The position numbers and the translations under genes are program-made. The notes under the pieces are model-generated. The model made no database searches and was not told the DNA's origin. It saw only the letters and a program-made list of their open reading frames with translations. A stretch of DNA of 64,000 nucleotides from a virus. The DNA lies in the IMG/VR virus record IMGVR_UViG_3300031965_000003, positions 5,350 through 69,349 of that record, one strand, 5' to 3'. Positions 1-64,000 of this stretch are shown here, piece by piece. How positions within the stretch are numbered: the first letter of the stretch is position 1; each line of letters opens with the position of its first letter.

Positions 1-685
1 GATCCCACAAAATACCGGATTGCCGCGCTGACAACTGCAAACACCACGGGGGCAAATGTTTTTCTTTAGCATGTCCGAAATCTTCGTAAATCAATTTCGC
101 CGTTGAGCCGCTGGCGGCCCATACGGTTTCTTTATCATAAGAGAATCGATGCAACGGATATACGCCCATGAGTGCATCGGCGGCATTGAAGAAGTCGTTC
201 GGAAACTTCTGCGAGAACCGAACAGCCTTGACCGTTTCTCCCCGAAATTCGATGCTGCCCTCAGAAATAAATAGCCCTGCCAATCGCAGATAATCATCGT
301 CTATTGGATATTCGGAAAATCTCGCGTCGGGCGCTCGCCGCGTGTGGAAAAATGCCTTCGTACCGGAAATCAACTCAGTCATCGGAATCAGTTGCCATGC
401 CGCTGTTTTAGCTTCATAGGCCGTCGTAAATCCATTTGATTTTTGTCTGTGAATTTGACTCACGAGCATATAGTGATTTGGCGTTACGATCGCGCGAGAA
501 GAATATGGCTCAAGCTCGTACATGATCCCGGTATAATCGTAGCAAATTGATCTGACTGGGCTTTGCCACTCGACAGAGCCGCCGGCAACTGGGATAGTCG
601 CCAAGTGCGACTCGCCCTGTAGAACGCCATCAAAATTCATCCATCCGTTGTCCGTTAAAAATTCCGTTGTTTCATCGTCATAACA
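1..685 (-). mobile_element. Intein with LAGLIDADG-type homing endonuclease (partial, continues past left edge)
   Basis: Block A CYDDETTEFLTDNGW starts at residue 244, right after host GYD. Block B-like IVTPNHYMLV is present, as is a LAGLIDADG-like helix LRLAGLFISEGSI. Confidence 0.88.
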
Positions 686-1414
686 GTCGTATCCGTATCT
701 GGCTTCCAATGCGGCGCGGTCTGGATTGCGTGTTGCTTTCCAGTTCTCGTATTGCGCGAACATCACCATGGCGTTGTGATAACCGCGCTCCTTTTGATAA
801 ACGGTCATAACATTGGCGCCGAATCGCTCGACACCGAGCTGGAATTCCGCCTCAGATATTTCACGCCCATTGGAATCTTTAATAACCGCCTCAACGGCAC
901 CAAGAATGTCTTTGGACAGCAGCGAGGTTTCTGGTAGCCCAAATTCCAACCTCGTCGGCTTGTGATCGGGCGGATTCAGCAGCCACTTTTTATGAGTCTT
1001 GATCCGCTTTAATTGCGCATGAGCATAGCCGCTAAAAGTGTAGCGCGCCTTCTTGGAGAGAAAGTCATGCTTCCAGTGCCGTAGCGCCGCACCGATCCAA
1101 TTCTCCTGAATGACATCCTCATCGGCAACCCAAAGGACTTCGATGATGTTTGGATTGCAATCCACCGCCAACTGAAAGAACTTGAGGATACCGTAGATGA
1201 CCATGTCAGGACTCTTCGATTCCGCCTGTTCGAATCGTTTCAGAAAACCGTGGAAATATTCCGCTGGCGGTATGGCGACACCCTTAATATCCAGATCGCT
1301 TTCCGGCGTATTGAGACCATAGGCGTGGCTGCCGTGCTTGACCAAAAGGATTGTGCGATCCTTAAGCCAGTCAAGATTGCCGCGGTAGTCGCGCTGCCAG
1401 TTAAAAGTTTCCAT
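1..1414 (-). CDS. RlaP-like (pol-beta superfamily) nucleotidyltransferase with in-frame intein; 3' end outside window
   Basis: Absent from the ORF track because it runs off the edge. Manual translation from ATG at 1414 gives METFNWQRDYRGNLDWLKDRTILLVKHGSHAYGLNTPESDLDIKGV...NPNIIEVLW...FSGYAHAQLKRIK...ALEARYGYD|CYDDETT..., open to base 2. GS-x-AYG-x4-SD-x-D-x-RG/KG is the NTase signature. Confidence 0.9.
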   Translation of the reverse strand, partial: METFNWQRDYRGNLDWLKDRTILLVKHGSHAYGLNTPESDLDIKGVAIPPAEYFHGFLKRFEQAESKSPDMVIYGILKFFQLAVDCNPNIIEVLWVADEDVIQENWIGAALRHWKHDFLSKKARYTFSGYAHAQLKRIKTHKKWLLNPPDHKPTRLEFGLPETSLLSKDILGAVEAVIKDSNGREISEAEFQLGVERFGANVMTVYQKERGYHNAMVMFAQYENWKATRNPDRAALEARYGYDCYDDETTEFLTDNGWMNFDGVLQGESHLATIPVAGGSVEWQSPVRSICYDYTGIMYELEPYSSRAIVTPNHYMLVSQIHRQKSNGFTTAYEAKTAAWQLIPMTELISGTKAFFHTRRAPDARFSEYPIDDDYLRLAGLFISEGSIEFRGETVKAVRFSQKFPNDFFNAADALMGVYPLHRFSYDKETVWAASGSTAKLIYEDFGHAKEKHLPPWCLQLSARQSGILWD

Positions 1415-1814
1415 AATTTACCTGCCAACAATTTAGCCCCAAATCGCGCCACATCTTGACGACTCTGTCACGATCATCAAGTACGAAAAGAATCTCATAC
1501 TCTGGTTTTATATACGTCTCGTAAATCTCTTTCTTGACAATTTCGTCACGGCGCTGATCTCCCGTTGGGCGCATCCGCAGTGTGGTAAATGGAACCTCAT
1601 GCCAGAAAATCCAATCCAAGGTTACACCGCGATATTTTTCCTGGCGCGAACTGACGAGCAAAATTTCGATGCCGTCTTTTATGCAGAGTTGCAGAATCAG
1701 TTTTACGGCCAGATTAATATCATCGTCCCTGGCCTTCTCGAACAAATACGGCTCGCAATCATTTCTAATCGCGAGCGTTCCGTCGAGATCACAGATTATG
1801 GCGCGTCGCGTCAC
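1401..1814 (-). CDS. HAD-family phosphatase resembling the polynucleotide kinase (PNKP) 3'-phosphatase domain
   Basis: DLDGTLA motif I, LVSSR, LRMRPTGDQRRDEIVK, and FVLDDRDRVVKMWRDLGL typical of T4 PseT C-terminal domain. Confidence 0.88.
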   Translation of the reverse strand: MTRRAIICDLDGTLAIRNDCEPYLFEKARDDDINLAVKLILQLCIKDGIEILLVSSRQEKYRGVTLDWIFWHEVPFTTLRMRPTGDQRRDEIVKKEIYETYIKPEYEILFVLDDRDRVVKMWRDLGLNCWQVNYGNF

Positions 1815-2125
1815 CCAAACTCCTTAACCCGCCAAGCCCGCCTCCGCTGTGCCTTCAACAATGACTTACGATTCTCTTCGATGTAGGCATCAACATCGGC
1901 CATAGTGAATCTGACATAGCGGCCAAGCCTCGTCGCCTTGATCTTACCCTGCCGCGCCTGCGTCTCCACGAAGGTCACCGGCACCTTGAGTATCCCCGCC
2001 ACTTCCTTGCTGGTGTAGAGTGTAGTGGCATCATTGCCGTGCCCTACCCTTTCCAGCTCGCGCCGGATGACACGACCGACGATGTCCTCGATCATGGATT
2101 CGTATGTGGTTGGTCGGTCGGACAT
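1811..2125 (-). CDS. Excisionase-like helix-turn-helix DNA-binding protein
   Basis: LYTSKEVAGILKVPVTFVETQARQGKIKATRLGRYVRFTMADVDAYIE (HTH_17 pattern); start trimmed to ATG 2125. Confidence 0.8.
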   Translation of the reverse strand: MSDRPTTYESMIEDIVGRVIRRELERVGHGNDATTLYTSKEVAGILKVPVTFVETQARQGKIKATRLGRYVRFTMADVDAYIEENRKSLLKAQRRRAWRVKEFG

Positions 2126-2135
2126 GATTTCTCGG

Positions 2136-2336
2136 TCACCTGCCAATCCGTAGAACTTTAGGTGGTTCGATAAGCCTGACACCACTGCCCAGATATCCCC
2201 AACGCTTACCGCAACGCAGACATGCGTATTGCGGCACTGCCATAAAGTCATCTCCGCCCGCTGTTGTTGACGGTGCATAATTCGGGATGAACGAATCCTC
2301 GACCTGAAAAACTAAATCGCATCTGCAATCGCTCAT
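2136..2336 (-). CDS. Hypothetical Zn-ribbon protein
   Basis: CxC...CLRC; fits gap in operon. Confidence 0.5.
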   Translation of the reverse strand: MSDCRCDLVFQVEDSFIPNYAPSTTAGGDDFMAVPQYACLRCGKRWGYLGSGVRLIEPPKVLRIGR

Positions 2337-2346
2337 TCGATTTCCC

Positions 2347-2556
2347 TTATGGAAAAATCCTTACAAACGTACGACCATCATTGACGAGACTGTAATGATT
2401 TTCTGAATCGCAACTAAACCAGCCTCCCCATGGAAATCCTAGTTTTCCGCAAACCGCGCATCTATTTTTGTCGATAGCGTAGTTATATTTTGCGGCGACC
2501 CAGACAAATCGGCCTGTCAATCCCGGTATTTCCACAATCTCAGCGGGTTCACTCAT
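2347..2556 (-). CDS. Hypothetical protein (CxxC...C..H)
   Basis: ORF track; ATGA-type overlap with the upstream gene. Confidence 0.55.
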   Translation of the reverse strand: MSEPAEIVEIPGLTGRFVWVAAKYNYAIDKNRCAVCGKLGFPWGGWFSCDSENHYSLVNDGRTFVRIFP

Positions 2557-2888
2557 CGTTTCAGCACTTCCCAGAAATCTTCAAAGTCTTGGGGTCTCAG
2601 CATGAAAACCTCGACCCCTGGTATGGCGCGGAAGTCCTGCAACCATTCCTTTTGCTTCTCGGTCAACTGCCCGGTCTCCGATTTCAATTCCGCCACTATC
2701 ATCCGCTTCTTTTTAGCATGAACCAGAACGCAATCTGGAAACCCTTCGACGGATCGAAAACTATTCCAGGTCGCGTAGTATCGCCAGCCGGTGAGGATCG
2801 CGGCTTGCTTGACCCTCATTTGAAAAAGTTTCTCCGTAATCTTCGGTTTGCCCTCACTATCGAGCGAGCGGGCGCGAATGTTTCTCAC
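2553..2888 (-). CDS. VRR-NUC domain nuclease
   Basis: EKLFQ...GFPDCVLV...AELKSETGQLTEKQKEWL; GTG start at 2888 overlaps the upstream TGA. Confidence 0.85.
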   Translation of the reverse strand: MRNIRARSLDSEGKPKITEKLFQMRVKQAAILTGWRYYATWNSFRSVEGFPDCVLVHAKKKRMIVAELKSETGQLTEKQKEWLQDFRAIPGVEVFMLRPQDFEDFWEVLKR

Positions 2889-3232
2889 GATCCCGACCCA
2901 TCCTCTTTCGGAGCATATTCGGGCTCTGGCTCCTGCTGGTCCTGCTCCAACTCTTCTTGGCGTCGCGCTCCCTCTTCCCACGCCTCTTGCCGCTGTCGTT
3001 CAAAATTATATTGCCGTTGCCGTTCTTGCCGGCGCTCCTCTTCCATGCGTTGCTCATAGCGCTCTTGCTCAAGGCGGCGCTGCTCGTGATCGTAAGCCTC
3101 GGTGTACGCTTCTTTGCACGGATCCCAGGTGTGGCGGTCGTAATAGTTTCGATCTTTATGATCGTACCGCGCATCTTGGCGCGCCCGTTCCCGATGATCT
3201 CTCTCATCCCAGCAGAATCCGTAACGGCTCAT
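2885..3232 (-). CDS. Hypothetical charged coiled-coil protein
   Basis: E/R/Q-rich ORF coupled to neighbours by 4-nt overlaps. Confidence 0.6.
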   Translation of the reverse strand: MSRYGFCWDERDHRERARQDARYDHKDRNYYDRHTWDPCKEAYTEAYDHEQRRLEQERYEQRMEEERRQERQRQYNFERQRQEAWEEGARRQEELEQDQQEPEPEYAPKEDGSGS

Positions 3233-4041
3233 AGTCTTGCCCTCACCTTCTCTAATACCTGCGGATAGACCTCAGGATGTTGTTCGGCAAACTTCTGTTT
3301 TTCTTTTTTCCAGCGGTAGGCCCCAGGATTATCCGGCACGACTTCGAGCCAGAACTGAGTCCAGCGACGGTGATCTATACCGGCAAGACTGAAGTCCTGG
3401 CGCCTAACGAATCCCCTGAGTTCGATGACGGCGCAGATCTCAAGTGCCGCGATTTTCCACATTGTTAGCTGCGTCGGTGCTGGAACACCGGCGGCAACAT
3501 CGGGAATATAGTATGGTAATTCATGGCGTTTGTCTGGATTACAGTAGTGCCAGTGATCAAATACGTCGCGATCATCCAGCCTGGGCCTGAATTCGATGAT
3601 ACCGTTGTAATTTCGTCGCGCCGTGATCATCTCCAGTCCTAAAGCCTCACAAAGACTGCGGTTCGTTCTGTGATCATCGGGAATCAGTACGGCCCTATAA
3701 TCCGGCCCGGTATAACTTCCCCAGCTCGTTCGCGATTCAATGGCCTGGCTCAAGACAGAGATATTGAATTTGAGCTTGGCCTGGACGCCGATCTGAGTAC
3801 CGTCACTACGGGCCAGCAAGATATCCCAGCCCGCAGTTTCGGGATAGCAGACCCAACCGGGATATTTTCTGATCTCAGTCATGAAACTGCTGCACATCTC
3901 GGCTTCTGTCTTAAATATCGGAACTCTTCGTCTCATCCCCTTATCATCCCTAAAATAATTTCCGCCGCCACTTTCTCGCCGATGTTCTTCAGCAATTGTC
4001 CACAGGTCATGAATTTGCAATTTGCAAAAGCACGTCTGCAT
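3229..4041 (-). CDS. Hypothetical protein, possible PD-(D/E)xK nuclease fold
   Basis: YPETAGWDILL...IGVQAK resembles a D...(E/Q)xK nuclease motif. Confidence 0.5.
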   Translation of the reverse strand: MQTCFCKLQIHDLWTIAEEHRRESGGGNYFRDDKGMRRRVPIFKTEAEMCSSFMTEIRKYPGWVCYPETAGWDILLARSDGTQIGVQAKLKFNISVLSQAIESRTSWGSYTGPDYRAVLIPDDHRTNRSLCEALGLEMITARRNYNGIIEFRPRLDDRDVFDHWHYCNPDKRHELPYYIPDVAAGVPAPTQLTMWKIAALEICAVIELRGFVRRQDFSLAGIDHRRWTQFWLEVVPDNPGAYRWKKEKQKFAEQHPEVYPQVLEKVRARL

Positions 4042-4234
4042 GACACAAATCTTGAAGTTTGCACCAACAAGCTAAGTTTTTATTGCGAAGCGCCGAGAGT
4101 CCATCGATGAGTTTCGTTCGCTGTGGATAGCCGTTCATGGCATCATGCGCCGCAATAAATCTTCCCGTCTTAGACGGCTTGTTCTTTATTCCGCTTTCGA
4201 CCCATTCTCGAAATGAATCACCGCAGCAGCGCAC
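4007..4234 (-). CDS. DUF4326-like protein (C-terminal half only)
   Basis: LRNKNLACWCKLQDLCHADVLL motif; the usual N-terminal GRPSKWGNPF part is missing. Confidence 0.6.
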   Translation of the reverse strand: MRCCGDSFREWVESGIKNKPSKTGRFIAAHDAMNGYPQRTKLIDGLSALRNKNLACWCKLQDLCHADVLLQIANS

Positions 4235-4775
4235 GTTCCAGAGGACTCAAATCCCAAGATGCCAATACGGCATAGACATTTCTGCCGAGATGCCGCAATA
4301 AGATCGGATCATGCGGCGGCTCCTGTTCCCACGTGGCATCCCATAAAATGTGGTACAGATCGATTGATCCTGCCGGCTTGAACCGTGGCGGGATTGATGG
4401 GACGCGGGCTTTTAGGTTGTAAAGAGTGTCACCGGAATGCGGTAACGCTTGAGCGGGAATATTTACCAAGCAATGAGTCGCACGGGGGGACGTCCAACGA
4501 TCCCTAGAAAACGTCACGGTAGAGGATGATTTATAGAGCCAGCACATCTCCCAGCTCGCTCGCGCAATCGCCAACCGCGGTCGTCCCAAATTGTCGATGC
4601 CAGCAGTTTGCATGACATCTATCAAGTCAAGAATCTTCTTGCCTTTGGCGAGATGTTTGTAACCGCGCAGTAAAATCTCATCTTCCTTGGTATGTTTGTG
4701 CTTGATTGCGGCCCGGTAGTTCTGCCATGCCTCCCTCGCCTTCGCCGGATCCATTGAGATTAGATTTGTTTCCAT
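4218..4775 (-). CDS. Hypothetical phage protein
   Basis: 185-aa ORF with RBS, in operon. Confidence 0.65.
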   Translation of the reverse strand: METNLISMDPAKAREAWQNYRAAIKHKHTKEDEILLRGYKHLAKGKKILDLIDVMQTAGIDNLGRPRLAIARASWEMCWLYKSSSTVTFSRDRWTSPRATHCLVNIPAQALPHSGDTLYNLKARVPSIPPRFKPAGSIDLYHILWDATWEQEPPHDPILLRHLGRNVYAVLASWDLSPLERALLR

Positions 4776-4798
4776 ATCAGTCCCCTTTCTTTGTTTTT

Positions 4799-5050
4799 TC
4801 AGTTCATCCCCACCAACCGATAAAAACTCTTACAAACTCCATCTTCACTCCACTCGTTCTTATGCTCGATGACATATCCATCCCTGCGCAGATCGGCGAT
4901 CCTGGAATGAACGGCAAAGGCGCCGCTGACCCGCCACAGGACCGGCATCTCAACCCACTGGCCCCAGACCCGCGACAGCTCCTTGAGGATTTTTTCCTTT
5001 TGGGAGTGGCCACTATTGTGGGCGCGGAATGCGATTTCGAGTTGGTTCAT
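4799..5050 (-). CDS. Small winged-HTH protein
   Basis: SQKEKILKEL...AVHSRIADLRRDGYVIEH...YRL. Confidence 0.7.
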   Translation of the reverse strand: MNQLEIAFRAHNSGHSQKEKILKELSRVWGQWVEMPVLWRVSGAFAVHSRIADLRRDGYVIEHKNEWSEDGVCKSFYRLVGMN

Positions 5051-5982
5051 GGGGAATCATTCGCCTCGACGGCAAACAATCCTTCATTCAACTGCACGGC
5101 GGACTCCAAATTGCGCCAAGCCTGCTCCCAATAACTGCGCTTCAGTTCCACGCCAATAAATCTACGGCCCATTTGCAAAGATACATAACCCGTTGAGCCG
5201 ATCCCACTAAACGGATCAAGAACAATATCGCCTGGGTTGCTCCAAAGCGTCATGGCACGTTCGATGATATCAAGAGACATTGGGCAGATATGTCTCTCGT
5301 CGTACTCGGTGCGCGCTAAGCGATAATTCAAAGTTCTGGTCGTGCGAATATCCATCCATACCGGCGAGGCATAGCGTCTCCATCGTTCGTGCGACAACAC
5401 ACCCGTCGTTGGCTCATTCTCACCTACAAAACTTTGCAAACCGTGCTCATGTGGAATAGGTTCGGGATTCTTGCCAGGCTTCCGAAATGCGAGCAGATAT
5501 TGCGGTATTCCCGCACGCACCATTGCGGAATCCTTGCAAAGCTGCTTATGCATCAGACCGATTGACTTTGTGCGCGTAGCTTCAATCAGTGGATCTTTCC
5601 AGATACAATGCTCGCTATGAAAAATAAAATGTTCCTTCTCGAAGGCTCGGATTAAATCACCGCGGAAGTCTTTGAGACCAATATGACCGTCGCGCACTTT
5701 CATGGCCGGGATGTTCATGCAATCCACGCCAATCAATCGACCGGGTTTGATGACTCGGAATAATTCTCTAACAATGAATCCAAAGTGATCGAAAAATTCA
5801 GCATCGTCGCGACTATTGCCGAGATCACGGTCAGAAGCGGAATAGACATAGAGAGACGAATATGGCGGACTGAATAGCGAAAAATGGATGCTATCTTCCG
5901 CGAGCCCGCGCAACAATTCTACACTATCGCCGTTGTATAAACTCCAGTGACTACCGATTTTTTGATCAAGAACCAATGGCAT
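5047..5982 (-). CDS. DNA N4-cytosine/N6-adenine methyltransferase (beta class)
   Basis: FSPPY catalytic motif IV precedes the VLDPFSGIGSTG SAM-binding motif I. Confidence 0.92.
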   Translation of the reverse strand: MPLVLDQKIGSHWSLYNGDSVELLRGLAEDSIHFSLFSPPYSSLYVYSASDRDLGNSRDDAEFFDHFGFIVRELFRVIKPGRLIGVDCMNIPAMKVRDGHIGLKDFRGDLIRAFEKEHFIFHSEHCIWKDPLIEATRTKSIGLMHKQLCKDSAMVRAGIPQYLLAFRKPGKNPEPIPHEHGLQSFVGENEPTTGVLSHERWRRYASPVWMDIRTTRTLNYRLARTEYDERHICPMSLDIIERAMTLWSNPGDIVLDPFSGIGSTGYVSLQMGRRFIGVELKRSYWEQAWRNLESAVQLNEGLFAVEANDSP

Positions 5983-7459
5983 AAATCATTTCCACCTTCG
6001 GATTGTATTCAGTTTTTACTCTTACGAGTCCGCCACGAAGCGCTTGCGTATTTAAGTCTTTCATTTCTGCTAGCATGCCGTCTGTCATGCGCTGGGCGTC
6101 GACTTCTTTTCTTTGGATGTTCGCTAATACGGCACCTTCGGTTTTTGCGGTGATGATATGCACATCAACCTGGCGCTTCTGACCAAAACGCCAACTTCGC
6201 CGGACAGCTTGATAAAATTGCTCGTATGAATCGGAGAGGCCGACAAAAATATTATCCGAACAACATTGAAGATTTAGCCCGTAGCCAAACATCACAGGTT
6301 TAGACACAATGGCGCGCGTCCTTCCATCGACGAAATCGATAATGGCTTGCTCTTTATGCTCAGCAGAGTCCGACCCCTTCACTTCAACGGCCCCAGTAAT
6401 GGCCCTAGTCAGTGCATCCGACTCTCGGTTCAGATTGCACCAGACGAGAATTTGTCTGTCGATCGGAATATCATTGGCGATCTCCGCGGCGAGTGCGACA
6501 CGATCCTTGATTGATGATCGCCGCGCCGAGACGCGCTCCTGTAATGTCGCCGCCTCTATCGCGAAGAGCGTCCCATCGGCTGGCTTGCCGGAATCAATCG
6601 TATGAGAAATAAACTTAATAGACGGTAAGAGGAAATCTTTGTCTTCATAGCAGAGATCACTCGGTTTTCTGAGAATGACAGCCCATGAACAAATCCAGCG
6701 CCAGAAATCTTTCTCAGCGTGACCCTTGATCCGCCATTTTGAAGTGTCGCCGCCGTCGTGGACAAAGAACATGGAGAGCATTTCAGTGCGCGTCATCACA
6801 CCAAGAAACTCAGCATGGTTGCATAATTCCATGTGATCGTTCGGCGCCGGTGTGGCGCTACAACAGAGCCTAAACGGTGTCTGTGAAAACACCTCTATCA
6901 ATTGATTGCGGGTTTTCCCATCAAACGCCTTGAGTATCGAACTTTCATCCAAGACGACGCCCGTAAATTGATCCGGCTCGAATGCGGCTAGCCTTTCATA
7001 GTTAGTTATTGTGATTCGCTTGCTGATCTCGTCCTGAGTTTTGGCGAGTCCAACTTCAACGCCAAACTTTTCCGCCTCGCGTTTGAATTGCTGCGACACG
7101 GCCAGCGGCGCGACAATTAAAACTTTTCCCGGAATATGGCGAGCCCATTCCAGAGCCATCGGCCCTTTGCCCAATCCACAGTCCGCCCAGATAGCGGCGC
7201 GGCCACGACGAAGCGCCCAGCGCACCAAATCGCGCTGAAAATCAAATAACATTGGGTTGAGTTCTGGAATCTCTTTCAATCCCGTATCTGGGTCGATGAG
7301 TGTCTTCCCGCTCAAAAATTCCTGATAGCTATTGCCGTCCTGTTTCATGTGCCTGTTAATTATCCTTGCTTCTGGACATTTCTCTTTCGCTTTTGTAGCT
7401 TGATCGGCTTGAAACTGTTCGGCTGTCTCAAACGTTCTGCCGCGATCCGTCGTGATCAT
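5966..7459 (-). CDS. SNF2-family helicase
   Basis: DCGLGKG Walker A variant, LDESS motif II, SATPAPND, GLNLQ, QAVRRSWRFGQ; start trimmed to ATG 7459. Confidence 0.9.
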   Translation of the reverse strand: MITTDRGRTFETAEQFQADQATKAKEKCPEARIINRHMKQDGNSYQEFLSGKTLIDPDTGLKEIPELNPMLFDFQRDLVRWALRRGRAAIWADCGLGKGPMALEWARHIPGKVLIVAPLAVSQQFKREAEKFGVEVGLAKTQDEISKRITITNYERLAAFEPDQFTGVVLDESSILKAFDGKTRNQLIEVFSQTPFRLCCSATPAPNDHMELCNHAEFLGVMTRTEMLSMFFVHDGGDTSKWRIKGHAEKDFWRWICSWAVILRKPSDLCYEDKDFLLPSIKFISHTIDSGKPADGTLFAIEAATLQERVSARRSSIKDRVALAAEIANDIPIDRQILVWCNLNRESDALTRAITGAVEVKGSDSAEHKEQAIIDFVDGRTRAIVSKPVMFGYGLNLQCCSDNIFVGLSDSYEQFYQAVRRSWRFGQKRQVDVHIITAKTEGAVLANIQRKEVDAQRMTDGMLAEMKDLNTQALRGGLVRVKTEYNPKVEMIYAIGS

Positions 7460-7652
7460 TGTTAAGCTCCCCCACCAGAGACAGCTCAGGCTCCCTAGAT
7501 TCGTCCACAGGCGCGGCATTCCCATTGACCCTACTGTGATCCCCAAACGGATCAGCGGCGTTCACAATGGCCAAATGGCGCGTAACGGCGATGCCTTTGA
7601 CGGAGGTCTGCAATAATTGCAGGGCCTCCTGATCCCAGCCTGTCACCTTCAC
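7428..7652 (-). CDS. Hypothetical protein
   Basis: 74-aa ORF between helicase and methylase. Confidence 0.4.
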   Translation of the reverse strand: MKVTGWDQEALQLLQTSVKGIAVTRHLAIVNAADPFGDHSRVNGNAAPVDESREPELSLVGELNNDHDGSRQNV

Positions 7653-7719
7653 GGTCCACCGTTGCCGTGGCGGTAGGATTCGACTAGGAGATGTTTACGT
7701 TTGGGCATAGGTCCTGCTT

Positions 7720-8820
7720 TCACTCCCGCTGTTTCGTTTCTAGGTATGCTTTGATGAACGCTTGGGCGACTTGCGGACAGATAGCATTGCCAGCTCCGCG
7801 CAACTTTCCCATTCTTGCGAAAACCCCATGAGCCAGAGGGAATGCATCGGATTGAGCTGATACGCGCCGCCATCCATCCGAGCACTCAACGGCGACGGTG
7901 GGGCCGTTCCAGCGAGGCACACCATCTTGGATTGCAAATCCAACGAGTCCGCTACACCTTTCGCCGCGCGGGCGATACTCACGCCGTTGTTCTTGTGATC
8001 GCGGGCTAGCGGAGTTGCCCAGCCCTTCAGGGTTAATGCGTCCAGTCGCAGTGATTTGTTCTTGGTTCCCTTGCCTGCCTTCTCCGATGCCGTCGGTGTC
8101 GTCCAACCCTTCAATGCCCTGACCGTATTCGTCACGAACCGATTGTTGCCCGCTTGGTGGCCGTCCGTATTCACTGGCGCTGTCGGCGTGTCCAAACCCA
8201 CCAGTCGAACCATCTTCGCCGCCGCTTCCATGCCTATTTGTACTTTCTTCCCGTTGTGCATCGCCGTTCGGCCCTTCATCTCGGCATGAGCGATCGATCG
8301 GCCTCCATTCGGCACGTTGGGCGTCGGCCACCCAATAAAGGCGCTGCCTGATATGGGGTGCGCCGATCCCCGCAGAGCACAGATCGGCAGCCCCGCAGGC
8401 ATATCCCAATGCTTCCAAATCAGCGCGTACTCCGGCGAACCATTCACGTCCATCCTTGCTCGCAACCTGTTCTCCAAAGACAACTGAAGGCTTGCACTCG
8501 GCGATGAGGTCATAAAAAGCGGGCCACAAGTGTCGTTTATCGGCATGGCCTTTTCGCTGTCCCGCGCTCGAAAGCGGCTGACACGGACAGGAGCCGGTCC
8601 AGACTGATTCAGTGTCGGGCCATCCGGATAGCCTGAGAGTATAGGACCATCCGCCGATGCCGGCAAAAAAGTGATGTTGGTCGAATCCTTCAAGGTCTTT
8701 TGCTCCAACTTCTTCGATTGATCTTTGATCCACATAGCCGTCACAAATTAGCTTTTCCTGAATGAGTTCATTGAGCCACGCCGCTGCAAACCCATCGTTC
8801 TCATTGTAGTAAGCCGTCAT
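7720..8820 (-). CDS. DNA cytosine-C5 methyltransferase, alpha polypeptide
   Basis: HFFAGIGGW (motif I), GSCPCQP (catalytic PC), GEQV (motif VI), RQRLYWVA (motif VIII), KLRGAGNAI (motif X); motif IX is missing in this frame. Confidence 0.92.
   Translation of the reverse strand: MTAYYNENDGFAAAWLNELIQEKLICDGYVDQRSIEEVGAKDLEGFDQHHFFAGIGGWSYTLRLSGWPDTESVWTGSCPCQPLSSAGQRKGHADKRHLWPAFYDLIAECKPSVVFGEQVASKDGREWFAGVRADLEALGYACGAADLCSAGIGAPHIRQRLYWVADAQRAEWRPIDRSCRDEGPNGDAQREESTNRHGSGGEDGSTGGFGHADSASEYGRPPSGQQSVRDEYGQGIEGLDDTDGIGEGRQGNQEQITATGRINPEGLGNSASPRSQEQRREYRPRGERCSGLVGFAIQDGVPRWNGPTVAVECSDGWRRVSAQSDAFPLAHGVFARMGKLRGAGNAICPQVAQAFIKAYLETKQRE
7740..8744 (-). CDS. Overlapping alternative-frame beta polypeptide of the C5 methyltransferase
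   Basis: 334-codon ORF fully inside the MTase gene, with GWPTP/GWTTP/GWATP repeats and C-terminal QLNPMHSLWLMGFSQEW resembling motif IX; true start uncertain. Confidence 0.75.
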   Translation of the reverse strand: MTAMWIKDQSKKLEQKTLKDSTNITFLPASADGPILSGYPDGPTLNQSGPAPVRVSRFRARDSEKAMPINDTCGPLFMTSSPSASLQLSLENRLRARMDVNGSPEYALIWKHWDMPAGLPICALRGSAHPISGSAFIGWPTPNVPNGGRSIAHAEMKGRTAMHNGKKVQIGMEAAAKMVRLVGLDTPTAPVNTDGHQAGNNRFVTNTVRALKGWTTPTASEKAGKGTKNKSLRLDALTLKGWATPLARDHKNNGVSIARAAKGVADSLDLQSKMVCLAGTAPPSPLSARMDGGAYQLNPMHSLWLMGFSQEWESCAELAMLSVRKSPKRSSKHT

Positions 8821-9029
8821 CCTTCCTCACCAGGTTCCCTTCCATATCTATCGCGCTCCCTAATCCTCTCCCGCGTTATCTTTTCGACCGCCTCCTCGTA
8901 ACTCATCTTCCCCTCGCTGGCCGCGATCATCGCGCGTATCTTCTCGGTCCCACTCGCAATCGTTGCCGCGCTGCGCGTGTCGGGAAGATTGATCCAGGGC
9001 CGCTTTTTCTTTTTCGGTTTGCGTTTCAC
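8817..9029 (-). CDS. Hypothetical protein
   Basis: ORF with 4-nt overlaps on both sides. Confidence 0.55.
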   Translation of the reverse strand: MKRKPKKKKRPWINLPDTRSAATIASGTEKIRAMIAASEGKMSYEEAVEKITRERIRERDRYGREPGEEG

Positions 9030-9451
9030 TTGCCAGCTTTCACGCCGACTAGAAATTTTCTCAAATCCGCCAACACCCTACCAGCCTCTTCCGGCGACGG
9101 TCGCAACTCATCGATCCTCAACTGTTGAGATCGGCTATTCGCGATGTTTTCCAGTAGTTCCGCCACGGTCGGGAAAAACTTCGATCGCTCAATGGATAGG
9201 TCTACAGCCGCCATGATCTTACTGGCTTCGTATTTACAAAGCCGCTCGTAGTAGACGGCCACGGTTTGAGTTGACAAATCCATGCGAGGATAAGCTGCGC
9301 ACAGTTTTGCCCACGCCTTTGCAAAACCCTCATCGTTTTGCTTTGTAGGCCATGAAGTCCCTGAGACCTGCAAATCCCGCAGGTTCCGATTTTCTTTTTT
9401 GGTTGACACCAATCGCTCCGTTCTTAACTTCAAATAGACCGGCCCACCCAT
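9026..9451 (-). CDS. Putative replicative helicase loader/inhibitor
   Basis: ...AAVDLSIERSKFFPTVAELLE motif; directly follows the replication initiator; start probably near 9408. Confidence 0.65.
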   Translation of the reverse strand: MGGPVYLKLRTERLVSTKKENRNLRDLQVSGTSWPTKQNDEGFAKAWAKLCAAYPRMDLSTQTVAVYYERLCKYEASKIMAAVDLSIERSKFFPTVAELLENIANSRSQQLRIDELRPSPEEAGRVLADLRKFLVGVKAGK

Positions 9452-10097
9452 TTATGATGGACTGCCTAATAATATCGTTAGGATCTTGACCGGCGCCGGC
9501 CCACTCACCTAGCCGTTTGAGAGCTAATTTTTCGGCAAGAATAGTCAAGTGATATTTCTTAGGCATCCTCGCACGGTGATCCTTAAAATCATTCCATAAT
9601 TCCTGGTCAAGCCATTCTGGAAGAATTTCGGTTCCCTCTTCTCCCAAACCCTCTTCTCCTTCTTTCTGAGAAGAAGATAAGATAAGATTACCTTGGTTCG
9701 GTGATCCTTTTTGCTTCCTTGAGGAAGTTCGTTTTCCGTAATGCTTACCGTGCTTTAACCATACTGTCTTTAGGTAGTCTCTGTCCGTGTTGTGATACTT
9801 GCGCGCCAAATAATTACCCGCGTAGTTGAGCCAGTCGTGTAAGAGTTTGCCGTCTAACCAGTGATGCGTTTGGAGCAAGGAGACATACTGAGAAGCATCC
9901 GCCGAATAGCTAGAAGACTCGGCAATCAACTCATCCGACCAGGATGAAAGATCACCGTCTTCTTGCTGTTCTAAAGCAGCGTGCCAGAGTGCGTGAAGAT
10001 GCCCCATGACATAAACTGGTTTCAGGCGAAGGTCTTTCGCTAACTCAATCAACTTTCTATGCCTCAACAAAATCGTGTGAGATTCGATCCAGGCCAA
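9330..10097 (-). CDS. Phage replication initiator (replisome organizer-like)
   Basis: N-terminus MAWIESHTILLRHRKLIELAKDL; C-terminus WNDFKDHR...IRQSIINGWAGLF typical of phage O-like initiators. Confidence 0.75.
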   Translation of the reverse strand: MAWIESHTILLRHRKLIELAKDLRLKPVYVMGHLHALWHAALEQQEDGDLSSWSDELIAESSSYSADASQYVSLLQTHHWLDGKLLHDWLNYAGNYLARKYHNTDRDYLKTVWLKHGKHYGKRTSSRKQKGSPNQGNLILSSSQKEGEEGLGEEGTEILPEWLDQELWNDFKDHRARMPKKYHLTILAEKLALKRLGEWAGAGQDPNDIIRQSIINGWAGLFEVKNGAIGVNQKRKSEPAGFAGLRDFMAYKAKR

Positions 10098-10102
10098 AGG
10101 TA

Positions 10103-10342
10103 CTACCCCTCTTCCCCCTCTTTAATTCTCGCCCTCAACGCCTTGATCTCGTCCCAGAGTTCAGTCAGCCGCTCGTTATAGTCGGCATCCGCCGCCTTCT
10201 TATCGTCTTCGATGCGGATGAATTCACCAACCAGGGTTGAGAGCTTTTCCTTGTTGTCGGACATTTCCTCGGGACTCGGCGGGAAAAGAGTTGGCGTCTG
10301 CGCATTTTTCATCGGCACCTCGATTAGTTTTTTTATGGGCAT
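10103..10342 (-). CDS. Hypothetical protein
   Basis: Helical ORF in operon. Confidence 0.55.
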   Translation of the reverse strand: MPIKKLIEVPMKNAQTPTLFPPSPEEMSDNKEKLSTLVGEFIRIEDDKKAADADYNERLTELWDEIKALRARIKEGEEG

Positions 10343-10361
10343 CGGATTAACACCCTAAACT

Positions 10362-10661
10362 TTAACTGCTGACCGGGGCGCTACTCCCGGCTCGCCTTAT
10401 AGCCTGGCCGTTTGGCGTTTGTTCTCCGCTTTCGGGATATGCCTCACCGGCAGGATGGGCTAAAAGATCGCGAGACCATGAAAAAGGATTTCTCCTCGAT
10501 CGCTGGAACTCGGTCCATTTCTTTTGACCAGCAGTGAGCGTGTAGGTTCCGGCACCAGGCACGTTGCCCCAAGCTTTCGCCCGACGGTGCTTCTTGACCC
10601 GTGCCCTCTCACGCTTTCCCGGCCGTTGAGCCGCGCGACGTTTATCGCTCGGTCTGCCCAT
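10362..10661 (-). CDS. Arginine-rich small protein (possible RNA-binding)
   Basis: N-terminus GRPSDKRRAAQRPGKRERARVKKHRRAK. Confidence 0.45.
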   Translation of the reverse strand: MGRPSDKRRAAQRPGKRERARVKKHRRAKAWGNVPGAGTYTLTAGQKKWTEFQRSRRNPFSWSRDLLAHPAGEAYPESGEQTPNGQAIRRAGSSAPVSS

Positions 10662-10684
10662 CTTCGGTTATGCTCCCTACTCGT

Positions 10685-10927
10685 CTAGGCCCCTAGCTTC
10701 CGGGGTCCAGCAGCTTTTTCCCTGAGTGCATTCTGCGCCAACGGATCGCTTGACTCCTCCTCCTCAAAATACCCGGCCACTATCTCGATGGCCCAGTCCA
10801 GCGCCGATCTTTCCTCTTCATCGTAGTTCGCTTCCTTGCCCTGGGCTCTGCGCACATTGACACGCTCAGCCAACCAGTCGCGCCGGCGTATCAAGCGGTC
10901 CAGTCTTTCGCGGTCAGTGGAGGTCAT
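10685..10927 (-). CDS. Hypothetical protein
   Basis: 80-aa ORF in operon. Confidence 0.6.
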   Translation of the reverse strand: MTSTDRERLDRLIRRRDWLAERVNVRRAQGKEANYDEEERSALDWAIEIVAGYFEEEESSDPLAQNALREKAAGPRKLGA

Positions 10928-10943
10928 GATTAAATCCGTCTAT

Positions 10944-11876
10944 CTATGCGGCCTTCGCGATCTCAGTCTCGCGCTTCTGCTTCACTTCGATGATCTTACT
11001 CTTTTCCTTGTGTGCCAGAGCATTGATCGCAGCATTGTTCGACTTGAAGAGTCGGTCAATTTCTTGTTGCGTCGTTGCTTCCTGAATCATTCTGATAAAT
11101 TCAGAAATATTGTTTTGCTGTTCACCTTCGGTTGCCTGTTGTCCGTCATCCGATTCAACCTTGAAATCGCCCTCAATAACCGGCTCCGGCAGCATGAATC
11201 GCTCCTGGCGGTCGATAATTCGGTTGGTATCGCTTCGGATCTGGTTGACCTCAGCAACAGTGGCAATCGGGTACAGCCGCACCGGCCAGTGTGTCATTAT
11301 CTTGCCGGTGCTGGGATCGGGAATCTTCCGCTCCTCGCGGCTCATCATCATTGGCACCCATGAGATTCGGCCAAACAAATACTTGGCCATCTCGATGCCG
11401 CTCCTGAGATCGATGTCGGTATTAATCGAGCCAGATGATAATTGATAAACCCCACCCATGTTGATATCCGGCAGCACAAGCATGATGTCGATGCGGGCGC
11501 TGCACTTGAATTGCTTCGCGAACTCGCAGAACTCCGGCGACGGGCACTCGATCTGCGTGATCTGTCCCTTATCGTCGCGACGCTCCGCTATCTCCCCATT
11601 ACCTTGGCACTTCAGCCGCTGATTGCCGCCATAGACCGCATAGTACTGGCGCAGAAACATTTCTTCGTTCTCCACGGCGATCATCACCGGCAATGCCTTT
11701 GGCCGATCACCGAACATTTTCTTCACCTCGTCGGGAACGACGAAATAGTCGGTCTCAGCTGGATACTCCTTGCCGTTGCTCGCGGTCTTTTTGATGCCAA
11801 GTCTAATCTTACCCAGCCGTGGTAGCCGGATTACGTTCTGCGGTTTGTTCTCGCCCTTGATCCTTGTGAAATTCAT
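10944..11876 (-). CDS. phiC31 gp3-like recombination directionality factor family / recombination protein
   Basis: IRLPRLGKIRLG N-terminal signature, ETDYFVVP, QRLKCQGNGE, GGVYQLSSGS. Confidence 0.75.
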   Translation of the reverse strand: MNFTRIKGENKPQNVIRLPRLGKIRLGIKKTASNGKEYPAETDYFVVPDEVKKMFGDRPKALPVMIAVENEEMFLRQYYAVYGGNQRLKCQGNGEIAERRDDKGQITQIECPSPEFCEFAKQFKCSARIDIMLVLPDINMGGVYQLSSGSINTDIDLRSGIEMAKYLFGRISWVPMMMSREERKIPDPSTGKIMTHWPVRLYPIATVAEVNQIRSDTNRIIDRQERFMLPEPVIEGDFKVESDDGQQATEGEQQNNISEFIRMIQEATTQQEIDRLFKSNNAAINALAHKEKSKIIEVKQKRETEIAKAA

Positions 11877-13215
11877 TTTTAACCTCGTCTCCCGTTACGC
11901 CATTGTTTACTGCTGCAACTTCGCCATTTTCAATATAAACGCCGACCTTACCGCTCTCGTCGACCACTTCCATCCAGACCTGATAGTCTCTGTCTTGCGC
12001 CATCTCCTCGATGATCCGCATCGACTCGGAATCGAGCAGTGAGCCGTCAGTAATTCTTAGGACGTGTAATTTGGGATTGAGTGACATGGCCATCGCCATG
12101 CTAACCCTGAGTTGCTCGGCGCCGGAGGCTTGGGAGAGAGGCAAACCGTCGTAGGTCACCGCACCATTGCCAAAGCCTAGGGCATCCAACGGGAATTGCG
12201 CCGAGCTGATCAGTTCGGCCTTTTGCTGATCAATGCTGTCGATCGCCTTGGTGAGTTGATCAACCTTGGCATCGGTCGTCGCCAGTTCGGCCTTAAGACG
12301 CTTCATTTCCTTGACAGCGCGCTCGACCTCTGCTGACTTCCTCTCGAATTCGGCCAGCCGCTGCCGGATCAACTTGTTTTTCTTGCCAGCCTCTCTGATC
12401 TCGGCCTGTATGCCCGTGATGTCTGGAACCGTGATGGCGTCACGGTCGGTTGCAAGTGCATTGCGGATCTGTCGGACCTCGGAGAGTTGCACTTGCTTTT
12501 GGTCACGCTGCGCGGTCAACTTTATGATTTGGTCGTTTAGATTGTCGATGTCCCGAGTCAGCTCTCCGCCTCTGCGTTCGGCGTCGTCGGTCTTCATTTT
12601 GAAGCCATCCCGCTTCTGTTGCAGCGCCATGGCCTCATTGACTTTCTCCACCAAGTCGGCGACATCCGTTTCCTTTTCATCAACCAATGGCGGCAGCAAA
12701 GGCACGACGACAGAGGTCTCCTGTGCTTCGAGCCGCTTGGCGTCACGATTGATCTGGGTCCGCTCTTCGTAGAGCGCCTGTCTCTGCTGATCGAGCTTTG
12801 TCGTATCAATGCCGGTGAGCGCGCGCAGGGTATCGAATTGCTTTCGCTGATCCATCTGCATGAACTCCAAAGGATCGAAACTGAGTCGACCGATCAAACC
12901 GTCGAGCATGGTCTGCGGCGATTTGAAACGGAGACCGTCCTTGTTTTCGATCACCAGTGCGGTAGAACTCTCATTGAAACTGCGCTTGACGATGATGTCG
13001 CCGAGGTCGAGTTCTACGGCGGCTTTCTTCTGACCGCTGCGGATCGGTTTTTCCGGGATATTTTGTTGACCTCCCAACGCCCAGTAGATCGCATCCAGTA
13101 CGGAGGTTTTGCCGGCACTGTTCTTGCCGGTTATCTTGACGATATTACCGTTGGGAACGATTTCGACGGCGACGAGCTTTTTGATGTTCTCGGCGCGAAA
13201 TTTTATGATCCTCAT
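11809..13215 (-). CDS. SMC/Rad50-like AAA ATPase with coiled coil
   Basis: Walker A GKNSAGKTS, long coiled coil, signature ASGAEQL, ITDGSLLD. Confidence 0.9.
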   Translation of the reverse strand: MRIIKFRAENIKKLVAVEIVPNGNIVKITGKNSAGKTSVLDAIYWALGGQQNIPEKPIRSGQKKAAVELDLGDIIVKRSFNESSTALVIENKDGLRFKSPQTMLDGLIGRLSFDPLEFMQMDQRKQFDTLRALTGIDTTKLDQQRQALYEERTQINRDAKRLEAQETSVVVPLLPPLVDEKETDVADLVEKVNEAMALQQKRDGFKMKTDDAERRGGELTRDIDNLNDQIIKLTAQRDQKQVQLSEVRQIRNALATDRDAITVPDITGIQAEIREAGKKNKLIRQRLAEFERKSAEVERAVKEMKRLKAELATTDAKVDQLTKAIDSIDQQKAELISSAQFPLDALGFGNGAVTYDGLPLSQASGAEQLRVSMAMAMSLNPKLHVLRITDGSLLDSESMRIIEEMAQDRDYQVWMEVVDESGKVGVYIENGEVAAVNNGVTGDEVKNEFHKDQGREQTAERNPATTAG

Positions 13216-14195
13216 GACTTCGATCCTTTCTTGGCCATTGATTTCACGTTGAATCGCTCAGATGGTACTTTTTCGATTGCGTCTGGCGGCACCAGTTCCT
13301 CGATATACTTTTTTCGCTCACTGATGCTGATACTAATAAGATATTCCCCGGCACGCCCCGACTGCGCGTTAGCTTCCTTGAGTGCGGCTTTTAGCTGCCC
13401 TTTAAGTACATCTCGCTCCTTGCCGATTTCCGTTTCCTGCGCGCCCAACTCCTTGTAGTAGCGTGCCGTGGTTTCGAGTTCTTCGGCTAGCGCAACGTTC
13501 TCGGATAACGCCTTGACTTCCGCGACATAATTGCTCCAGCAGTGTTCCTGCCAGCGGCAATATCCGCAGTGCCAGTCGTCGAAATCATAAGGCCGCGGCG
13601 GTATCTCTCCGTCAGCCGCCATGCGCTCGACATTTTCAAACATGGCGATATCGGCGAGGGCCTGAGCCTCGTCGTACCGAATCGTAAACTCCTTCATCGT
13701 CGCCGTGTTCTTGTTCTTGTACAGAATTATGCCTTCGACGATGGGAAGCCCGGCTTTAGCCAAACCGTGTAGATAAAGATTTGCTTGCCGACGATGGTCG
13801 TCTAGAGGTTCGTCTTTGAGTCGCTCGAAACCGAAATGATTGATCGATTTGATTTCCAGTAGTCGGGTATATTCGAAGGGATCCGTGACTAAGCCGTCAA
13901 TCTCGCCGTCAAGTTTCTTGTCGCCGATCATGGCGATGAAGATGCGCTGCTTTGCGCCCTTGAGTTCGTCTAAACGAAATACCGTTTTGCGGATATGATC
14001 CTTGATCAATTTCTCATGAGTATTGCCATCCTCAAAGACAAGTAACGTTCGGCCAGGGAAACGATCAGGTTCAACCGCCGTGGCATGGTAGACCAAGGCA
14101 CGGACACATTTTCCGACGCTGCTAGGCCGTGGAAAATACGGACCTTGCTCTTCCTGATTATCGGCTGCATTGCGCGTGATTAGTTCAACCAACAT
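13212..14195 (-). CDS. Cas4-like PD-(D/E)xK exonuclease (phage recombination type)
   Basis: RPSSVGKC, GNTHE, DGEIDG, LLEIKS, RQANLY, DDWHCGYCRWQEHC; start moved to ATG 14195. Confidence 0.85.
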   Translation of the reverse strand: MLVELITRNAADNQEEQGPYFPRPSSVGKCVRALVYHATAVEPDRFPGRTLLVFEDGNTHEKLIKDHIRKTVFRLDELKGAKQRIFIAMIGDKKLDGEIDGLVTDPFEYTRLLEIKSINHFGFERLKDEPLDDHRRQANLYLHGLAKAGLPIVEGIILYKNKNTATMKEFTIRYDEAQALADIAMFENVERMAADGEIPPRPYDFDDWHCGYCRWQEHCWSNYVAEVKALSENVALAEELETTARYYKELGAQETEIGKERDVLKGQLKAALKEANAQSGRAGEYLISISISERKKYIEELVPPDAIEKVPSERFNVKSMAKKGSKS

Positions 14196-14631
14196 TGCGC
14201 AGATCCTTTTCCTTGTGCGGGCAAGGTAGTCCATCTTTTGTCGAACAGTTGCAGTTCCAACACAAAATAGTGAATTCGTCTTTCGGCCAACCTAATTTGG
14301 CAAGTGTCATGAGAAGACTAGTCGTGCTCTTTGTGTGCTCACGTCTCCATCTATGACCGCCGCCGTTTTTATGTTCCAAAGTAAGAAATCGCGGCTCAGT
14401 TTCACCGCAACAATTACAGCGACTTCCATACGCATGAATCATCTCCTCACGCAGTTGTCGGCTCCTACGTTGCCACCAAATTGACACTTTTTTTGAGCAG
14501 GATTTGCATCGGCTGTGCTTACCTGGAGACAGTGCGGGATTCTTTCCGCAGGCCCAACACAGTCCGTCCGCCTTCTTTTTGTCTTGCCATTTGATTCGAT
14601 CGGATGGTTTGGTTTTATAGCCTTTTGGCAT
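14185..14631 (-). CDS. Free-standing HNH homing endonuclease
   Basis: YGSRCNCCGETEPRFLTLEHKNGGG...ILCWNCN, with an N-terminal CxxC...CxxC zinc finger. Confidence 0.8.
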   Translation of the reverse strand: MPKGYKTKPSDRIKWQDKKKADGLCWACGKNPALSPGKHSRCKSCSKKVSIWWQRRSRQLREEMIHAYGSRCNCCGETEPRFLTLEHKNGGGHRWRREHTKSTTSLLMTLAKLGWPKDEFTILCWNCNCSTKDGLPCPHKEKDLRNVG

Positions 14632-14684
14632 CAGCCCTCCGTCTGCGATTGCCCGGCATTTTTCGTAATCAATTCGACGAGCAT
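14631..14684 (-). pseudogene. Orphan 17-codon duplicate of the exonuclease N-terminus
   Basis: MLVELITKNAGQSQTEG* versus exonuclease MLVELITRNAADNQEEQG; its TGA overlaps the HNH ATG. Confidence 0.75.
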
Positions 14685-14714
14685 TCCCTTGCCCTTTCCG
14701 TTAAGTTGAGCCCG

Positions 14715-14894
14715 TTAATCTTTGCCTGTCTTCTTTTCAGTCGACGATAATTCGTGAAATAAACCTTCATCCTGACAATAGTCGCACTGAGACACGCCGT
14801 CACATTCGCCGTCCAAATGCTTCTGCTTACGAGCCTCTTCGATTAGGTCCTGTTCCCACTCGTGCCGGCAATTGTAGCGGTCAGGTATATGCAT
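14715..14894 (-). CDS. Hypothetical acidic Cys/His protein (59 aa)
   Basis: Manual translation MHIPDRYNCRHEWEQDLIEEARKQKHLDGECDGVSQCDYCQDEGLFHELSSTEKKTGKD. Confidence 0.55.
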   Translation of the reverse strand: MHIPDRYNCRHEWEQDLIEEARKQKHLDGECDGVSQCDYCQDEGLFHELSSTEKKTGKD

Positions 14895-14902
14895 CGCTTA
14901 CT

Positions 14903-15106
14903 CTATTCAGTGCGCCAGTAGCACGGATGCTCACGATCCAACTCGATCAAATCTGCAACGCTTATCTGCACCGTGCCGGCATTCAGGCTTTCCTGACACA
15001 TAAAAAGCCCTTGCCAACAACTTGCTGTCAGGCATTTATCGCAGACGGTGATTAAATCATCGAGTCGATTTTTCATCTGAAATTTACGAAATTGTATGTT
15101 GCTCAT
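14903..15106 (-). CDS. Hypothetical Cys-rich protein
   Basis: ITVCDKCLTASCWQGLFMC; start trimmed to ATG 15106 (15076 also possible). Confidence 0.6.
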   Translation of the reverse strand: MSNIQFRKFQMKNRLDDLITVCDKCLTASCWQGLFMCQESLNAGTVQISVADLIELDREHPCYWRTE

Positions 15107-15109
15107 ATC

Positions 15110-15145
15110 GAGTGAACGCCGACCTGAAGAAAAAGGGATTAAGAC
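15110..15145 (+). CRISPR. Solitary CRISPR-like repeat unit A (type III-style repeat, not an array)
   Basis: GAGTGAACGCCGACCTGAAGAAAAAGGGATTAAGAC (36 nt); the GACCTGA..AA.AAGGGATTAAGAC core and ATTAAGAC 3' end match the type III repeat family pattern as recalled; near-identical copy at 23499-23533. Confidence 0.7.
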
Positions 15146-15151
15146 TTTCCT

Positions 15152-15197
15152 CTTTCGTTCGCATGTCGTAGCAGAGACCGACATTGTTGCGACTCAT
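15152..15197. repeat. 46-bp imperfect direct repeat, copy 1 (adjacent to CRISPR-like repeat A)
   Basis: 39/46 identical to 15504-15549; first 20 nt (CTTTCGTTCGCATGTCGTAG) identical. Confidence 0.9.
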
Positions 15198-15199
15198 AG

Positions 15200-15493
15200 T
15201 TAGCATCCCTCATCGTGATAGCCGTCTTGCACGACGATCGGATCTCCACCAGCGTTGATGCCCTTGCCCTTGGATTCGACGCGCATAAGAATTATCGCAG
15301 AGTCAATATCGGGAGCCGAAACGGTATGGCAACGACCCCACTTGTCAAAGAGAGAGAGTTTCAATGTTACCAAGCGATCACAGTTGCTATGTTTCCACAG
15401 TTCCACGCCGATACAATAAATAGGCGTGGCGTCAAGTTCGTCTATTAAGTCTCTCGCTTTAGCTTCTGCTTCTTTAAGATCGTAAATCATCAC
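15200..15493 (-). CDS. Hypothetical acidic protein flanked by the 46-bp repeats
   Basis: 97-aa ORF with GGGGAG RBS. Confidence 0.65.
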   Translation of the reverse strand: MMIYDLKEAEAKARDLIDELDATPIYCIGVELWKHSNCDRLVTLKLSLFDKWGRCHTVSAPDIDSAIILMRVESKGKGINAGGDPIVVQDGYHDEGC

Positions 15494-15503
15494 GCTCTCC
15501 CCA

Positions 15504-15549
15504 CTTTCGTTCGCATGTCGTAGGGGAGACCCAAATTGTCGCGCTTCAT
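15504..15549. repeat. 46-bp imperfect direct repeat, copy 2
   Basis: See copy 1; sits just upstream of the RBS of 15200-15493. Confidence 0.9.
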
Positions 15550-15550
15550 A

Positions 15551-16528
15551 TCAGATAGCTTTCCCGCAGATATCGACTTCCCATATCGCGGCGCAGACCC
15601 CAGCAGCTTTAATCTTTTCTGGATACTTCGCGTTTTTGTGAACTTTGATCTGCGAGACTTTTAACGGACAGGCCATGAAATGTTTTGCCGCCGAATTAAA
15701 TTTCAGCGTGTGAATGGGTGACGGCGAGAAATGCAAACCGCCACCACACTCTGCTTCGCCGCCGTCCCAGTCTGCCGCTTGTGGTTTACCGCCCGACGTG
15801 TAAAAAATTCCGCGAATGCGGGCGTTGTCGGTAGAAAAATCCTCGTCAACACCCTTAAAGAGCACCGCGACGCCCTTTTTAATATCAACGCCGTAAAAAT
15901 CGCACCACTCTTTGGCGGTAGCAATTTCTGGAATTCGAATCTGTACGCCGCCTTTGGCTTTTACTTTTTGGCCATGAATAGTGACGGCGTTAAAGTCGGA
16001 AGCCGTCACCTGCGCGGAGTCGGAAGCCGTCACCTGCGCGGAGCCGTAAGCCCTCACCTGCGCGGAGCCGGAAGCCCTCACCTGCGCGGAGCCGGAAGCC
16101 CTCACCTGCGCGGAGCGCAAAGCCGTCACCTGCGCGGAGTCGGAAGCCGTCACCTGCGCGGAGTCGGAAGCCGTCACCTGCGCGGAGCCGAAAGCCCTCA
16201 CCTGCGCGGAGCCGAAAGCCGTCACCTGCGCGGAGCGCAAAGCCGTCACCTGCGCGGAGCCGTAAGCCGTCACCTGCGCGGAGTCGGAAGCCGTCACCTG
16301 CGCGGAGTCGGAAGCCCTCACCTGCGCGGAGCCGTAAGCCCTCACCTGCGCGGAGCCGAAAGCCCTCACCTGCGCGGAGCCGGAAGCCCTCACCTGCGCG
16401 GAGTCGGAAGCCGTCACCTGCGCGGAGCCGTAAATTTGAAAACTTTCCGTTCCAGTGCATTCTGGATAATCGCCGGATTCCAGCGCAGCGGTGAGTTCAC
16501 TCTGCGTTTTTACCAAAACCGTTTTCAT
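15551..16528 (-). CDS. Octapeptide-repeat beta-solenoid protein with DUF7666-like C-terminal domain
   Basis: 18 x AQV(T/R)AxxS followed by FKGVD...ECGGGLHFSPSP...KIKA. Confidence 0.75.
   Translation of the reverse strand: MKTVLVKTQSELTAALESGDYPECTGTESFQIYGSAQVTASDSAQVRASGSAQVRAFGSAQVRAYGSAQVRASDSAQVTASDSAQVTAYGSAQVTALRSAQVTAFGSAQVRAFGSAQVTASDSAQVTASDSAQVTALRSAQVRASGSAQVRASGSAQVRAYGSAQVTASDSAQVTASDFNAVTIHGQKVKAKGGVQIRIPEIATAKEWCDFYGVDIKKGVAVLFKGVDEDFSTDNARIRGIFYTSGGKPQAADWDGGEAECGGGLHFSPSPIHTLKFNSAAKHFMACPLKVSQIKVHKNAKYPEKIKAAGVCAAIWEVDICGKAI
15992..16423. repeat. 18 x 24-bp tandem repeat
   Basis: Unit (minus strand) GCGCAGGTGA(C/G)GGCT...CTCC. Confidence 0.95.
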
Positions 16529-16537
16529 ATCAATTCT

Positions 16538-16741
16538 TTACGCCCTCCCCACCAGTGGCCGGATCGCCGGCAACTCCTCAAACGACTCAAAATCGCGAGC
16601 TAGCGCCTGACGGTTCAAAACGTCAATCTGACCGTCGAGTTGGCCTAATTTGTAGGCCCAGATGAGTTTGCTTTCCGGCGACAACTCGATAAGTCCCCGA
16701 TATTCGCTAATCAGTTCGTCGTAGGTTGTGATTTTGTTCAT
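16538..16741 (-). CDS. Hypothetical protein
   Basis: 67-aa ORF with GGGGG RBS. Confidence 0.6.
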   Translation of the reverse strand: MNKITTYDELISEYRGLIELSPESKLIWAYKLGQLDGQIDVLNRQALARDFESFEELPAIRPLVGRA

Positions 16742-16868
16742 AAAGACCCCCTTGCCTGTTTTGTTACAGCCCCATGCCGTGACGAACTTGACCCCTTCAC
16801 CCGGTGTACGCTAGGCAATATTATTCGACACAATTTTAACCCGCAGGGCGGGCAGAATATTCCGCGTT

Positions 16869-17090
16869 TCATCTATCACCCCCATCATGCGGGTTGTTCA
16901 GCGCCTCGTGATAGCAGTCCCAGTGCGCCCACGTTTGTTCTTTAGTGTAAAAGTCGTGGCCGTATTTGGTGCTGTCGTCAGTTGGCGCAATGGGTTTCTT
17001 GCAGAAGACGCAGTCGCCTTTACTAAATACCAGCGCCTGTTCAGGAAATTTCCGACTGCCATAATTTAGACGATCGCGATTGACTGCCAT
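16869..17090 (-). CDS. Hypothetical Zn-finger protein
   Basis: CVFCKKPI...HWDC. Confidence 0.6.
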   Translation of the reverse strand: MAVNRDRLNYGSRKFPEQALVFSKGDCVFCKKPIAPTDDSTKYGHDFYTKEQTWAHWDCYHEALNNPHDGGDR

Positions 17091-17092
17091 CT

Positions 17093-17284
17093 TTACAGCC
17101 CCATGCTCTCAAACCACTTGAACAGCCAGTTATCGAATCGCCCCCTGACGACGAAGAGAACGGCGGCAACGAGTCCTAGCGAGACGACAACCGTAGTCAA
17201 CGTCAGCAGATCCTCAGAGATGCCTGGTTTCTGATTGCGGTTCGGCTTCGGTGCAAAATCAGAGATCAGTATTTTTCTGCTCAT
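17093..17284 (-). CDS. Small membrane protein
   Basis: One hydrophobic helix LLTLTTVVVSLGLVAAVLFVV. Confidence 0.55.
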   Translation of the reverse strand: MSRKILISDFAPKPNRNQKPGISEDLLTLTTVVVSLGLVAAVLFVVRGRFDNWLFKWFESMGL

Positions 17285-17640
17285 TGTGACTCCAATTCTT
17301 TTAGTCGCTTTTCTCGTTCAGCTATCTCCGCGCGGAGCCTATCTATTTCGGCGGCTCGTTTCATTTTCGCGTCATATTCGAGTCGAGCTGTCTTTTGGAC
17401 TTCGGTCTCAATCGGCACCGCCGTAAAGTATTTGTCGCCACGAGGATCGGGACGAACCGTAATGGAGTCGAAGCCCATCTTTTTGCCCAGCTTCGCCCAT
17501 GCCGCGTTAGCGTTTTCTTGAGGACTAGGTGACCTATAGTCACCAATCATCATCACTCGCGTGGGCTTACTACAGGCGTCGAGCAACTCGGTCAAATCCT
17601 CTTCGGACATCTCGTATTGCACTCGTGGATTCACAGTCAT
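17281..17640 (-). CDS. Hypothetical phage protein
   Basis: 119-aa ORF with ATGA overlaps. Confidence 0.65.
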   Translation of the reverse strand: MTVNPRVQYEMSEEDLTELLDACSKPTRVMMIGDYRSPSPQENANAAWAKLGKKMGFDSITVRPDPRGDKYFTAVPIETEVQKTARLEYDAKMKRAAEIDRLRAEIAEREKRLKELESQ

Positions 17641-17728
17641 GCCCTCCGAACACTGAGCACGATTAATCTCTGATACGGTTTGAGATCGACAAGGCGGCGA
17701 CGACGGAAGATTAGTGAGAGCAGTTTCT

Positions 17729-18388
17729 TCATTCGCCCCTCCTCAGTCCCACCCCATGACAGGTCTCGCAGACATAGATCGGCATGCCAGAAATCCAGCC
17801 CCTGTGCCTGAGCGCCGCGTAGCATTCCGGACATGCCGCGCTTGGTCCCTTGTCGCCATGCAGAATCGGCTGACATTTTGTTTCTTCTTTGAGACTTGGA
17901 TTGCATTGGAGATTGATCGCCTCTTTATTTTTATAATAGTGCCGAAGCGCAGCTACTCTTGCGCAGGTACGACAGGTTCGTGCCCCAGTTACGTTAACGA
18001 AAACATTGTCACCGGAATATGGATGCCCATGAGGGCAATGCGTCTTGGCGAGTTTAGCCGCTATCGCCCGCTGTCGATTCTTCTCGGTAAACCCATTTCG
18101 GTGTTTCGCTTTTCGATCCGCCATATTGTCTTGATGTGTCCCAAGAAAAAGATGTTCGGGATTAACGCAATTACAAACATCGCAGTGATGGAGAACGTGG
18201 AGACCGTCTGTTATCGCGCCATGAGTCAATTCCCAGGCGATCCTGTGTGCTCTCACTGTTTTGCCCTTCCAATGCACCAATCCGTAGCGATGATCATTGC
18301 GGCCGCCAATGGCGCCGGTCCAGAGCCAACAATTCATGGTTTTATTGACGTAGTTCCAAAAATTATCGACGTTCATTTTTGACACCAT
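17729..18388 (-). CDS. HNH homing endonuclease
   Basis: CWLWTG...YG...RAHRIAWELTHG...VLHHCDVCNCVNPEHLFLGTHQDNMAD, then THCPHGHPY...CRTC; start trimmed. Confidence 0.88.
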   Translation of the reverse strand: MVSKMNVDNFWNYVNKTMNCWLWTGAIGGRNDHRYGLVHWKGKTVRAHRIAWELTHGAITDGLHVLHHCDVCNCVNPEHLFLGTHQDNMADRKAKHRNGFTEKNRQRAIAAKLAKTHCPHGHPYSGDNVFVNVTGARTCRTCARVAALRHYYKNKEAINLQCNPSLKEETKCQPILHGDKGPSAACPECYAALRHRGWISGMPIYVCETCHGVGLRRGE

Positions 18389-18659
18389 CGCTATGGATAA
18401 TCGGAAGTGCGTAGTTTTGAGCGAAATAAAAATTTTGAAGAATGTGATCGACCGAGTCCTGATCGCCACTGGCTACAGCCTTGACGAGTCTCGCCTTGAG
18501 GTCATCGAGACGAATGACCGGGATTTTGAGATCACGCTTCGGCTTCGGGTGCGGAGATTTGATCATGGGTGATTTCCGATTGAGTTGCCTACGCAGCACC
18601 CTGCTCTTGGGCGTTGATGATTTTCCGCGCTTTGCGGATGAGAGCCGAATGTCTGGCAT
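18363..18659 (-). CDS. Hypothetical basic protein
   Basis: ORF track; true start may be internal. Confidence 0.45.
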   Translation of the reverse strand: MPDIRLSSAKRGKSSTPKSRVLRRQLNRKSPMIKSPHPKPKRDLKIPVIRLDDLKARLVKAVASGDQDSVDHILQNFYFAQNYALPIIHSDGVKNERR

Positions 18660-18768
18660 AATAAGCAGCCGCTCGACATGCCCGACCGCAGTATTTCTGC
18701 CATTCGCTCACCGGCACAAATTCCCGCTTGCACCGTCTGCATTTTTTCGGCTTTACTTTTGGAATCAT
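18589..18768 (-). CDS. Small Zn-finger protein, first gene after internal promoter
   Basis: CRRCKREF...QKYCGRAC; ATG 18768 with GGAG RBS. Confidence 0.65.
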   Translation of the reverse strand: MIPKVKPKKCRRCKREFVPVSEWQKYCGRACRAAAYYARHSALIRKARKIINAQEQGAA

Positions 18769-18810
18769 AGTGGTACTCCTTAGCACGTGCGTCATAAATT
18801 CAAATGTTCT

Positions 18811-18848
18811 ATGACGTATGTAATACGTCATGTCGCATAGTTTGTCAA
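18811..18848 (-). promoter_or_regulatory. sigma70-like promoter with palindromic operator
   Basis: TTGACA (18843-18848), 17-nt spacer, TATTAC (18820-18825); perfect inverted repeat ATGACGTAT-GTA-ATACGTCAT at 18811-18831. Confidence 0.65.
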
Positions 18849-18883
18849 GGGGGTATTTAAAAAAATGTTGATGACGCAGATTT

Positions 18884-19141
18884 TCAATCAATTATTGGGC
18901 AATTGAGTAGCGCTGCATAGTGCGATTGTAATTGCACCGATTGTTCAAGCGCCGCATTGAGTCTCTCAATTGATACGATCCGTAAAGCCCAATAACCATC
19001 ACTGCGTTCAACCCATTCACCAAATTTAACGCTTCGACCTTGAGAGTTTTCGACTTCTATGAAGCGCCCGGATTCATGACTTGGCGGACCATCAAAAACG
19101 ATATCGATATAATCTATCGGCATGCGTTTTGTTTCGTTCAT
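18884..19141 (-). CDS. Hypothetical protein
   Basis: 85-aa ORF. Confidence 0.6.
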   Translation of the reverse strand: MNETKRMPIDYIDIVFDGPPSHESGRFIEVENSQGRSVKFGEWVERSDGYWALRIVSIERLNAALEQSVQLQSHYAALLNCPIID

Positions 19142-19551
19142 TTAAATCCTCGCTTTCTTTCTCTCCGATAGTCCGCTCGTTTACTCCCGACGTTGGCGTC
19201 CATATCGAGCTTGCGCATGTCGTAAAAACCCAAGCGTTCGCAGATTCTCATCATCTGGTGTGGGGTGTTTCGTAATTCATTAAATATCAGCGCCCCGGCA
19301 CAGTGAGGCGTTTCTTCCTTTGGCTGAAAGACTTCGAAGCCATCATCATCCTCGATGAGTTCGCAAGCCTTGTGACAACCGAATTCGCCGCTGGCATGTT
19401 CCACCAAACTAGCGAAAGTAAAGCCGCTGGTTTTCAGAAATGGGCATTCTTTACAGGGCGCCGTCATGGTGTAGTTCACGGGTCCTCGCTTTCTTTCTCG
19501 CGCCGGCTTAACGGACCGGCGCTGGAGGTTGACTAGACCTGCCGCTCCCAC
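19138..19551 (-). CDS. Cys-rich hypothetical protein (PCxxCPF...CHK...CAGA; DUF6283-like pattern)
   Basis: Motif pattern; real start probably near 19470. Confidence 0.55.
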   Translation of the reverse strand: MGAAGLVNLQRRSVKPARERKRGPVNYTMTAPCKECPFLKTSGFTFASLVEHASGEFGCHKACELIEDDDGFEVFQPKEETPHCAGALIFNELRNTPHQMMRICERLGFYDMRKLDMDANVGSKRADYRRERKRGFK

Positions 19552-19578
19552 TCGGACGGGAGGTCCGCCCGGAGGAAG

Positions 19579-19920
19579 TCAAAAAGTCAGCTCGTCAAAA
19601 TCCGGATGCTCGCCGGCACGCTTGAGCGCGAGACCGCGCTCCTTATCGAGCGACTCCAGTTTAGCGACTAAACCGGCGCCATCGATCGACCATTTTTCCG
19701 CGAGGCCATCGCCCTCGCAGGCATCGAGGATCTCGTGCGCTATCTGGCCGCCGAGACCGGGCCGGATCTGGTGGCCGGTAAACGCATCGACTAGATTGAG
19801 GTCTGCGTGAGACTCGTCGAGTATCGTACCGTTGAGCACGTCTAAGATTGCAGCTTTTTCGTTGCGGCTAAAATTAATCATCGGTGATACCCTCCCACGC
19901 TTCTGAAAATTCACGTTCAA
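19579..19920 (-). CDS. Hypothetical acidic protein
   Basis: ORF track; start probably ATG near 19882. Confidence 0.55.
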   Translation of the reverse strand: MNVNFQKRGRVSPMINFSRNEKAAILDVLNGTILDESHADLNLVDAFTGHQIRPGLGGQIAHEILDACEGDGLAEKWSIDGAGLVAKLESLDKERGLALKRAGEHPDFDELTF

Positions 19921-20515
19921 AAAATAAAGAGGCTAGACCAGAGACTTGTTTTAGCCGGATCACTTCATCCCGGTCAAGACCGACTTCGCGAGATATTTTT
20001 TCATCGCTCCAATTGCGGCGGACCAGATCTACCACAATCGCGCTCATGGCATCCACCTGATGTTTGCCACGTGCCCGATTGTGTCGGATAGTAGATGCTA
20101 TCCGATCGCCACGATCAGTGCGCTCATCATTGATCACCGTGATTGGCAAACGACCGTGGACACGATCCTTGATTACAGCCACTTCACGGCCAACGCGGTT
20201 GCGATGGAACCCGTCAACCACTTCATAATCATTTTCCTCTCTGAAGGTAACAATCGGCTGAGTGTAACCGTCCTCTTCGATTGATGTCTGCAACAGGCGC
20301 ATCTCTGGGCTAGCCACGCGGTTTGGGTTGTAATCGTTAGCGCGCACCAGCTCCTGTTTCACCCAAAGAACGCAGTCCACCGGCTCATGTTTCAGCGGAC
20401 TGTACTCACGCAGCATGAGTTTGATTTCATTGATTGCGTCAATACGAGCATCATCATCTAATTCGCGCAACCCTTGTAGCGCAGAGGCTACTATGTCGAT
20501 TAGATTGTCCCCCAT
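19874..20515 (-). CDS. ibrB: IbrB-like ParB/Srx domain protein
   Basis: HEPVDCVLWV, ANDYNPNRVASPEMRLL..SIEEDGYTQPIV, VVDGFHR, ASTIRHNRARGKH. Confidence 0.88.
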   Translation of the reverse strand: MGDNLIDIVASALQGLRELDDDARIDAINEIKLMLREYSPLKHEPVDCVLWVKQELVRANDYNPNRVASPEMRLLQTSIEEDGYTQPIVTFREENDYEVVDGFHRNRVGREVAVIKDRVHGRLPITVINDERTDRGDRIASTIRHNRARGKHQVDAMSAIVVDLVRRNWSDEKISREVGLDRDEVIRLKQVSGLASLFFEREFSEAWEGITDD

Positions 20516-21705
20516 CGCATCCTCCGTTTTTTCATAATCTTTCGATAGCGCTCGTAGGCTTGACTATTGGTCTGGGTAAAGCTCAGACCTTTAAACCAGT
20601 AGTCGTTGCGCAATAGCGCTTTACATATACGCCGCCAGGACGGGGCTTTATGTTGAGCTTCCAATTTAGGATCGGCCTCATCGGGGATTCCGCTCTGGTA
20701 GCCGCGATCTCCATACCAGTGCAGAAACACGGCGATTTTGTTTTCGTAGTGATCCTTCGATCCCGCCGGCATTGTAGCGAGTAAAAATTTAGCGAAGCTC
20801 TCCCATGTATGATTTTCAGGCTTGCTGATTTTTAATCGACCGAGAATGTTGCCGCTCTCACGCGCATATAGAGCGCCGGAATTGGCGCCAGCCACACGCG
20901 CCACGACTTTGCCCCAGGTCTCCGGCTCGATGACATGATACAGCCAAAGACCTTTGCGCTGGTCATCTCCATAAGGCTGGCAGATACGCATCTGATGGAT
21001 AGTCAAACCGGCCTGATACATGCGGTCGTAGAGAGCGTTATAACAGACACCTTCCCGCGCCGTGTAGGTCCACAGATCCTCGGTGCGCCAATCATAGATT
21101 GGATAGATATTATAGACCGCGCCGCTTTTCCATGTCGTCCATTGTTTGTCATCGAAGCGCGTCTTGTCCGCGATCAACGTGCGAAACCGATTAAGCGATT
21201 CGTCCGCGCGAATGCCGACGAAACAGGCGGTCAGTTTATTCCCGCCGTACCAGTGGCCGAAAAACTCCACAAACTCCTCGAACTCCATGCCTCGATGAAA
21301 AAATGGGAACATCGATCCGTCGGTTATTGCGAGCTTTGGCGGCTGGCGCACCCAATCATCGCGCCGGTTCGGGTCCCAGCATTGCCAGCGTGGCTCGATC
21401 ATGCTGACGGCGTTGCGCAGGTTGATAGGCAGGGCGATCCAGTACGGCTCGATCTGATTTTTATAAATATTATAGCAGCGCTCAGCATGCGTCATCGTCA
21501 GTTTGTATTGCGCTTCAAGATCGATCAGCAGCAGTCCGACTTTGCGGTTGCGTTTCTTGGCCTCGGCCATAACCAAGTGCAGCATCACAGTGGAGTCTTT
21601 GCCCGCCGAAAAACTCAAGTAAACTTTCTCGAACGTGTCGAACACCCACGATATCCGCTGTCGCACTGCGGTCAACACGTCTAGGCCGAGCGGACGCTTA
21701 GGCAT
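20500..21705 (-). CDS. ibrA: IbrA-like PAPS-reductase/PP-loop protein with DUF3440
   Basis: SFSAGKDS PP-loop, VGIRADESLNR, YPIYDW, MRICQPYGDDQRKGL, PSWRRICKALLRNDYW. Confidence 0.9.
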   Translation of the reverse strand: MPKRPLGLDVLTAVRQRISWVFDTFEKVYLSFSAGKDSTVMLHLVMAEAKKRNRKVGLLLIDLEAQYKLTMTHAERCYNIYKNQIEPYWIALPINLRNAVSMIEPRWQCWDPNRRDDWVRQPPKLAITDGSMFPFFHRGMEFEEFVEFFGHWYGGNKLTACFVGIRADESLNRFRTLIADKTRFDDKQWTTWKSGAVYNIYPIYDWRTEDLWTYTAREGVCYNALYDRMYQAGLTIHQMRICQPYGDDQRKGLWLYHVIEPETWGKVVARVAGANSGALYARESGNILGRLKISKPENHTWESFAKFLLATMPAGSKDHYENKIAVFLHWYGDRGYQSGIPDEADPKLEAQHKAPSWRRICKALLRNDYWFKGLSFTQTNSQAYERYRKIMKKRRMRWGTI

Positions 21706-22067
21706 CGCATCACCTCGTCGCGCGACAGCGTTTCTTTTTCAAAGCCGTTGTACCGGCAAAAATATCGGTTGAACTTTTTCCAGCCGAGAGGTTCGTGAAC
21801 CTCGTAAATCTTGCCGTCATCGAGAATAAAGTGCAGATACACACCGCGCGATGCCGCCCCATTAGATTGAGAATAGTCTTTGGCTCCTCTAAGGAACTGC
21901 CGATCAAACCCGCGCTGCGAGTCGAGCCCTTTAATCTCCGCTACCCAAGGCCGCTGAGGCAGCGGCCGGAATAGATGTTTCGGCGGAGTCAGTCCATGTT
22001 TTTTGTGCATGGAAATCTCGTAGTGACGATTCTCCGCGACGAATTCCAAGCCGAGCGAATGTTTCAT
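21681..22067 (-). CDS. Hypothetical protein directly upstream of ibrA
   Basis: PWVAEIKGLD...RQFLRGAKDYSQSN...SRGVYLHFIL; overlaps the ibrA start. Confidence 0.7.
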   Translation of the reverse strand: MKHSLGLEFVAENRHYEISMHKKHGLTPPKHLFRPLPQRPWVAEIKGLDSQRGFDRQFLRGAKDYSQSNGAASRGVYLHFILDDGKIYEVHEPLGWKKFNRYFCRYNGFEKETLSRDEVMRCLSVRSA

Positions 22068-22675
22068 CTCGCCCCTCCCGGCGCCGGCAAGGCGAGAGCT
22101 TTGGCCGCGCCATCGATCAAGCCTGCCATCTTTTTATATTCAAGGCTCATCGATTGAAACTGCCCCCCCGTCTCCTGCGCGAGTAATCGTAAAAACTCCT
22201 CGCCGGCATGAGGTCTAGGCCCAACATAAAAAACATCAATTTGGACACCCCGGCTTTGCATCTGGCGGGCCTCGGCGAGCGCCGCGCTGGTGTCATCAGG
22301 GAGGCCATCGCTGATTAACACACAATGTTTTGCCCCCTTTTGCCGCGCGCTCGCCAGCGCTTCGTGCAACGGAGTCGATCCCCGTGGCTCTGGGATGTAA
22401 TCCGCGACATGCTCGCCACGGCCATTCCACGGATCGGGAAAAATAATCTGAGTAAATCCAACGCGCTGTCGCAACGCAGTGACGATCTCGCGCAGTGCGT
22501 CGATTTTCGCGCGCCCAGGCTCTACATAATCAGCCATAGATCCTGAGCAGTCGAGCAGTAAAAAAGAGTGGTTTGCCTGCTCTGCGCGGCGCTGTTGTTG
22601 TTGCCTGTCTCTGACGGTCTCAGAGAGGGATTTTCTTTGCAGAGAATTTTGCAATTTGGCGACTAAATCGGTCAT
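22064..22675 (-). CDS. von Willebrand factor A domain protein
   Basis: MIDAS motif LLLDCSGSM...GSTPLHEAL...LISDGLPD. Confidence 0.9.
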   Translation of the reverse strand: MTDLVAKLQNSLQRKSLSETVRDRQQQQRRAEQANHSFLLLDCSGSMADYVEPGRAKIDALREIVTALRQRVGFTQIIFPDPWNGRGEHVADYIPEPRGSTPLHEALASARQKGAKHCVLISDGLPDDTSAALAEARQMQSRGVQIDVFYVGPRPHAGEEFLRLLAQETGGQFQSMSLEYKKMAGLIDGAAKALALPAPGGAR

Positions 22676-22683
22676 GACTCCTC

Positions 22684-23436
22684 CTATAGCGCAAGTGCAA
22701 CGGCCTTTTTGATCGCCGCTTTCAGCGCTGTCGCGCCTTCCGCATCCGTGCCGGGCCGAAACGCCAACTCTTTGAGTTTCTGATAGGTCGCCCAGGCTGA
22801 CTCTGCCTCGGTATTCAGTTCGCCCGTCTCCGCGCGATGGATAATCAAGTCCTCTAGTGCGAGCAACGCCGCGAGTTCCTTCCCGTCAGAATTTAACCCG
22901 GCGGCTTCGGATGATGGCGCATCGGCCACGGGCGCCGATTGCGCGCCAGACTGCTCGATGATTTGATAATCCCACGCCGGTTGATCTTTCAGGGCGATGC
23001 CGCGCGGGACATCGCGAATTTCCACTATTGCGTTTTTTGCGACGATCGCGGGATTTTTGCGCGAGCCGCCACTACCAAGATCACCATCACTAACGATCAC
23101 GCCCGTCCCCAAGCGCACGCCGCCGTCGCGGCCATACTTGAGTTGCGCAATTTGCCTGCCGGCGACAAACAAGGAATCGTAATGACCGTTGATCCCGATG
23201 CGGATCGTCACTAGATCAACTGCCGCCTCGGTCCCGTCAACACCGAATATTTCTCGGCACAGTCCCCTGACTCGCGCCTCGTCTCGCGGATCAAACGACC
23301 ATTCTCGGCTCTCAGCCTGCCAAGTGCCGCCTAATTTTTTTGCCGCTGCGGGGAAATCGGGGTGATAAGGGCTGGAGATGCGGAGACGTTGACGACCATC
23401 TTTTAGGACGACCGTCCGATAATTGATATTTGACAT
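22684..23436 (-). CDS. Hypothetical phage early protein
   Basis: SPYHPDFPAAAKKLGGTW...WSF N-terminal module; GGAGG RBS. Confidence 0.7.
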   Translation of the reverse strand: MSNINYRTVVLKDGRQRLRISSPYHPDFPAAAKKLGGTWQAESREWSFDPRDEARVRGLCREIFGVDGTEAAVDLVTIRIGINGHYDSLFVAGRQIAQLKYGRDGGVRLGTGVIVSDGDLGSGGSRKNPAIVAKNAIVEIRDVPRGIALKDQPAWDYQIIEQSGAQSAPVADAPSSEAAGLNSDGKELAALLALEDLIIHRAETGELNTEAESAWATYQKLKELAFRPGTDAEGATALKAAIKKAVALAL

Positions 23437-23447
23437 GGTATCCTCCC

Positions 23448-23474
23448 CGCTCCGGGTCAGCGGAGCGTTTTTTT
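23448..23474 (+). terminator. Hairpin with T7 tail (plus-strand terminator; on the minus strand it overlaps an RBS)
   Basis: CGCTCCG-GGTCAG-CGGAGCG followed by TTTTTTT. Confidence 0.55.
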
Positions 23475-23479
23475 AGGCT

Positions 23480-23497
23480 CGGTTAGCTCCGGGCGGG
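23480..23497. repeat. Early-region leader motif, copy 1 (minus strand CCCGCCCGGAGCTAACCG)
   Basis: Shared with 24964-24991 and 25284-25311; the 11-nt core also occurs at 24038-24048. Confidence 0.85.
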
Positions 23498-23498
23498 C

Positions 23499-23533
23499 GA
23501 GTGAACGACGACCTGAAGAAAAGGGATTAAGAC
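23499..23533 (+). CRISPR. Solitary CRISPR-like repeat unit B
   Basis: GAGTGAACGACGACCTGAAGAAAAGGGATTAAGAC; differs from unit A by one substitution and one A deletion. Confidence 0.7.
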
Positions 23534-23569
23534 CATGCTGCACACTCACCGCGTGGCAATAACACGTCT

Positions 23570-23854
23570 TCATTCCTCCAAGAGCAAGAAGCCTTCTGGG
23601 CGATCATTTTTTGCATTATTAAAGTAGATTCTGGTTGTCATACAATTCCGATCAAATGTAAGCGATTTGGTTTTCAGAGTTTTACAACCGACCCAACCGC
23701 TATGTTTCAGGGCACGCATTATGGTTTTATTGTCACAATCCTGATCATCGGGTAAGGTACAAACATGAGATGTTTTTAACACATTAAAAACGTTCCACCC
23801 GTCCTTTTTGGACCCCCATTTTTCATAGATGTAAACTCTCCATGTCCGTTTCAT
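23570..23854 (-). CDS. Hypothetical protein
   Basis: 94-aa ORF in early operon. Confidence 0.65.
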   Translation of the reverse strand: MKRTWRVYIYEKWGSKKDGWNVFNVLKTSHVCTLPDDQDCDNKTIMRALKHSGWVGCKTLKTKSLTFDRNCMTTRIYFNNAKNDRPEGFLLLEE

Positions 23855-24036
23855 GTTAATTGCTCCTTACTCCTTAGTTGACTAATTTGACGTTGTGCAT
23901 ATTGCCAAATCAAACGTTCAGTGCAGTGAGCTTCCAGCATCTGCGACATGGCCGTTGCTAAAGCTTTCGCAGCACACTCACCATGTGTGGACGCCATTAT
24001 TTCCGCATAATAGTTAAATTTTTCATCTACATTCAT
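23851..24036 (-). CDS. Hypothetical protein
   Basis: ATG 24036 preceded by CCCGGAGCTAAA. Confidence 0.6.
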   Translation of the reverse strand: MNVDEKFNYYAEIMASTHGECAAKALATAMSQMLEAHCTERLIWQYAQRQISQLRSKEQLT

Positions 24037-24055
24037 TTTAGCTCCGGGTAGGCTA

Positions 24056-24406
24056 TTATATTTCCGAGATAACGTAGGTAATCGCCGGGCCTGCAATTGC
24101 TCGTAGACGATCAATACCTAGCTCAACCCCTCGATCTGCTGGGGTCAAAGCTAGCGGTATCTCAGTAACGCTAGCCGCCAATACGGCTAGTGACAGTGGG
24201 AGCACGCCAACCACGTGGCATGCCTCTACATCGTCAGGCTCCGCGTGAGCAATCACGCGAGCATTGTCAGTGACAAGCCCGCGCTCTCGCAGTAGCTCAA
24301 CGAGCGCCGGGTGACGAGTTACCACTACCACGGGCGCGCACGGTGCGCCGGCATCCGGTACGATGCCGCAAAAACGGCATCGACCGTTAGTAAATTTGTG
24401 TTTCAT
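24056..24406 (-). CDS. Csx16 (VVA1548)-family protein; candidate cyclic-oligoadenylate ring nuclease / anti-CRISPR
   Basis: VVVVTRHPALVELLRERG...VIAHAEPDDV...VVGVLPLSLA...LALTPADRGVEL matches recalled Csx16 consensus (SRHPGAIEWL..QG...VAHLD..D...VIGTLPVHLA...LDLP..LRG.EL) along its length. Confidence 0.78.
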   Translation of the reverse strand: MKHKFTNGRCRFCGIVPDAGAPCAPVVVVTRHPALVELLRERGLVTDNARVIAHAEPDDVEACHVVGVLPLSLAVLAASVTEIPLALTPADRGVELGIDRLRAIAGPAITYVISEI

Positions 24407-24422
24407 TTTCTTCTTGTTCTCC

Positions 24423-24728
24423 TTATTCTGTTTCCGCGGCGACAGCGTCGCTGAGCTTTTTCCGCTCGGCGGCTGTTAATTGCCGGATGCCGCCACGCTC
24501 GGTCTGGATCGCCGCGCTCTCGTACTGCGATTGTCCGCTTGATGCCACCAAGCGGACCACCTCCCTAAAACCCTGAGCCCGCACGGTCTGGCATAGATCA
24601 TCCCAGACAACCCACGCCTTATCGTGGATAGAGCGGGCTGGTTTAACCACTGTCACGGTCGCTGCTGTCGCGGGCAGAGGACTGCCAGGTCGCCACCCCG
24701 GCGGCGGTATTGTAGTAATTTTTATCAT
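24423..24728 (-). CDS. Hypothetical protein
   Basis: 101-aa ORF. Confidence 0.55.
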   Translation of the reverse strand: MIKITTIPPPGWRPGSPLPATAATVTVVKPARSIHDKAWVVWDDLCQTVRAQGFREVVRLVASSGQSQYESAAIQTERGGIRQLTAAERKKLSDAVAAETE

Positions 24729-24952
24729 TCTATTGTTCTTTTATTATAATATTCCGTAATGGAGCCTGGGTTGCCTAACCCCTCCCACTCCTCCCATAGA
24801 CAAGCCGCTGCGCGGGTAGCTGCTGTGGCATCCACGCTAGCCGCGATTGCCGAGATCGCGGCTAGATTGGCATCGCTGATCCAGCTGCGGCAGAGGGAGA
24901 CTGCCTCCCTCACGCCGATCCCTGCCGCGGTCAGGTCTAATACGTTAAACAT
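24725..24952 (-). CDS. Hypothetical protein
   Basis: GGAGG RBS directly after the leader hairpin. Confidence 0.6.
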   Translation of the reverse strand: MFNVLDLTAAGIGVREAVSLCRSWISDANLAAISAIAASVDATAATRAAACLWEEWEGLGNPGSITEYYNKRTIE

Positions 24953-24963
24953 TTCGTTCCTCC

Positions 24964-24991
24964 GTTCTCGGCCCGGTTAGCTCCGGGCGGG
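24964..24991. repeat. 28-bp direct repeat / leader hairpin, copy 2
   Basis: GTTCTCGGCCCGGTTAGCTCCGGGCGGG, identical to 25284-25311. Confidence 0.92.
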
Positions 24992-25011
24992 CTTGCTGGT
25001 GCGCTCCATTA

Positions 25012-25251
25012 TCAATCCAATCCTCGCGCAACAAATCCGCGTTGCGCCAACGGGACACAAATATGATCCTCACACGCGCCATTGACGACGCGGTAGATAG
25101 CTCCGCAGTCCTTGCAGGAGAGCGAGCCGTACTTAGTCGTCCGCGCCACATCATTATTTTTTAGGATATCAAACTCGGCCTTCCGCGCCGCCCAGCAACA
25201 TGGGCGCTGTGGGTCGTCAGTGTTACAAAAATGTCGGTATTTGCGTTCCAT
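25012..25251 (-). CDS. Hypothetical Cys-rich protein flanked by 28-bp repeats
   Basis: GGAGGAGG RBS; CC, CKDC, C..H.C. Confidence 0.65.
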   Translation of the reverse strand: MERKYRHFCNTDDPQRPCCWAARKAEFDILKNNDVARTTKYGSLSCKDCGAIYRVVNGACEDHICVPLAQRGFVARGLD

Positions 25252-25283
25252 TTTGTCCTCCTCCGCTCCGGTCGGGGAGCGTT

Positions 25284-25311
25284 GTTCTCGGCCCGGTTAG
25301 CTCCGGGCGGG
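25284..25311. repeat. 28-bp direct repeat / leader hairpin, copy 3
   Basis: Identical to 24964-24991; contains perfect stem GCCCGG-N6-CCGGGC. Confidence 0.92.
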
Positions 25312-25497
25312 TTTGGTGTTTTTTGGGTCGATTTTTTTTAGCACATCACCGGTTAGGCCTTGCGCGTGGGCGGTGCGTAGGCAGTGCGCATGGATCGCCT
25401 CGGCAATAAACCGCTGGAGGGTTACCCCAGTGCGCGCGGAGAGAAACTTAGCCGCCGCGTGAGTTGCGTTATCCAAACCTGTAATCCGTAGTTCCAT
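25297..25497 (-). CDS. Ribbon-helix-helix (Arc/CopG-like) regulator, first early gene
   Basis: Alternating strand ELRITGLD, then helices NATHAAAKFLSARTG and VTLQRFIAEAI. Confidence 0.65.
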   Translation of the reverse strand: MELRITGLDNATHAAAKFLSARTGVTLQRFIAEAIHAHCLRTAHAQGLTGDVLKKIDPKNTKPARS

Positions 25498-25519
25498 TTT
25501 TTGCCCCCTCCCTATGTAT

Positions 25520-25552
25520 TGTGTAATTTAACACATTCCGCATATTTGTCAA
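25520..25552 (-). promoter_or_regulatory. Early sigma70-like promoter with overlapping inverted repeat
   Basis: TTGACA (25547-25552), 16-nt spacer, TGn-TAAATT (25525-25530); TGTGT-N6-ACACA brackets the -10; AT-rich upstream tract. Confidence 0.65.
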
Positions 25553-25991
25553 TAGGGGCTGAAAAATATTTTTTGCCAGTGGAAAATACCTTTACTTATT
25601 AAGTATTTATCAAGATTTTAATCGCTTAGACTGGGTAGATATCCGCTGACACTCTATATATAAGGATAAGGTTAGAGCCGGCGGAGGGTTGAAACCGCGG
25701 CGCCGCACGTCTGATCAAAACTGACGGGCAGTCGATTTATATCGATACGCAAGCCCCATAAATCGATATCCAAATGTGGCGGTCCGCGGTGTCTCATAGT
25801 CAGCAGAAATCGCGCCGGCTTGAAAACTTCGCGAGGATGAACGAGAGAAGCCGTCGTTGTCGTTGGTTGTTATGTTAAAGAAAATTATCAACCAGCGATC
25901 ATTTTTTCTCAAGCTAGTGTCTTAACTCGACTAGGCGATGTTAATGATACTTAATATCCACAACACCATGATCATTGGCGCCCCGTATGCG

Positions 25992-26171
25992 TCAGTTATT
26001 AAGACTTTGATGCAAAAACCTTCGATGCCCAACCTCTAACTGTAAGGTCACTGGACAGCACCAACAAGTTATGGTTGACACGGCATGCGCCTCTAAGCAT
26101 CCCTCATCAAATTCTAGCAACAACTCATCTTGCTGTGCCTTAAGTAACTTATCATAGGCATCATGAGCCAT
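25992..26171 (-). CDS. Hypothetical protein
   Basis: MAHDAYDKLL...; start trimmed to ATG 26171. Confidence 0.5.
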   Translation of the reverse strand: MAHDAYDKLLKAQQDELLLEFDEGCLEAHAVSTITCWCCPVTLQLEVGHRRFLHQSLNN

Positions 26172-26334
26172 GATTTCCTTCTTTCTTTTTAACGAGCATA
26201 TCAAGCTTGATCGCGGCAAGTTTAAGGGTAGTCTCAACGTCCCTGAGAGCTTGCAGTAGTATCTCGTTCTCACGCCGCAGCTTGTCTATATGATCAGCTG
26301 CTTGTGGACTCAATGACTGCCCTGGTTGCTCCAT
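26161..26334 (-). CDS. Small coiled-coil protein (57 aa)
   Basis: Manual translation MEQPGQSLSPQAADHIDKLRRENEILLQALRDVETTLKLAAIKLDMLVKKKEGNHGS. Confidence 0.5.
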   Translation of the reverse strand: MEQPGQSLSPQAADHIDKLRRENEILLQALRDVETTLKLAAIKLDMLVKKKEGNHGS

Positions 26335-26375
26335 GCTAGCCCCCTAAGGTATCAAGCCCGGCCGCCGTCCCAATA

Positions 26376-26597
26376 TCATAAAACAACTCTAACACACTCA
26401 CTCACTCTACTTGGTGCGGGTAAGTTTTCATGACCATCAGCAGCGCGCCTTGTTGCGTAACGCGATCCGTCGGGACGTGATAGATTTTCTTGGCTGTCAG
26501 CACGATATTGATCAAGCATGTTTGGCGCCCGCATCGAGGCGCAGCCCGTGATGGATAGTAACGAGGCTAAAAGCGCGGCGTATAAAATCGGCTTCAT
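26376..26597 (-). CDS. Putative lipoprotein
   Basis: MKPILYAALLASLLSITG|C lipobox. Confidence 0.6.
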   Translation of the reverse strand: MKPILYAALLASLLSITGCASMRAPNMLDQYRADSQENLSRPDGSRYATRRAADGHENLPAPSRVSECVRVVL

Positions 26598-26658
26598 TTT
26601 TAAAAGCCCTCCAGACAACGCACTCAGATTTTTCCGAGTGCGTTGGGTTGTAAGGCTC

Positions 26659-27240
26659 TTAGGAAGCCGGCTTTTCGACAGTCATTGCTTTGGCTACTCC
26701 CGCCGCTACGGCGCCAGCGATAGCATCCAAGAACACTGGTGTCTTGGCGACCAATTCGGCAACTTCGTCAACATTCCACTGACGATCGATTGCCAAGTCG
26801 GAATTCCGAACAGTCCGCGCAACTTCGCCTTCCTGGAATGCACGAATCCGTCCGTCGTGCGAGATCGCGAGATTATTCACACGTCCCTGCAAACTTACGG
26901 CTCCTTGCATCAACTGAACCGTCAACTGCCGCAAATTCTGATCATGGTCCTCACCGTTTCGTTCTCTACGCTGTACCATGTTCTGTGAGGCGGAATCACG
27001 ATTCAATTCCATTGCGACTAGCCGCTTCATGTTCAGCATGTAGGCTTCGGCTTGCCCGATGTCGCTGGTTACCTCCGCTCCCGAAGAGCGATAACCAGCG
27101 CCAACGTCCGTTTGCTGTCCGCCCTGAGAGGCCGACGTTGCCGTTGCTGCCTGAGCTGCATCCGCTGCTGCTCTAGCGCTAGCCGCAGCTTGTTCGGCTG
27201 CTATTCTAACGCTTTCTACATCTATTTCCGTTTGTGCCAT
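26659..27240 (-). CDS. Hypothetical helical late protein
   Basis: 193 aa, AGGAGG RBS, Ala/Gln-rich. Confidence 0.7.
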   Translation of the reverse strand: MAQTEIDVESVRIAAEQAAASARAAADAAQAATATSASQGGQQTDVGAGYRSSGAEVTSDIGQAEAYMLNMKRLVAMELNRDSASQNMVQRRERNGEDHDQNLRQLTVQLMQGAVSLQGRVNNLAISHDGRIRAFQEGEVARTVRNSDLAIDRQWNVDEVAELVAKTPVFLDAIAGAVAAGVAKAMTVEKPAS

Positions 27241-28097
27241 AATGTTTCCCTCCTTTCTCCCGGATCTCCGGGCAAATTATTCTCAACCGCGATAATCGTA
27301 TTGAGTAAGTGCGAAAACGCTGAGCCGTTTGTGATCTCATGTTCCCATACTACTAATACTTTCCATCCGAGTTTTTTAGCGCGAAGCTCGACTATTTCAA
27401 ATTCGCTGTCGAATTTAGTATGTCTCCCGCTAGGAAAACATTGCGGACATGCGTGCCAATAACATCCGTTCCCTTCGATAATTAGTTTTAGATACGGGAT
27501 GGCGATGTCGAATTGATGATATGGATGCAAGGCGGGAACAACTAAATGCTTTTCGTATGAGATGCCGTGCCTAGCAAGAAACTTCTGCAAAGGAATTTCA
27601 ACGGACTTGCTATCCTTTATCGGCATCACCATTTTAGCTCGCGCAGCTTTCAACGCTAAACGATGTGCTTGCGTTCTAGGTGGTTTTTTAATTCCCTTTT
27701 TAGATTCGCTATTTCTTCGTCGTTCTTCTTCAGTCATCGGGCGCCTACGAATTCCCCTTTGAACGAGACTAATCTTTTTAACCCACTCTTCTCCATGCGG
27801 CTTACCGCGATGATTATGGCCGTGAATAAATCTTCCGCCTAACTCTGGACGGGCAGGGTGAATTACTTGACCACAACCGCAAGCACACAATGGTAATATT
27901 GTTGGTAGAGGATGTTTACGCCTGCGCGCCCTGGCTTCTTCGCTTAATGGACCTCTTGGAATACCTTTCTGCGCCAAGCTAACTTTTCTAGTCCATTCTT
28001 CGCTATGAGGTTTACCACGCCCATTATGGCCGTGGATGTATGTTCGCAGCGTAGCCCCGCCACAGCCACAAGCGCATAGATTAGACATTTGATTCAA
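27222..28097 (-). CDS. NUMOD3-repeat + Vsr/DUF559-type putative homing endonuclease
   Basis: Two CACGCG...IHGHN.RGKPH.EEW..K.SL repeats; C-terminal SVE...FDIAI...IIEGNGCYWH...GWKVLVVWEHEI. Confidence 0.8.
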   Translation of the reverse strand: MNQMSNLCACGCGGATLRTYIHGHNGRGKPHSEEWTRKVSLAQKGIPRGPLSEEARARRRKHPLPTILPLCACGCGQVIHPARPELGGRFIHGHNHRGKPHGEEWVKKISLVQRGIRRRPMTEEERRRNSESKKGIKKPPRTQAHRLALKAARAKMVMPIKDSKSVEIPLQKFLARHGISYEKHLVVPALHPYHQFDIAIPYLKLIIEGNGCYWHACPQCFPSGRHTKFDSEFEIVELRAKKLGWKVLVVWEHEITNGSAFSHLLNTIIAVENNLPGDPGERRETLWHKRK

Positions 28098-28214
28098 CGT
28101 CCCAGCCTCCGCTTAATTTTAACCTCACCATGAAAGATCAGGGTTGCCGCCAACCAAACTTTTTAGCGTATTGATCTTCAAATTCTGCACTAGCCATTAG
28201 ATCACCTCCTTTCT

Positions 28215-28406
28215 CTACGGTTCTGTAGTCGGTAGCTCAACTGCCTTTACCTGCGCCACAACGGCTTGCAGGTCAGCACTTATCTGATCAAGTTTTGCCT
28301 TGGTCTCAGCAGGCGTGGCGTCATCATTACGCACGGCGTCGATGATTTGCCACACTGTCTGCACCAACCCCGGCAGCATCGGAATAAGAGTCAATGCCAA
28401 CGGCAT
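28215..28406 (-). CDS. Hypothetical late protein
   Basis: 63-aa ORF with GGAG RBS. Confidence 0.6.
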   Translation of the reverse strand: MPLALTLIPMLPGLVQTVWQIIDAVRNDDATPAETKAKLDQISADLQAVVAQVKAVELPTTEP

Positions 28407-28408
28407 GA

Positions 28409-28774
28409 TTATTTACCTCCTTCTCCGTAAGTTTTAATTACAGCCACCGCAAAAGCGCTTAGATCGGCAGCTAGTTGCACGACCAGCTTGTCTAACTGTT
28501 CTTGGGCCGCAGCGTCATTAGCCGTTCGCGCTGCCTCCCAGAGCTGAATCGTCAACGGGTAGGCCTTTTGAAATTCCTTCCCAAAGGCAGTAAACTTTGC
28601 GCACTGGGAAGGCGGAATCGTCTTTGTTAGGTCACAGCCTTCCTTATATACCCTCGCCACCACGACGAACTCGTTGCCGACGCCTTTGAGCGACTCACCA
28701 GTCACAACCAGGCTCGTTGTGGCCGCGCAGCTGGTTATTAAAAATGCCAACAAGATTAATTTTAAATGCTTCAT
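28409..28774 (-). CDS. Putative lipoprotein (spanin-like candidate)
   Basis: MKHLKLILLAFLITS|C lipobox. Confidence 0.6.
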   Translation of the reverse strand: MKHLKLILLAFLITSCAATTSLVVTGESLKGVGNEFVVVARVYKEGCDLTKTIPPSQCAKFTAFGKEFQKAYPLTIQLWEAARTANDAAAQEQLDKLVVQLAADLSAFAVAVIKTYGEGGK

Positions 28775-28791
28775 CTACACACCCTCCTTCG

Positions 28792-29214
28792 CTATTTGTA
28801 TTCCTGTAAGTGCGGCCGCCGTTCTATCTCAATGCGCTTTAGCACCCGCACGGCTTCGTCACGCTGCTTGAACCAATAATCGAGCTCCCGTTGATCCTCG
28901 ACACTCCATTTCGGATCGATCTTCTTTTTGACGCTCAAGCGTTCAATCCTGCTTTGGATGTCTCGTAGATCATTGGACAGCCTATCGGCTTGCCACCCGG
29001 CTACCACTACCTCTGTGATCCTTGAGGCATAAGGCCACTCACCAAACGTCTCTCTGACTGAGGTGCTGGTAAACGCCAGCCCAGCATACAGCATGGCCAC
29101 GGCAGCCCCAACTGAGGCCACCGTAGTGGCTACCTTCTGGACCGTTGTCATGTCTGCTAAATATGAGAACAGCCCTTTTGATGCCTGAGTCTTTGTTGCC
29201 TTCTTTTTTGCCAC
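28792..29214 (-). CDS. Membrane-anchored coiled-coil protein (i-spanin/holin candidate)
   Basis: N-terminal TM helix followed by a coiled coil. Confidence 0.5.
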   Translation of the reverse strand: MAKKKATKTQASKGLFSYLADMTTVQKVATTVASVGAAVAMLYAGLAFTSTSVRETFGEWPYASRITEVVVAGWQADRLSNDLRDIQSRIERLSVKKKIDPKWSVEDQRELDYWFKQRDEAVRVLKRIEIERRPHLQEYK

Positions 29215-29217
29215 GGC

Positions 29218-29388
29218 TCAAGCCTGCTTGTTCGGCACCGTGTAGACGCCAATCGCCGTGATGACCATGATGATTACGTCAGCCAACTTATCCTCAAACC
29301 CATCGCTGAGACTGATGCCAAAGAATTGTTTTAACCCTAAGACCAACAGCCCAATGATGCTCGTTACGAACTTTGCATAAGTACCCAT
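29218..29388 (-). CDS. Putative two-TM holin (56 aa)
   Basis: Manual translation MGTYAKFVTSIIGLLVLGLKQFFGISLSDGFEDKLADVIIMVITAIGVYTVPNKQA; GGAGG RBS. Confidence 0.6.
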   Translation of the reverse strand: MGTYAKFVTSIIGLLVLGLKQFFGISLSDGFEDKLADVIIMVITAIGVYTVPNKQA

Positions 29389-29397
29389 GAGTGCCTC

Positions 29398-29577
29398 CTA
29401 TGTTAGGTTTCTAATCGCCTGTTTGATAGCCGCTAACGCTTGAGCCCTTGTTATGTCGGGCAGCCCGTGCAGCGCTCTCAGCACGTTTAACTGCTGCACG
29501 ACCACGGTTAACATCGCGCGCACAAACTTTGACGCGTCGATGTTTTTCTCTTGTTCCCTGTAATCCAGTCTAACCAT
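29398..29577 (-). CDS. Hypothetical protein (59 aa)
   Basis: Manual translation MVRLDYREQEKNIDASKFVRAML... Confidence 0.5.
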   Translation of the reverse strand: MVRLDYREQEKNIDASKFVRAMLTVVVQQLNVLRALHGLPDITRAQALAAIKQAIRNLT

Positions 29578-29579
29578 AG

Positions 29580-29993
29580 TTATACCGCCGATACCTCTAT
29601 CTCGTCAGAAACATGATACGCGTCAACCAGCCTAACTACGAATACCGCAGGCGTGTCAGCCGTGATGGTGATCGTGGGATCGGACACCGTGATCGAAGTC
29701 AAGACCCCGTTGACCCTAGGGCTGGCATCGTCGATCAAGCCTGCAAACGTGAGCACGCACTCGTCCACACCATCAGCGTCAAATGGCGTCTTGCTCGGTG
29801 TGACCGTCACGGTTGTTTTATTGACCAGCGCCCCAGCCGACACCCGTTTATACGTCTCCGGGTCGCTCTCAAACTCAGCCTGAGTCAATTCTAATCGAGA
29901 CGGATAGTTAACCACTTGATCATCATCGGCTAAAAACACGCGTCCAAGGATCTCACCCGTAGACGAATCATAGACAGCCAACCGTTTACTCAC
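29580..29993 (-). CDS. Tail-associated hypothetical protein
   Basis: Follows the tail tip gene; Ig-like beta content. Confidence 0.6.
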   Translation of the reverse strand: MSKRLAVYDSSTGEILGRVFLADDDQVVNYPSRLELTQAEFESDPETYKRVSAGALVNKTTVTVTPSKTPFDADGVDECVLTFAGLIDDASPRVNGVLTSITVSDPTITITADTPAVFVVRLVDAYHVSDEIEVSAV

Positions 29994-32900
29994 CGTTTCA
30001 ACTCCACGGCCTGAAGCCGTCTATACCTGGCAACACCATTATCGTTTTGATCCCAACCGCCGCGGTAAGCATAGGTACCAGCAGCAGGCGTGTCGATATA
30101 CGCACAAGCAACGACACTTCTTGGAGTAGACGATGCGGTGTCTCGATACACCGTTGTGTCAAGAACGGTCCCTGTGGATAAAGCCCCGCGGTATAGCGTT
30201 AAGGTGCCGTTACCGTTATTCTCCAACGTGCCTTCTATCTTTAGGATCAAAAAAACTGGACCGCCAACAGTGGTGATTGAGATTGAGGCCACTTCTATCT
30301 CCTCGCCACCAACGGCCGACGTATCATTGCTGTTGGTGTAAAATTGATTTTGAGTTATAGCATTAGTGCCAATCCCAACCGTTGTAGTCCCCGAATCGAA
30401 ATTGTGCATTATTTGACCGGCAGCATTGTAGACCTGCAATCCGTAGTCGGTAGACGCGCCTGATATACGACCTAAGATGACACGTGTAGTGCCGTTGCCG
30501 TCGATCACATAAAGCCTGCTGTTTAGGCCGTCGATCACTACGTTGCCAGAGGTGATCGACAACGCGGCAGAAATCGTACCAGCGGTGAGTTTGTCAGCCG
30601 ACAAGCTGGCTATGTGAGCGTTGGTGATGATGGCGTTGGCTATCTGAGCTGCTACACTGATCACGGCGGTGTCGGTGCGTAAATGGCTGGAATCAATCAC
30701 GGCAGCAGCTATCTTGGCAGCCGTCACAGCTCCGGCATTCAGCTTGGCTGTGGTGATGGCATTGGCCGCTATCGTGTTAGCGGTGACGGCATTGGCTTGG
30801 ATGACCGACTCATTGAGACCAAACACGCCTATCACGGGAATCACCAAGGCGTATTGGTCAGCATCTGCTATGTTTTTTCCCACGCCTACCAGGATCTTAG
30901 TTTCTCCTACGGTGCTGCTGTAGGTGGTAGTCGTTTGCAGCACGGTGGAAGATACCGCGGTGTTCAGGTACACGTAAGTCAGCGCCGTCATGCTGCCTGT
31001 GTCTCCTGCGTCAATGGCATAGGTGGTGCCGTCGGCCAACGCGATGGTACCCGATGACCATGCCATCGTCTCGTTATCCGATGCCGTGAAGGAGATGTCA
31101 GTAGCAAACCGTTGGGCCTGCTCGGTGAGCTTAGCCGATGCGATGGCTCCGTCGTCGATGTCATCGGTAGCGATACGCAGCGTTGTGCCTGGATTACCGG
31201 CAAACTGCGTAGCGTGAAAGCCGCTGGTGTTACCTGACTTATCGCGAGATTTTAACCAATAATAGTATATGGTGTCATTAGCCAGCTTGTCATCTACCCA
31301 GCTGATGCCGCGCGTCTCTCCAAGTTTGGTCGCACCTGAAGAGTCATTAGACGTGCTGCGCCATACCTCAATAACGTCTAGGTCTGGATCAGTAGGTATC
31401 GTCCATCGGATCAGGTTGAGTTGGATGCCGGGCGTTATCGTAACGCTCGTAGGTGCGTCAGGAGCCACTAAGTCTCCGTCCATCGTAATGGCCAACAGCG
31501 ACCATCGACCCACGTAGTTGCGCAACCCTCGATCATTAAAAGGCGTGATCCTAAACACGTATGCAGTATTGTATTGAGCGGGGATAATCGCCCGCGTACC
31601 GTAGAACGGTCCCTGGTCAGTCCAACCAGAATCGGTGCTGGTCCTCCAATCTACGTCGAACCCGTGCAACACACCTGCCTGAGCGATCAACGTATAAGGA
31701 TCGCCGCTCGCCGGCGGTGACGCGAAGGCAGGTGCCACTGATGCAACTCGGGTCATGTAATTCCAATTCGTGATCTTGGTGGTCACGCCGGAAGACACGC
31801 CGCTGTTAAACTGGAGGTACATACCCACTAGCGCGTCATCAACAGGAGTGTGCGAGGTCGCGAGCGTTACTGCGTTGACAGCGCCAGTTGCCGTGGTGGC
31901 CCCGCCAAACAACGGCGGGTGCGGTGTCACGTCTATGAGGACATAGTTCTGATAGTTGCCATCTTTGGTCTCCCACTGCTCCTCGTGTACGTTGATTGAG
32001 TAAGGCTGTGGTGGCGGGCTATTTAAAAATTGCTCTGGCGAAACGATTGTGTTGCCAATGACTACCGTGCGGTCATTACGTCTAACTCGGTCAGGGATAC
32101 TGGGGTCCTGGGAGATGTACTCTTCACCCACGAACTCATAGACTCCTTGCTCATCACGTTTAACGCTCTTAACTCTTACCAGCACCAGGTCTTCTGAGGT
32201 GACGCCTATCGCCCAACGGTCGCCAGGAACACAAGCATACTGGAATGCAGAAGCAGGGCTGGCTACGGCTGTGACTATAGCTTGGTTCCCAATACCTGGC
32301 GTAGTTGCCAAGGTGCGGCTCTCTGGGGTGTCGGCTGCCGTGTGCCACACGTACATGTCATAAGTTTTATCACCGTGAATGGTCACCTCACGGTCAAGCA
32401 CTATGTGATTGGCAGAGCCGTCTAATACCCGCCCACCGTAACCAAACTCGTAATCGGTAGTGATGATCCCCACGCGGGCCTTGTCACCCAACTCAACCGC
32501 AACGCCTTCTAAACCCGTCGCCCACGTTACCTCTCTCAAGGTCTGGCGGCGGCGATCGAGTTGCCACTTGGCCTCTCGTATCGCCTCTGACTCTCGGCTG
32601 ATGCCCCATAAGGCGATGTCGATGTCTTTGATCGGGTCGTTGTTGCCATACACCGACGCAGAGTTTTGAACGTACAGCACGTCCCGCTCGTACTTTAACT
32701 CAGCATTGGAGAACGATACGTTGGCTTGATTAGGTCTCAATGGATCGGCAGGAGCGATCCTGACCTGCGTGCGCGACGGGATGGTGTTGCCGGCGTGAAA
32801 TACCTGCCGCAAGGGCAAGTCGTCACGATCACTGATGATCTTATACTGTTGCTGAGAGTAGATGAGAGCGCTGCGGTAATTACCTAGGATCTGATCTATC

Positions 32901-34345
32901 CACTCCCTGTGCGGCTTTTTTTGATCCATGACTAAATCAAGCCGGTGCTGTTTCTCCGTACCGCCCAACCCGTCTGGCACCAAAGTGTCGCACAGCGTGG
33001 CAAAATCGATAAACGACTGAATGTTGATCTGATTTATGTCAACAAACGCCCCCATCCCATAGCGTGAGTTAGTCATGTAGTCCAACACGCACCACGCCGG
33101 GTTGGCAGTCCAGCTGGTGACATAGGCGGTCGGCGTTTGATAGGCTCGCAATTCGTTGCGGCCTCTGAGCATCGCGCTGATCTGTGGGAGGCCACCGTTG
33201 AGCTGCGACGTGGCGATTGCCTTAACCGCCGAAACTGCGGTATGGCTAAACGTGGGTGTAGTCTCAGTGATCTCTGTAACGTTTTGAAGCCAGAGCTTCC
33301 ACTTATCCCAGTCCTCGCGTTGACTGGTGGCCGACTGCCACGTGAGCTTCACATCCCACTCAGACCGTGAGCCAAAGTCGATCTCTATCGCGTCCCAGTG
33401 CGCTCCCAAGGCGTCTCCAGTCCAATACACGTCGGCTATCTGCGCGTAGCCAGTTGTGTTAACGTGCTTATAATCGACGGTGTAACGCACCGTTTGCGTG
33501 AGACGACGGTCTGGATGCTTGCCCTCGCCGCTCAGTCTCACCAACCCTTCAAGAGCAGCTATCTGTAGCTGGACTTGATCAATCTCAACCCCCTGGGTAC
33601 GATAGACTATGGGCGCGTCGGTAAACTCCCTGCCATCTCTAAATGTATTGCGGATCTGATCAAATCCAACGAATGAGCTTTGAATCGGAGAGCCAACCTG
33701 CGTCTCAAGACTCACGTCCGGCAGCTCTGTCAAGGCGACACCATTGACCTCTAAGCAGCTCACCTCTGTCACCGGCCCCTCGCCCCAGCCAACCAGCATG
33801 TTCAGCTGCTGCTTGCGATTGAGCCCCCCACTGCGATAGAGCGTTAGAGGAGAGGTTATAGGCAAGTGGCCCATCTCTGCAATGTCGATAGTGGCCATGA
33901 GCATCTGGCCGCCTGTACGGTGCTCGCCGTAGGTAATAGGCACCACGCCGCCAGCTTGATACCGCGTGTTGATGCCCTCCCAGCTGTACTGTGTCGGACG
34001 ATCGTATCCAGATGTGCTCTTTGGTGTTTTAGGCTTATTAAATAATCCGATGAAAAATTGAACGGTTGACAAGATAGCTGAAATAATGGAGACTATCGTG
34101 CTTATTACGCTAAAGATCTCTTTAGGGGTGATGTCGATGATCAACGTGTCATTAGCGGTAAGGGACACATTGCGCCAATTGTCAATCCGTACCCCGTTGA
34201 CTCTGACCTGAGAGACACAAGCGGCGACCTGCCTCAGCATGTCGTCGCTAGCGAAGATGTCACCCAGGCTGGTGTCTGGTGGTGGTGGCACCAAGCTAGA
34301 GTACACGTGCTCGTTGCCGATGATGTCGTGCAGCTCAATGCGCAT
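29990..34345 (-). CDS. Tail tip / host-specificity protein (lambda I+J-like)
   Basis: N-terminal ubiquitin-like part, VVPITYGEHRTGGQ, WTANPAWCVLDYMTNSRYGMG, FN3 APDAPTSVT; start trimmed to ATG 34345. Confidence 0.9.
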   Translation of the reverse strand: MRIELHDIIGNEHVYSSLVPPPPDTSLGDIFASDDMLRQVAACVSQVRVNGVRIDNWRNVSLTANDTLIIDITPKEIFSVISTIVSIISAILSTVQFFIGLFNKPKTPKSTSGYDRPTQYSWEGINTRYQAGGVVPITYGEHRTGGQMLMATIDIAEMGHLPITSPLTLYRSGGLNRKQQLNMLVGWGEGPVTEVSCLEVNGVALTELPDVSLETQVGSPIQSSFVGFDQIRNTFRDGREFTDAPIVYRTQGVEIDQVQLQIAALEGLVRLSGEGKHPDRRLTQTVRYTVDYKHVNTTGYAQIADVYWTGDALGAHWDAIEIDFGSRSEWDVKLTWQSATSQREDWDKWKLWLQNVTEITETTPTFSHTAVSAVKAIATSQLNGGLPQISAMLRGRNELRAYQTPTAYVTSWTANPAWCVLDYMTNSRYGMGAFVDINQINIQSFIDFATLCDTLVPDGLGGTEKQHRLDLVMDQKKPHREWIDQILGNYRSALIYSQQQYKIISDRDDLPLRQVFHAGNTIPSRTQVRIAPADPLRPNQANVSFSNAELKYERDVLYVQNSASVYGNNDPIKDIDIALWGISRESEAIREAKWQLDRRRQTLREVTWATGLEGVAVELGDKARVGIITTDYEFGYGGRVLDGSANHIVLDREVTIHGDKTYDMYVWHTAADTPESRTLATTPGIGNQAIVTAVASPASAFQYACVPGDRWAIGVTSEDLVLVRVKSVKRDEQGVYEFVGEEYISQDPSIPDRVRRNDRTVVIGNTIVSPEQFLNSPPPQPYSINVHEEQWETKDGNYQNYVLIDVTPHPPLFGGATTATGAVNAVTLATSHTPVDDALVGMYLQFNSGVSSGVTTKITNWNYMTRVASVAPAFASPPASGDPYTLIAQAGVLHGFDVDWRTSTDSGWTDQGPFYGTRAIIPAQYNTAYVFRITPFNDRGLRNYVGRWSLLAITMDGDLVAPDAPTSVTITPGIQLNLIRWTIPTDPDLDVIEVWRSTSNDSSGATKLGETRGISWVDDKLANDTIYYYWLKSRDKSGNTSGFHATQFAGNPGTTLRIATDDIDDGAIASAKLTEQAQRFATDISFTASDNETMAWSSGTIALADGTTYAIDAGDTGSMTALTYVYLNTAVSSTVLQTTTTYSSTVGETKILVGVGKNIADADQYALVIPVIGVFGLNESVIQANAVTANTIAANAITTAKLNAGAVTAAKIAAAVIDSSHLRTDTAVISVAAQIANAIITNAHIASLSADKLTAGTISAALSITSGNVVIDGLNSRLYVIDGNGTTRVILGRISGASTDYGLQVYNAAGQIMHNFDSGTTTVGIGTNAITQNQFYTNSNDTSAVGGEEIEVASISITTVGGPVFLILKIEGTLENNGNGTLTLYRGALSTGTVLDTTVYRDTASSTPRSVVACAYIDTPAAGTYAYRGGWDQNDNGVARYRRLQAVELKR

Positions 34346-34700
34346 GAGGTCTACCCACGGCCAAGATGCGTTTTTCATAGCGTGATAGCGGCTCGCACAC
34401 CACGCCGCCAAACGCTCTACCGGCATGAATAAAGTCCGTATCTGAAACCATGACTGCTATATGATTCACCAACCCGTCAATAAGCTCTGAGAACATCAAT
34501 ACGTCGTAGCGCTGAACAGTGATCGCCAACGGTTGGCGATACACCTTAAGATAATGTCCCCAAGTTGAGTTATGCGGAGGGTTGCTAGGCAGCCCCAGGT
34601 CCAGGGATTCATTCAACACCCATCGAACCACACCGTAGCAGTCAAACCCTTCTTGCAGTGTTCGACCCCCGTCCTTATAAGGTGTTCCAACTAGTTCCAT
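34335..34700 (-). CDS. NlpC/P60 tail tip protein (lambda K-like)
   Basis: VGTPYKDGGR...GFDCYG...HIAVMV...FIHA. Confidence 0.9.
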   Translation of the reverse strand: MELVGTPYKDGGRTLQEGFDCYGVVRWVLNESLDLGLPSNPPHNSTWGHYLKVYRQPLAITVQRYDVLMFSELIDGLVNHIAVMVSDTDFIHAGRAFGGVVCEPLSRYEKRILAVGRPHAH

Positions 34701-35197
34701 TAAAATATAGCAAATTGACGCTGGTTAAGCGGTATGCTAGGAAAATCTTGCCTGTTGTAGATACGCCTTGGCCCTTCAGCGTCGTAGTTAAAATTGTACC
34801 CTAGGACAAACCGTGCCACCTCATTGGTAAATACCGTTGCTAAGATTTGAAGCTTGGTCGAATCTTCTTGTCCCGACGACGTTAGAGTCGTGTTGATCAA
34901 CCGGATCGTTACGTCATTCATGCTTAAGTCATTATCCTTGGCAAAGCGCAGGGCTGCCCCTGTGTAATTGCTCACGTCGATGGTCAGTTGAGGCAGCTCG
35001 CCCCCAGTGCGCTGCTCTTCGGCTCCTACGATGAACGGAACTGGCACATACACGCGACTATTGTAGGTTAGCGTTTCTGGATGGCTGGTAAAGTAAGCCG
35101 TGGAGTTAGCATTAACCTGGAGGTCAATCAGATGAGTCCAAACCTGTCCCTCAAGAGAATTTTTAAGCGCAATAAAACTTGTGCTGAACGTCTTCAC
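34700..35197 (-). CDS. Tail tip protein (lambda L / DUF1833-like)
   Basis: Position between Dit and NlpC; YVPVPF...LPQLTIDVSN. Confidence 0.75.
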   Translation of the reverse strand: MKTFSTSFIALKNSLEGQVWTHLIDLQVNANSTAYFTSHPETLTYNSRVYVPVPFIVGAEEQRTGGELPQLTIDVSNYTGAALRFAKDNDLSMNDVTIRLINTTLTSSGQEDSTKLQILATVFTNEVARFVLGYNFNYDAEGPRRIYNRQDFPSIPLNQRQFAIF

Positions 35198-35200
35198 AAC

Positions 35201-35428
35201 CTACTCTTTCCTCTCTTGATGCCGGGTGTAACGGCAAAACTCCTCTATCCTGTCAATCCGTTCACTATTTACGGTGTGCATCAACTCGCAGATCTTTGCC
35301 TGGTTCATTATCTTTTCGGTTAGAGAGGCTAGCCCTTTCCATAACCCGAATAGTCCAACGATCCCAGCACCAAGAAGCAAAACGAGTAACGACACTACGC
35401 CGCTCAATAGTATCATGCTTGTATTCAT
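35201..35428 (-). CDS. Small membrane protein (holin-like)
   Basis: One TM helix and a charged C-terminus. Confidence 0.55.
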   Translation of the reverse strand: MNTSMILLSGVVSLLVLLLGAGIVGLFGLWKGLASLTEKIMNQAKICELMHTVNSERIDRIEEFCRYTRHQERKE

Positions 35429-35798
35429 TTTTACGGTCCAAATAATGTGTCATGCCGCAGCCCAACCGCTCGTACCAGCGCCAAATGTCTCTTACTGCCA
35501 GCTCAATAACCGTGGCTACAACCCCCAACAACAAAGGCAACCTGTAGATCAAGGCTCGATAGGGGTACTCAATAAACAAACCAATAAAGTTATTGTTTGG
35601 CTCAATGATGGCATCAAGATCAAACACGATGCTCCATGCCATAGCTATCGCCAAACCTATTATTGCATAGGTGCGAGGGCTGAGTAGACTGGTCTGATGT
35701 GATAGTATCCATAGACATGACGTTAAAATCAGCACCGCGAACAACAACGCTACAAAGGTCAAAACCACGTACATGATGCCCCCTCTTTTGCTAAACAT
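35265..35798 (-). CDS. Multi-pass membrane protein next to endolysin
   Basis: Three hydrophobic segments; 3' part overlaps 35201-35428. Confidence 0.5.
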   Translation of the reverse strand: MFSKRGGIMYVVLTFVALLFAVLILTSCLWILSHQTSLLSPRTYAIIGLAIAMAWSIVFDLDAIIEPNNNFIGLFIEYPYRALIYRLPLLLGVVATVIELAVRDIWRWYERLGCGMTHYLDRKNEYKHDTIERRSVVTRFASWCWDRWTIRVMERASLSNRKDNEPGKDLRVDAHRK

Positions 35799-36270
35799 CT
35801 TGCAAGATCATTGAGCCATTAAATTGCTGCCAATTATTCAAGTAATCGGCTGTTGTGCCTTTGCCTAAAGGCGTATTGTAGTACGCTTTCCAATAGTCGG
35901 CTTGACCGTGAAGATGATCTGGGATAGCACTTTTTACCCTCAGATAATGCACCCTGCACATAGCCGTGGCATAATATAGGTTACCAATGACCTCTTCAGA
36001 TTGAGCCCAATCTGCGATCATCAACTGTTTCAGTTTGTCTACTAGCTTCGAGTTGTAAAGCAGAAAATTGTTCCAAATATCGTCATGGGTTGCAGGCTCC
36101 ATCTGGTATATCCCTAACGCTGGACCACCGAGTTGTATCAAGTAACGGCCACACGCGCTTTCTTGCATGGCGGTGCCTAACACCAACCTTTCAGCGGGAA
36201 CGCTCCAAAGGTCAAGCGCCTTCAATGTTGGACGTATGACTTTAAACAGTAAGTGTTTTGGCTCTATCAT
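35791..36270 (-). CDS. Putative endolysin, lysozyme-like fold
   Basis: LVLGTAMQES catalytic Glu, ALGIYQMEPATH, YWKAYYNT. Confidence 0.7.
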   Translation of the reverse strand: MIEPKHLLFKVIRPTLKALDLWSVPAERLVLGTAMQESACGRYLIQLGGPALGIYQMEPATHDDIWNNFLLYNSKLVDKLKQLMIADWAQSEEVIGNLYYATAMCRVHYLRVKSAIPDHLHGQADYWKAYYNTPLGKGTTADYLNNWQQFNGSMILQDV

Positions 36271-36848
36271 GTGGTCAACCCAGATTCTATCAACCGTAGT
36301 GATATCTTGTACAACCCTGCTGCCACCTCTTCCGTAACCAGCTGCTCTGGTTCAAAGTTGACTCGGTACTTGCAGCCATACTTAGCCAACAGGTCGTCAC
36401 CGCTGACAGGCGCTGTTGTAAATGTTACAACCCCGGCATTGGGCGTGAGCGAGTAGGCCGTCGTCCAATTGCTGTTTGCCCCCGTGGACGGCCTAAAACT
36501 TTGGACAGCAATAGAACCAGCACCGACATAACGATTGGGTAAAAAATAGCTTGTGCGCACACCGTCAGCCTCTCCAAAGATTTGATAGTTTTCCATGGTG
36601 CCCCAGCGGCCACCGTCCCAAAAAAACGATCGCCCACCTTGATGCAGGGCATGTAGAGCCGATAAGCATTGGACCTCGCTTTCGCTTAATGGGCCAAGCT
36701 CCAACTCAAACGTGTAGAGCGGGCGCTGGCTACGGTTGAAAGCATAGTAAACGCCAGCATCACTGTACTCCACTCGTGACGTGATGGTATTGGCGGTTCT
36801 CTTAATGTTAGGCCCGGGGGTCATTGTCAACGTTCTAACATTGGCCAT
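36267..36848 (-). CDS. Distal tail protein (DUF2460-like)
   Basis: Follows TMP; GRSFFWD, FGEADGVRTSYFL, GVVTFTTAP..G; start trimmed. Confidence 0.75.
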   Translation of the reverse strand: MANVRTLTMTPGPNIKRTANTITSRVEYSDAGVYYAFNRSQRPLYTFELELGPLSESEVQCLSALHALHQGGRSFFWDGGRWGTMENYQIFGEADGVRTSYFLPNRYVGAGSIAVQSFRPSTGANSNWTTAYSLTPNAGVVTFTTAPVSGDDLLAKYGCKYRVNFEPEQLVTEEVAAGLYKISLRLIESGLTT

Positions 36849-36849
36849 C

Positions 36850-39800
36850 TCAACGGCTCCTTCTAATCCAATTATTGACCATCTCGCCCACGGCCCCCTT
36901 GCGCTCACCGTTGTCTACGATGATCTTTATGATGTCCTCGGGCTTCATGTCGGGCCGTCGTGGCGTGATGTCGCCGTTGATCTGTACCTGCACGTTGGGT
37001 TGATTATCTCGCCGTTGACCTGCGGGCTTCATGCGAGCCACGATCTCGTTACCCTCTTCACCTATCAAGCCAACAGTAGGCTGAGTCACTATCCCGCCGC
37101 TAGCAAATGGTCTTAGCACGCCTTTAGGCAACGTAAGCATGCCGTTACTTTCTGGCCTACGGTTTACTAGTCCCGGTAACTCTTGCAGCGCTCGCGCCGC
37201 CCTTAGCATGTTGTCAGCCGCTGAGTTGAGGCCCAGTCCCGCCGCGTCTAACGTCACTCCCGCTAAACCCAGGGTCAGCCCAGCCGAGTCCAGGTTGATA
37301 CCAGCTGAACCGACAGCCGCGCTTGCCTCATCCAAGGTCAACCCTGCCGCATTAAGCAGCACGCCTCCAGAGATAAGATCAGCCCCATCGGTAGGATCAG
37401 CTTCGCCTGCTTGAATATAGCGTGCGTCTTCTGTGGCACTGCGATCAGGCTTGGCGGGCTTCATGCGGGCCACGATCTCTGGCCCCTCTTCCCCGATCAC
37501 GCCCACCACCGGACCTTGAGCTATCGTACCTGACCCAAAGTGCGGCAAGTTAGTTGTCCAATGAGGCAGCTGCTTGCCAGCGTTAGAGACTACTCCACCC
37601 TTACCGAATGAAAACAATTTACTAATCGAGCTAAATATATTTATCGCCGTGCCGACGGTGCTTAATGCGCCCTGAACTGCGCCAATGATGCCGTTGGCAC
37701 CGCCGCCAACACCTCCGGTTATCCCAGCGATGCCCCTGACCGACTGTGTCAGCATCTGGGTAAACGAACGGAAGCCACCCTCCAACTGATTCGTAGCAGC
37801 ATCAAGATCGTTGATCGAACTGCCTGTAGTGTCGGTAGCCTGGCGAAACTCCTCATAGTCATCTTCAGCTGAATCTAACAGCGCATAGTCAAACTCTCCA
37901 CCACCGCCGCCTTCAATGCCAGTACCAGCGGCCAACGATGGCTTCACGGACGCCAACTTGCCGTCACCTGCTGGCACAACAGCCTGTAGATCTGGAATCT
38001 TCAGCGCTTGTAGGTGTTGAGCGGCCTGTAACAACGAGGTGCCTGCCATGTCTAGCTTATCAGAAGCAGGTAACAATCTATCCACGGCCGCGAGCTGCGC
38101 CACGGATGACTCGGTTATCTTTTGGGCGGCTTCAACCTGTGCTGCTTGAGCTTTGTCTTCGGCGCTTGCAGGCTTGGCCTTTTCTCCTAAACCTAGAATG
38201 GATTTAAGACTGCCGCTCAACACCCCTGTAAGGGTGGTTGGCCGTTTACCCGTCTCTTCGGCTATCTTATCTAACTGCGGTTCTAACAATTTCGCCAGCC
38301 CGGTCTGCAACAAGTCGGAGAATATTGCCTTACCCATCGATTGAAGCAGTTTTTTAAATGACCCCCGTTCACCCTCAAACACCTCTAAAAATTTGTCCAC
38401 AAAATCCTTGGCAACGCCCTCCGCCGCCTCACGCGATTGGCGGCGCATCTCTTCCATGGTCTTGTCAAAGCCGGTGCGTAGCTTCTCCAATTCGTTCTTG
38501 GCTGCACCTATCCTAGCTTCTATTAACGTCCTTTGCCCATCGGTGCCCGGTTCATGCTCTAACCGCTGTTTCTCCAGCTCCAACAGGTCGATCTGAAGCT
38601 GCTTTAACTTGCGTTGCGCTGCATCTAGCTCTGCTACCTTGGCAAGGATGATCGTGTATGGCTGCTCCTGACTCTTTAAGGCGTCGAGCTGATCCTGAAG
38701 CACGGTAACCACAGATTGTTGAGCTATAACTAATTCATCTGTAGTGAGTTTTTGGTCGGCGATGGCTTGCCGTTCTACCTCCAGACGGCTTTCGTTGGTG
38801 TAGATCTGGCCCTCTTCTGCAGCGTCCTGGTCAAACCGCGCTCCAGCCTCTTGCCTTTCCTTTTCCGCTTGAGTGAGTCTGTCTAAATTACGCCTGGCAG
38901 TGATGTACCACTCGTTCAGCTCCTTTAGCTTATCTACTTTTTCTTTGTCTAACGGGATACCGCTTTCAAGTTCGTAACGGTAAATCTGCTGTGCCAGCGT
39001 CAACCGTTGCACAGCATCCTCGCCAAGCAGCAATTTTTCCTCTTCCAGCTCCAGCTTGTCAGCCTGATCAAGAAGAGACTTAGTAAAATTCTTGACGGCC
39101 ATATCTTCGCGCAAGGACTGAGTGAGACGAAGAATTTCATCGGCGTACTTCTTGATGGCTTCTGGTTTGATGCCTTCGGCGACAGCCTTTAAATTGATGC
39201 CATACATCAAAGCCGCATCACCGCCTTCTTCCAACTCTTTACGCTGTATCTTAAGAGCGTCAACTTGGCTTTGCAGGCTCTTGGTAAACGATTCAAGCGC
39301 TTTTTGAGCCTTGGCGTCTACCAGATTTGAGTTATCAAGCTCTTTACCGGGCTCAACCGCTAAGAGTTTTTTCATCGCCGCATCTACCGACTGTATGGCT
39401 ATGCCAGCTTTTTGAGCTTGCTCTTTTAACGCCAAAAAAACTGTTAATGACGCAGCTGTGCTAGGCGGCAATTGACCCAAAGATATGATCTTTTCTTTTA
39501 ACTCATCTACAGAGAGCTTGGCCGTGTCGGTAAACGTCAATCCGAGTTGATCAAAGGCGCTCTTAGCCTTAGCAAATTGATCCTCTAATTGCTTACTAGT
39601 ATCCTCCAAAGTCTTGACATAACCGAACCTCTCTACTGAGAGCTTGAAGGTCTCTAACTCAAATCGACTCTTCTTGATCTGATCAGCTAACACAATAAAT
39701 CTTACCCCAGCGTCGCTGGTGTCGAGTTGTAGATCTTGAAGCGCCTTCTCTAAGTCTGTCTTAGACAGATCAGCAAGCGCCGCCATCTCTTCTTCACTCT

Positions 39801-40974
39801 TACCAGATGCCTCTGCTAGGTCCTTTATAGATTGAGACAGCGACCCTTCCAGGATTGTAAGAGACGCGGCCTTACTAGCCACAAGGTCTTGAGCATCTCC
39901 TAGCCCTATAATCGCTACAGCTGCTGCACCAGTTGCTATGGTTATAGCAGCTATAGGTCCTAAAGCACCCGTAAACAGGGCAGCCAACGCGCCACCACCA
40001 GCCAGAGCAGCTAGCGCAGGGGCAAACTTAGCTACAAGACCAAACAAGGTGCTGATACCGTTGATAAGAGTCGCTAAACCAGCCTGCATGTCCGGGTCTG
40101 ACAAGACTCTGGAGAGTTCGCCCATCAACGACGTATAGTTCTCCAACACCCCCGCCTTACCCAACTCAGAGTTGAGCTCAAATAGCGCGTTTTTCACGCG
40201 AGCCATCGAGCTTTGCACGTCGCTTGCCGCAGCAGCCACCTGCGGGCCAAACACGCGGTCAAACTCTTTGGCCAACTTTGGGAGCAGGTCCGTAGCCATG
40301 ACTTGCCCGCTTGAGACCATCTTGTCTAATTGACTGGTGCTCACGCCCATCGCTTTGGCGGCTAACTGAAAGGCCCCAGGAATGCGCTGGCCGAGTTGTC
40401 TTCTGAGCTCTTCCATCGAGACCGTGCCCTTGCTGATCATCTGCTCAAGGGCCAGAAATACCAACCGCGTGGTCATACCGTCAGCGTTCATGACGGTCAA
40501 AGCCTGAGCCGTGCTGGTGAATATCTTACGAACTGTTTCAAGAGAGAGCCCAGCCTGCACGGCGGCCACGCCGAACTGGCCATAGGTCTCGGCCAACTCT
40601 TGCAGCGGCAACCCTAACCGCTCGGCCTCAGCTCGCACAAAGGCGAACTCCTTGGCCCCTGCGGCGGCACCGCCGGTGGCAATCTCAAAGAACCGTGTCA
40701 TCTTATCCAGGCTGATCTGGACCTCAATGATAGACTGGACAAGCTTCTTGAAGGTGATGGCGATGAATGATGCCTGTAGGGCGCGTACCGTGGTGCTCAA
40801 GACGGAGAACTTGCCATTGAGCCCATCTAACGCTTTTCCAGTGGCAGCAGACTGCCTGGCGGTGCTACTGCTGCTTTTGTCCAGCTTGCCCAACTCAGAG
40901 TTGATCTTGCGCAACTCGTCAGACATCTGGTCAACGGCGGTGATGACGACTTGTATTTGGTTGGTCTCAGCCAT
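36850..40974 (-). CDS. Tape measure protein
   Basis: 1374-aa helical protein with TMP domain QMISKGTVSMEELRRQLGQRIPGAF; FASGGIV C-terminal motif. Confidence 0.95.
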   Translation of the reverse strand: MAETNQIQVVITAVDQMSDELRKINSELGKLDKSSSSTARQSAATGKALDGLNGKFSVLSTTVRALQASFIAITFKKLVQSIIEVQISLDKMTRFFEIATGGAAAGAKEFAFVRAEAERLGLPLQELAETYGQFGVAAVQAGLSLETVRKIFTSTAQALTVMNADGMTTRLVFLALEQMISKGTVSMEELRRQLGQRIPGAFQLAAKAMGVSTSQLDKMVSSGQVMATDLLPKLAKEFDRVFGPQVAAAASDVQSSMARVKNALFELNSELGKAGVLENYTSLMGELSRVLSDPDMQAGLATLINGISTLFGLVAKFAPALAALAGGGALAALFTGALGPIAAITIATGAAAVAIIGLGDAQDLVASKAASLTILEGSLSQSIKDLAEASGKSEEEMAALADLSKTDLEKALQDLQLDTSDAGVRFIVLADQIKKSRFELETFKLSVERFGYVKTLEDTSKQLEDQFAKAKSAFDQLGLTFTDTAKLSVDELKEKIISLGQLPPSTAASLTVFLALKEQAQKAGIAIQSVDAAMKKLLAVEPGKELDNSNLVDAKAQKALESFTKSLQSQVDALKIQRKELEEGGDAALMYGINLKAVAEGIKPEAIKKYADEILRLTQSLREDMAVKNFTKSLLDQADKLELEEEKLLLGEDAVQRLTLAQQIYRYELESGIPLDKEKVDKLKELNEWYITARRNLDRLTQAEKERQEAGARFDQDAAEEGQIYTNESRLEVERQAIADQKLTTDELVIAQQSVVTVLQDQLDALKSQEQPYTIILAKVAELDAAQRKLKQLQIDLLELEKQRLEHEPGTDGQRTLIEARIGAAKNELEKLRTGFDKTMEEMRRQSREAAEGVAKDFVDKFLEVFEGERGSFKKLLQSMGKAIFSDLLQTGLAKLLEPQLDKIAEETGKRPTTLTGVLSGSLKSILGLGEKAKPASAEDKAQAAQVEAAQKITESSVAQLAAVDRLLPASDKLDMAGTSLLQAAQHLQALKIPDLQAVVPAGDGKLASVKPSLAAGTGIEGGGGGEFDYALLDSAEDDYEEFRQATDTTGSSINDLDAATNQLEGGFRSFTQMLTQSVRGIAGITGGVGGGANGIIGAVQGALSTVGTAINIFSSISKLFSFGKGGVVSNAGKQLPHWTTNLPHFGSGTIAQGPVVGVIGEEGPEIVARMKPAKPDRSATEDARYIQAGEADPTDGADLISGGVLLNAAGLTLDEASAAVGSAGINLDSAGLTLGLAGVTLDAAGLGLNSAADNMLRAARALQELPGLVNRRPESNGMLTLPKGVLRPFASGGIVTQPTVGLIGEEGNEIVARMKPAGQRRDNQPNVQVQINGDITPRRPDMKPEDIIKIIVDNGERKGAVGEMVNNWIRRSR

Positions 40975-41212
40975 TGGCCTCTATATCCATGTCAAACGCT
41001 GCCTGTTTGGCCCTACGAGCAGCGGCAAAAGCCTCGCGACGGGTAGCTATGACGCCCTTGCGCCGCTGCTGCGCGGCCTCGTCATGAGATTTAATCTCGT
41101 CGGCTACCCCTAGCAGCATGGTATTTAAATCGAAAAAGAATCGTTCATAATCAGTTTTGAACACCTCCATCGGCAGCAGGCTCGACGGCCTCTGCCCGTA
41201 TCTCTTGCCCAT
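40967..41212 (-). CDS. Tail assembly chaperone, frameshift (GT) extension
   Basis: Position before TMP; frame opens shortly before a T6 run in the upstream chaperone gene. Confidence 0.7.
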   Translation of the reverse strand: MGKRYGQRPSSLLPMEVFKTDYERFFFDLNTMLLGVADEIKSHDEAAQQRRKGVIATRREAFAAARRAKQAAFDMDIEANG

Positions 41213-41627
41213 CTGGTCCAGGAGGCCCGGCCCCTGTCCCGCGAAAAAAGCGCTCCATATCTGCTAGACCTGCCAGCTCGTATGACCAGTGGATGATCTC
41301 GCCAACCAGGTACTCGCCATCGCCGCCCAGGTCACCGGCGCATATCTGACCTTCAGGGCACTCGCCGTCGCTACCAAACCAGACCTTAGGGGCCACTACG
41401 CCCCTGGTCAGGTAGAACTGCGTCACTTGGCGCTCAGCTTCAGGGTCTTGCTCGGCCTTCTCCTTGAGGTCATTCAACGCCTCTTGAACGGTCTTAGTAA
41501 GATGCATAGGGACCTGTCCCATGCCGGTCAAAAACTCCTTGATGCTCACGCGCCGAATCGTGAACCGTTGCCCCGAAAACGGCGCCACCACGTCCTTACG
41601 AAACTTGTTTAACTCCAATTCTGCCAT
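41151..41627 (-). CDS. Tail assembly chaperone (G-like)
   Basis: Between tail tube and TMP; ends ...MERFFRG...; start trimmed to ATG 41627. Confidence 0.75.
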   Translation of the reverse strand: MAELELNKFRKDVVAPFSGQRFTIRRVSIKEFLTGMGQVPMHLTKTVQEALNDLKEKAEQDPEAERQVTQFYLTRGVVAPKVWFGSDGECPEGQICAGDLGGDGEYLVGEIIHWSYELAGLADMERFFRGTGAGPPGPDGQEIRAEAVEPAADGGVQN

Positions 41628-41628
41628 C

Positions 41629-41973
41629 TCACTGCCCTCCATCTTTCTTGACAACACCCAAGACAGAGTCCAGTTGATCGCGCTGCTGCGATTGTAGATG
41701 CTCTGCCTCGTCTAGATAGATACCAATGCGGAGCATATTTTTAGCCACTGTAGCTGCCTCGTCAGCCCCTGCCAATCGCTCACGTAGGTCGATCATGATG
41801 TCTTCAGCCTCTTCTTTTCTATCTAGCGACACGTAAAACTCAACCATCTGCAACAACGTAAGAACATAGCTAGCCCCGTAGCGAAACCACGCTACCGACT
41901 CCGGGTCTGCTCCCAGTACCAGTTCGGCGTTGCCGCGCATCCTCGAAAAGTTGCGTGTGCCGATCACCGCCAT
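41629..41973 (-). CDS. Hypothetical protein in tail module
   Basis: 114-aa ORF. Confidence 0.6.
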   Translation of the reverse strand: MAVIGTRNFSRMRGNAELVLGADPESVAWFRYGASYVLTLLQMVEFYVSLDRKEEAEDIMIDLRERLAGADEAATVAKNMLRIGIYLDEAEHLQSQQRDQLDSVLGVVKKDGGQ

Positions 41974-41981
41974 CTGATATC

Positions 41982-42968
41982 TCAGTCAAACGCGATACGC
42001 CATTCATCATTGCCGTTGCGTTCATACGCCTGGTAGTCCGTGTTGAAGATAGCCAGGCCTTCCTTGTCGCCGCGGCCAGAGGTTTTGGCGATAGCCTGAC
42101 TCATCGTTAGCGTCACTCGATTACCGGCATCCACACCAGCCACTACCTGGATGATCGAGCCGGAGGTGGACCGCCAGTTAGCTATCCAGTTATGGCTACT
42201 TGTGTTACTGGCCTCTGGGTCCATCGAGCCGCCTGGCGCGCGCTCCGTGATCAACACTCTAAACACGCCAGAACCAGAGGCTGCCCACGAGGCCCGTTGC
42301 TCAAACAGCGTGTTGTTCGTGTTAAAGTTCAGGTTCTCGATCACCGCCCCAAGCGACTCAACGATTACCGACCCGGAGCCGACCCACCGTGGCGGAGCCA
42401 AGGTAGGTAACCCAACAGGGTTACCACGCGTGGTAGATGCCTCCGTGGTTAGCTGCCCACGGAAGGTAAACTCTGCTATAGGCGGCGTGGCGGCTACAAA
42501 CAATAAATTGACGTTGCCCATCGCACCGACGATACGGTGATCAAAGCCGTCGATGTGCGCCACCATCGTAACCGATGCTTGGCTTTGCACCCGGCCAGCC
42601 GGAATGTAGCTGTACTCACCACGAGCCGCAGCGTTGCTGGTGACGAACGTCTCCAAGGCTCCACAGGCCCTTAACAGATCGCCCAGTGGCGGCTTATCGC
42701 CAGCGGTGTAGCTGCCTCCTGCAACGCCCTGGACGAACGTCCTAAAGGTCACCCCCACCGGCCTCACCGTAGCGAATGGTCGTGAGAAGCCCAAGGTTGA
42801 TAGCCCGCCCGTTTGCTCTACGTACTCTTGGCCAATGTCGATGGTCATCGGTTCAATCAGCCTGATGGCCTGATATGAGTTCGATTCTTGCGGCGCTCGG
42901 TCCGTACCGTAGACGCTTTCTACAGCGGTAAGAAGAATTTGACGACGATTGATTGATACGTCTGGCAT
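41982..42968 (-). CDS. Major tail tube protein
   Basis: LTAVESVYGTD, LLRACG, GAMGN, AEFTFRG pattern; position. Confidence 0.8.
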   Translation of the reverse strand: MPDVSINRRQILLTAVESVYGTDRAPQESNSYQAIRLIEPMTIDIGQEYVEQTGGLSTLGFSRPFATVRPVGVTFRTFVQGVAGGSYTAGDKPPLGDLLRACGALETFVTSNAAARGEYSYIPAGRVQSQASVTMVAHIDGFDHRIVGAMGNVNLLFVAATPPIAEFTFRGQLTTEASTTRGNPVGLPTLAPPRWVGSGSVIVESLGAVIENLNFNTNNTLFEQRASWAASGSGVFRVLITERAPGGSMDPEASNTSSHNWIANWRSTSGSIIQVVAGVDAGNRVTLTMSQAIAKTSGRGDKEGLAIFNTDYQAYERNGNDEWRIAFD

Positions 42969-42982
42969 AACTCGCCTCCTTT

Positions 42983-43453
42983 TTACAATCCTGTTCCTGA
43001 GAACAATTCAAATTCAGCCGATATTGAGTGCGCCCCGACGTAGCCTTGCTCAGATTCGGGCCGTATCACTTGCCACACCAACGGCGAGCGAGTGAGTCCT
43101 ACGCCCTTGATCCGGTCAAAGTCAGTCCAGTCGCGCAAAAAGTCTAACAACAACCCCCCGACATGAAACATGGCCTCGTCCATGCGCTGACGGCTGTGCG
43201 CGTCATAGATCCAGATGGAAAACACGACTCTTGCCGTCAATCTTCGCGTCTGCAGGGTATAAGCACCGCTCCCCCTGGCCACGTCTTCCCACGGCGTCTC
43301 TAGATAGTATTCAATCGCTGGCATGTCAGCGAACGTAATCTCGTCAACGTCGTAGATGATGTTGCGAATCTCAGTGAACCTTTCATCCAACCGCAACCGC
43401 TCACCCAACGGGACGATCAGGTCACGGTAAACATCTATCGCCGGCTCAGCCAT
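42983..43453 (-). CDS. Tail terminator/completion protein
   Basis: MPAIEYY pattern, size and position. Confidence 0.65.
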   Translation of the reverse strand: MAEPAIDVYRDLIVPLGERLRLDERFTEIRNIIYDVDEITFADMPAIEYYLETPWEDVARGSGAYTLQTRRLTARVVFSIWIYDAHSRQRMDEAMFHVGGLLLDFLRDWTDFDRIKGVGLTRSPLVWQVIRPESEQGYVGAHSISAEFELFSGTGL

Positions 43454-44078
43454 TAGCTCTCCGTTCCGTCTCTTTGACGTAGTTAATAGCCGCTTTCAGC
43501 AGGTCTTTCATCAAAGTTGGCTCGTTTTCTCTCGGTAGCATCCTTCGTTTTGGCACCCCAGGGTTCTTCAACACGTAACGAACAAATGCGGTACCAGCCT
43601 CAGCCTTTTTCAAGGAGATAGTTTTCCCAGATGCTAAACGCTTGGTCTTGACTGCCGTGCCAATAGCCACAGGAAACGCCAACACTCCACCTGGCTTTCG
43701 TGGTCGGATCTGAATGTACCCTTTACCAGCAGCAATGCCTGTCCCTTTCTCGTGCCATAGTGCCGTCTTTAATGGTGACCCAACAACGGCCTCGGTACTG
43801 CTCCATCTAGGCACAAAGCTGGCTCGCAACAGCCCAGTGTCTTGCAGCACACGGCCAGCCCCACCACGTCTACCCGCCAAGGTGCCGGGTCTAAGAGGCT
43901 TCCATCCTCCTACCATACCGCCTTCGCTGGTAAAGTTACGGTTGATCCAGTTCAACGCTAAGATCGCCCACCTGGAGTGAAGGTCACGTCGGTTAGCCAT
44001 CTTGATAGCTAACTGCGTGGTCATGGTCCTCACCTTAGCCACCCCTTTCACCGCTACCTTAAACTCCAACTTTGCCAT
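43446..44078 (-). CDS. Virion morphogenesis (Mu gpG-like neck) protein
   Basis: NFTSEGG...WKPL...LQDTGLLRAS...LWHEKGT...PKRRML. Confidence 0.8.
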   Translation of the reverse strand: MAKLEFKVAVKGVAKVRTMTTQLAIKMANRRDLHSRWAILALNWINRNFTSEGGMVGGWKPLRPGTLAGRRGGAGRVLQDTGLLRASFVPRWSSTEAVVGSPLKTALWHEKGTGIAAGKGYIQIRPRKPGGVLAFPVAIGTAVKTKRLASGKTISLKKAEAGTAFVRYVLKNPGVPKRRMLPRENEPTLMKDLLKAAINYVKETERRANG

Positions 44079-44083
44079 GCTCG

Positions 44084-44887
44084 TTAGCTGTCCTGTGCCT
44101 CTTCGGCATCTAAAATATCTTGATCGATGTTTTGCTCTGTCATTGACCGCCGCCCAAATGTCGGCACCCCATCTTGGACGCCGCCCGTGATATAATCAAC
44201 AGGAGCAGCCTTACGGGTAGTGCCGTCTACAGTAGCGTCGCCCTCGACTACGTCATTCAAAAAATCGACAAAGTCGTTTCTTAGCTTGGCAAACGCCGGA
44301 GGTATCTCGTTCTTCTCGCTTGTACCAAAGGTCCCGTAGAGCGTGTAAACAGATAGAAACTCTTCTCCCTGCGCGATGTACGCAGGCGACGGAGAAAATG
44401 GCACCGTCATGACGGTCCCAAGCCTCGCATTGATGTAAGCGTAAGCCGCAGTCATGTGCGGCGCCACGTCACGCTCAGTCAAGTCGCCACGGCCCACTAG
44501 CTGCCTGGCTATCCGCAGCACGTTGTTCTTGTTGCCGTAGCTGTAGAATGACATTGGTTCGGTCTTGGCTATCTCAAAGATGCCGCGGGTAACTGTGTAT
44601 AACGATCCCTGAATAGACCCGCTACCAAACACCTTCCACTCGTAGGTGTAAAAACCAACTGAGCTGGGCAGCTGGCGAAACACGTAAAAGTTGCCTTTGG
44701 TAACATCACCACCGCTCGCCGTTACCGTTTGACCTGATTGAACAGCCGTCGGCTGCAGGATCGACCCGTCCGTGTTATAGATCGTAAAGACAACGGTTGA
44801 CGGTATCGACTGTGAATTTAAGTAGCTGAACATTCGCAGGTCATCAGCCTCAAACCTATCTATGTTACCGCTAAGATCAAAAGCCAT
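44084..44887 (-). CDS. Head-tail adaptor (Mu gp36-like C-terminus) with N-terminal Ig-like extension
   Basis: AYINARLGTVMTVPF; position after head accessory genes. Confidence 0.6.
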   Translation of the reverse strand: MAFDLSGNIDRFEADDLRMFSYLNSQSIPSTVVFTIYNTDGSILQPTAVQSGQTVTASGGDVTKGNFYVFRQLPSSVGFYTYEWKVFGSGSIQGSLYTVTRGIFEIAKTEPMSFYSYGNKNNVLRIARQLVGRGDLTERDVAPHMTAAYAYINARLGTVMTVPFSPSPAYIAQGEEFLSVYTLYGTFGTSEKNEIPPAFAKLRNDFVDFLNDVVEGDATVDGTTRKAAPVDYITGGVQDGVPTFGRRSMTEQNIDQDILDAEEAQDS

Positions 44888-44895
44888 CTTGCGCC

Positions 44896-47721
44896 TCAGT
44901 ATATGTTTGTGTCATCCTTACCAGGTCTTATTACACTGGCCAATGATCGGCCTCGCTCTTTGATGTTATCAGCAGCCCGATTGATGACCTCGGTTCCTCG
45001 GCGCACCAACCCCTGACCCCCGCGTAACGATTGCGTCACCCTGTTGTGCGCCGCATGGATGCCTGACACTATTTCGGTACCCAGGCCTCTTATCATACCA
45101 TAGGTCAGTACCGCAGTAGCAGCTATGGTCCGAAACAGACTCATGCTTTTACTTTGCGCACCGACCATTATCGTCAATGCTGCCACCGTCCTGACTATCA
45201 CGGTTAACCTGCTTATGCCTGTAGCCATCAGCAGTGACGCGCTCAATAGTTTACCTACAAGTATCCTGACCTCACCTGATAGATGAACGGCTGCACTGAT
45301 CGCCTTACTAATGATTGCACCGTGACCTACGGCGCCCGCTAACACGACAGCTGAACTCATGGTCCTGAATAAACTCGCTACCGTGTTTACTGCCGGAGTT
45401 ATCTCGACTCGGCTAGCTAACATGCGCCCATACACTTGTAGCCTGTTGACTCCGACCGCCTCTAGTGCAGACGCGCTTATCGTTCTTGCCGATGATTTAA
45501 TCTGTGATAACGCACCGCTCAACGCGACAGCGCTTTGTAGTCTATAAGCGATCTCGCGGGTCATCGTTGCGGCCATGCTTAGACCTACGGCGATAGTCTC
45601 TTGAACGAATTGTGACGCTGAGGTAGCCCTAGTTATAACTGGCGTTAGCACGTTATTGACGATGATCGACCGCAAGGCGTGCAACAGAGCTGTCACATCA
45701 ACCTGATCCATCAATTGTCCGGCTATGGTCCTGGCGTGCGTAGCGCGATTCGTAAAAGAAGTCGCTATCACCAGCGCAACGGCTAGGGCTTGACGAAATA
45801 GCCCAGCAGACGCGGTTACGGATGTCGCCAGTAAATCATTGACCGTTATCGACACGCTCAACAGCCTGTTTACCGCCGCCGTCAATACCGCGCCGGCAGC
45901 CACGGTCTTGGATATACCGCGCATCAACGCGGCGGTTCCTACCGCAACAGCGTCAACGGCTTGTTGGAAGGTCTGAGCGACGTTCGAAGATCTATCAATG
46001 GTCGTAGTTAAAACACTGCTGGCGGCTAGGTCACGAAACAACTGCATCAACCGGCCGACTCCGGGAGTTATAGCGGACGAGGTTGAGAGGCTTACCGCCG
46101 CAACCAACGGTCGAGCCATCGACGCCGCTTCTACGATAGCCGCGCTTATGGCCCGCGTCACCAGGCCCATAGATCGGCTTATGGCCGCCGCTAAGACCGC
46201 TTCGGTTGACAGCGTTTTAGCAAAGCCGCGAACCATTCCTGCTATGTCGACCAAGGCTGCATCTATCGCTTGTTGATACGCTTGAGCAACGTTAGAAAAC
46301 CTACTGATGGTTGTTGACAGGACAACACCTGGGTTCACGGCGCGGAACAAAGACGCCAGTTTACTGACCGTAGCCGTGCCGGCCATAGACGTGGCCAAGG
46401 CTTGAAGACGCTCCAGCCGCTCAACGACCGATGAACCGTCAAGAAGCTGAGCGGCCACGGTACGAGCCACGGTCCCCATTGATTGCGCCATCTTAAACGC
46501 TGTCACGGACTGAGAGCTTAAAGTCTTCGCTATCTTTTTACTCAAGACGGCAGAAGATACGGCTGCGGCGCTGATGGCGAGCAGCCAGATCAATAGCTGG
46601 GCCAAGTTTGAGGCACTCAACAAAGCCGCAGCTACCAACCTAGTGTACGATTGTGTTGACGCCAGCGTTACCGACTCAATCAGCTGAGCCGCTACAGACC
46701 TGTACAGGCTAAGCACCGTTGCAGTTGACCCAGTCAAGGACGACTCTGATGATATGCGGGCGCCCATGCCTCTCTGGATACCCATGGCTACCGTATCACT
46801 AGCGGCAACAGACCTAAACAGCGACGCTAATTTAATCATACTCGGAGCAGACAACTCGGAGGCGGCTAATGTCTGAAAGTATGTTTGAGCCCCTGCCGGT
46901 CCAGTCGCCGGTACTCCCATGCCGCGCCAAAACAGCAGCGGGTATCGCAGACCGCCAAGCGTCTCGGCTATCCAATCGAGAAAACCTACACCCATCGTCG
47001 CAGCTGCCGTCGTGGCAACGGCTATGCTCTGCTGCCAAAACGACTTAGATGTGTTCATCGACAGCCCGATAAATTGTATCAATGCCGTAGGCACCTGTTT
47101 ACCGATCTTACGTTGTATCGCTGGTATAGCCGTTGAGCTGGCGTCGAGTGCCTGTTGTATGTGACTGGAGTAGGTGATCTGAATCGTAACAGCGTCAAAA
47201 CGTTGATCCACCGCCGCGCTGCCGCCCGTATTGCTCGTAGTGACGGTATACGCAAGCTCTAGCCTAACGTTGGTGGCGGCCTCTACGTATGCTGCCTGCA
47301 CTGCGCGTATGCTGCCAGCCGCCCCAGCCGTATAGTCGTGAGTGGCGGTGCTGATTGACGTTGAGATCAACTCAGTGCCTGCGCCGCAAACGTTGTCGCC
47401 CGCATCGTCCACCAACCGCATGATGATGGAATGACTACTCAGTTTAGTAGCCGAGACTAGACTTTCGCTCCATGCCGTGACTTGGACGCTGCTTATCTGG
47501 GCATCGGTGCTGATACCAAAGATGGTGGCCCAGCTATCCCCGGCTCCGGCCTTAACTCCACGTTCAGACTCCGTGACATTTTTTGTCGCTTGGGTAAATT
47601 GAGCCGCCACGGCTGCATCAGCCACTCGCGCATAGACGATACCGGAATCGCCGGCATCAGCTAATGTTTCCCAACTGTCGGTAGCGTCCCAGTTGGTCCA
47701 AGTAATACTTGCTGTGGCCAC
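44896..47721 (-). CDS. Large Ala/Ser/Thr-rich putative virion protein
   Basis: 941 aa of low-complexity beta-strand repeats. Confidence 0.7.
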   Translation of the reverse strand: MATASITWTNWDATDSWETLADAGDSGIVYARVADAAVAAQFTQATKNVTESERGVKAGAGDSWATIFGISTDAQISSVQVTAWSESLVSATKLSSHSIIMRLVDDAGDNVCGAGTELISTSISTATHDYTAGAAGSIRAVQAAYVEAATNVRLELAYTVTTSNTGGSAAVDQRFDAVTIQITYSSHIQQALDASSTAIPAIQRKIGKQVPTALIQFIGLSMNTSKSFWQQSIAVATTAAATMGVGFLDWIAETLGGLRYPLLFWRGMGVPATGPAGAQTYFQTLAASELSAPSMIKLASLFRSVAASDTVAMGIQRGMGARISSESSLTGSTATVLSLYRSVAAQLIESVTLASTQSYTRLVAAALLSASNLAQLLIWLLAISAAAVSSAVLSKKIAKTLSSQSVTAFKMAQSMGTVARTVAAQLLDGSSVVERLERLQALATSMAGTATVSKLASLFRAVNPGVVLSTTISRFSNVAQAYQQAIDAALVDIAGMVRGFAKTLSTEAVLAAAISRSMGLVTRAISAAIVEAASMARPLVAAVSLSTSSAITPGVGRLMQLFRDLAASSVLTTTIDRSSNVAQTFQQAVDAVAVGTAALMRGISKTVAAGAVLTAAVNRLLSVSITVNDLLATSVTASAGLFRQALAVALVIATSFTNRATHARTIAGQLMDQVDVTALLHALRSIIVNNVLTPVITRATSASQFVQETIAVGLSMAATMTREIAYRLQSAVALSGALSQIKSSARTISASALEAVGVNRLQVYGRMLASRVEITPAVNTVASLFRTMSSAVVLAGAVGHGAIISKAISAAVHLSGEVRILVGKLLSASLLMATGISRLTVIVRTVAALTIMVGAQSKSMSLFRTIAATAVLTYGMIRGLGTEIVSGIHAAHNRVTQSLRGGQGLVRRGTEVINRAADNIKERGRSLASVIRPGKDDTNIY

Positions 47722-47976
47722 TTACTTGCCTAGGCTCCTCATGTGCTCAATCCAAGGATTACTGTCGTACCCACATACCTTACAGACACCGTGCTCCCAC
47801 TCAACCTCACGTGGTTGCCCGTGGCTGCCGTGAGGGATAGTGAGGCATAACTCTCGGCACTCATCACAGCAGTAGCACTGGTTGCTGTCGGCCGCTGTGT
47901 CGTTGTCTCTTAAGGTGGTAGCGCACTGTTGCCTCTCGCTTAACCTATCTGAGTGTCTTATGCACGCGTGAACCAT
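47722..47976 (-). CDS. Cys-rich hypothetical protein
   Basis: CYCCDEC, CKVC. Confidence 0.45.
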   Translation of the reverse strand: MVHACIRHSDRLSERQQCATTLRDNDTAADSNQCYCCDECRELCLTIPHGSHGQPREVEWEHGVCKVCGYDSNPWIEHMRSLGK

Positions 47977-47991
47977 GCTTAATTACCTTGT

Positions 47992-48567
47992 CTAGCTTGG
48001 ATCTGATTCTACGATTGGGTCCGCGCTAGCGTTAGTTGTCAACGTTGCCGTCCATACTGCCGTCGAGTCGTTCTCGTCATAGATCGTCATGATGCCGCCA
48101 GACGTAGTGATCCTGTTCCGCAGGGTCCGCAGAGCATTGATCGGGCTGCGTGCCGCTATGACCGAGACGCTCGACATTGCCACACCAAACATGGCTGCTC
48201 TTTGAATGTCCCACACCCCGCTTGAGCCAGTGATCATGTAGTCAAACTCATTGGCCGGCATGACTGTGTATTCATGCCATACCGGTAAGCAATTAAGCGA
48301 CGTAGTAGAGGCGACCAATCTACCCAAGGAGCCCGTGTCGGTATTGTCGAACTGAACAGAGTACATGCCGGTTGAAGCGCCGCTCGCAAGTACCCGTTGA
48401 GAAGCTGTATTGGTTACGTTCCTGGCTACAGCAGCGGCACCGTTCTTGAACAACATCAGCGTAGAGTTAGTCAGCGTGGTGCCAAGAGAGTTGACAAATA
48501 CACCGGAGGTGTCAGTAAACGGACCCAGAAGGACAGTAGTCGAAGTTGCCTGTCTCAGAAAAAACAT
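47992..48567 (-). CDS. Putative virion protein
   Basis: LRQATSTTVLLGPF...GMYSVQFDNTDTGSLGRL. Confidence 0.65.
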   Translation of the reverse strand: MFFLRQATSTTVLLGPFTDTSGVFVNSLGTTLTNSTLMLFKNGAAAVARNVTNTASQRVLASGASTGMYSVQFDNTDTGSLGRLVASTTSLNCLPVWHEYTVMPANEFDYMITGSSGVWDIQRAAMFGVAMSSVSVIAARSPINALRTLRNRITTSGGIMTIYDENDSTAVWTATLTTNASADPIVESDPS

Positions 48568-48568
48568 T

Positions 48569-49828
48569 TTACATTCTCCTTCGTCTAGCGTTCATAAAAG
48601 TAGCCGCCTCAGCCGTTCCCGGACCAAACGCGATATAGCCGACGAACGCCGCAACGGTATCAGCATTGTCAATGCATGTCATAGTAAATCCGTCTGCATC
48701 CATTGATTTGCATTTGCACAGTCCGACCACTGCACCAGTAGCATCAAGGTTAATGTATGCCTGATCGTAATCGATCGCAGACCAAGCTTCCGAGGGGTTA
48801 GGCGCATAATTTTCCCTGATAGCATGGGCGACTTGACTACTCGGTCCCGTAAATACACCGATTGAGAATTGTCCAGGTGACGTAGAGGCATCTTGAATAC
48901 TCTCCACTCGATTCACCGACACGCACATGACGGCAGCAGGCCTAAAGCCCAAACCACTAATAACAATGTCAGTAGTATCGGTTTTAGTAGCAAAATCACC
49001 AGCGACATAGTTCCCGCCCACAAGCAGTGCTAGCGGCACATTCCGAGTAGCGGATGCTTCCAGCATATTGATTTCAAAACCGTTGGCCGGACTTGATTGA
49101 AATTCAGTAAATTCAGCTCTTTCAGTAATGATTATTGGCGGATCGTTATTTTTACCCAATTCGGCTAACACTTCATCCCCATAACCGTATGACCCTGCCC
49201 GTCCAGCCGTTTGCGTGTCAGCTGTATTCATTACACAGATAAATTCGTTCGATGGTCCCGTTGCGGCACCAAAACCAAGTTGTCCGCCAGCTAAAACAGA
49301 CCCGTATCCTGCCCCATTATTACAACTGAGTAACATTGCTAAGGTAGGAACAAACGTTGTTGTGACATTTTGCGCGCCAGTAGTTGCGTTGTGTATAAAA
49401 TCTAACGTTTCCTGGTTAGTAATAGAGTCGCCGCCAAGCGAAAGATACGAAACACGTATCGCTACCTCGAAGGCATCATCAACCACAACGTCGAATCCAT
49501 CGGCGTCCGTTGTGTAATCGCCAAGCCCCTCGACTGTCCCGTCAGTAGCAATCGTTGCAATACAAGCAACGTTGCTCATATACTGATCGGTATTGGTTGG
49601 AGATACATTATCCTCTGATTGCAGCGTCGCACACCGTCGATCTGTAGTAGAGACAGCAAATCCAACACCAAAGCGTAGATTCGCGCTACCTGCTGTATTA
49701 GTAGCTTCGTTGCGACCACTCCAAAAAAAGATTGTCAATTTAGGCTGAAAACCAAAACCACGCAATTGAATTGTGGTGGAATCGGATGCAGGAATATTAA
49801 ATGTGCCGACTTTTGCTTGAATTGCCAT
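48569..49828 (-). CDS. Putative virion beta-rich protein with two GFxP repeats
   Basis: GFGFQPKLTIF and GLGFRPAAVMC. Confidence 0.7.
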   Translation of the reverse strand: MAIQAKVGTFNIPASDSTTIQLRGFGFQPKLTIFFWSGRNEATNTAGSANLRFGVGFAVSTTDRRCATLQSEDNVSPTNTDQYMSNVACIATIATDGTVEGLGDYTTDADGFDVVVDDAFEVAIRVSYLSLGGDSITNQETLDFIHNATTGAQNVTTTFVPTLAMLLSCNNGAGYGSVLAGGQLGFGAATGPSNEFICVMNTADTQTAGRAGSYGYGDEVLAELGKNNDPPIIITERAEFTEFQSSPANGFEINMLEASATRNVPLALLVGGNYVAGDFATKTDTTDIVISGLGFRPAAVMCVSVNRVESIQDASTSPGQFSIGVFTGPSSQVAHAIRENYAPNPSEAWSAIDYDQAYINLDATGAVVGLCKCKSMDADGFTMTCIDNADTVAAFVGYIAFGPGTAEAATFMNARRRRM

Positions 49829-51000
49829 TAGACTACACCAGCACCAGCTTTTATTTCCGCAGCTAATGATGCATTAGCTGCCGCTGGCGAATATGAATAC
49901 GGCGGCGTAAATATACCGCTAGTGTTGAATTCCTGATATGCTTCATCACCAGACTCCGAGTATGGGTTAGTCACTTTGATAGCCGTAGCATTGCCACCCT
50001 CGGTAGTGATATGAGCAACAGCTGGATACACCCAAGTATCATTATTATAGCAATCACTTTCGCTAAGGTAGCTACCTTCAATCGATACTTGCACACCAAT
50101 CCAATCATTCGTATTGGCTCCGTCAAAATAATTATTAAAGCTGTGCAGCTTTCCACGCCGCATCAATGGATGGCGCACATGGGAATTGAAATAGTTACGA
50201 TAACTCGTAACCGTGCAACTTGTCGCATTTGTAAGTGATGGATCGTTGACATAGAGCCACGCGCCATGATCGGTGTCTACTTGCTGCTGAAAGTCACAAT
50301 AAGACACGGTAATATTGTAAGGCGCTGGATGAATAACATCGGACGGAGTAATCCGTAACCCCTCAATATCGGATGCATTTGTCTCGATAGTAAGATGATC
50401 CAACCAAACGTTATAAATGTTGTCACCTAATGTTAGCCTAGCCGACGAGCCGAAACTTTCAGAAAAGGTAATATTATGTAAAATGACATTGTTAATATCT
50501 AATGGACTTGGGCCGCCAAAATTGCCTATAAAAAAAGCGCCAGACCCAGTGCCAGCAATTACGATACTGGCGTTTCTACCGTCTACCGTTTTGTTTGATC
50601 TACACACTAAGGCACTTGTCAGCGTGATCGTCCCGCTCACATCAAACACGATCCAACGTGTTGTCGTATCTTCGAGAAACGATCGCAGAGAGCCAGCGCC
50701 GGAATCGTTGAGAGTCGTCACATGAGATTCGACCCCTCCGAAACCGCCAGTTGTGTTTTGGCCGTACCCGACTGGTGTACCTAGCCCGTTCAAAGCTGAT
50801 GACGGCACTATTCTTATCACAGCTTGTTGCCCACCAATCTTGGTTTTTATGCGAACATCTATCGCCTGCCTCCAAAAAGCACCTCCAGTATTTATACGCC
50901 CGCTCATGCCTAGCCGCGCTGCTATCGCCTGATACCAAGTCACCGGCACCTCACCAGGCTGTCTTGTCCACTTGATACGATAGATGTTAGAACGTGCCAT
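49828..51000 (-). CDS. Pectate lyase family (PL1-like) beta-helix depolymerase
   Basis: GYGQNTTGG.GG...VTTLNDSGAGSLR, IVFDVSGTI, SNKTVDG, VWLDH, RHPLMRRGKLHSFNNY. Confidence 0.85.
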   Translation of the reverse strand: MARSNIYRIKWTRQPGEVPVTWYQAIAARLGMSGRINTGGAFWRQAIDVRIKTKIGGQQAVIRIVPSSALNGLGTPVGYGQNTTGGFGGVESHVTTLNDSGAGSLRSFLEDTTTRWIVFDVSGTITLTSALVCRSNKTVDGRNASIVIAGTGSGAFFIGNFGGPSPLDINNVILHNITFSESFGSSARLTLGDNIYNVWLDHLTIETNASDIEGLRITPSDVIHPAPYNITVSYCDFQQQVDTDHGAWLYVNDPSLTNATSCTVTSYRNYFNSHVRHPLMRRGKLHSFNNYFDGANTNDWIGVQVSIEGSYLSESDCYNNDTWVYPAVAHITTEGGNATAIKVTNPYSESGDEAYQEFNTSGIFTPPYSYSPAAANASLAAEIKAGAGVV

Positions 51001-51003
51001 GAC

Positions 51004-52980
51004 TTATTTACCCGCCAGCCTACGCAAGAGACCAATCATCCCACCGAACCCAGGCGACCGCGTGACCTGCCTATAAATGGTGATACGTATCGAATCGACT
51101 TGGAACGTCTCTGTGGTAACAGAATCTTTACGCACGGCCACACCAAACCCAGTTGCGTTGATGTCGTCCGTGGTCCAGGTACCCTCCCACAAATAGTTCT
51201 CACCACCAGTCTCAAGAAACGCCTCAGTAGACGTCACGTTGATCGTGCTACTAGAAGATTGGATGACTCCAGCCTTGACCAATCGCGCTACCAACGTGCT
51301 AGACGATGATAAGCACTTGCACTCAACCTCAGCCTTGATGCCTGTTACTTGATCCCCTTCTCTTAGATCAAAGCCGAACTGTGTCACCACCAACCATTGA
51401 CTCGTCTGGTTGCCGAGGACAGCTGCAGCGTATTGATCGTTTGAGGCTGTTGCAAAGCCTGGATTGGTCCAAGCCACGTCGCCTTCAATGGCGCTGTTGG
51501 TGCCCGCACCACCATAACGCGGACCCGTTGATGGATAGACGACTGGAATTTTAGTGCCCCAACGAAACCACATGAACGGCACGCGGTTCAACGTTGCCAA
51601 TATCGTACCTGTAAACGCTGACACGCGCCCTGACGTGCTTACGAGAGCGGTCAAGAAAAACATCTCTACGTCTTTACTGATATCAACCGCTGAGTGCGTA
51701 ACCACGTCAATCAAGATCTGTGCTGGAGCCTTAGGTAACGAGTGAGAACCAAACATGGCCAGATTGTAAGGCAAGGTTCTTAGCGCAGCGGAGATGCCCT
51801 TACGTGCTGCACCAACGTCGGCCACGGTCTTCACCAGTGCCCCGTTATAAAATAGAGTGGCGTCCTTCCACGCCTCGCCCGTTACCGTCATGCTAACATC
51901 CAACGCCTTCAAGATGATCCCGTGCTCAACGAGGAGCGTGTCAACGATGTTGACGACAGCACCTTCGATGAACTTACCTATGCTCCAACCCGTCTCGTTG
52001 ATGGCCGCACTAGCCGCAGTCGCCGCTTCAATAACCGTGCTAAACAACCTGCTGCTTTGCGACACCGAAGCAACGGCAATCATCGACGTTGCTATGTTCT
52101 TACCCAGCAACACAATGATAGCCACTGTAGAGTGACACACAGCCTCTATAGCCACTAACGATGTCCCTACCGATACTGGGCGGGGGATATCAGCAGCGAT
52201 CAACGCGGCTAGGTCCATAGCCTGAGCGTGAAGCACGCCAATCTTAGCAAAGGCCCCTGCGCTAAGCTGCCTAGCTTGGATCAATTGGGAACGGAGAATA
52301 TCCCTCGTTGCCTCTCCTACCATTGCCGTCAAAGCCGTAACGGTGACCGACACCAAGCCGCGGTCGCTGCTGACCGCCCCAACCAACAGCGCCGAGGCGC
52401 TTAACGCTTGGTTTAACGACAGCATCTTGCCAGCGTTTGTTGTTGACACGGCCTTGCTCGATACCTGCCGCCCAAACAGCAACAGCCTTGACGAGCTAGA
52501 GGCCAGCACAGCCCTAGCAGCCACGGCCACCGGGCGTATCGGTATCGGAGACAAGCCTCCAGTAACAGCCGCTCGCGCCGTTAGGTTGGTGAACAGCCTG
52601 CGCCCACCGGCAACCACCGAGGCCGTTATTACATTGCTAGCGATAGCGAGAAAGCGCCGTCGACTGACAGCTGAAAGGATCGATGCTGCCCCTGAGACGT
52701 TTAGCTCGAGGAACAGCATCCGTGAGACAACAACCCTGGCGATGACAGCAGCACGCACGTTGACCAACCAAGGTGCGCTGCTCCATAATCTTAGCTCTGG
52801 AATGTTGCACAATGCCGCCACGATTGCCACCCTGTGAATCCCCTGACCTGGACTGAACCAAAAACCAACATTCTTGCCTGCGACTCTGGGCGGTGGCTTG
52901 CCTTTGCGGTGTCGTCCGCTTTCTAGGAAGCTTGTCGACTTAGATCGTCGATGCTGCCCTCCTTTTGAACGAAACAACAT
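51004..52980 (-). CDS. Large Ala/Ser-rich putative virion protein with C-terminal beta-sandwich
   Basis: 658 aa; C-terminal AWTNPG...QFGFD...VTGIKAEV...WEGTWTTDDINATGFGV. Confidence 0.65.
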   Translation of the reverse strand: MLFRSKGGQHRRSKSTSFLESGRHRKGKPPPRVAGKNVGFWFSPGQGIHRVAIVAALCNIPELRLWSSAPWLVNVRAAVIARVVVSRMLFLELNVSGAASILSAVSRRRFLAIASNVITASVVAGGRRLFTNLTARAAVTGGLSPIPIRPVAVAARAVLASSSSRLLLFGRQVSSKAVSTTNAGKMLSLNQALSASALLVGAVSSDRGLVSVTVTALTAMVGEATRDILRSQLIQARQLSAGAFAKIGVLHAQAMDLAALIAADIPRPVSVGTSLVAIEAVCHSTVAIIVLLGKNIATSMIAVASVSQSSRLFSTVIEAATAASAAINETGWSIGKFIEGAVVNIVDTLLVEHGIILKALDVSMTVTGEAWKDATLFYNGALVKTVADVGAARKGISAALRTLPYNLAMFGSHSLPKAPAQILIDVVTHSAVDISKDVEMFFLTALVSTSGRVSAFTGTILATLNRVPFMWFRWGTKIPVVYPSTGPRYGGAGTNSAIEGDVAWTNPGFATASNDQYAAAVLGNQTSQWLVVTQFGFDLREGDQVTGIKAEVECKCLSSSSTLVARLVKAGVIQSSSSTINVTSTEAFLETGGENYLWEGTWTTDDINATGFGVAVRKDSVTTETFQVDSIRITIYRQVTRSPGFGGMIGLLRRLAGK

Positions 52981-53023
52981 CCTGCATTACCGTCACTCGC
53001 TCTTGCTGCTCATCACGCGGCGC

Positions 53024-53389
53024 TTATGTCGCCAAGCCCGAGTTCGTGAGGGTCATCGTGAACTCAATGCGGTCGTTCGTTGCCAAGGCCACCGTGCTAA
53101 AGTTGCCCTTGATCAGCAGCGTGCCAGAGTTGTTGTTAAACAACCCAGCGTTGGTGATCGATGCTACGGCAGCCGCCGTCATCGTCGCGATCCACTGGTT
53201 TTGATTGAACGCGCTGATGCTTGCCGCCGCCGCCACCCGTGAGTGCGACTCGGTAAACAACGTCGTGTCAGCTATCGCAGCCGTCCCGGTGCCTTCGCCC
53301 CAACCAATCTGAAATGTAGTTGTAGTAATCGTGGCATTTATTAGCTGCGCAAGCCATGCGGTGCCGCAGGTTGTAAAAACGTTTGCCAT
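53024..53389 (-). CDS. Small virion (fibre/collar-like) protein
   Basis: IGWGEGT..AAIADTTLFTE, ITNAGLFN, LATNDRIEFT; GGAGG RBS. Confidence 0.7.
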   Translation of the reverse strand: MANVFTTCGTAWLAQLINATITTTTFQIGWGEGTGTAAIADTTLFTESHSRVAAAASISAFNQNQWIATMTAAAVASITNAGLFNNNSGTLLIKGNFSTVALATNDRIEFTMTLTNSGLAT

Positions 53390-53499
53390 TGAAACCTCCT
53401 GTTATATCTTCCCACTGATCCGTAGCCGCTCTGTAGACCCTGACCTTGATCTCTGCCTGTGGTTCTAGCGACGCATCTGACACGCTGCCTTACCCTCTC

Positions 53500-56400
53500 T
53501 CACTTGGCATATGTTCCCTCGTAAGGGAAAAACTTTGCTGTCAATAGATTGTCGATGATCTTACGAGCCTCCTCCTTGTCGGCGGCTCTAAACTTACACG
53601 TGCCGTTGAGCGCGGCTCCCTGCGGCTTAACGTCCATGCTCACGCACACCTCCGTGCCCTCACCCATCAGCGCCAGCGCCTCGGAGTAATAGTTCAAGGC
53701 GTCCTCACTCAAGAAGGCGTACTCATTGGTCAAGAAGTGCTTGCGGAAAGACCTGATCACGTTCTCTAGGTGCGGCCTCACGTCTGGCGTCACCCGGTGA
53801 CCGTTAGCCTCCATCGCGTACTTGGCCACGTGCATCTCGTCACGGATGTCGTAGAGGAAGATCCCCAGTATCCTCTCCGGGTACTTGACACGGTCACATT
53901 GAAGCAGTTTAAAGTTACGCCAAAACCTTTTGCGCCTAATGGATTCGGTTAGGTAGCCGTCATGGTGGATGTGAACATCGGTGATCAGCATACAGCCTTG
54001 GCCCACGCCCTTGTTGATGCCGAATTCTGCGTGCTCGTGGACGCAGTTATGAACAATTACCCCTCCAGCAACAAAATTGTGATTAGGCGCGGGCATCTCA
54101 ATGTTATAAACATCCTCAACACCGCCATCTTTGATAGCTACAATCTTGTGATTGGCTGCCCTGGCCCTAGCAGCTCGACGAATACCTTCAATTCTTTTCT
54201 GCCTCACTATAGGATCAGCCCAAGTCTTCTTATTAAGTTCGGCACGCCTTTCTATAGTCCAAACTTGATTTAACCTTTGCCCGGCTCCCCTCAATCTACT
54301 CTTAGCGCCGATCAGCGCTTTAGTTTCGCTGCCATGCCGTCGACCCCACATGGAATTATTGGCACCATCGCATGGAGCGTGATTGTCGACTATCCTCTTT
54401 TTAGTATCCTCGCTAACATGCCTACCTACATTATGATGCAGCGCATGCTCCCGAGCGGTTAATAGCTGTAAGTTACTTGGATCATTATTTATCGGATCAT
54501 GATCCCTATGGTGGACATGATAACCTTTAGGGATCGGACCGTTGATCGTCTCATATATAAACCGATGCTCATCGACTACCATGCCGGTACCACGTTGTGC
54601 GATCCGCCATCCCCGGTTAACAGGACTACGTCCATCTTTCAGCCGATAACATGGCATCAACCTCATTCCCGGTCTTAACTCAGAGGCTGGTACATAATCT
54701 CCAGGCTGAACATCCTTCCATGCCTTTCGCAGTAAAAATAAATGTTCTGGAGTAGCTTTAATAATGGTGCCATCATCTAGCTCTATCTCTAACACCTTAA
54801 CTTGACGACGCGTCATGCCTACCCAATTAGCCTGTTCGATAGAGATTCTTGCCTTCTGGTGATCGTAACAATAAACCCAAGGTCGTTGTCCGACCAAATC
54901 TTTGATGGCTAGGGCTCCTTTAGCTGTACTGATTAAAGTATCTCCAGACAAACAGCCATAAAATTTTATGCCTACACCGTTGCGGAACAGCCTGACCGGG
55001 ATGTCTTTCTTCAACACCCCAGCCGGATCAACGGCCACGTGGTACTGCGGCATGGCGTAACCATGCAGGTAATTAGCTCTCAGGTACTTCCACAAACCGC
55101 CCCAGTCTAACAGCTGCTCGTCTGCGTCGATCCACAGCACCCAGTCTGTCCACACGTCCTCGATGCTCTCGTTGCGCGGCGTCTCGAACCCAGCCATCCT
55201 GCACGTTGCCGGGTCTATGGTCATTGGGTCGTGCTGCATCAGATGGGTGTAACAGAAGAACGGGTTCGTGCCCGCCCGCACGTCATCTGTGTACTCTAGG
55301 GCGACGTTGGTGGTGCGGTCTATCGAAGGGCCATTGTCAAGCACCACGATTTGATCAGCCATCTTAGTAACCGACCGCAGGCAACGGTGAAGCGTGGCCT
55401 CTTCGTTGTTGGCAATCAGGCAGAACGCCACCGTCTCTCGTGGCCCCTGCAGAAATAACTTGCGCTCGTAGTCTATCTTGCCGACTGGCTTGTCGTCCTT
55501 GCGATAGGTGATAAAGAAGCAACCGCCAAAGGTCCTGTCTAACTCTAGCTCCTGGTAGCTGCTGAGGTGAGTGACCGAGAACTCTTTACGGTGACCAAAT
55601 ACCTCGTAAACGTCATGCTTGTCCCAACTGGTCAGGTGGCAGGGAGAGTTGCCCTTCATCACGAACTCGTTCCGCTCAATGTGGCCAGTAGGCACCGTCC
55701 ACACCATCCATCCGCCCGGCCTACAGTGACGCTCGACCTGAGCAACAAACTCGCAAGGGTCAGGCACGTGCTCAAGCGTCTCCATGCAATTTACGCAATC
55801 AAACTGCTGCTCAAGCTCCATGGTCTCATCGCCTACCTTGAAGGCTACCTGTTCAGGGTGAAGGAAGGCCGGTGCGCCATCGGCCAAGCGTGAGGTCCTC
55901 AGCTCGTTGGCGCACCGGATGAGGGACGGGGATACGTCCACCCCAAGCACGCCGAGGGCAGGGTGCGCATTGGAGACGGCCCGGACATACCCCCCATGAG
56001 CACAGCCGTAGTCAAGCACGCTTTTAACATCGTCGTGCTGACCCAACCAAGCCACCAGCTCTCGGCATCGTGGCTCAGTATCTGCCCACATGGCCGTGCG
56101 AAAATCCGCCGCTGCACCGCCGCTACGCTGCTCGTAAAACTCAGCCAGCGTTTGGCGGCGCGCTTCGGAATCACTCACGTTCATAAACGGCACGTGGCGG
56201 TCAATGTACTTATCGACGGCCCGATGCAAGACGGGGTCGTTATGCCTGGCCGCCAGCTGCCTAGCCGCTAGCACGTCGGAGTTGAATAAGAAGTGCTTGA
56301 CCATCCGCTTGGTGTCAGATGTCTTAGCGCCGATGATGTCATGAAAAAGCTCTGTCCACTCTTCAGCCACCGGCCCCCAGGTCCACCGTTCGGCTCGCTG

Positions 56401-57495
56401 ACGAGCAGCCTTTGACAGCTTCTCCCACCGCTGATCATTGTGGATAAGATCGATGGTTTGATCGATAAACGCCCTGATGTAGGCGTCAGACGGCGCTTTA
56501 AACCCAGGATCGACAGGCTCACCAGCCAGGCCGATGGCCCCGTCTTCTTTTAAAAGCACGTGAGTGCCAGCACACGTTTCGGGACACGCGCCTTTCCACG
56601 GTCCCAACATCACCGTGCCGCAGGCCCCTAGCTCTTGGCTCGTGATGTGGGAGACCTCCTCAAAGACTGACGAGTAGACGAACAACCTCGCCTGCTTGTA
56701 GTGCTTGTAGAGCTCCTGCTTACCAAGGTTACCTAGGTTCTGCACTGAGTCGCCGTGTTGCTTGGCTGCCTCGGCTAGCTCGTTGTATAGAGGCAGCGTG
56801 CTGGGATCCTCGTAGCGCGACACGTAGAGCCTAGCTCGTGGCTCACGCTTGATGATCTCTGGCCACACCCTCGTCAACAGGATGTCCAGCCCGCGCTCAG
56901 GACGAGCCGTGAACATCAGCTTGAAACGGTCACGCTCCTGATCAGGCACCGAATCGAGCAACGACAGGTCGATACCGTTGCGTGTGACGTGGTATAAAGC
57001 ATCTACGCCACCATGGACCGCCTGATACTGCTTCTTCATGAACTCTGACAAGACTAGGATCTTGTCCAGGTTCCAGATAAAGCCGCCAAAGTTGCTCGGC
57101 CCTGTCTTGGTAGCCAAGTCGTGCTGCCACAACACGTTGCACTTCGATGGGTAGTCAAACTGAAACATGACCGGCTGGCGTTGAACCAGCATCACGTCGG
57201 TCGGCACGGACCGAGCGTGGTCAAAAAAGCCCTTCGGAAACTGAGGGCCTCCCGCGGTGCTTTGTACCCAGCCCATCGGCCTGTACTCAACCCCGTTGGC
57301 CTCGTGCTGCTTCTCCGTCATGCAAAATAAAGACACCCGATGGCCGATCTTAGCTAAAGCTTCTGACGCCTGCACGGCTGCCGTTTCCGATCCACCGAGC
57401 GACTTGCCTGACGGGATCGTGTCGCCCGCCATCGGCATCCCCATGCACAACAGCGTTATGTCTAGATTGTATCTCACTGTGCTGCCCTCTTTCAC
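53500..57495 (-). CDS. GT4 glycosyltransferase - class I SAM methyltransferase - GT2 glycosyltransferase fusion, intein-containing
   Basis: GT4 (SLGGSETA, RNGID, RPERGL, EELGACG-like), MTase (VLDYGCAHG, CMETLEHV), GT2 (LIANNEEATLHRCLRS, WIDADEQ). Confidence 0.88.
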   Translation of the reverse strand: MKEGSTVRYNLDITLLCMGMPMAGDTIPSGKSLGGSETAAVQASEALAKIGHRVSLFCMTEKQHEANGVEYRPMGWVQSTAGGPQFPKGFFDHARSVPTDVMLVQRQPVMFQFDYPSKCNVLWQHDLATKTGPSNFGGFIWNLDKILVLSEFMKKQYQAVHGGVDALYHVTRNGIDLSLLDSVPDQERDRFKLMFTARPERGLDILLTRVWPEIIKREPRARLYVSRYEDPSTLPLYNELAEAAKQHGDSVQNLGNLGKQELYKHYKQARLFVYSSVFEEVSHITSQELGACGTVMLGPWKGACPETCAGTHVLLKEDGAIGLAGEPVDPGFKAPSDAYIRAFIDQTIDLIHNDQRWEKLSKAARQRAERWTWGPVAEEWTELFHDIIGAKTSDTKRMVKHFLFNSDVLAARQLAARHNDPVLHRAVDKYIDRHVPFMNVSDSEARRQTLAEFYEQRSGGAAADFRTAMWADTEPRCRELVAWLGQHDDVKSVLDYGCAHGGYVRAVSNAHPALGVLGVDVSPSLIRCANELRTSRLADGAPAFLHPEQVAFKVGDETMELEQQFDCVNCMETLEHVPDPCEFVAQVERHCRPGGWMVWTVPTGHIERNEFVMKGNSPCHLTSWDKHDVYEVFGHRKEFSVTHLSSYQELELDRTFGGCFFITYRKDDKPVGKIDYERKLFLQGPRETVAFCLIANNEEATLHRCLRSVTKMADQIVVLDNGPSIDRTTNVALEYTDDVRAGTNPFFCYTHLMQHDPMTIDPATCRMAGFETPRNESIEDVWTDWVLWIDADEQLLDWGGLWKYLRANYLHGYAMPQYHVAVDPAGVLKKDIPVRLFRNGVGIKFYGCLSGDTLISTAKGALAIKDLVGQRPWVYCYDHQKARISIEQANWVGMTRRQVKVLEIELDDGTIIKATPEHLFLLRKAWKDVQPGDYVPASELRPGMRLMPCYRLKDGRSPVNRGWRIAQRGTGMVVDEHRFIYETINGPIPKGYHVHHRDHDPINNDPSNLQLLTAREHALHHNVGRHVSEDTKKRIVDNHAPCDGANNSMWGRRHGSETKALIGAKSRLRGAGQRLNQVWTIERRAELNKKTWADPIVRQKRIEGIRRAARARAANHKIVAIKDGGVEDVYNIEMPAPNHNFVAGGVIVHNCVHEHAEFGINKGVGQGCMLITDVHIHHDGYLTESIRRKRFWRNFKLLQCDRVKYPERILGIFLYDIRDEMHVAKYAMEANGHRVTPDVRPHLENVIRSFRKHFLTNEYAFLSEDALNYYSEALALMGEGTEVCVSMDVKPQGAALNGTCKFRAADKEEARKIIDNLLTAKFFPYEGTYAK
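54046..54954 (-). mobile_element. Intein (303 aa) carrying an HNH endonuclease and NUMOD3-like motifs
   Basis: Starts CLSGDTLIST, block B IKATPEHLF, HNH HVHHRDHDPINNDPSNL, block F VYNIEM..NHNF, ends VHN|C. Confidence 0.95.
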
Positions 57496-57510
57496 GTTGT
57501 GTTTTTGTCC

Positions 57511-57849
57511 CTATCTTAGCGGCTCTCCATAGATCAACACCGCGATGCCTGTCTGGCTGGCCGCCTGGCTGAACGACAGGTTAACGTGGTTCCCATAGTT
57601 GAGAAGATCTACTACAGCGCCCCCCGAGTTGATGACGATGCTGCTGCTCACCTGGAAGGCGCTGCTGTCCACGCCCAGCTGGTAACGCAGCGTCACCGAC
57701 GAGATGTTGGTCACGAAGCCCGCCAGACGGGAGTACTGGGCGCAGTAAAACACGCCCAAGGCCCCGCCCGTGCTGCCCGTGTAGCTAAGCGCGGTGTTGC
57801 TATAAAGAGTCTTGCGCGAGTGGCCGTCAATGAACGTGGTGCCCATCAC
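57511..57849 (-). CDS. Putative head accessory protein
   Basis: Beta-rich 112 aa in head module. Confidence 0.6.
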   Translation of the reverse strand: MMGTTFIDGHSRKTLYSNTALSYTGSTGGALGVFYCAQYSRLAGFVTNISSVTLRYQLGVDSSAFQVSSSIVINSGGAVVDLLNYGNHVNLSFSQAASQTGIAVLIYGEPLR

Positions 57850-57858
57850 GCACCTCCG

Positions 57859-58212
57859 TTACTGGATCACGAACCAGGATATCGGCATCGCCGCGTTCGG
57901 CGCGATGCTAGCGCAGCACACGATCTCAAACGCTCCGGCCCTGACCGATTGAGCCGCCGTTACGATGGCTTGCCCAGACGACATGGCCGTGGTGCCCATG
58001 TAACGGTTTGTCAAGATCACGCTACCGCTGGCCACCCCAGGCGCAGAGACAGACAACACAGCCGTGCCGCTGTTCATGATACCGATGCCGCGTATGTTGG
58101 TGTTACCGACAAACGATGACGACACGGCAAGACCTGTGAGGGAGCTCACTGGACCGCCAGCCGTTTGCATAAACGCGCCTGCGCCCCATCTTTGCTTGTA
58201 AAGCTCTGCCAT
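57859..58212 (-). CDS. Putative head accessory/fibre protein
   Basis: Beta-rich 117 aa after capsid gene. Confidence 0.6.
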   Translation of the reverse strand: MAELYKQRWGAGAFMQTAGGPVSSLTGLAVSSSFVGNTNIRGIGIMNSGTAVLSVSAPGVASGSVILTNRYMGTTAMSSGQAIVTAAQSVRAGAFEIVCCASIAPNAAMPISWFVIQ

Positions 58213-58261
58213 GACTGATGCCTCCTATCTGCCAACCGTTTAAAGCGGCAGACCTCGGACG

Positions 58262-58513
58262 TTAAACGTTCAGCTTGGTCCGCTGGCTCAACTTCGCTTT
58301 GAGCTGGGTGTTCTCCTTGCGCAAGATGGTCAGCTCGGTCTCTATCTTCCGTAGCTGATCGAGCCCTACCTCCTCCTGCCACACGATGCATCCCTGGCCA
58401 AACGCTTCTTGAAGCTGCTTGCGGAACCCCGTGTGGCCCTGGTAAGGGATAGGCATCCCCTCAGCCATGGTAAATCTCTTCGTCTCCATCTTTTGAGCAG
58501 CGATCCAAGGCAT
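58262..58513 (-). CDS. Hypothetical protein
   Basis: GGGAGG RBS; follows capsid gene. Confidence 0.6.
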   Translation of the reverse strand: MPWIAAQKMETKRFTMAEGMPIPYQGHTGFRKQLQEAFGQGCIVWQEEVGLDQLRKIETELTILRKENTQLKAKLSQRTKLNV

Positions 58514-58532
58514 ATGCTGTGCCTCCCTTGTC

Positions 58533-59519
58533 TTAGCAGTTCACGATCAGGTAGCCCAGGTCCGTCGAGACCACCGATTCTGCCTGGTAGTGAAGGATCT
58601 CCACTACTTCGGTCTTAGTGTTCTCGTCGTTGCGGCGCGTGACCGTAAAGGGCGCTGGGAAGCCTGCCGGCCGCCACTGGAACGTATAGCCGTGACTCGG
58701 CACCATGCGCCCCGGCGTAGGCGACACGTGCAGCAGCACGCAGGCCGTGGACCAGATCTCGGTATAAGCGCCCGTGGCCCCTTCACCTGCCGTGTTCTTC
58801 ACGCCCTTGCCGATCAGCACCCTGAAGTTCGGCACCCCAGCGCCAAAGGCAGTTGCGAGCTCAGCCGCCGTCACTCCGCCTCCGGTGGTGTTGCCCTTGC
58901 CACGAGCAAAGTCAATCATCTCCGGGTGCTGGCGCAGGTTGTTGTATGCCCGGCCCGACAGGATCATCGTGTTGGGCTCCATCCCAGTAGTGCTGCGGAT
59001 GGACTCAAAGCCCGTGAAGATATCGCTGACCGGCGCGCCGTTGACCTGGTCGCCCCACGTGTTGCCGAGCGATACCCAACTGCCCACATTGCTGTTGTTG
59101 ATCAGCGTGGTGGCTAACCGATCCTCCCAGGCCAGGTTGAGCTGGTCGGTGATGTAGTTGGCCGCCGAGACCCTTAGCTCCAGCGAGTCATCCGCATTGT
59201 CCAAGTCTTCCCAAGGCATCTCCATCGCTAACCCGTACCCATTAGCGAAGTAGGTCTGCGAGCCGACCGAGAAGGTGATCCGAGGCGTGGGTGCTCCTGG
59301 GCCACGGTTGGCCGTGGGGACGCGCAGCCAGTCGGCCTTGGTCCACACGTAGTAAACGTCCGATTGTTTCGCTACTGGCACCGGCGGGTAGATCTGTGGG
59401 GCGATAAGCCCTTGCGGACGGTAGCCGACCGTTAAGTTAGTCAGCGGCCCGTCAATGTGCAGATCACGGCCAGTCGCCTGAGCGTACTTTTTAATGTCAT
59501 GTCTCAGTGTACCGTCCAT
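58533..59519 (-). CDS. Major capsid protein (HK97 fold, lambda gpE/Mu-like group)
   Basis: DGPLTNLTVGY...IAPQIYPPVPVAKQSDVY, PNTMILS..AYNNLRQHP, PSHGYTF; start moved to ATG 59519 with AGGAGG RBS. Confidence 0.88.
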   Translation of the reverse strand: MDGTLRHDIKKYAQATGRDLHIDGPLTNLTVGYRPQGLIAPQIYPPVPVAKQSDVYYVWTKADWLRVPTANRGPGAPTPRITFSVGSQTYFANGYGLAMEMPWEDLDNADDSLELRVSAANYITDQLNLAWEDRLATTLINNSNVGSWVSLGNTWGDQVNGAPVSDIFTGFESIRSTTGMEPNTMILSGRAYNNLRQHPEMIDFARGKGNTTGGGVTAAELATAFGAGVPNFRVLIGKGVKNTAGEGATGAYTEIWSTACVLLHVSPTPGRMVPSHGYTFQWRPAGFPAPFTVTRRNDENTKTEVVEILHYQAESVVSTDLGYLIVNC

Positions 59520-59553
59520 TGTGATTTTGCCTCCTGTTCGTTTGTCAAAGACC

Positions 59554-59922
59554 TTAGCCGATGGCATCAGTCATGTAGCCGCTGACGATCATCTCGGCGG
59601 GCAGGCCGCTGTCAGCGTTGCTGATCAACCGCCCAGCCACGAACTGTCCAGACGTAGCCACTACGGCAAAACCGTTGGCCCCGTTCATGACCCTGGCGTT
59701 AGCCCCTAGGCTGCTCGCCACCAATACTTTAGCGTGACCCAAGGTGACCAGCGTCGCCTCTTCATTGTTGTTCGGGTGGTTGAGCGTGACACCCAACACC
59801 ACGTCTCCTGACGTTGGGCTGTGCCACACGTCCACACCAGCTGCCGCGACGAACCTATACTGCGACAAGTTTCCACTCGCCACGTAACTTGCTTTGATAT
59901 ATCCACCTCTGACTTCAGGCAT
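59554..59922 (-). CDS. Capsid decoration/cement protein (DUF2190-like)
   Basis: LSQYRFV, VLGVTLN.P..EEATLVTLGHAKV between protease and MCP. Confidence 0.75.
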   Translation of the reverse strand: MPEVRGGYIKASYVASGNLSQYRFVAAAGVDVWHSPTSGDVVLGVTLNHPNNNEEATLVTLGHAKVLVASSLGANARVMNGANGFAVVATSGQFVAGRLISNADSGLPAEMIVSGYMTDAIG

Positions 59923-59976
59923 GGTAGTAACCTCCTACAATCGTTAGCGCCTCGTGCAGTCTAACAAGACGCCAGG

Positions 59977-61914
59977 TTAATTCTTCAGCTGGCTCCACCG
60001 TGTGGCCAACTCTTTGTCATCCTTCAACACCGAGCGTAGGGCGTCACCATAGGCGACCGACTTGTCCTTCGCTTGATATTCCTTCACCCGCCGTTCGATC
60101 TCAGCTCCGGCATCCGACAGCGGCTGGGCCTCGTCAGGCTCGCCGTACTGACTCAAGGACTTGAAGATCGACGGCTGATTCTCAACGTACCCCTTGATGG
60201 CGTCAGCTAGGCTCACCTGCACGTCCTTGCCCTCTTGGCTGTACTTGACGACGCGCTCGCTGTCATCAGGCAACGAGAACAGAATCGCCTTCATCGCGCC
60301 CTCTTGAGCCGGGGGCAGCTTGCCAGCCTTCTTTTGAGAGTCGATCCACGTGTTGATGGCCGTCGCCTTGCGTTCACTCTCCAGCCGTTCGACCCTGGCC
60401 TCCATACGGACCTTTTCCTCAGCGGCCTGCTTTTCCAATTGAGCTTGCTTCTGCTCGGCGTCTGCCTTGGCATCTGTCATTTGCCGCTCAAACTGCTTCC
60501 GCAGCTCGGCCTCCTTGGCGTCGAACTCAGCTTTTAGCTTGTCGCGCTCTTCCTGCAATTGCTTTTCATTCAATGCCATCTCGGCACCTCCTGTGTTGTC
60601 TGTGTCGGGCGAACCACTGTTTAGCTCGGATGGTTCGCCCGCGCCCGCCGAGCCATCACTCATCTGCTTTTTCTGCTGATTGCAATAGTCGTCAGCTTCT
60701 TTCTTGGTGGGGAACTTCTTTACCATCTTGTCGTCTTCATCCATGACGTAAAACATGCCGTCGCGTTTAACCGTGTGCATAGCATCCCTCCTTGAGTCTT
60801 GATCACTGTCTTCGCCATCGTGCCTGCGCTTGTTCGCCTCGACGGCGCGTAGCTGATTGAGCGCGCTCTCGCGCGTCTTGTGGCGGCCTAAGACCTTGGA
60901 CCCGTCCTCGGTGAGCACCAACCACTCATCGCCACGCTTGCGGATCATGTAGACGTGAACGCCGTCGATAGCATACTCCATAAGCTCATCATCCTTGCTT
61001 GCCGCTTTGACGATCTTATAGTCGTATCCGGCCAGGCTATTCTTAGCCTCTTCTAGCGTGTCCCAGGTCTTGATGCGCTTACCCTTGGGGTCAAGCACCG
61101 TGAAGCCCTTACCTTCTTGCTTGATCATGTACGCGGCGAACTCTTGAGCCTCCTCGTCCTCTTTAGCGTAAACAGCCATTCGCGGCTCGAATAGATCGCA
61201 GCTACCATCAGGGGCGATCTGTCCCTCCACTAAAGAGCACGCCTTCCAACCCTGAAGGAAAAAGTTACAGCCGCGGCAAAACTCTTCGGTGGCCTCGGTC
61301 TCATAACCGGCCTCATCTTTAGACTTGCGCGGAACGTTCATCAGGTACTCGGCCATCGAGGACGGCACGGCCATCGGCACGCTGTAATCATACACGTGGA
61401 ACTCGTTCTTGTTCTCGTCGTAGGCAAACAAACCGCCGCTGTCATTTCTTTGGTAAAGGGCCTCGATCTCTTTGAGGCTGGTGATGGCGGGAATCTCAGC
61501 ACCGAGGAAAGCGATGGACTTAAGCACGCGAGGATACTTGGTGTGATCGTCGGAGTCACCAGACTTCCAGTTCCAGTATATCTCCGCCGACACCCTTTTG
61601 TAGGCCCCCGCGTTGATTAGATCGGCAAAACGGCGTGGAATCTGCGCCACGTCGGCCAATAGCTTTTTACCTTGCCGATAAATCTTTAACACGTATCCAA
61701 GAGCCGGGGCACCAAATACCTTACGAGCAGCGTTTTCATCCTCTTGACCATCAGCGTGGCCAGCCTTGACGGTAGGCTTGAAGTTGACCAGGTCGAAAGC
61801 CCTAACCATCTCATCAAGATCCGACTCGCTATACTTGTCACCGTTATAGCTACCGGCAGAGAAGATCTCCAACCCGTTGATGGTTGCGGTTTTTAGCTTC
61901 TTACCTTCTGGCAT
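59977..61914 (-). CDS. Mu-like prohead protease plus scaffold, with inserted accessory modules
   Basis: EIFSAG.Y...VKAGH...PALG...YKRVSAEI...LKSIAFLGAEIPAI; C-terminal coiled-coil scaffold; start trimmed to ATG 61914. Confidence 0.88.
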   Translation of the reverse strand: MPEGKKLKTATINGLEIFSAGSYNGDKYSESDLDEMVRAFDLVNFKPTVKAGHADGQEDENAARKVFGAPALGYVLKIYRQGKKLLADVAQIPRRFADLINAGAYKRVSAEIYWNWKSGDSDDHTKYPRVLKSIAFLGAEIPAITSLKEIEALYQRNDSGGLFAYDENKNEFHVYDYSVPMAVPSSMAEYLMNVPRKSKDEAGYETEATEEFCRGCNFFLQGWKACSLVEGQIAPDGSCDLFEPRMAVYAKEDEEAQEFAAYMIKQEGKGFTVLDPKGKRIKTWDTLEEAKNSLAGYDYKIVKAASKDDELMEYAIDGVHVYMIRKRGDEWLVLTEDGSKVLGRHKTRESALNQLRAVEANKRRHDGEDSDQDSRRDAMHTVKRDGMFYVMDEDDKMVKKFPTKKEADDYCNQQKKQMSDGSAGAGEPSELNSGSPDTDNTGGAEMALNEKQLQEERDKLKAEFDAKEAELRKQFERQMTDAKADAEQKQAQLEKQAAEEKVRMEARVERLESERKATAINTWIDSQKKAGKLPPAQEGAMKAILFSLPDDSERVVKYSQEGKDVQVSLADAIKGYVENQPSIFKSLSQYGEPDEAQPLSDAGAEIERRVKEYQAKDKSVAYGDALRSVLKDDKELATRWSQLKN

Positions 61915-61930
61915 CTCTTTATCTCCGCGC

Positions 61931-61990
61931 ATAAAAGAAAAGGGGCCTTGAGGTCTGCGGAAATTAACCGCATTAACCTCAAGGCCCCTT
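61931..61990 (-). terminator. Strong intrinsic terminator-like hairpin upstream of the protease gene
   Basis: 15-bp perfect arms AAGGGGCCTTGAGGT/ACCTCAAGGCCCCTT (61940-61954, 61976-61990), inner 5-bp stem, then TTTCTTTTAT on the minus strand. Confidence 0.75.
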
Positions 61991-62049
61991 CTTTGCCAAG
62001 CCTCGCGCCGCTCCATGCGACGGGCCGATGTAACAGGTACCCTAAGTTA

Positions 62050-62078
62050 ATTTTAGCTATACCCTGTTTTATCTTAAA
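62050..62078 (-). promoter_or_regulatory. Candidate sigma70-like late promoter
   Basis: TTTAAG, 17-nt spacer, TAAAAT in an AT-rich intergenic tract. Confidence 0.45.
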
Positions 62079-62093
62079 AGTAAACCAATATTT

Positions 62094-62567
62094 TTATACA
62101 TTATCTTTAGGCCCCCAGATGGAGTATGTTCGGGTGCCCTCTTGCAGCCCCCACTCGTCGCCCATATCCTCACCAGCGGCCAATAGGAAGATACGTTTAG
62201 CCGCGGTGCCGTTGACCTGGCTGGCGTGCCTGACCACCAGCAGGTCAGCACGTTCAGGGGCAGCCCCGTTCACCGCTACCTGCGGGCCTATGCGGTGAAG
62301 CTTAACGGCTTTGTTAAACCATGCTTCAGCTCCATCTGGCTGGCTAGACCAATCTACCTGCACGTGAACCTTGCCCTCCAGGTTACAGGCCGCTGCCGCC
62401 AAGACCACCGTGCTTCGACCCCCGTCCGGGTCATGCTCAACGATCACCGGCTTCTGGCCGCAACTAAGCGCCGTGTTGTACAAGGCTATCGCCTGGTCGG
62501 TCTGAAGAAGCCCCGGATGGTTGCCCAGCTTGCCGTACACCGTTTCAAAGTCTTTAAACTTGGCCAT
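62094..62567 (-). CDS. Degenerate class I SAM methyltransferase-like protein
   Basis: IVEHDPDGGRSTVVLAAAA resembles VEIG...GRST..LA, but the Gly-rich loop is altered. Confidence 0.45.
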   Translation of the reverse strand: MAKFKDFETVYGKLGNHPGLLQTDQAIALYNTALSCGQKPVIVEHDPDGGRSTVVLAAAACNLEGKVHVQVDWSSQPDGAEAWFNKAVKLHRIGPQVAVNGAAPERADLLVVRHASQVNGTAAKRIFLLAAGEDMGDEWGLQEGTRTYSIWGPKDNV

Positions 62568-62967
62568 TATTGCCTTCCCGTAACGCGGTGTCTACCAGAT
62601 GGGCTAGGTTAGTGGTTGCCACAGCTGTTGAGGTTTCAGTACCAGTGATAGACCAGTAGGGCTTCGGTACGTATTCAAACCTTTCGACCTTTGGCAAATC
62701 AATCTTACCAACTCTAGCCAGCTCTTTGTCGTTCTCTCGCCGTTTTTTGAGCTTGTCTAATCGGCCAGCCTTCAAGTCGCTCAGGTCATCCTGCAAAAAC
62801 CTGATCTCGGCTGCCAATTGCTTTTGTTCCTGATGCTTGTCAAAGATGGCATCAAGCGTGGCCTTAAGCATGACCTTCAACTCGTTAATCTTTTCTTTAT
62901 CGATCTCCTCAAGAGCCTTCTTATAGGCCTGATCCATCTTTTTCTTTTTCACCTTCGATCTTACCAT
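62554..62967 (-). CDS. Hypothetical coiled-coil protein
   Basis: GGAGG RBS. Confidence 0.65.
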   Translation of the reverse strand: MVRSKVKKKKMDQAYKKALEEIDKEKINELKVMLKATLDAIFDKHQEQKQLAAEIRFLQDDLSDLKAGRLDKLKKRRENDKELARVGKIDLPKVERFEYVPKPYWSITGTETSTAVATTNLAHLVDTALREGNNGQV

Positions 62968-63001
62968 AAGCTACCCTCCTACTTGTTACACTTTTACACT
63001 T

Positions 63002-63199
63002 TTATTTACCAAACGGTACCCTAAACGTAGTCACAATCTCCATGTAGATGCAGTCGCGGCGGCGCTCAACCTTGAACTGTTGACGCCTGCTGATCTCGTC
63101 TAAACACTGGATCAACGCCGACTCGAACTTCTGCATGATCAGCCGCACGTCGTCGTTGTCCGTCAGCACCACACCGCTGCTGTTAGCATCACAGTTCAT
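63002..63199 (-). CDS. Hypothetical protein
   Basis: 65-aa ORF with ATGA overlap. Confidence 0.55.
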   Translation of the reverse strand: MNCDANSSGVVLTDNDDVRLIMQKFESALIQCLDEISRRQQFKVERRRDCIYMEIVTTFRVPFGK

Positions 63200-63420
63200 C
63201 CAGCATGGTCCTTACACACAAGCAGGCCAAACAAGCCGCCACAGAAAGCACCCACTGCCCCCGCGTACCACCAACCATCAAACCCCAACTCCATGGTCAG
63301 CACTACCAGCTTGACCAGCACCACCCACGCTGCCCCACCGACTATGCCCAACCCAGCGCAAAACAACACGGTAAAGAACTTAGCCAGCAACGTTAGCTTC
63401 TCTATCTTTGCCTGTTCCAC
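63196..63420 (-). CDS. Small two-TM membrane protein
   Basis: Two hydrophobic segments. Confidence 0.6.
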   Translation of the reverse strand: MEQAKIEKLTLLAKFFTVLFCAGLGIVGGAAWVVLVKLVVLTMELGFDGWWYAGAVGAFCGGLFGLLVCKDHAG

Positions 63421-63436
63421 TCAGTCACACCCCCTT

Positions 63437-64000
63437 TTATTTAAATCCAGCAGGTACCTGCCTTACCAGGCTGTCTAGCTTGGCTTGGCTCGTCCACTCC
63501 ACGGGCACATCGTCAGCGGTCACGTAAACGTGAAGTGACCTGCAATTCCAGTGGAGCGGCGGCGTCAGCTTCACCAGCAGTGGATCATCTTTTTTGATCT
63601 TGATGCCGTCAGCTAACGCACAAAGGTCCGTGGTCCTAAAGTCCAAGATGCTGCTGTGTTCCATGCCGATCACGTACTCGCCCGCCGCCTCGGCCACCGC
63701 GCTCCTGGCCTGCGACAAGGCGGTCAAGGTCTCCACCCTCACTATCGTTTCTAGCCGGTAGGCCTGAAGGATGTCCTCCGCCGTGCCGGTGACGCCGCTC
63801 GGGACGAGCTTGGTCGGGTCACCCACCCACGGCTCGAACAGGTTCCGCAGGATGCCCATCGTCTCGATCAACGTGCGCCCGCCCTTCAGGTGCTCCCACA
63901 GCTGCGTGCTCGTCTGCTTCCACAGCTCCATGTCCACGATGCCCTTGACGTAGTTGGAGCGGTTCAAGAAGTAGTTGGCGATCTTGTCAGGGTCAAAAGC
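63437..64000 (-). CDS. Head morphogenesis protein (Mu gpF / SPP1 gp7-like), 5' end outside window
   Basis: RLETIVRVET..A...R, ILDFRTTDLC..ADG, PPLHWNCRS; frame open to 64000. Confidence 0.88.
   Translation of the reverse strand, partial: AFDPDKIANYFLNRSNYVKGIVDMELWKQTSTQLWEHLKGGRTLIETMGILRNLFEPWVGDPTKLVPSGVTGTAEDILQAYRLETIVRVETLTALSQARSAVAEAAGEYVIGMEHSSILDFRTTDLCALADGIKIKKDDPLLVKLTPPLHWNCRSLHVYVTADDVPVEWTSQAKLDSLVRQVPAGFK

Follow-up and report, generated by a model that had tools for sequence, protein, structure and literature searches.

Solitary type III-B CRISPR repeats antisense to the genes of a soil phage and their possible role as a self-disguise

What does a single CRISPR repeat do between the genes of a phage? 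This question is raised by a soil phage genome (IMG/VR record IMGVR_UViG_3300031965_000003, 95,009 nt, about 80% complete) which carries nearly all of its genes on the minus strand. The window analysed is a stretch of 64,000 nt (positions 5,350 to 69,349 of the record), and coordinates refer to it unless the full record (G000) is named. Two copies of the repeat were found in the same orientation, with their crRNA sense on the plus strand: copy B (23498-23533, 36 nt) and copy A (15109-15145, 37 nt). The gap between them is 8,352 nt and the distance from start to start 8,389. A preliminary description had noted two changes over these 8.35 kb; the copies differ indeed by one substitution and one missing A, which was lost from B (self-BLAST, E 1.9e-7). 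Self-BLAST of the whole contig (95,009 nt) revealed these two copies only. Copy B is intergenic, with the genes 23570-23854 and 22684-23436 on either side. Copy A separates a Shine-Dalgarno-like sequence from the ATG at 15106; since homologues of the next gene begin downstream of the repeat, A is intergenic as well. There is no cas operon near A or B, csx16 being the only cas-named gene among the scanned ORFs.

That the repeat is CRISPR-like was borne out by the arrays of other genomes. The last 25 nt of A are identical to array repeats in several metagenome-assembled genomes (MAGs) of Nitrospirota, with arrays of up to 118 repeats, and 15 of 401 Nitrospirota genomes match with at most two mismatches. 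A close variant of this 25-nt core forms the array repeat in one Thiotrichales MAG. The 5′ 11 nt of the repeat differ among species, and the phage version of them was not found in the collections searched, JGI metagenomes included. An independent soil run, X3, delivered a contig of depth 15 in which the repeat is followed by 29 other letters and again by the repeat, with a period of 69 nt. This is an array with the repeat of the phage, and it co-occurs in run X3 with a relative of the phage. Conservation of the 35-mer as coding sequence only, with no counterpart in arrays, had been named in the preliminary description as evidence to the contrary; since array counterparts exist, A and B are regarded as solitary CRISPR repeats and not as coding sequence. 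The Nitrospirota arrays adjoin cmr4, cmr5, cmr6, Cas10/Cmr2 and CARF genes. Cas10/Cmr2 lies near the array in all four genomes with both positions listed and is present in five of five tested; Cas3 sits elsewhere in the array-bearing genomes. From these neighbours the repeat can be assigned to type III-B. Copy B thus qualifies as a viral solitary repeat unit (SRU), that is, a known repeat which stands alone, intergenic and without a cas operon.

The host spacers are 32-39 nt long, and none of 457 (nor any of an earlier set of 284) matches either flank or any other part of the phage. Nitrospirota as host is therefore not proven, and related repeats are known outside this phylum too (L004, L050). 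In Nitrospira arrays (L012:303-338; G108 near 993770), a lone repeat was seen past the trailer end that has diverged in its 5′ part but retains the 3′ 25 nt. The A/B repeat had no match in Rfam, its exact sequence is absent from IMG/VR, and a search of cultured phages gave chance matches only. In copy B a 3-bp stem is followed by the 8-nt handle at 23526-23533, and hairpin and handle are intact in both copies. Folding of the repeat alone was no better than that of shuffled sequences, and the same holds for the host repeat.

The orientation of the copies deserves particular attention. From the array leaders and the degenerate terminal repeats, the crRNA sense of A and B can be assigned to the plus strand of the window, and the flanking genes of both copies all lie on the opposite strand. 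Both copies hence oppose phage transcription, and the early mRNA would bear the reverse complement of the repeat, including the anti-tag that stops Cas10 signalling. The 36 nt located 3′ of the handle of B on the plus strand (23534-23569), in the position of a spacer, would stand on this mRNA directly 5′ of the anti-tag. In the crRNA sense, neither B (p 0.22) nor A (p 0.8) has a significant sigma-70 match within 100 nt, and terminator-like hairpins are found on the plus strand just before both copies. One of these (23448-23476) lies ahead of the ribosome binding site of gene 22684-23436 and is terminator-like on the plus strand, 22 nt before B. On the minus strand, a sigma-70-like promoter at 25525-25552 heads the early genes; it matches the consensus at 10 of 12 positions with an extended -10 region, and from this consensus match it is predicted to transcribe csx16 together with the anti-repeat. 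No sigma factor genes were found on the contig.

As described before, copy B directly abuts a leader motif: the repeat ends at 23498 and the extended motif starts at 23497. This repeated early leader motif (23470-23497, minus strand), with B at its 5′ edge, recurs near 24038, 24977 and 25297, the extended form being common to the B site, 24977 and 25297. Its 11-mer core occurs four times versus 0.84 expected. Two of the copies delimit a cassette of about 1.5 kb (23498-24970, minus strand), the left border being the motif at B and the right border the copy at 24964-24998 (minus strand), as defined by repeat comparison and by a joint in run X3. The cassette comprises copy B and the ORFs 23570-23854, 23851-24036, csx16 (24056-24406), 24423-24728 and 24725-24952, and it is absent from a close relative in X3, pieces of which are 89-99% alike over 19.6-23.2 kb. 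One X3 contig joins 23437 to 24971 via the leader motif, and the intervening sequence contains the hairpin loop by which the 23448 leader is distinguished. Copy B and the five cassette ORFs are thus missing from the relative, as read from this one contig at a depth of 4.8, which would look alike for gain and for loss.

These data also bear on the proposal that A and B are the recombination ends of an 8.35-kb block. The vWA protein named as part of this block was confirmed by Pfam, and A and B are direct repeats which could recombine. However, no joint of 15145 to 23534 turned up in four runs (searched as contig sets, which drop rare variants), the border of the indel is the leader motif, and the relative without B retains pieces of the block. 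We conclude that the mobile unit is the 1.5-kb cassette and not the 8.35-kb block. A second proposal was a conserved mini-peptide under selection. Both mini-ORFs do exist and start at upstream stops: the one across B (23457-23573, minus strand, 38 codons, start at 23573) overlaps the stop of 23570-23854 by ATGA, and the one starting at ATG 15197 (37 aa) begins 2 nt after the stop of 15200-15490. The common peptide frame holds for four codons (LNPF), beyond which the deletion shifts B to the other open frame. Two of the three frames of the reversed repeat are free of stops by default, and such peptides also arise in chance ORFs across host arrays. Four shared codons, the frameshift, the open frames and the chance ORFs together lead us to reject the peptide reading and to judge the mini-ORF across B incidental. 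Taken as one alternative, mini-peptide or block ends, this explanation is very improbable.

In silico removal of the repeats was informative. Without copy A, the Shine-Dalgarno sequence is located 5-6 nt before the ATG at 15106; without copy B, a 6-of-7 match to the sister leader is restored (probability about 0.005, estimated by hand with the registers tried allowed for). On contig L052, a similar repeat interrupts a phage ORF. The reconstruction suggests that A and B are clean insertions into phage sequence. A natural empty site was found for neither A nor B, and the search for empty sites of other viral repeats (L081, L094, L097) gave no relatives. On four contigs (L017, L065, L081, L094), an antisense type III repeat directly follows a Shine-Dalgarno-like sequence, and a neighbouring gene start has a duplicate of this sequence. 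Around copy A, a 53-nt direct repeat (84%) at 15146-15198, that is 3′ of the handle, and at 15498-15550 brackets ORF 15200-15490, and A lies at the downstream border of this unit as B does at the cassette border. The product of ORF 15200-15490 weakly resembles ribosome hibernation factors in structure (TM about 0.6, from a poor model) and is a candidate type III anti-CRISPR.

Further repeats are present on the record. A protein with 8-residue tandem repeats is encoded at 15551-16528, and a second tandem repeat, of 12 nt, is found at both contig ends, so that a repeat gene may close the record into a circle. A perfect 52-nt repeat occurs at 35433-35484 and at G000 82702-82753, 42 kb apart, and repeats of 75 and 230 nt (82-88%) connect G000 7.4-7.9 kb with 80.6-81.2 kb.

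The gene 24056-24406 (minus strand), 520 bp from copy B, belongs to the Csx16 family (PF09652) and is predicted by profile and structure match to encode a cA4 ring nuclease. It scores 49 bits against PF09652 (cut-off 25) and E 2e-12 against the PADLOC Csx16 profile; the NCBIfam library gave no match. The best structural match of the modelled product is the AcrIII-1 homologue AFV3-109 (Z 4.9, rmsd 2.9, 79 aligned residues). For another member of the family, Csx16 was demonstrated to be a cA4 ring nuclease (10.1101/2024.09.24.614671). No relatives of the gene were found in IMG/VR. Two long contigs with close Csx16 homologues resemble phage early regions. Close homologues (L056, L058-L060) are located among small genes on phage-like contigs, which points to a phage-borne Csx16 clade. 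The remaining cassette ORFs, like ORF 15200-15490, have no family match.

Are such repeats also antisense in other viruses? Our survey of solitary repeats in viral contigs was prompted by five discovery cases (A, B, L014, L017 and L052), all of them antisense. It covered two type III repeat families, with types I-F and I-C as controls, after de-duplication and with gene direction taken from an ORF heuristic; for the second type III family and for both controls, the conventional crRNA sense was assumed. Among 18 type III units, 14 are antisense, one is sense and three are mixed, counts which are small and come from elements that may share descent. Among the matches listed, type I-F yielded 3 antisense, 17 sense and 5 mixed cases and type I-C 12, 37 and 17, which gives 54 sense to 15 antisense for both controls among these matches. 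Without the discovery cases, type III is still 9:1 antisense (binomial p 0.02), and the held-out units differ from type I, among the matches listed, with a Fisher p of 5e-5. A second, stricter gene-calling rule resulted in antisense to sense ratios of 11:0 for type III versus 11:39 for type I, again among the matches listed. Three matches (L013, L015, L016) are probably due to chance and were left out of the antisense cases. The genes beside the other type III repeats contain no known anti-CRISPR family according to Pfam.

Some single cases are worth mentioning. Two antisense repeats of type III-A type (L069:951-970 and L081:5465-5484) have strong sigma-70 promoters 6-17 nt upstream in the crRNA sense and are the best candidates for expressed cis-antisense guides. 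About 290 nt upstream of a homologue of gene 22684-23436 in a distant phage, an antisense repeat-like sequence with a 3′ end of class 1 type (L054:9678-9712) lies inside a called ORF and may be due to chance. A metagenome contig of 1.2 kb contains a single repeat with the four-A loop of B (L049:112-147), located upstream of an apparent antitoxin-PIN toxin pair.

The antisense bias of type III, which is absent in type I, suggests that phages borrow the "self" mark of the host. We tentatively favour the explanation that copy B is a self-disguise against type III-B, and give it nearly an even chance. It starts from what was observed, namely the identity of the repeat, its link to type III-B, its orientation, the cassette indel and the orientation bias across viruses. 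An antisense repeat gives the anti-tag geometry, and only RNA-targeting systems impose a strand, which is why self-disguise is preferred here. A host type III-B repeat would have been inserted in a phage early leader, oriented like an antisense array transcript. The early mRNA would then present 36 nt of phage sequence followed by the complement of the crRNA 5′ handle, and a host Cmr complex with a spacer to these 36 nt would bind and cut the mRNA and read it as self. Under this reading Cas10 would make no cyclic oligoadenylate (cOA) and the CARF effectors would stay off, and Csx16 from the same cassette may mop up cA4 made at other targets. A host spacer presumably once targeted the B site, and the insertion, by recombination at a matching spacer or by integration into an array and subsequent excision, would have been selected for disguise. 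For a type III-B complex, targets complementary to the handle were reported to be still cut, with cOA at background (PMC8376896), and in vivo such targets abolish type III immunity (10.1101/369744). The wider claim, that viruses systematically set type III repeats antisense so that their mRNA mimics the host array and is cut without the Cas10 alarm, is possible and somewhat doubtful. Against self-disguise, each repeat protects one target site, and the strong crRNA-sense promoters at L069 and L081 fit an expressed guide better.

Such a guide or decoy would be a plus-strand transcript that host Cas6 processes and Cmr takes up. It would either titrate Cas proteins or direct cleavage of the phage early mRNA in cis, and handle pairing would then prevent cOA formation. 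The intact hairpins and handles of A and B and the promoters directly before L069 and L081 agree with it. The 5′ arm of B also pairs with the far spacer end on the plus strand (z -2.2, with boundaries chosen afterwards), the spacer of A has a second near-match 352 nt away, and published RNA anti-CRISPRs (Racrs) adjoin acr genes (PMC10651486). The missing plus-strand promoters at A and B and the terminator-like hairpins before them speak against it, and second matches on the spacer side are not clearly above the control side (5 vs 3 of 10). Overall, we consider a guide or decoy rather unlikely. For B, the spacer side at 23534-23550 agrees with 23966-23982 in ORF 23851-24036 at 13 of 17 nt, with five identical codons (p 0.27 genome-wide). 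As a general rule, targeting of the neighbouring gene by the spacer was not above control and was discarded. The anti-repeat could also act as an antisense blocker, whereby the early mRNA pairs with every pre-crRNA repeat over 25-36 bp and stops Cas6 processing or triggers cleavage of the duplex, so that all crRNAs of the array drop. Orientation, the full-length copy and the place in the predicted earliest operon together with csx16 are consistent with this, and a benefit beyond one site would be explained. However, a blocker should work on type I arrays as well, yet type I solitary repeats are mostly sense; crRNPs already present would presumably be unaffected, and no precedent was found in the literature searched. 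A blocker is therefore improbable.

Self-disguise has also to be weighed against a repeat of no use at all. Copies may have entered by recombination or aberrant Cas1-Cas2 activity and be tolerated in leaders as neutral scars, B hitchhiking with the csx16 cassette and the orientation having no other cause than that type III spacers must be antisense to mRNA to be useful. One relative lacks B, B is one base shorter already, and for stray type III repeats of hosts a lack of function was concluded (10.1101/2023.03.03.530964). The presence of two insertions with intact handles in the same genome, one of them within an anti-type-III cassette, speaks against this, and we regard a scar as unlikely. 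If the orientation stems from the targeting spacer, the disguise would come automatically, and a scar then differs from self-disguise mainly in selection. An attachment site for integration into a CRISPR array, as in phage AP1.1 (10.1101/2020.10.09.333658), is hardly credible. The contig does show a tyrosine-recombinase match, but it is truncated to the C-terminal part (G000 3719-4120, before the window), in an open frame of 133 aa at distances of 16 and 25 kb to the repeats. An attP would be a single site next to an intact integrase; A and B are two sites within an operon, and neither has this arrangement. Serine recombinase genes were not found on the contig.

Copy B resembles the viral SRUs, or Racrs, of Camara-Wilpert et al. 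2023 (PMC10651486) in being a single host repeat, intergenic, without cas genes or array, and near a putative anti-CRISPR gene. The Racrs tested there belong to types I-F, I-E, I-C and V-A, are transcribed from a promoter in the crRNA sense and are bound by Cas proteins. In contrast, copy B is of type III-B, antisense to its operon, and shows no such promoter in a scan for the sigma-70 type. We found no mention of orientation, antisense or type III in that study. The order of target and handle complement on the phage mRNA corresponds to type III tag:anti-tag discrimination, which is known as a safeguard of the host from work with engineered targets (10.1101/369744; PMC8376896); no report of natural phages using it was found in the literature searched. 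The match of the csx16 product to AFV3-109 is of the kind reported for Csx16 (10.1101/2024.09.24.614671) and connects it with phage ring nucleases such as AcrIII-1 and phage Csx16/Csx20. Among 28,114 cultured phage genomes, Csx16 was detected in only 2; here csx16 shares a cassette with the repeat. Phage AP1.1 also carries sequence identical to a CRISPR repeat, namely an 8-bp attP core accompanied by an integrase in a type II-A context (10.1101/2020.10.09.333658), whereas here there are two full repeats and a distant integrase fragment only.

Our study contributes a strand survey with controls as well as evidence that speaks against the A-B block model. Point mutations rarely free a phage from type III systems, which tolerate mismatches. 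If self-disguise is true, gaining a handle complement would be a one-step escape via the safety catch of type III itself. It would be a distinct nucleic-acid counter-defence, on the strand opposite to type I Racrs. Here it would share one mobile cassette with a Csx16 ring nuclease, and the four small ORFs beside csx16 are candidate type III anti-CRISPRs. Type III and type I repeats are biased to opposite strands, which would split the present "Racr candidates" into two functional classes.
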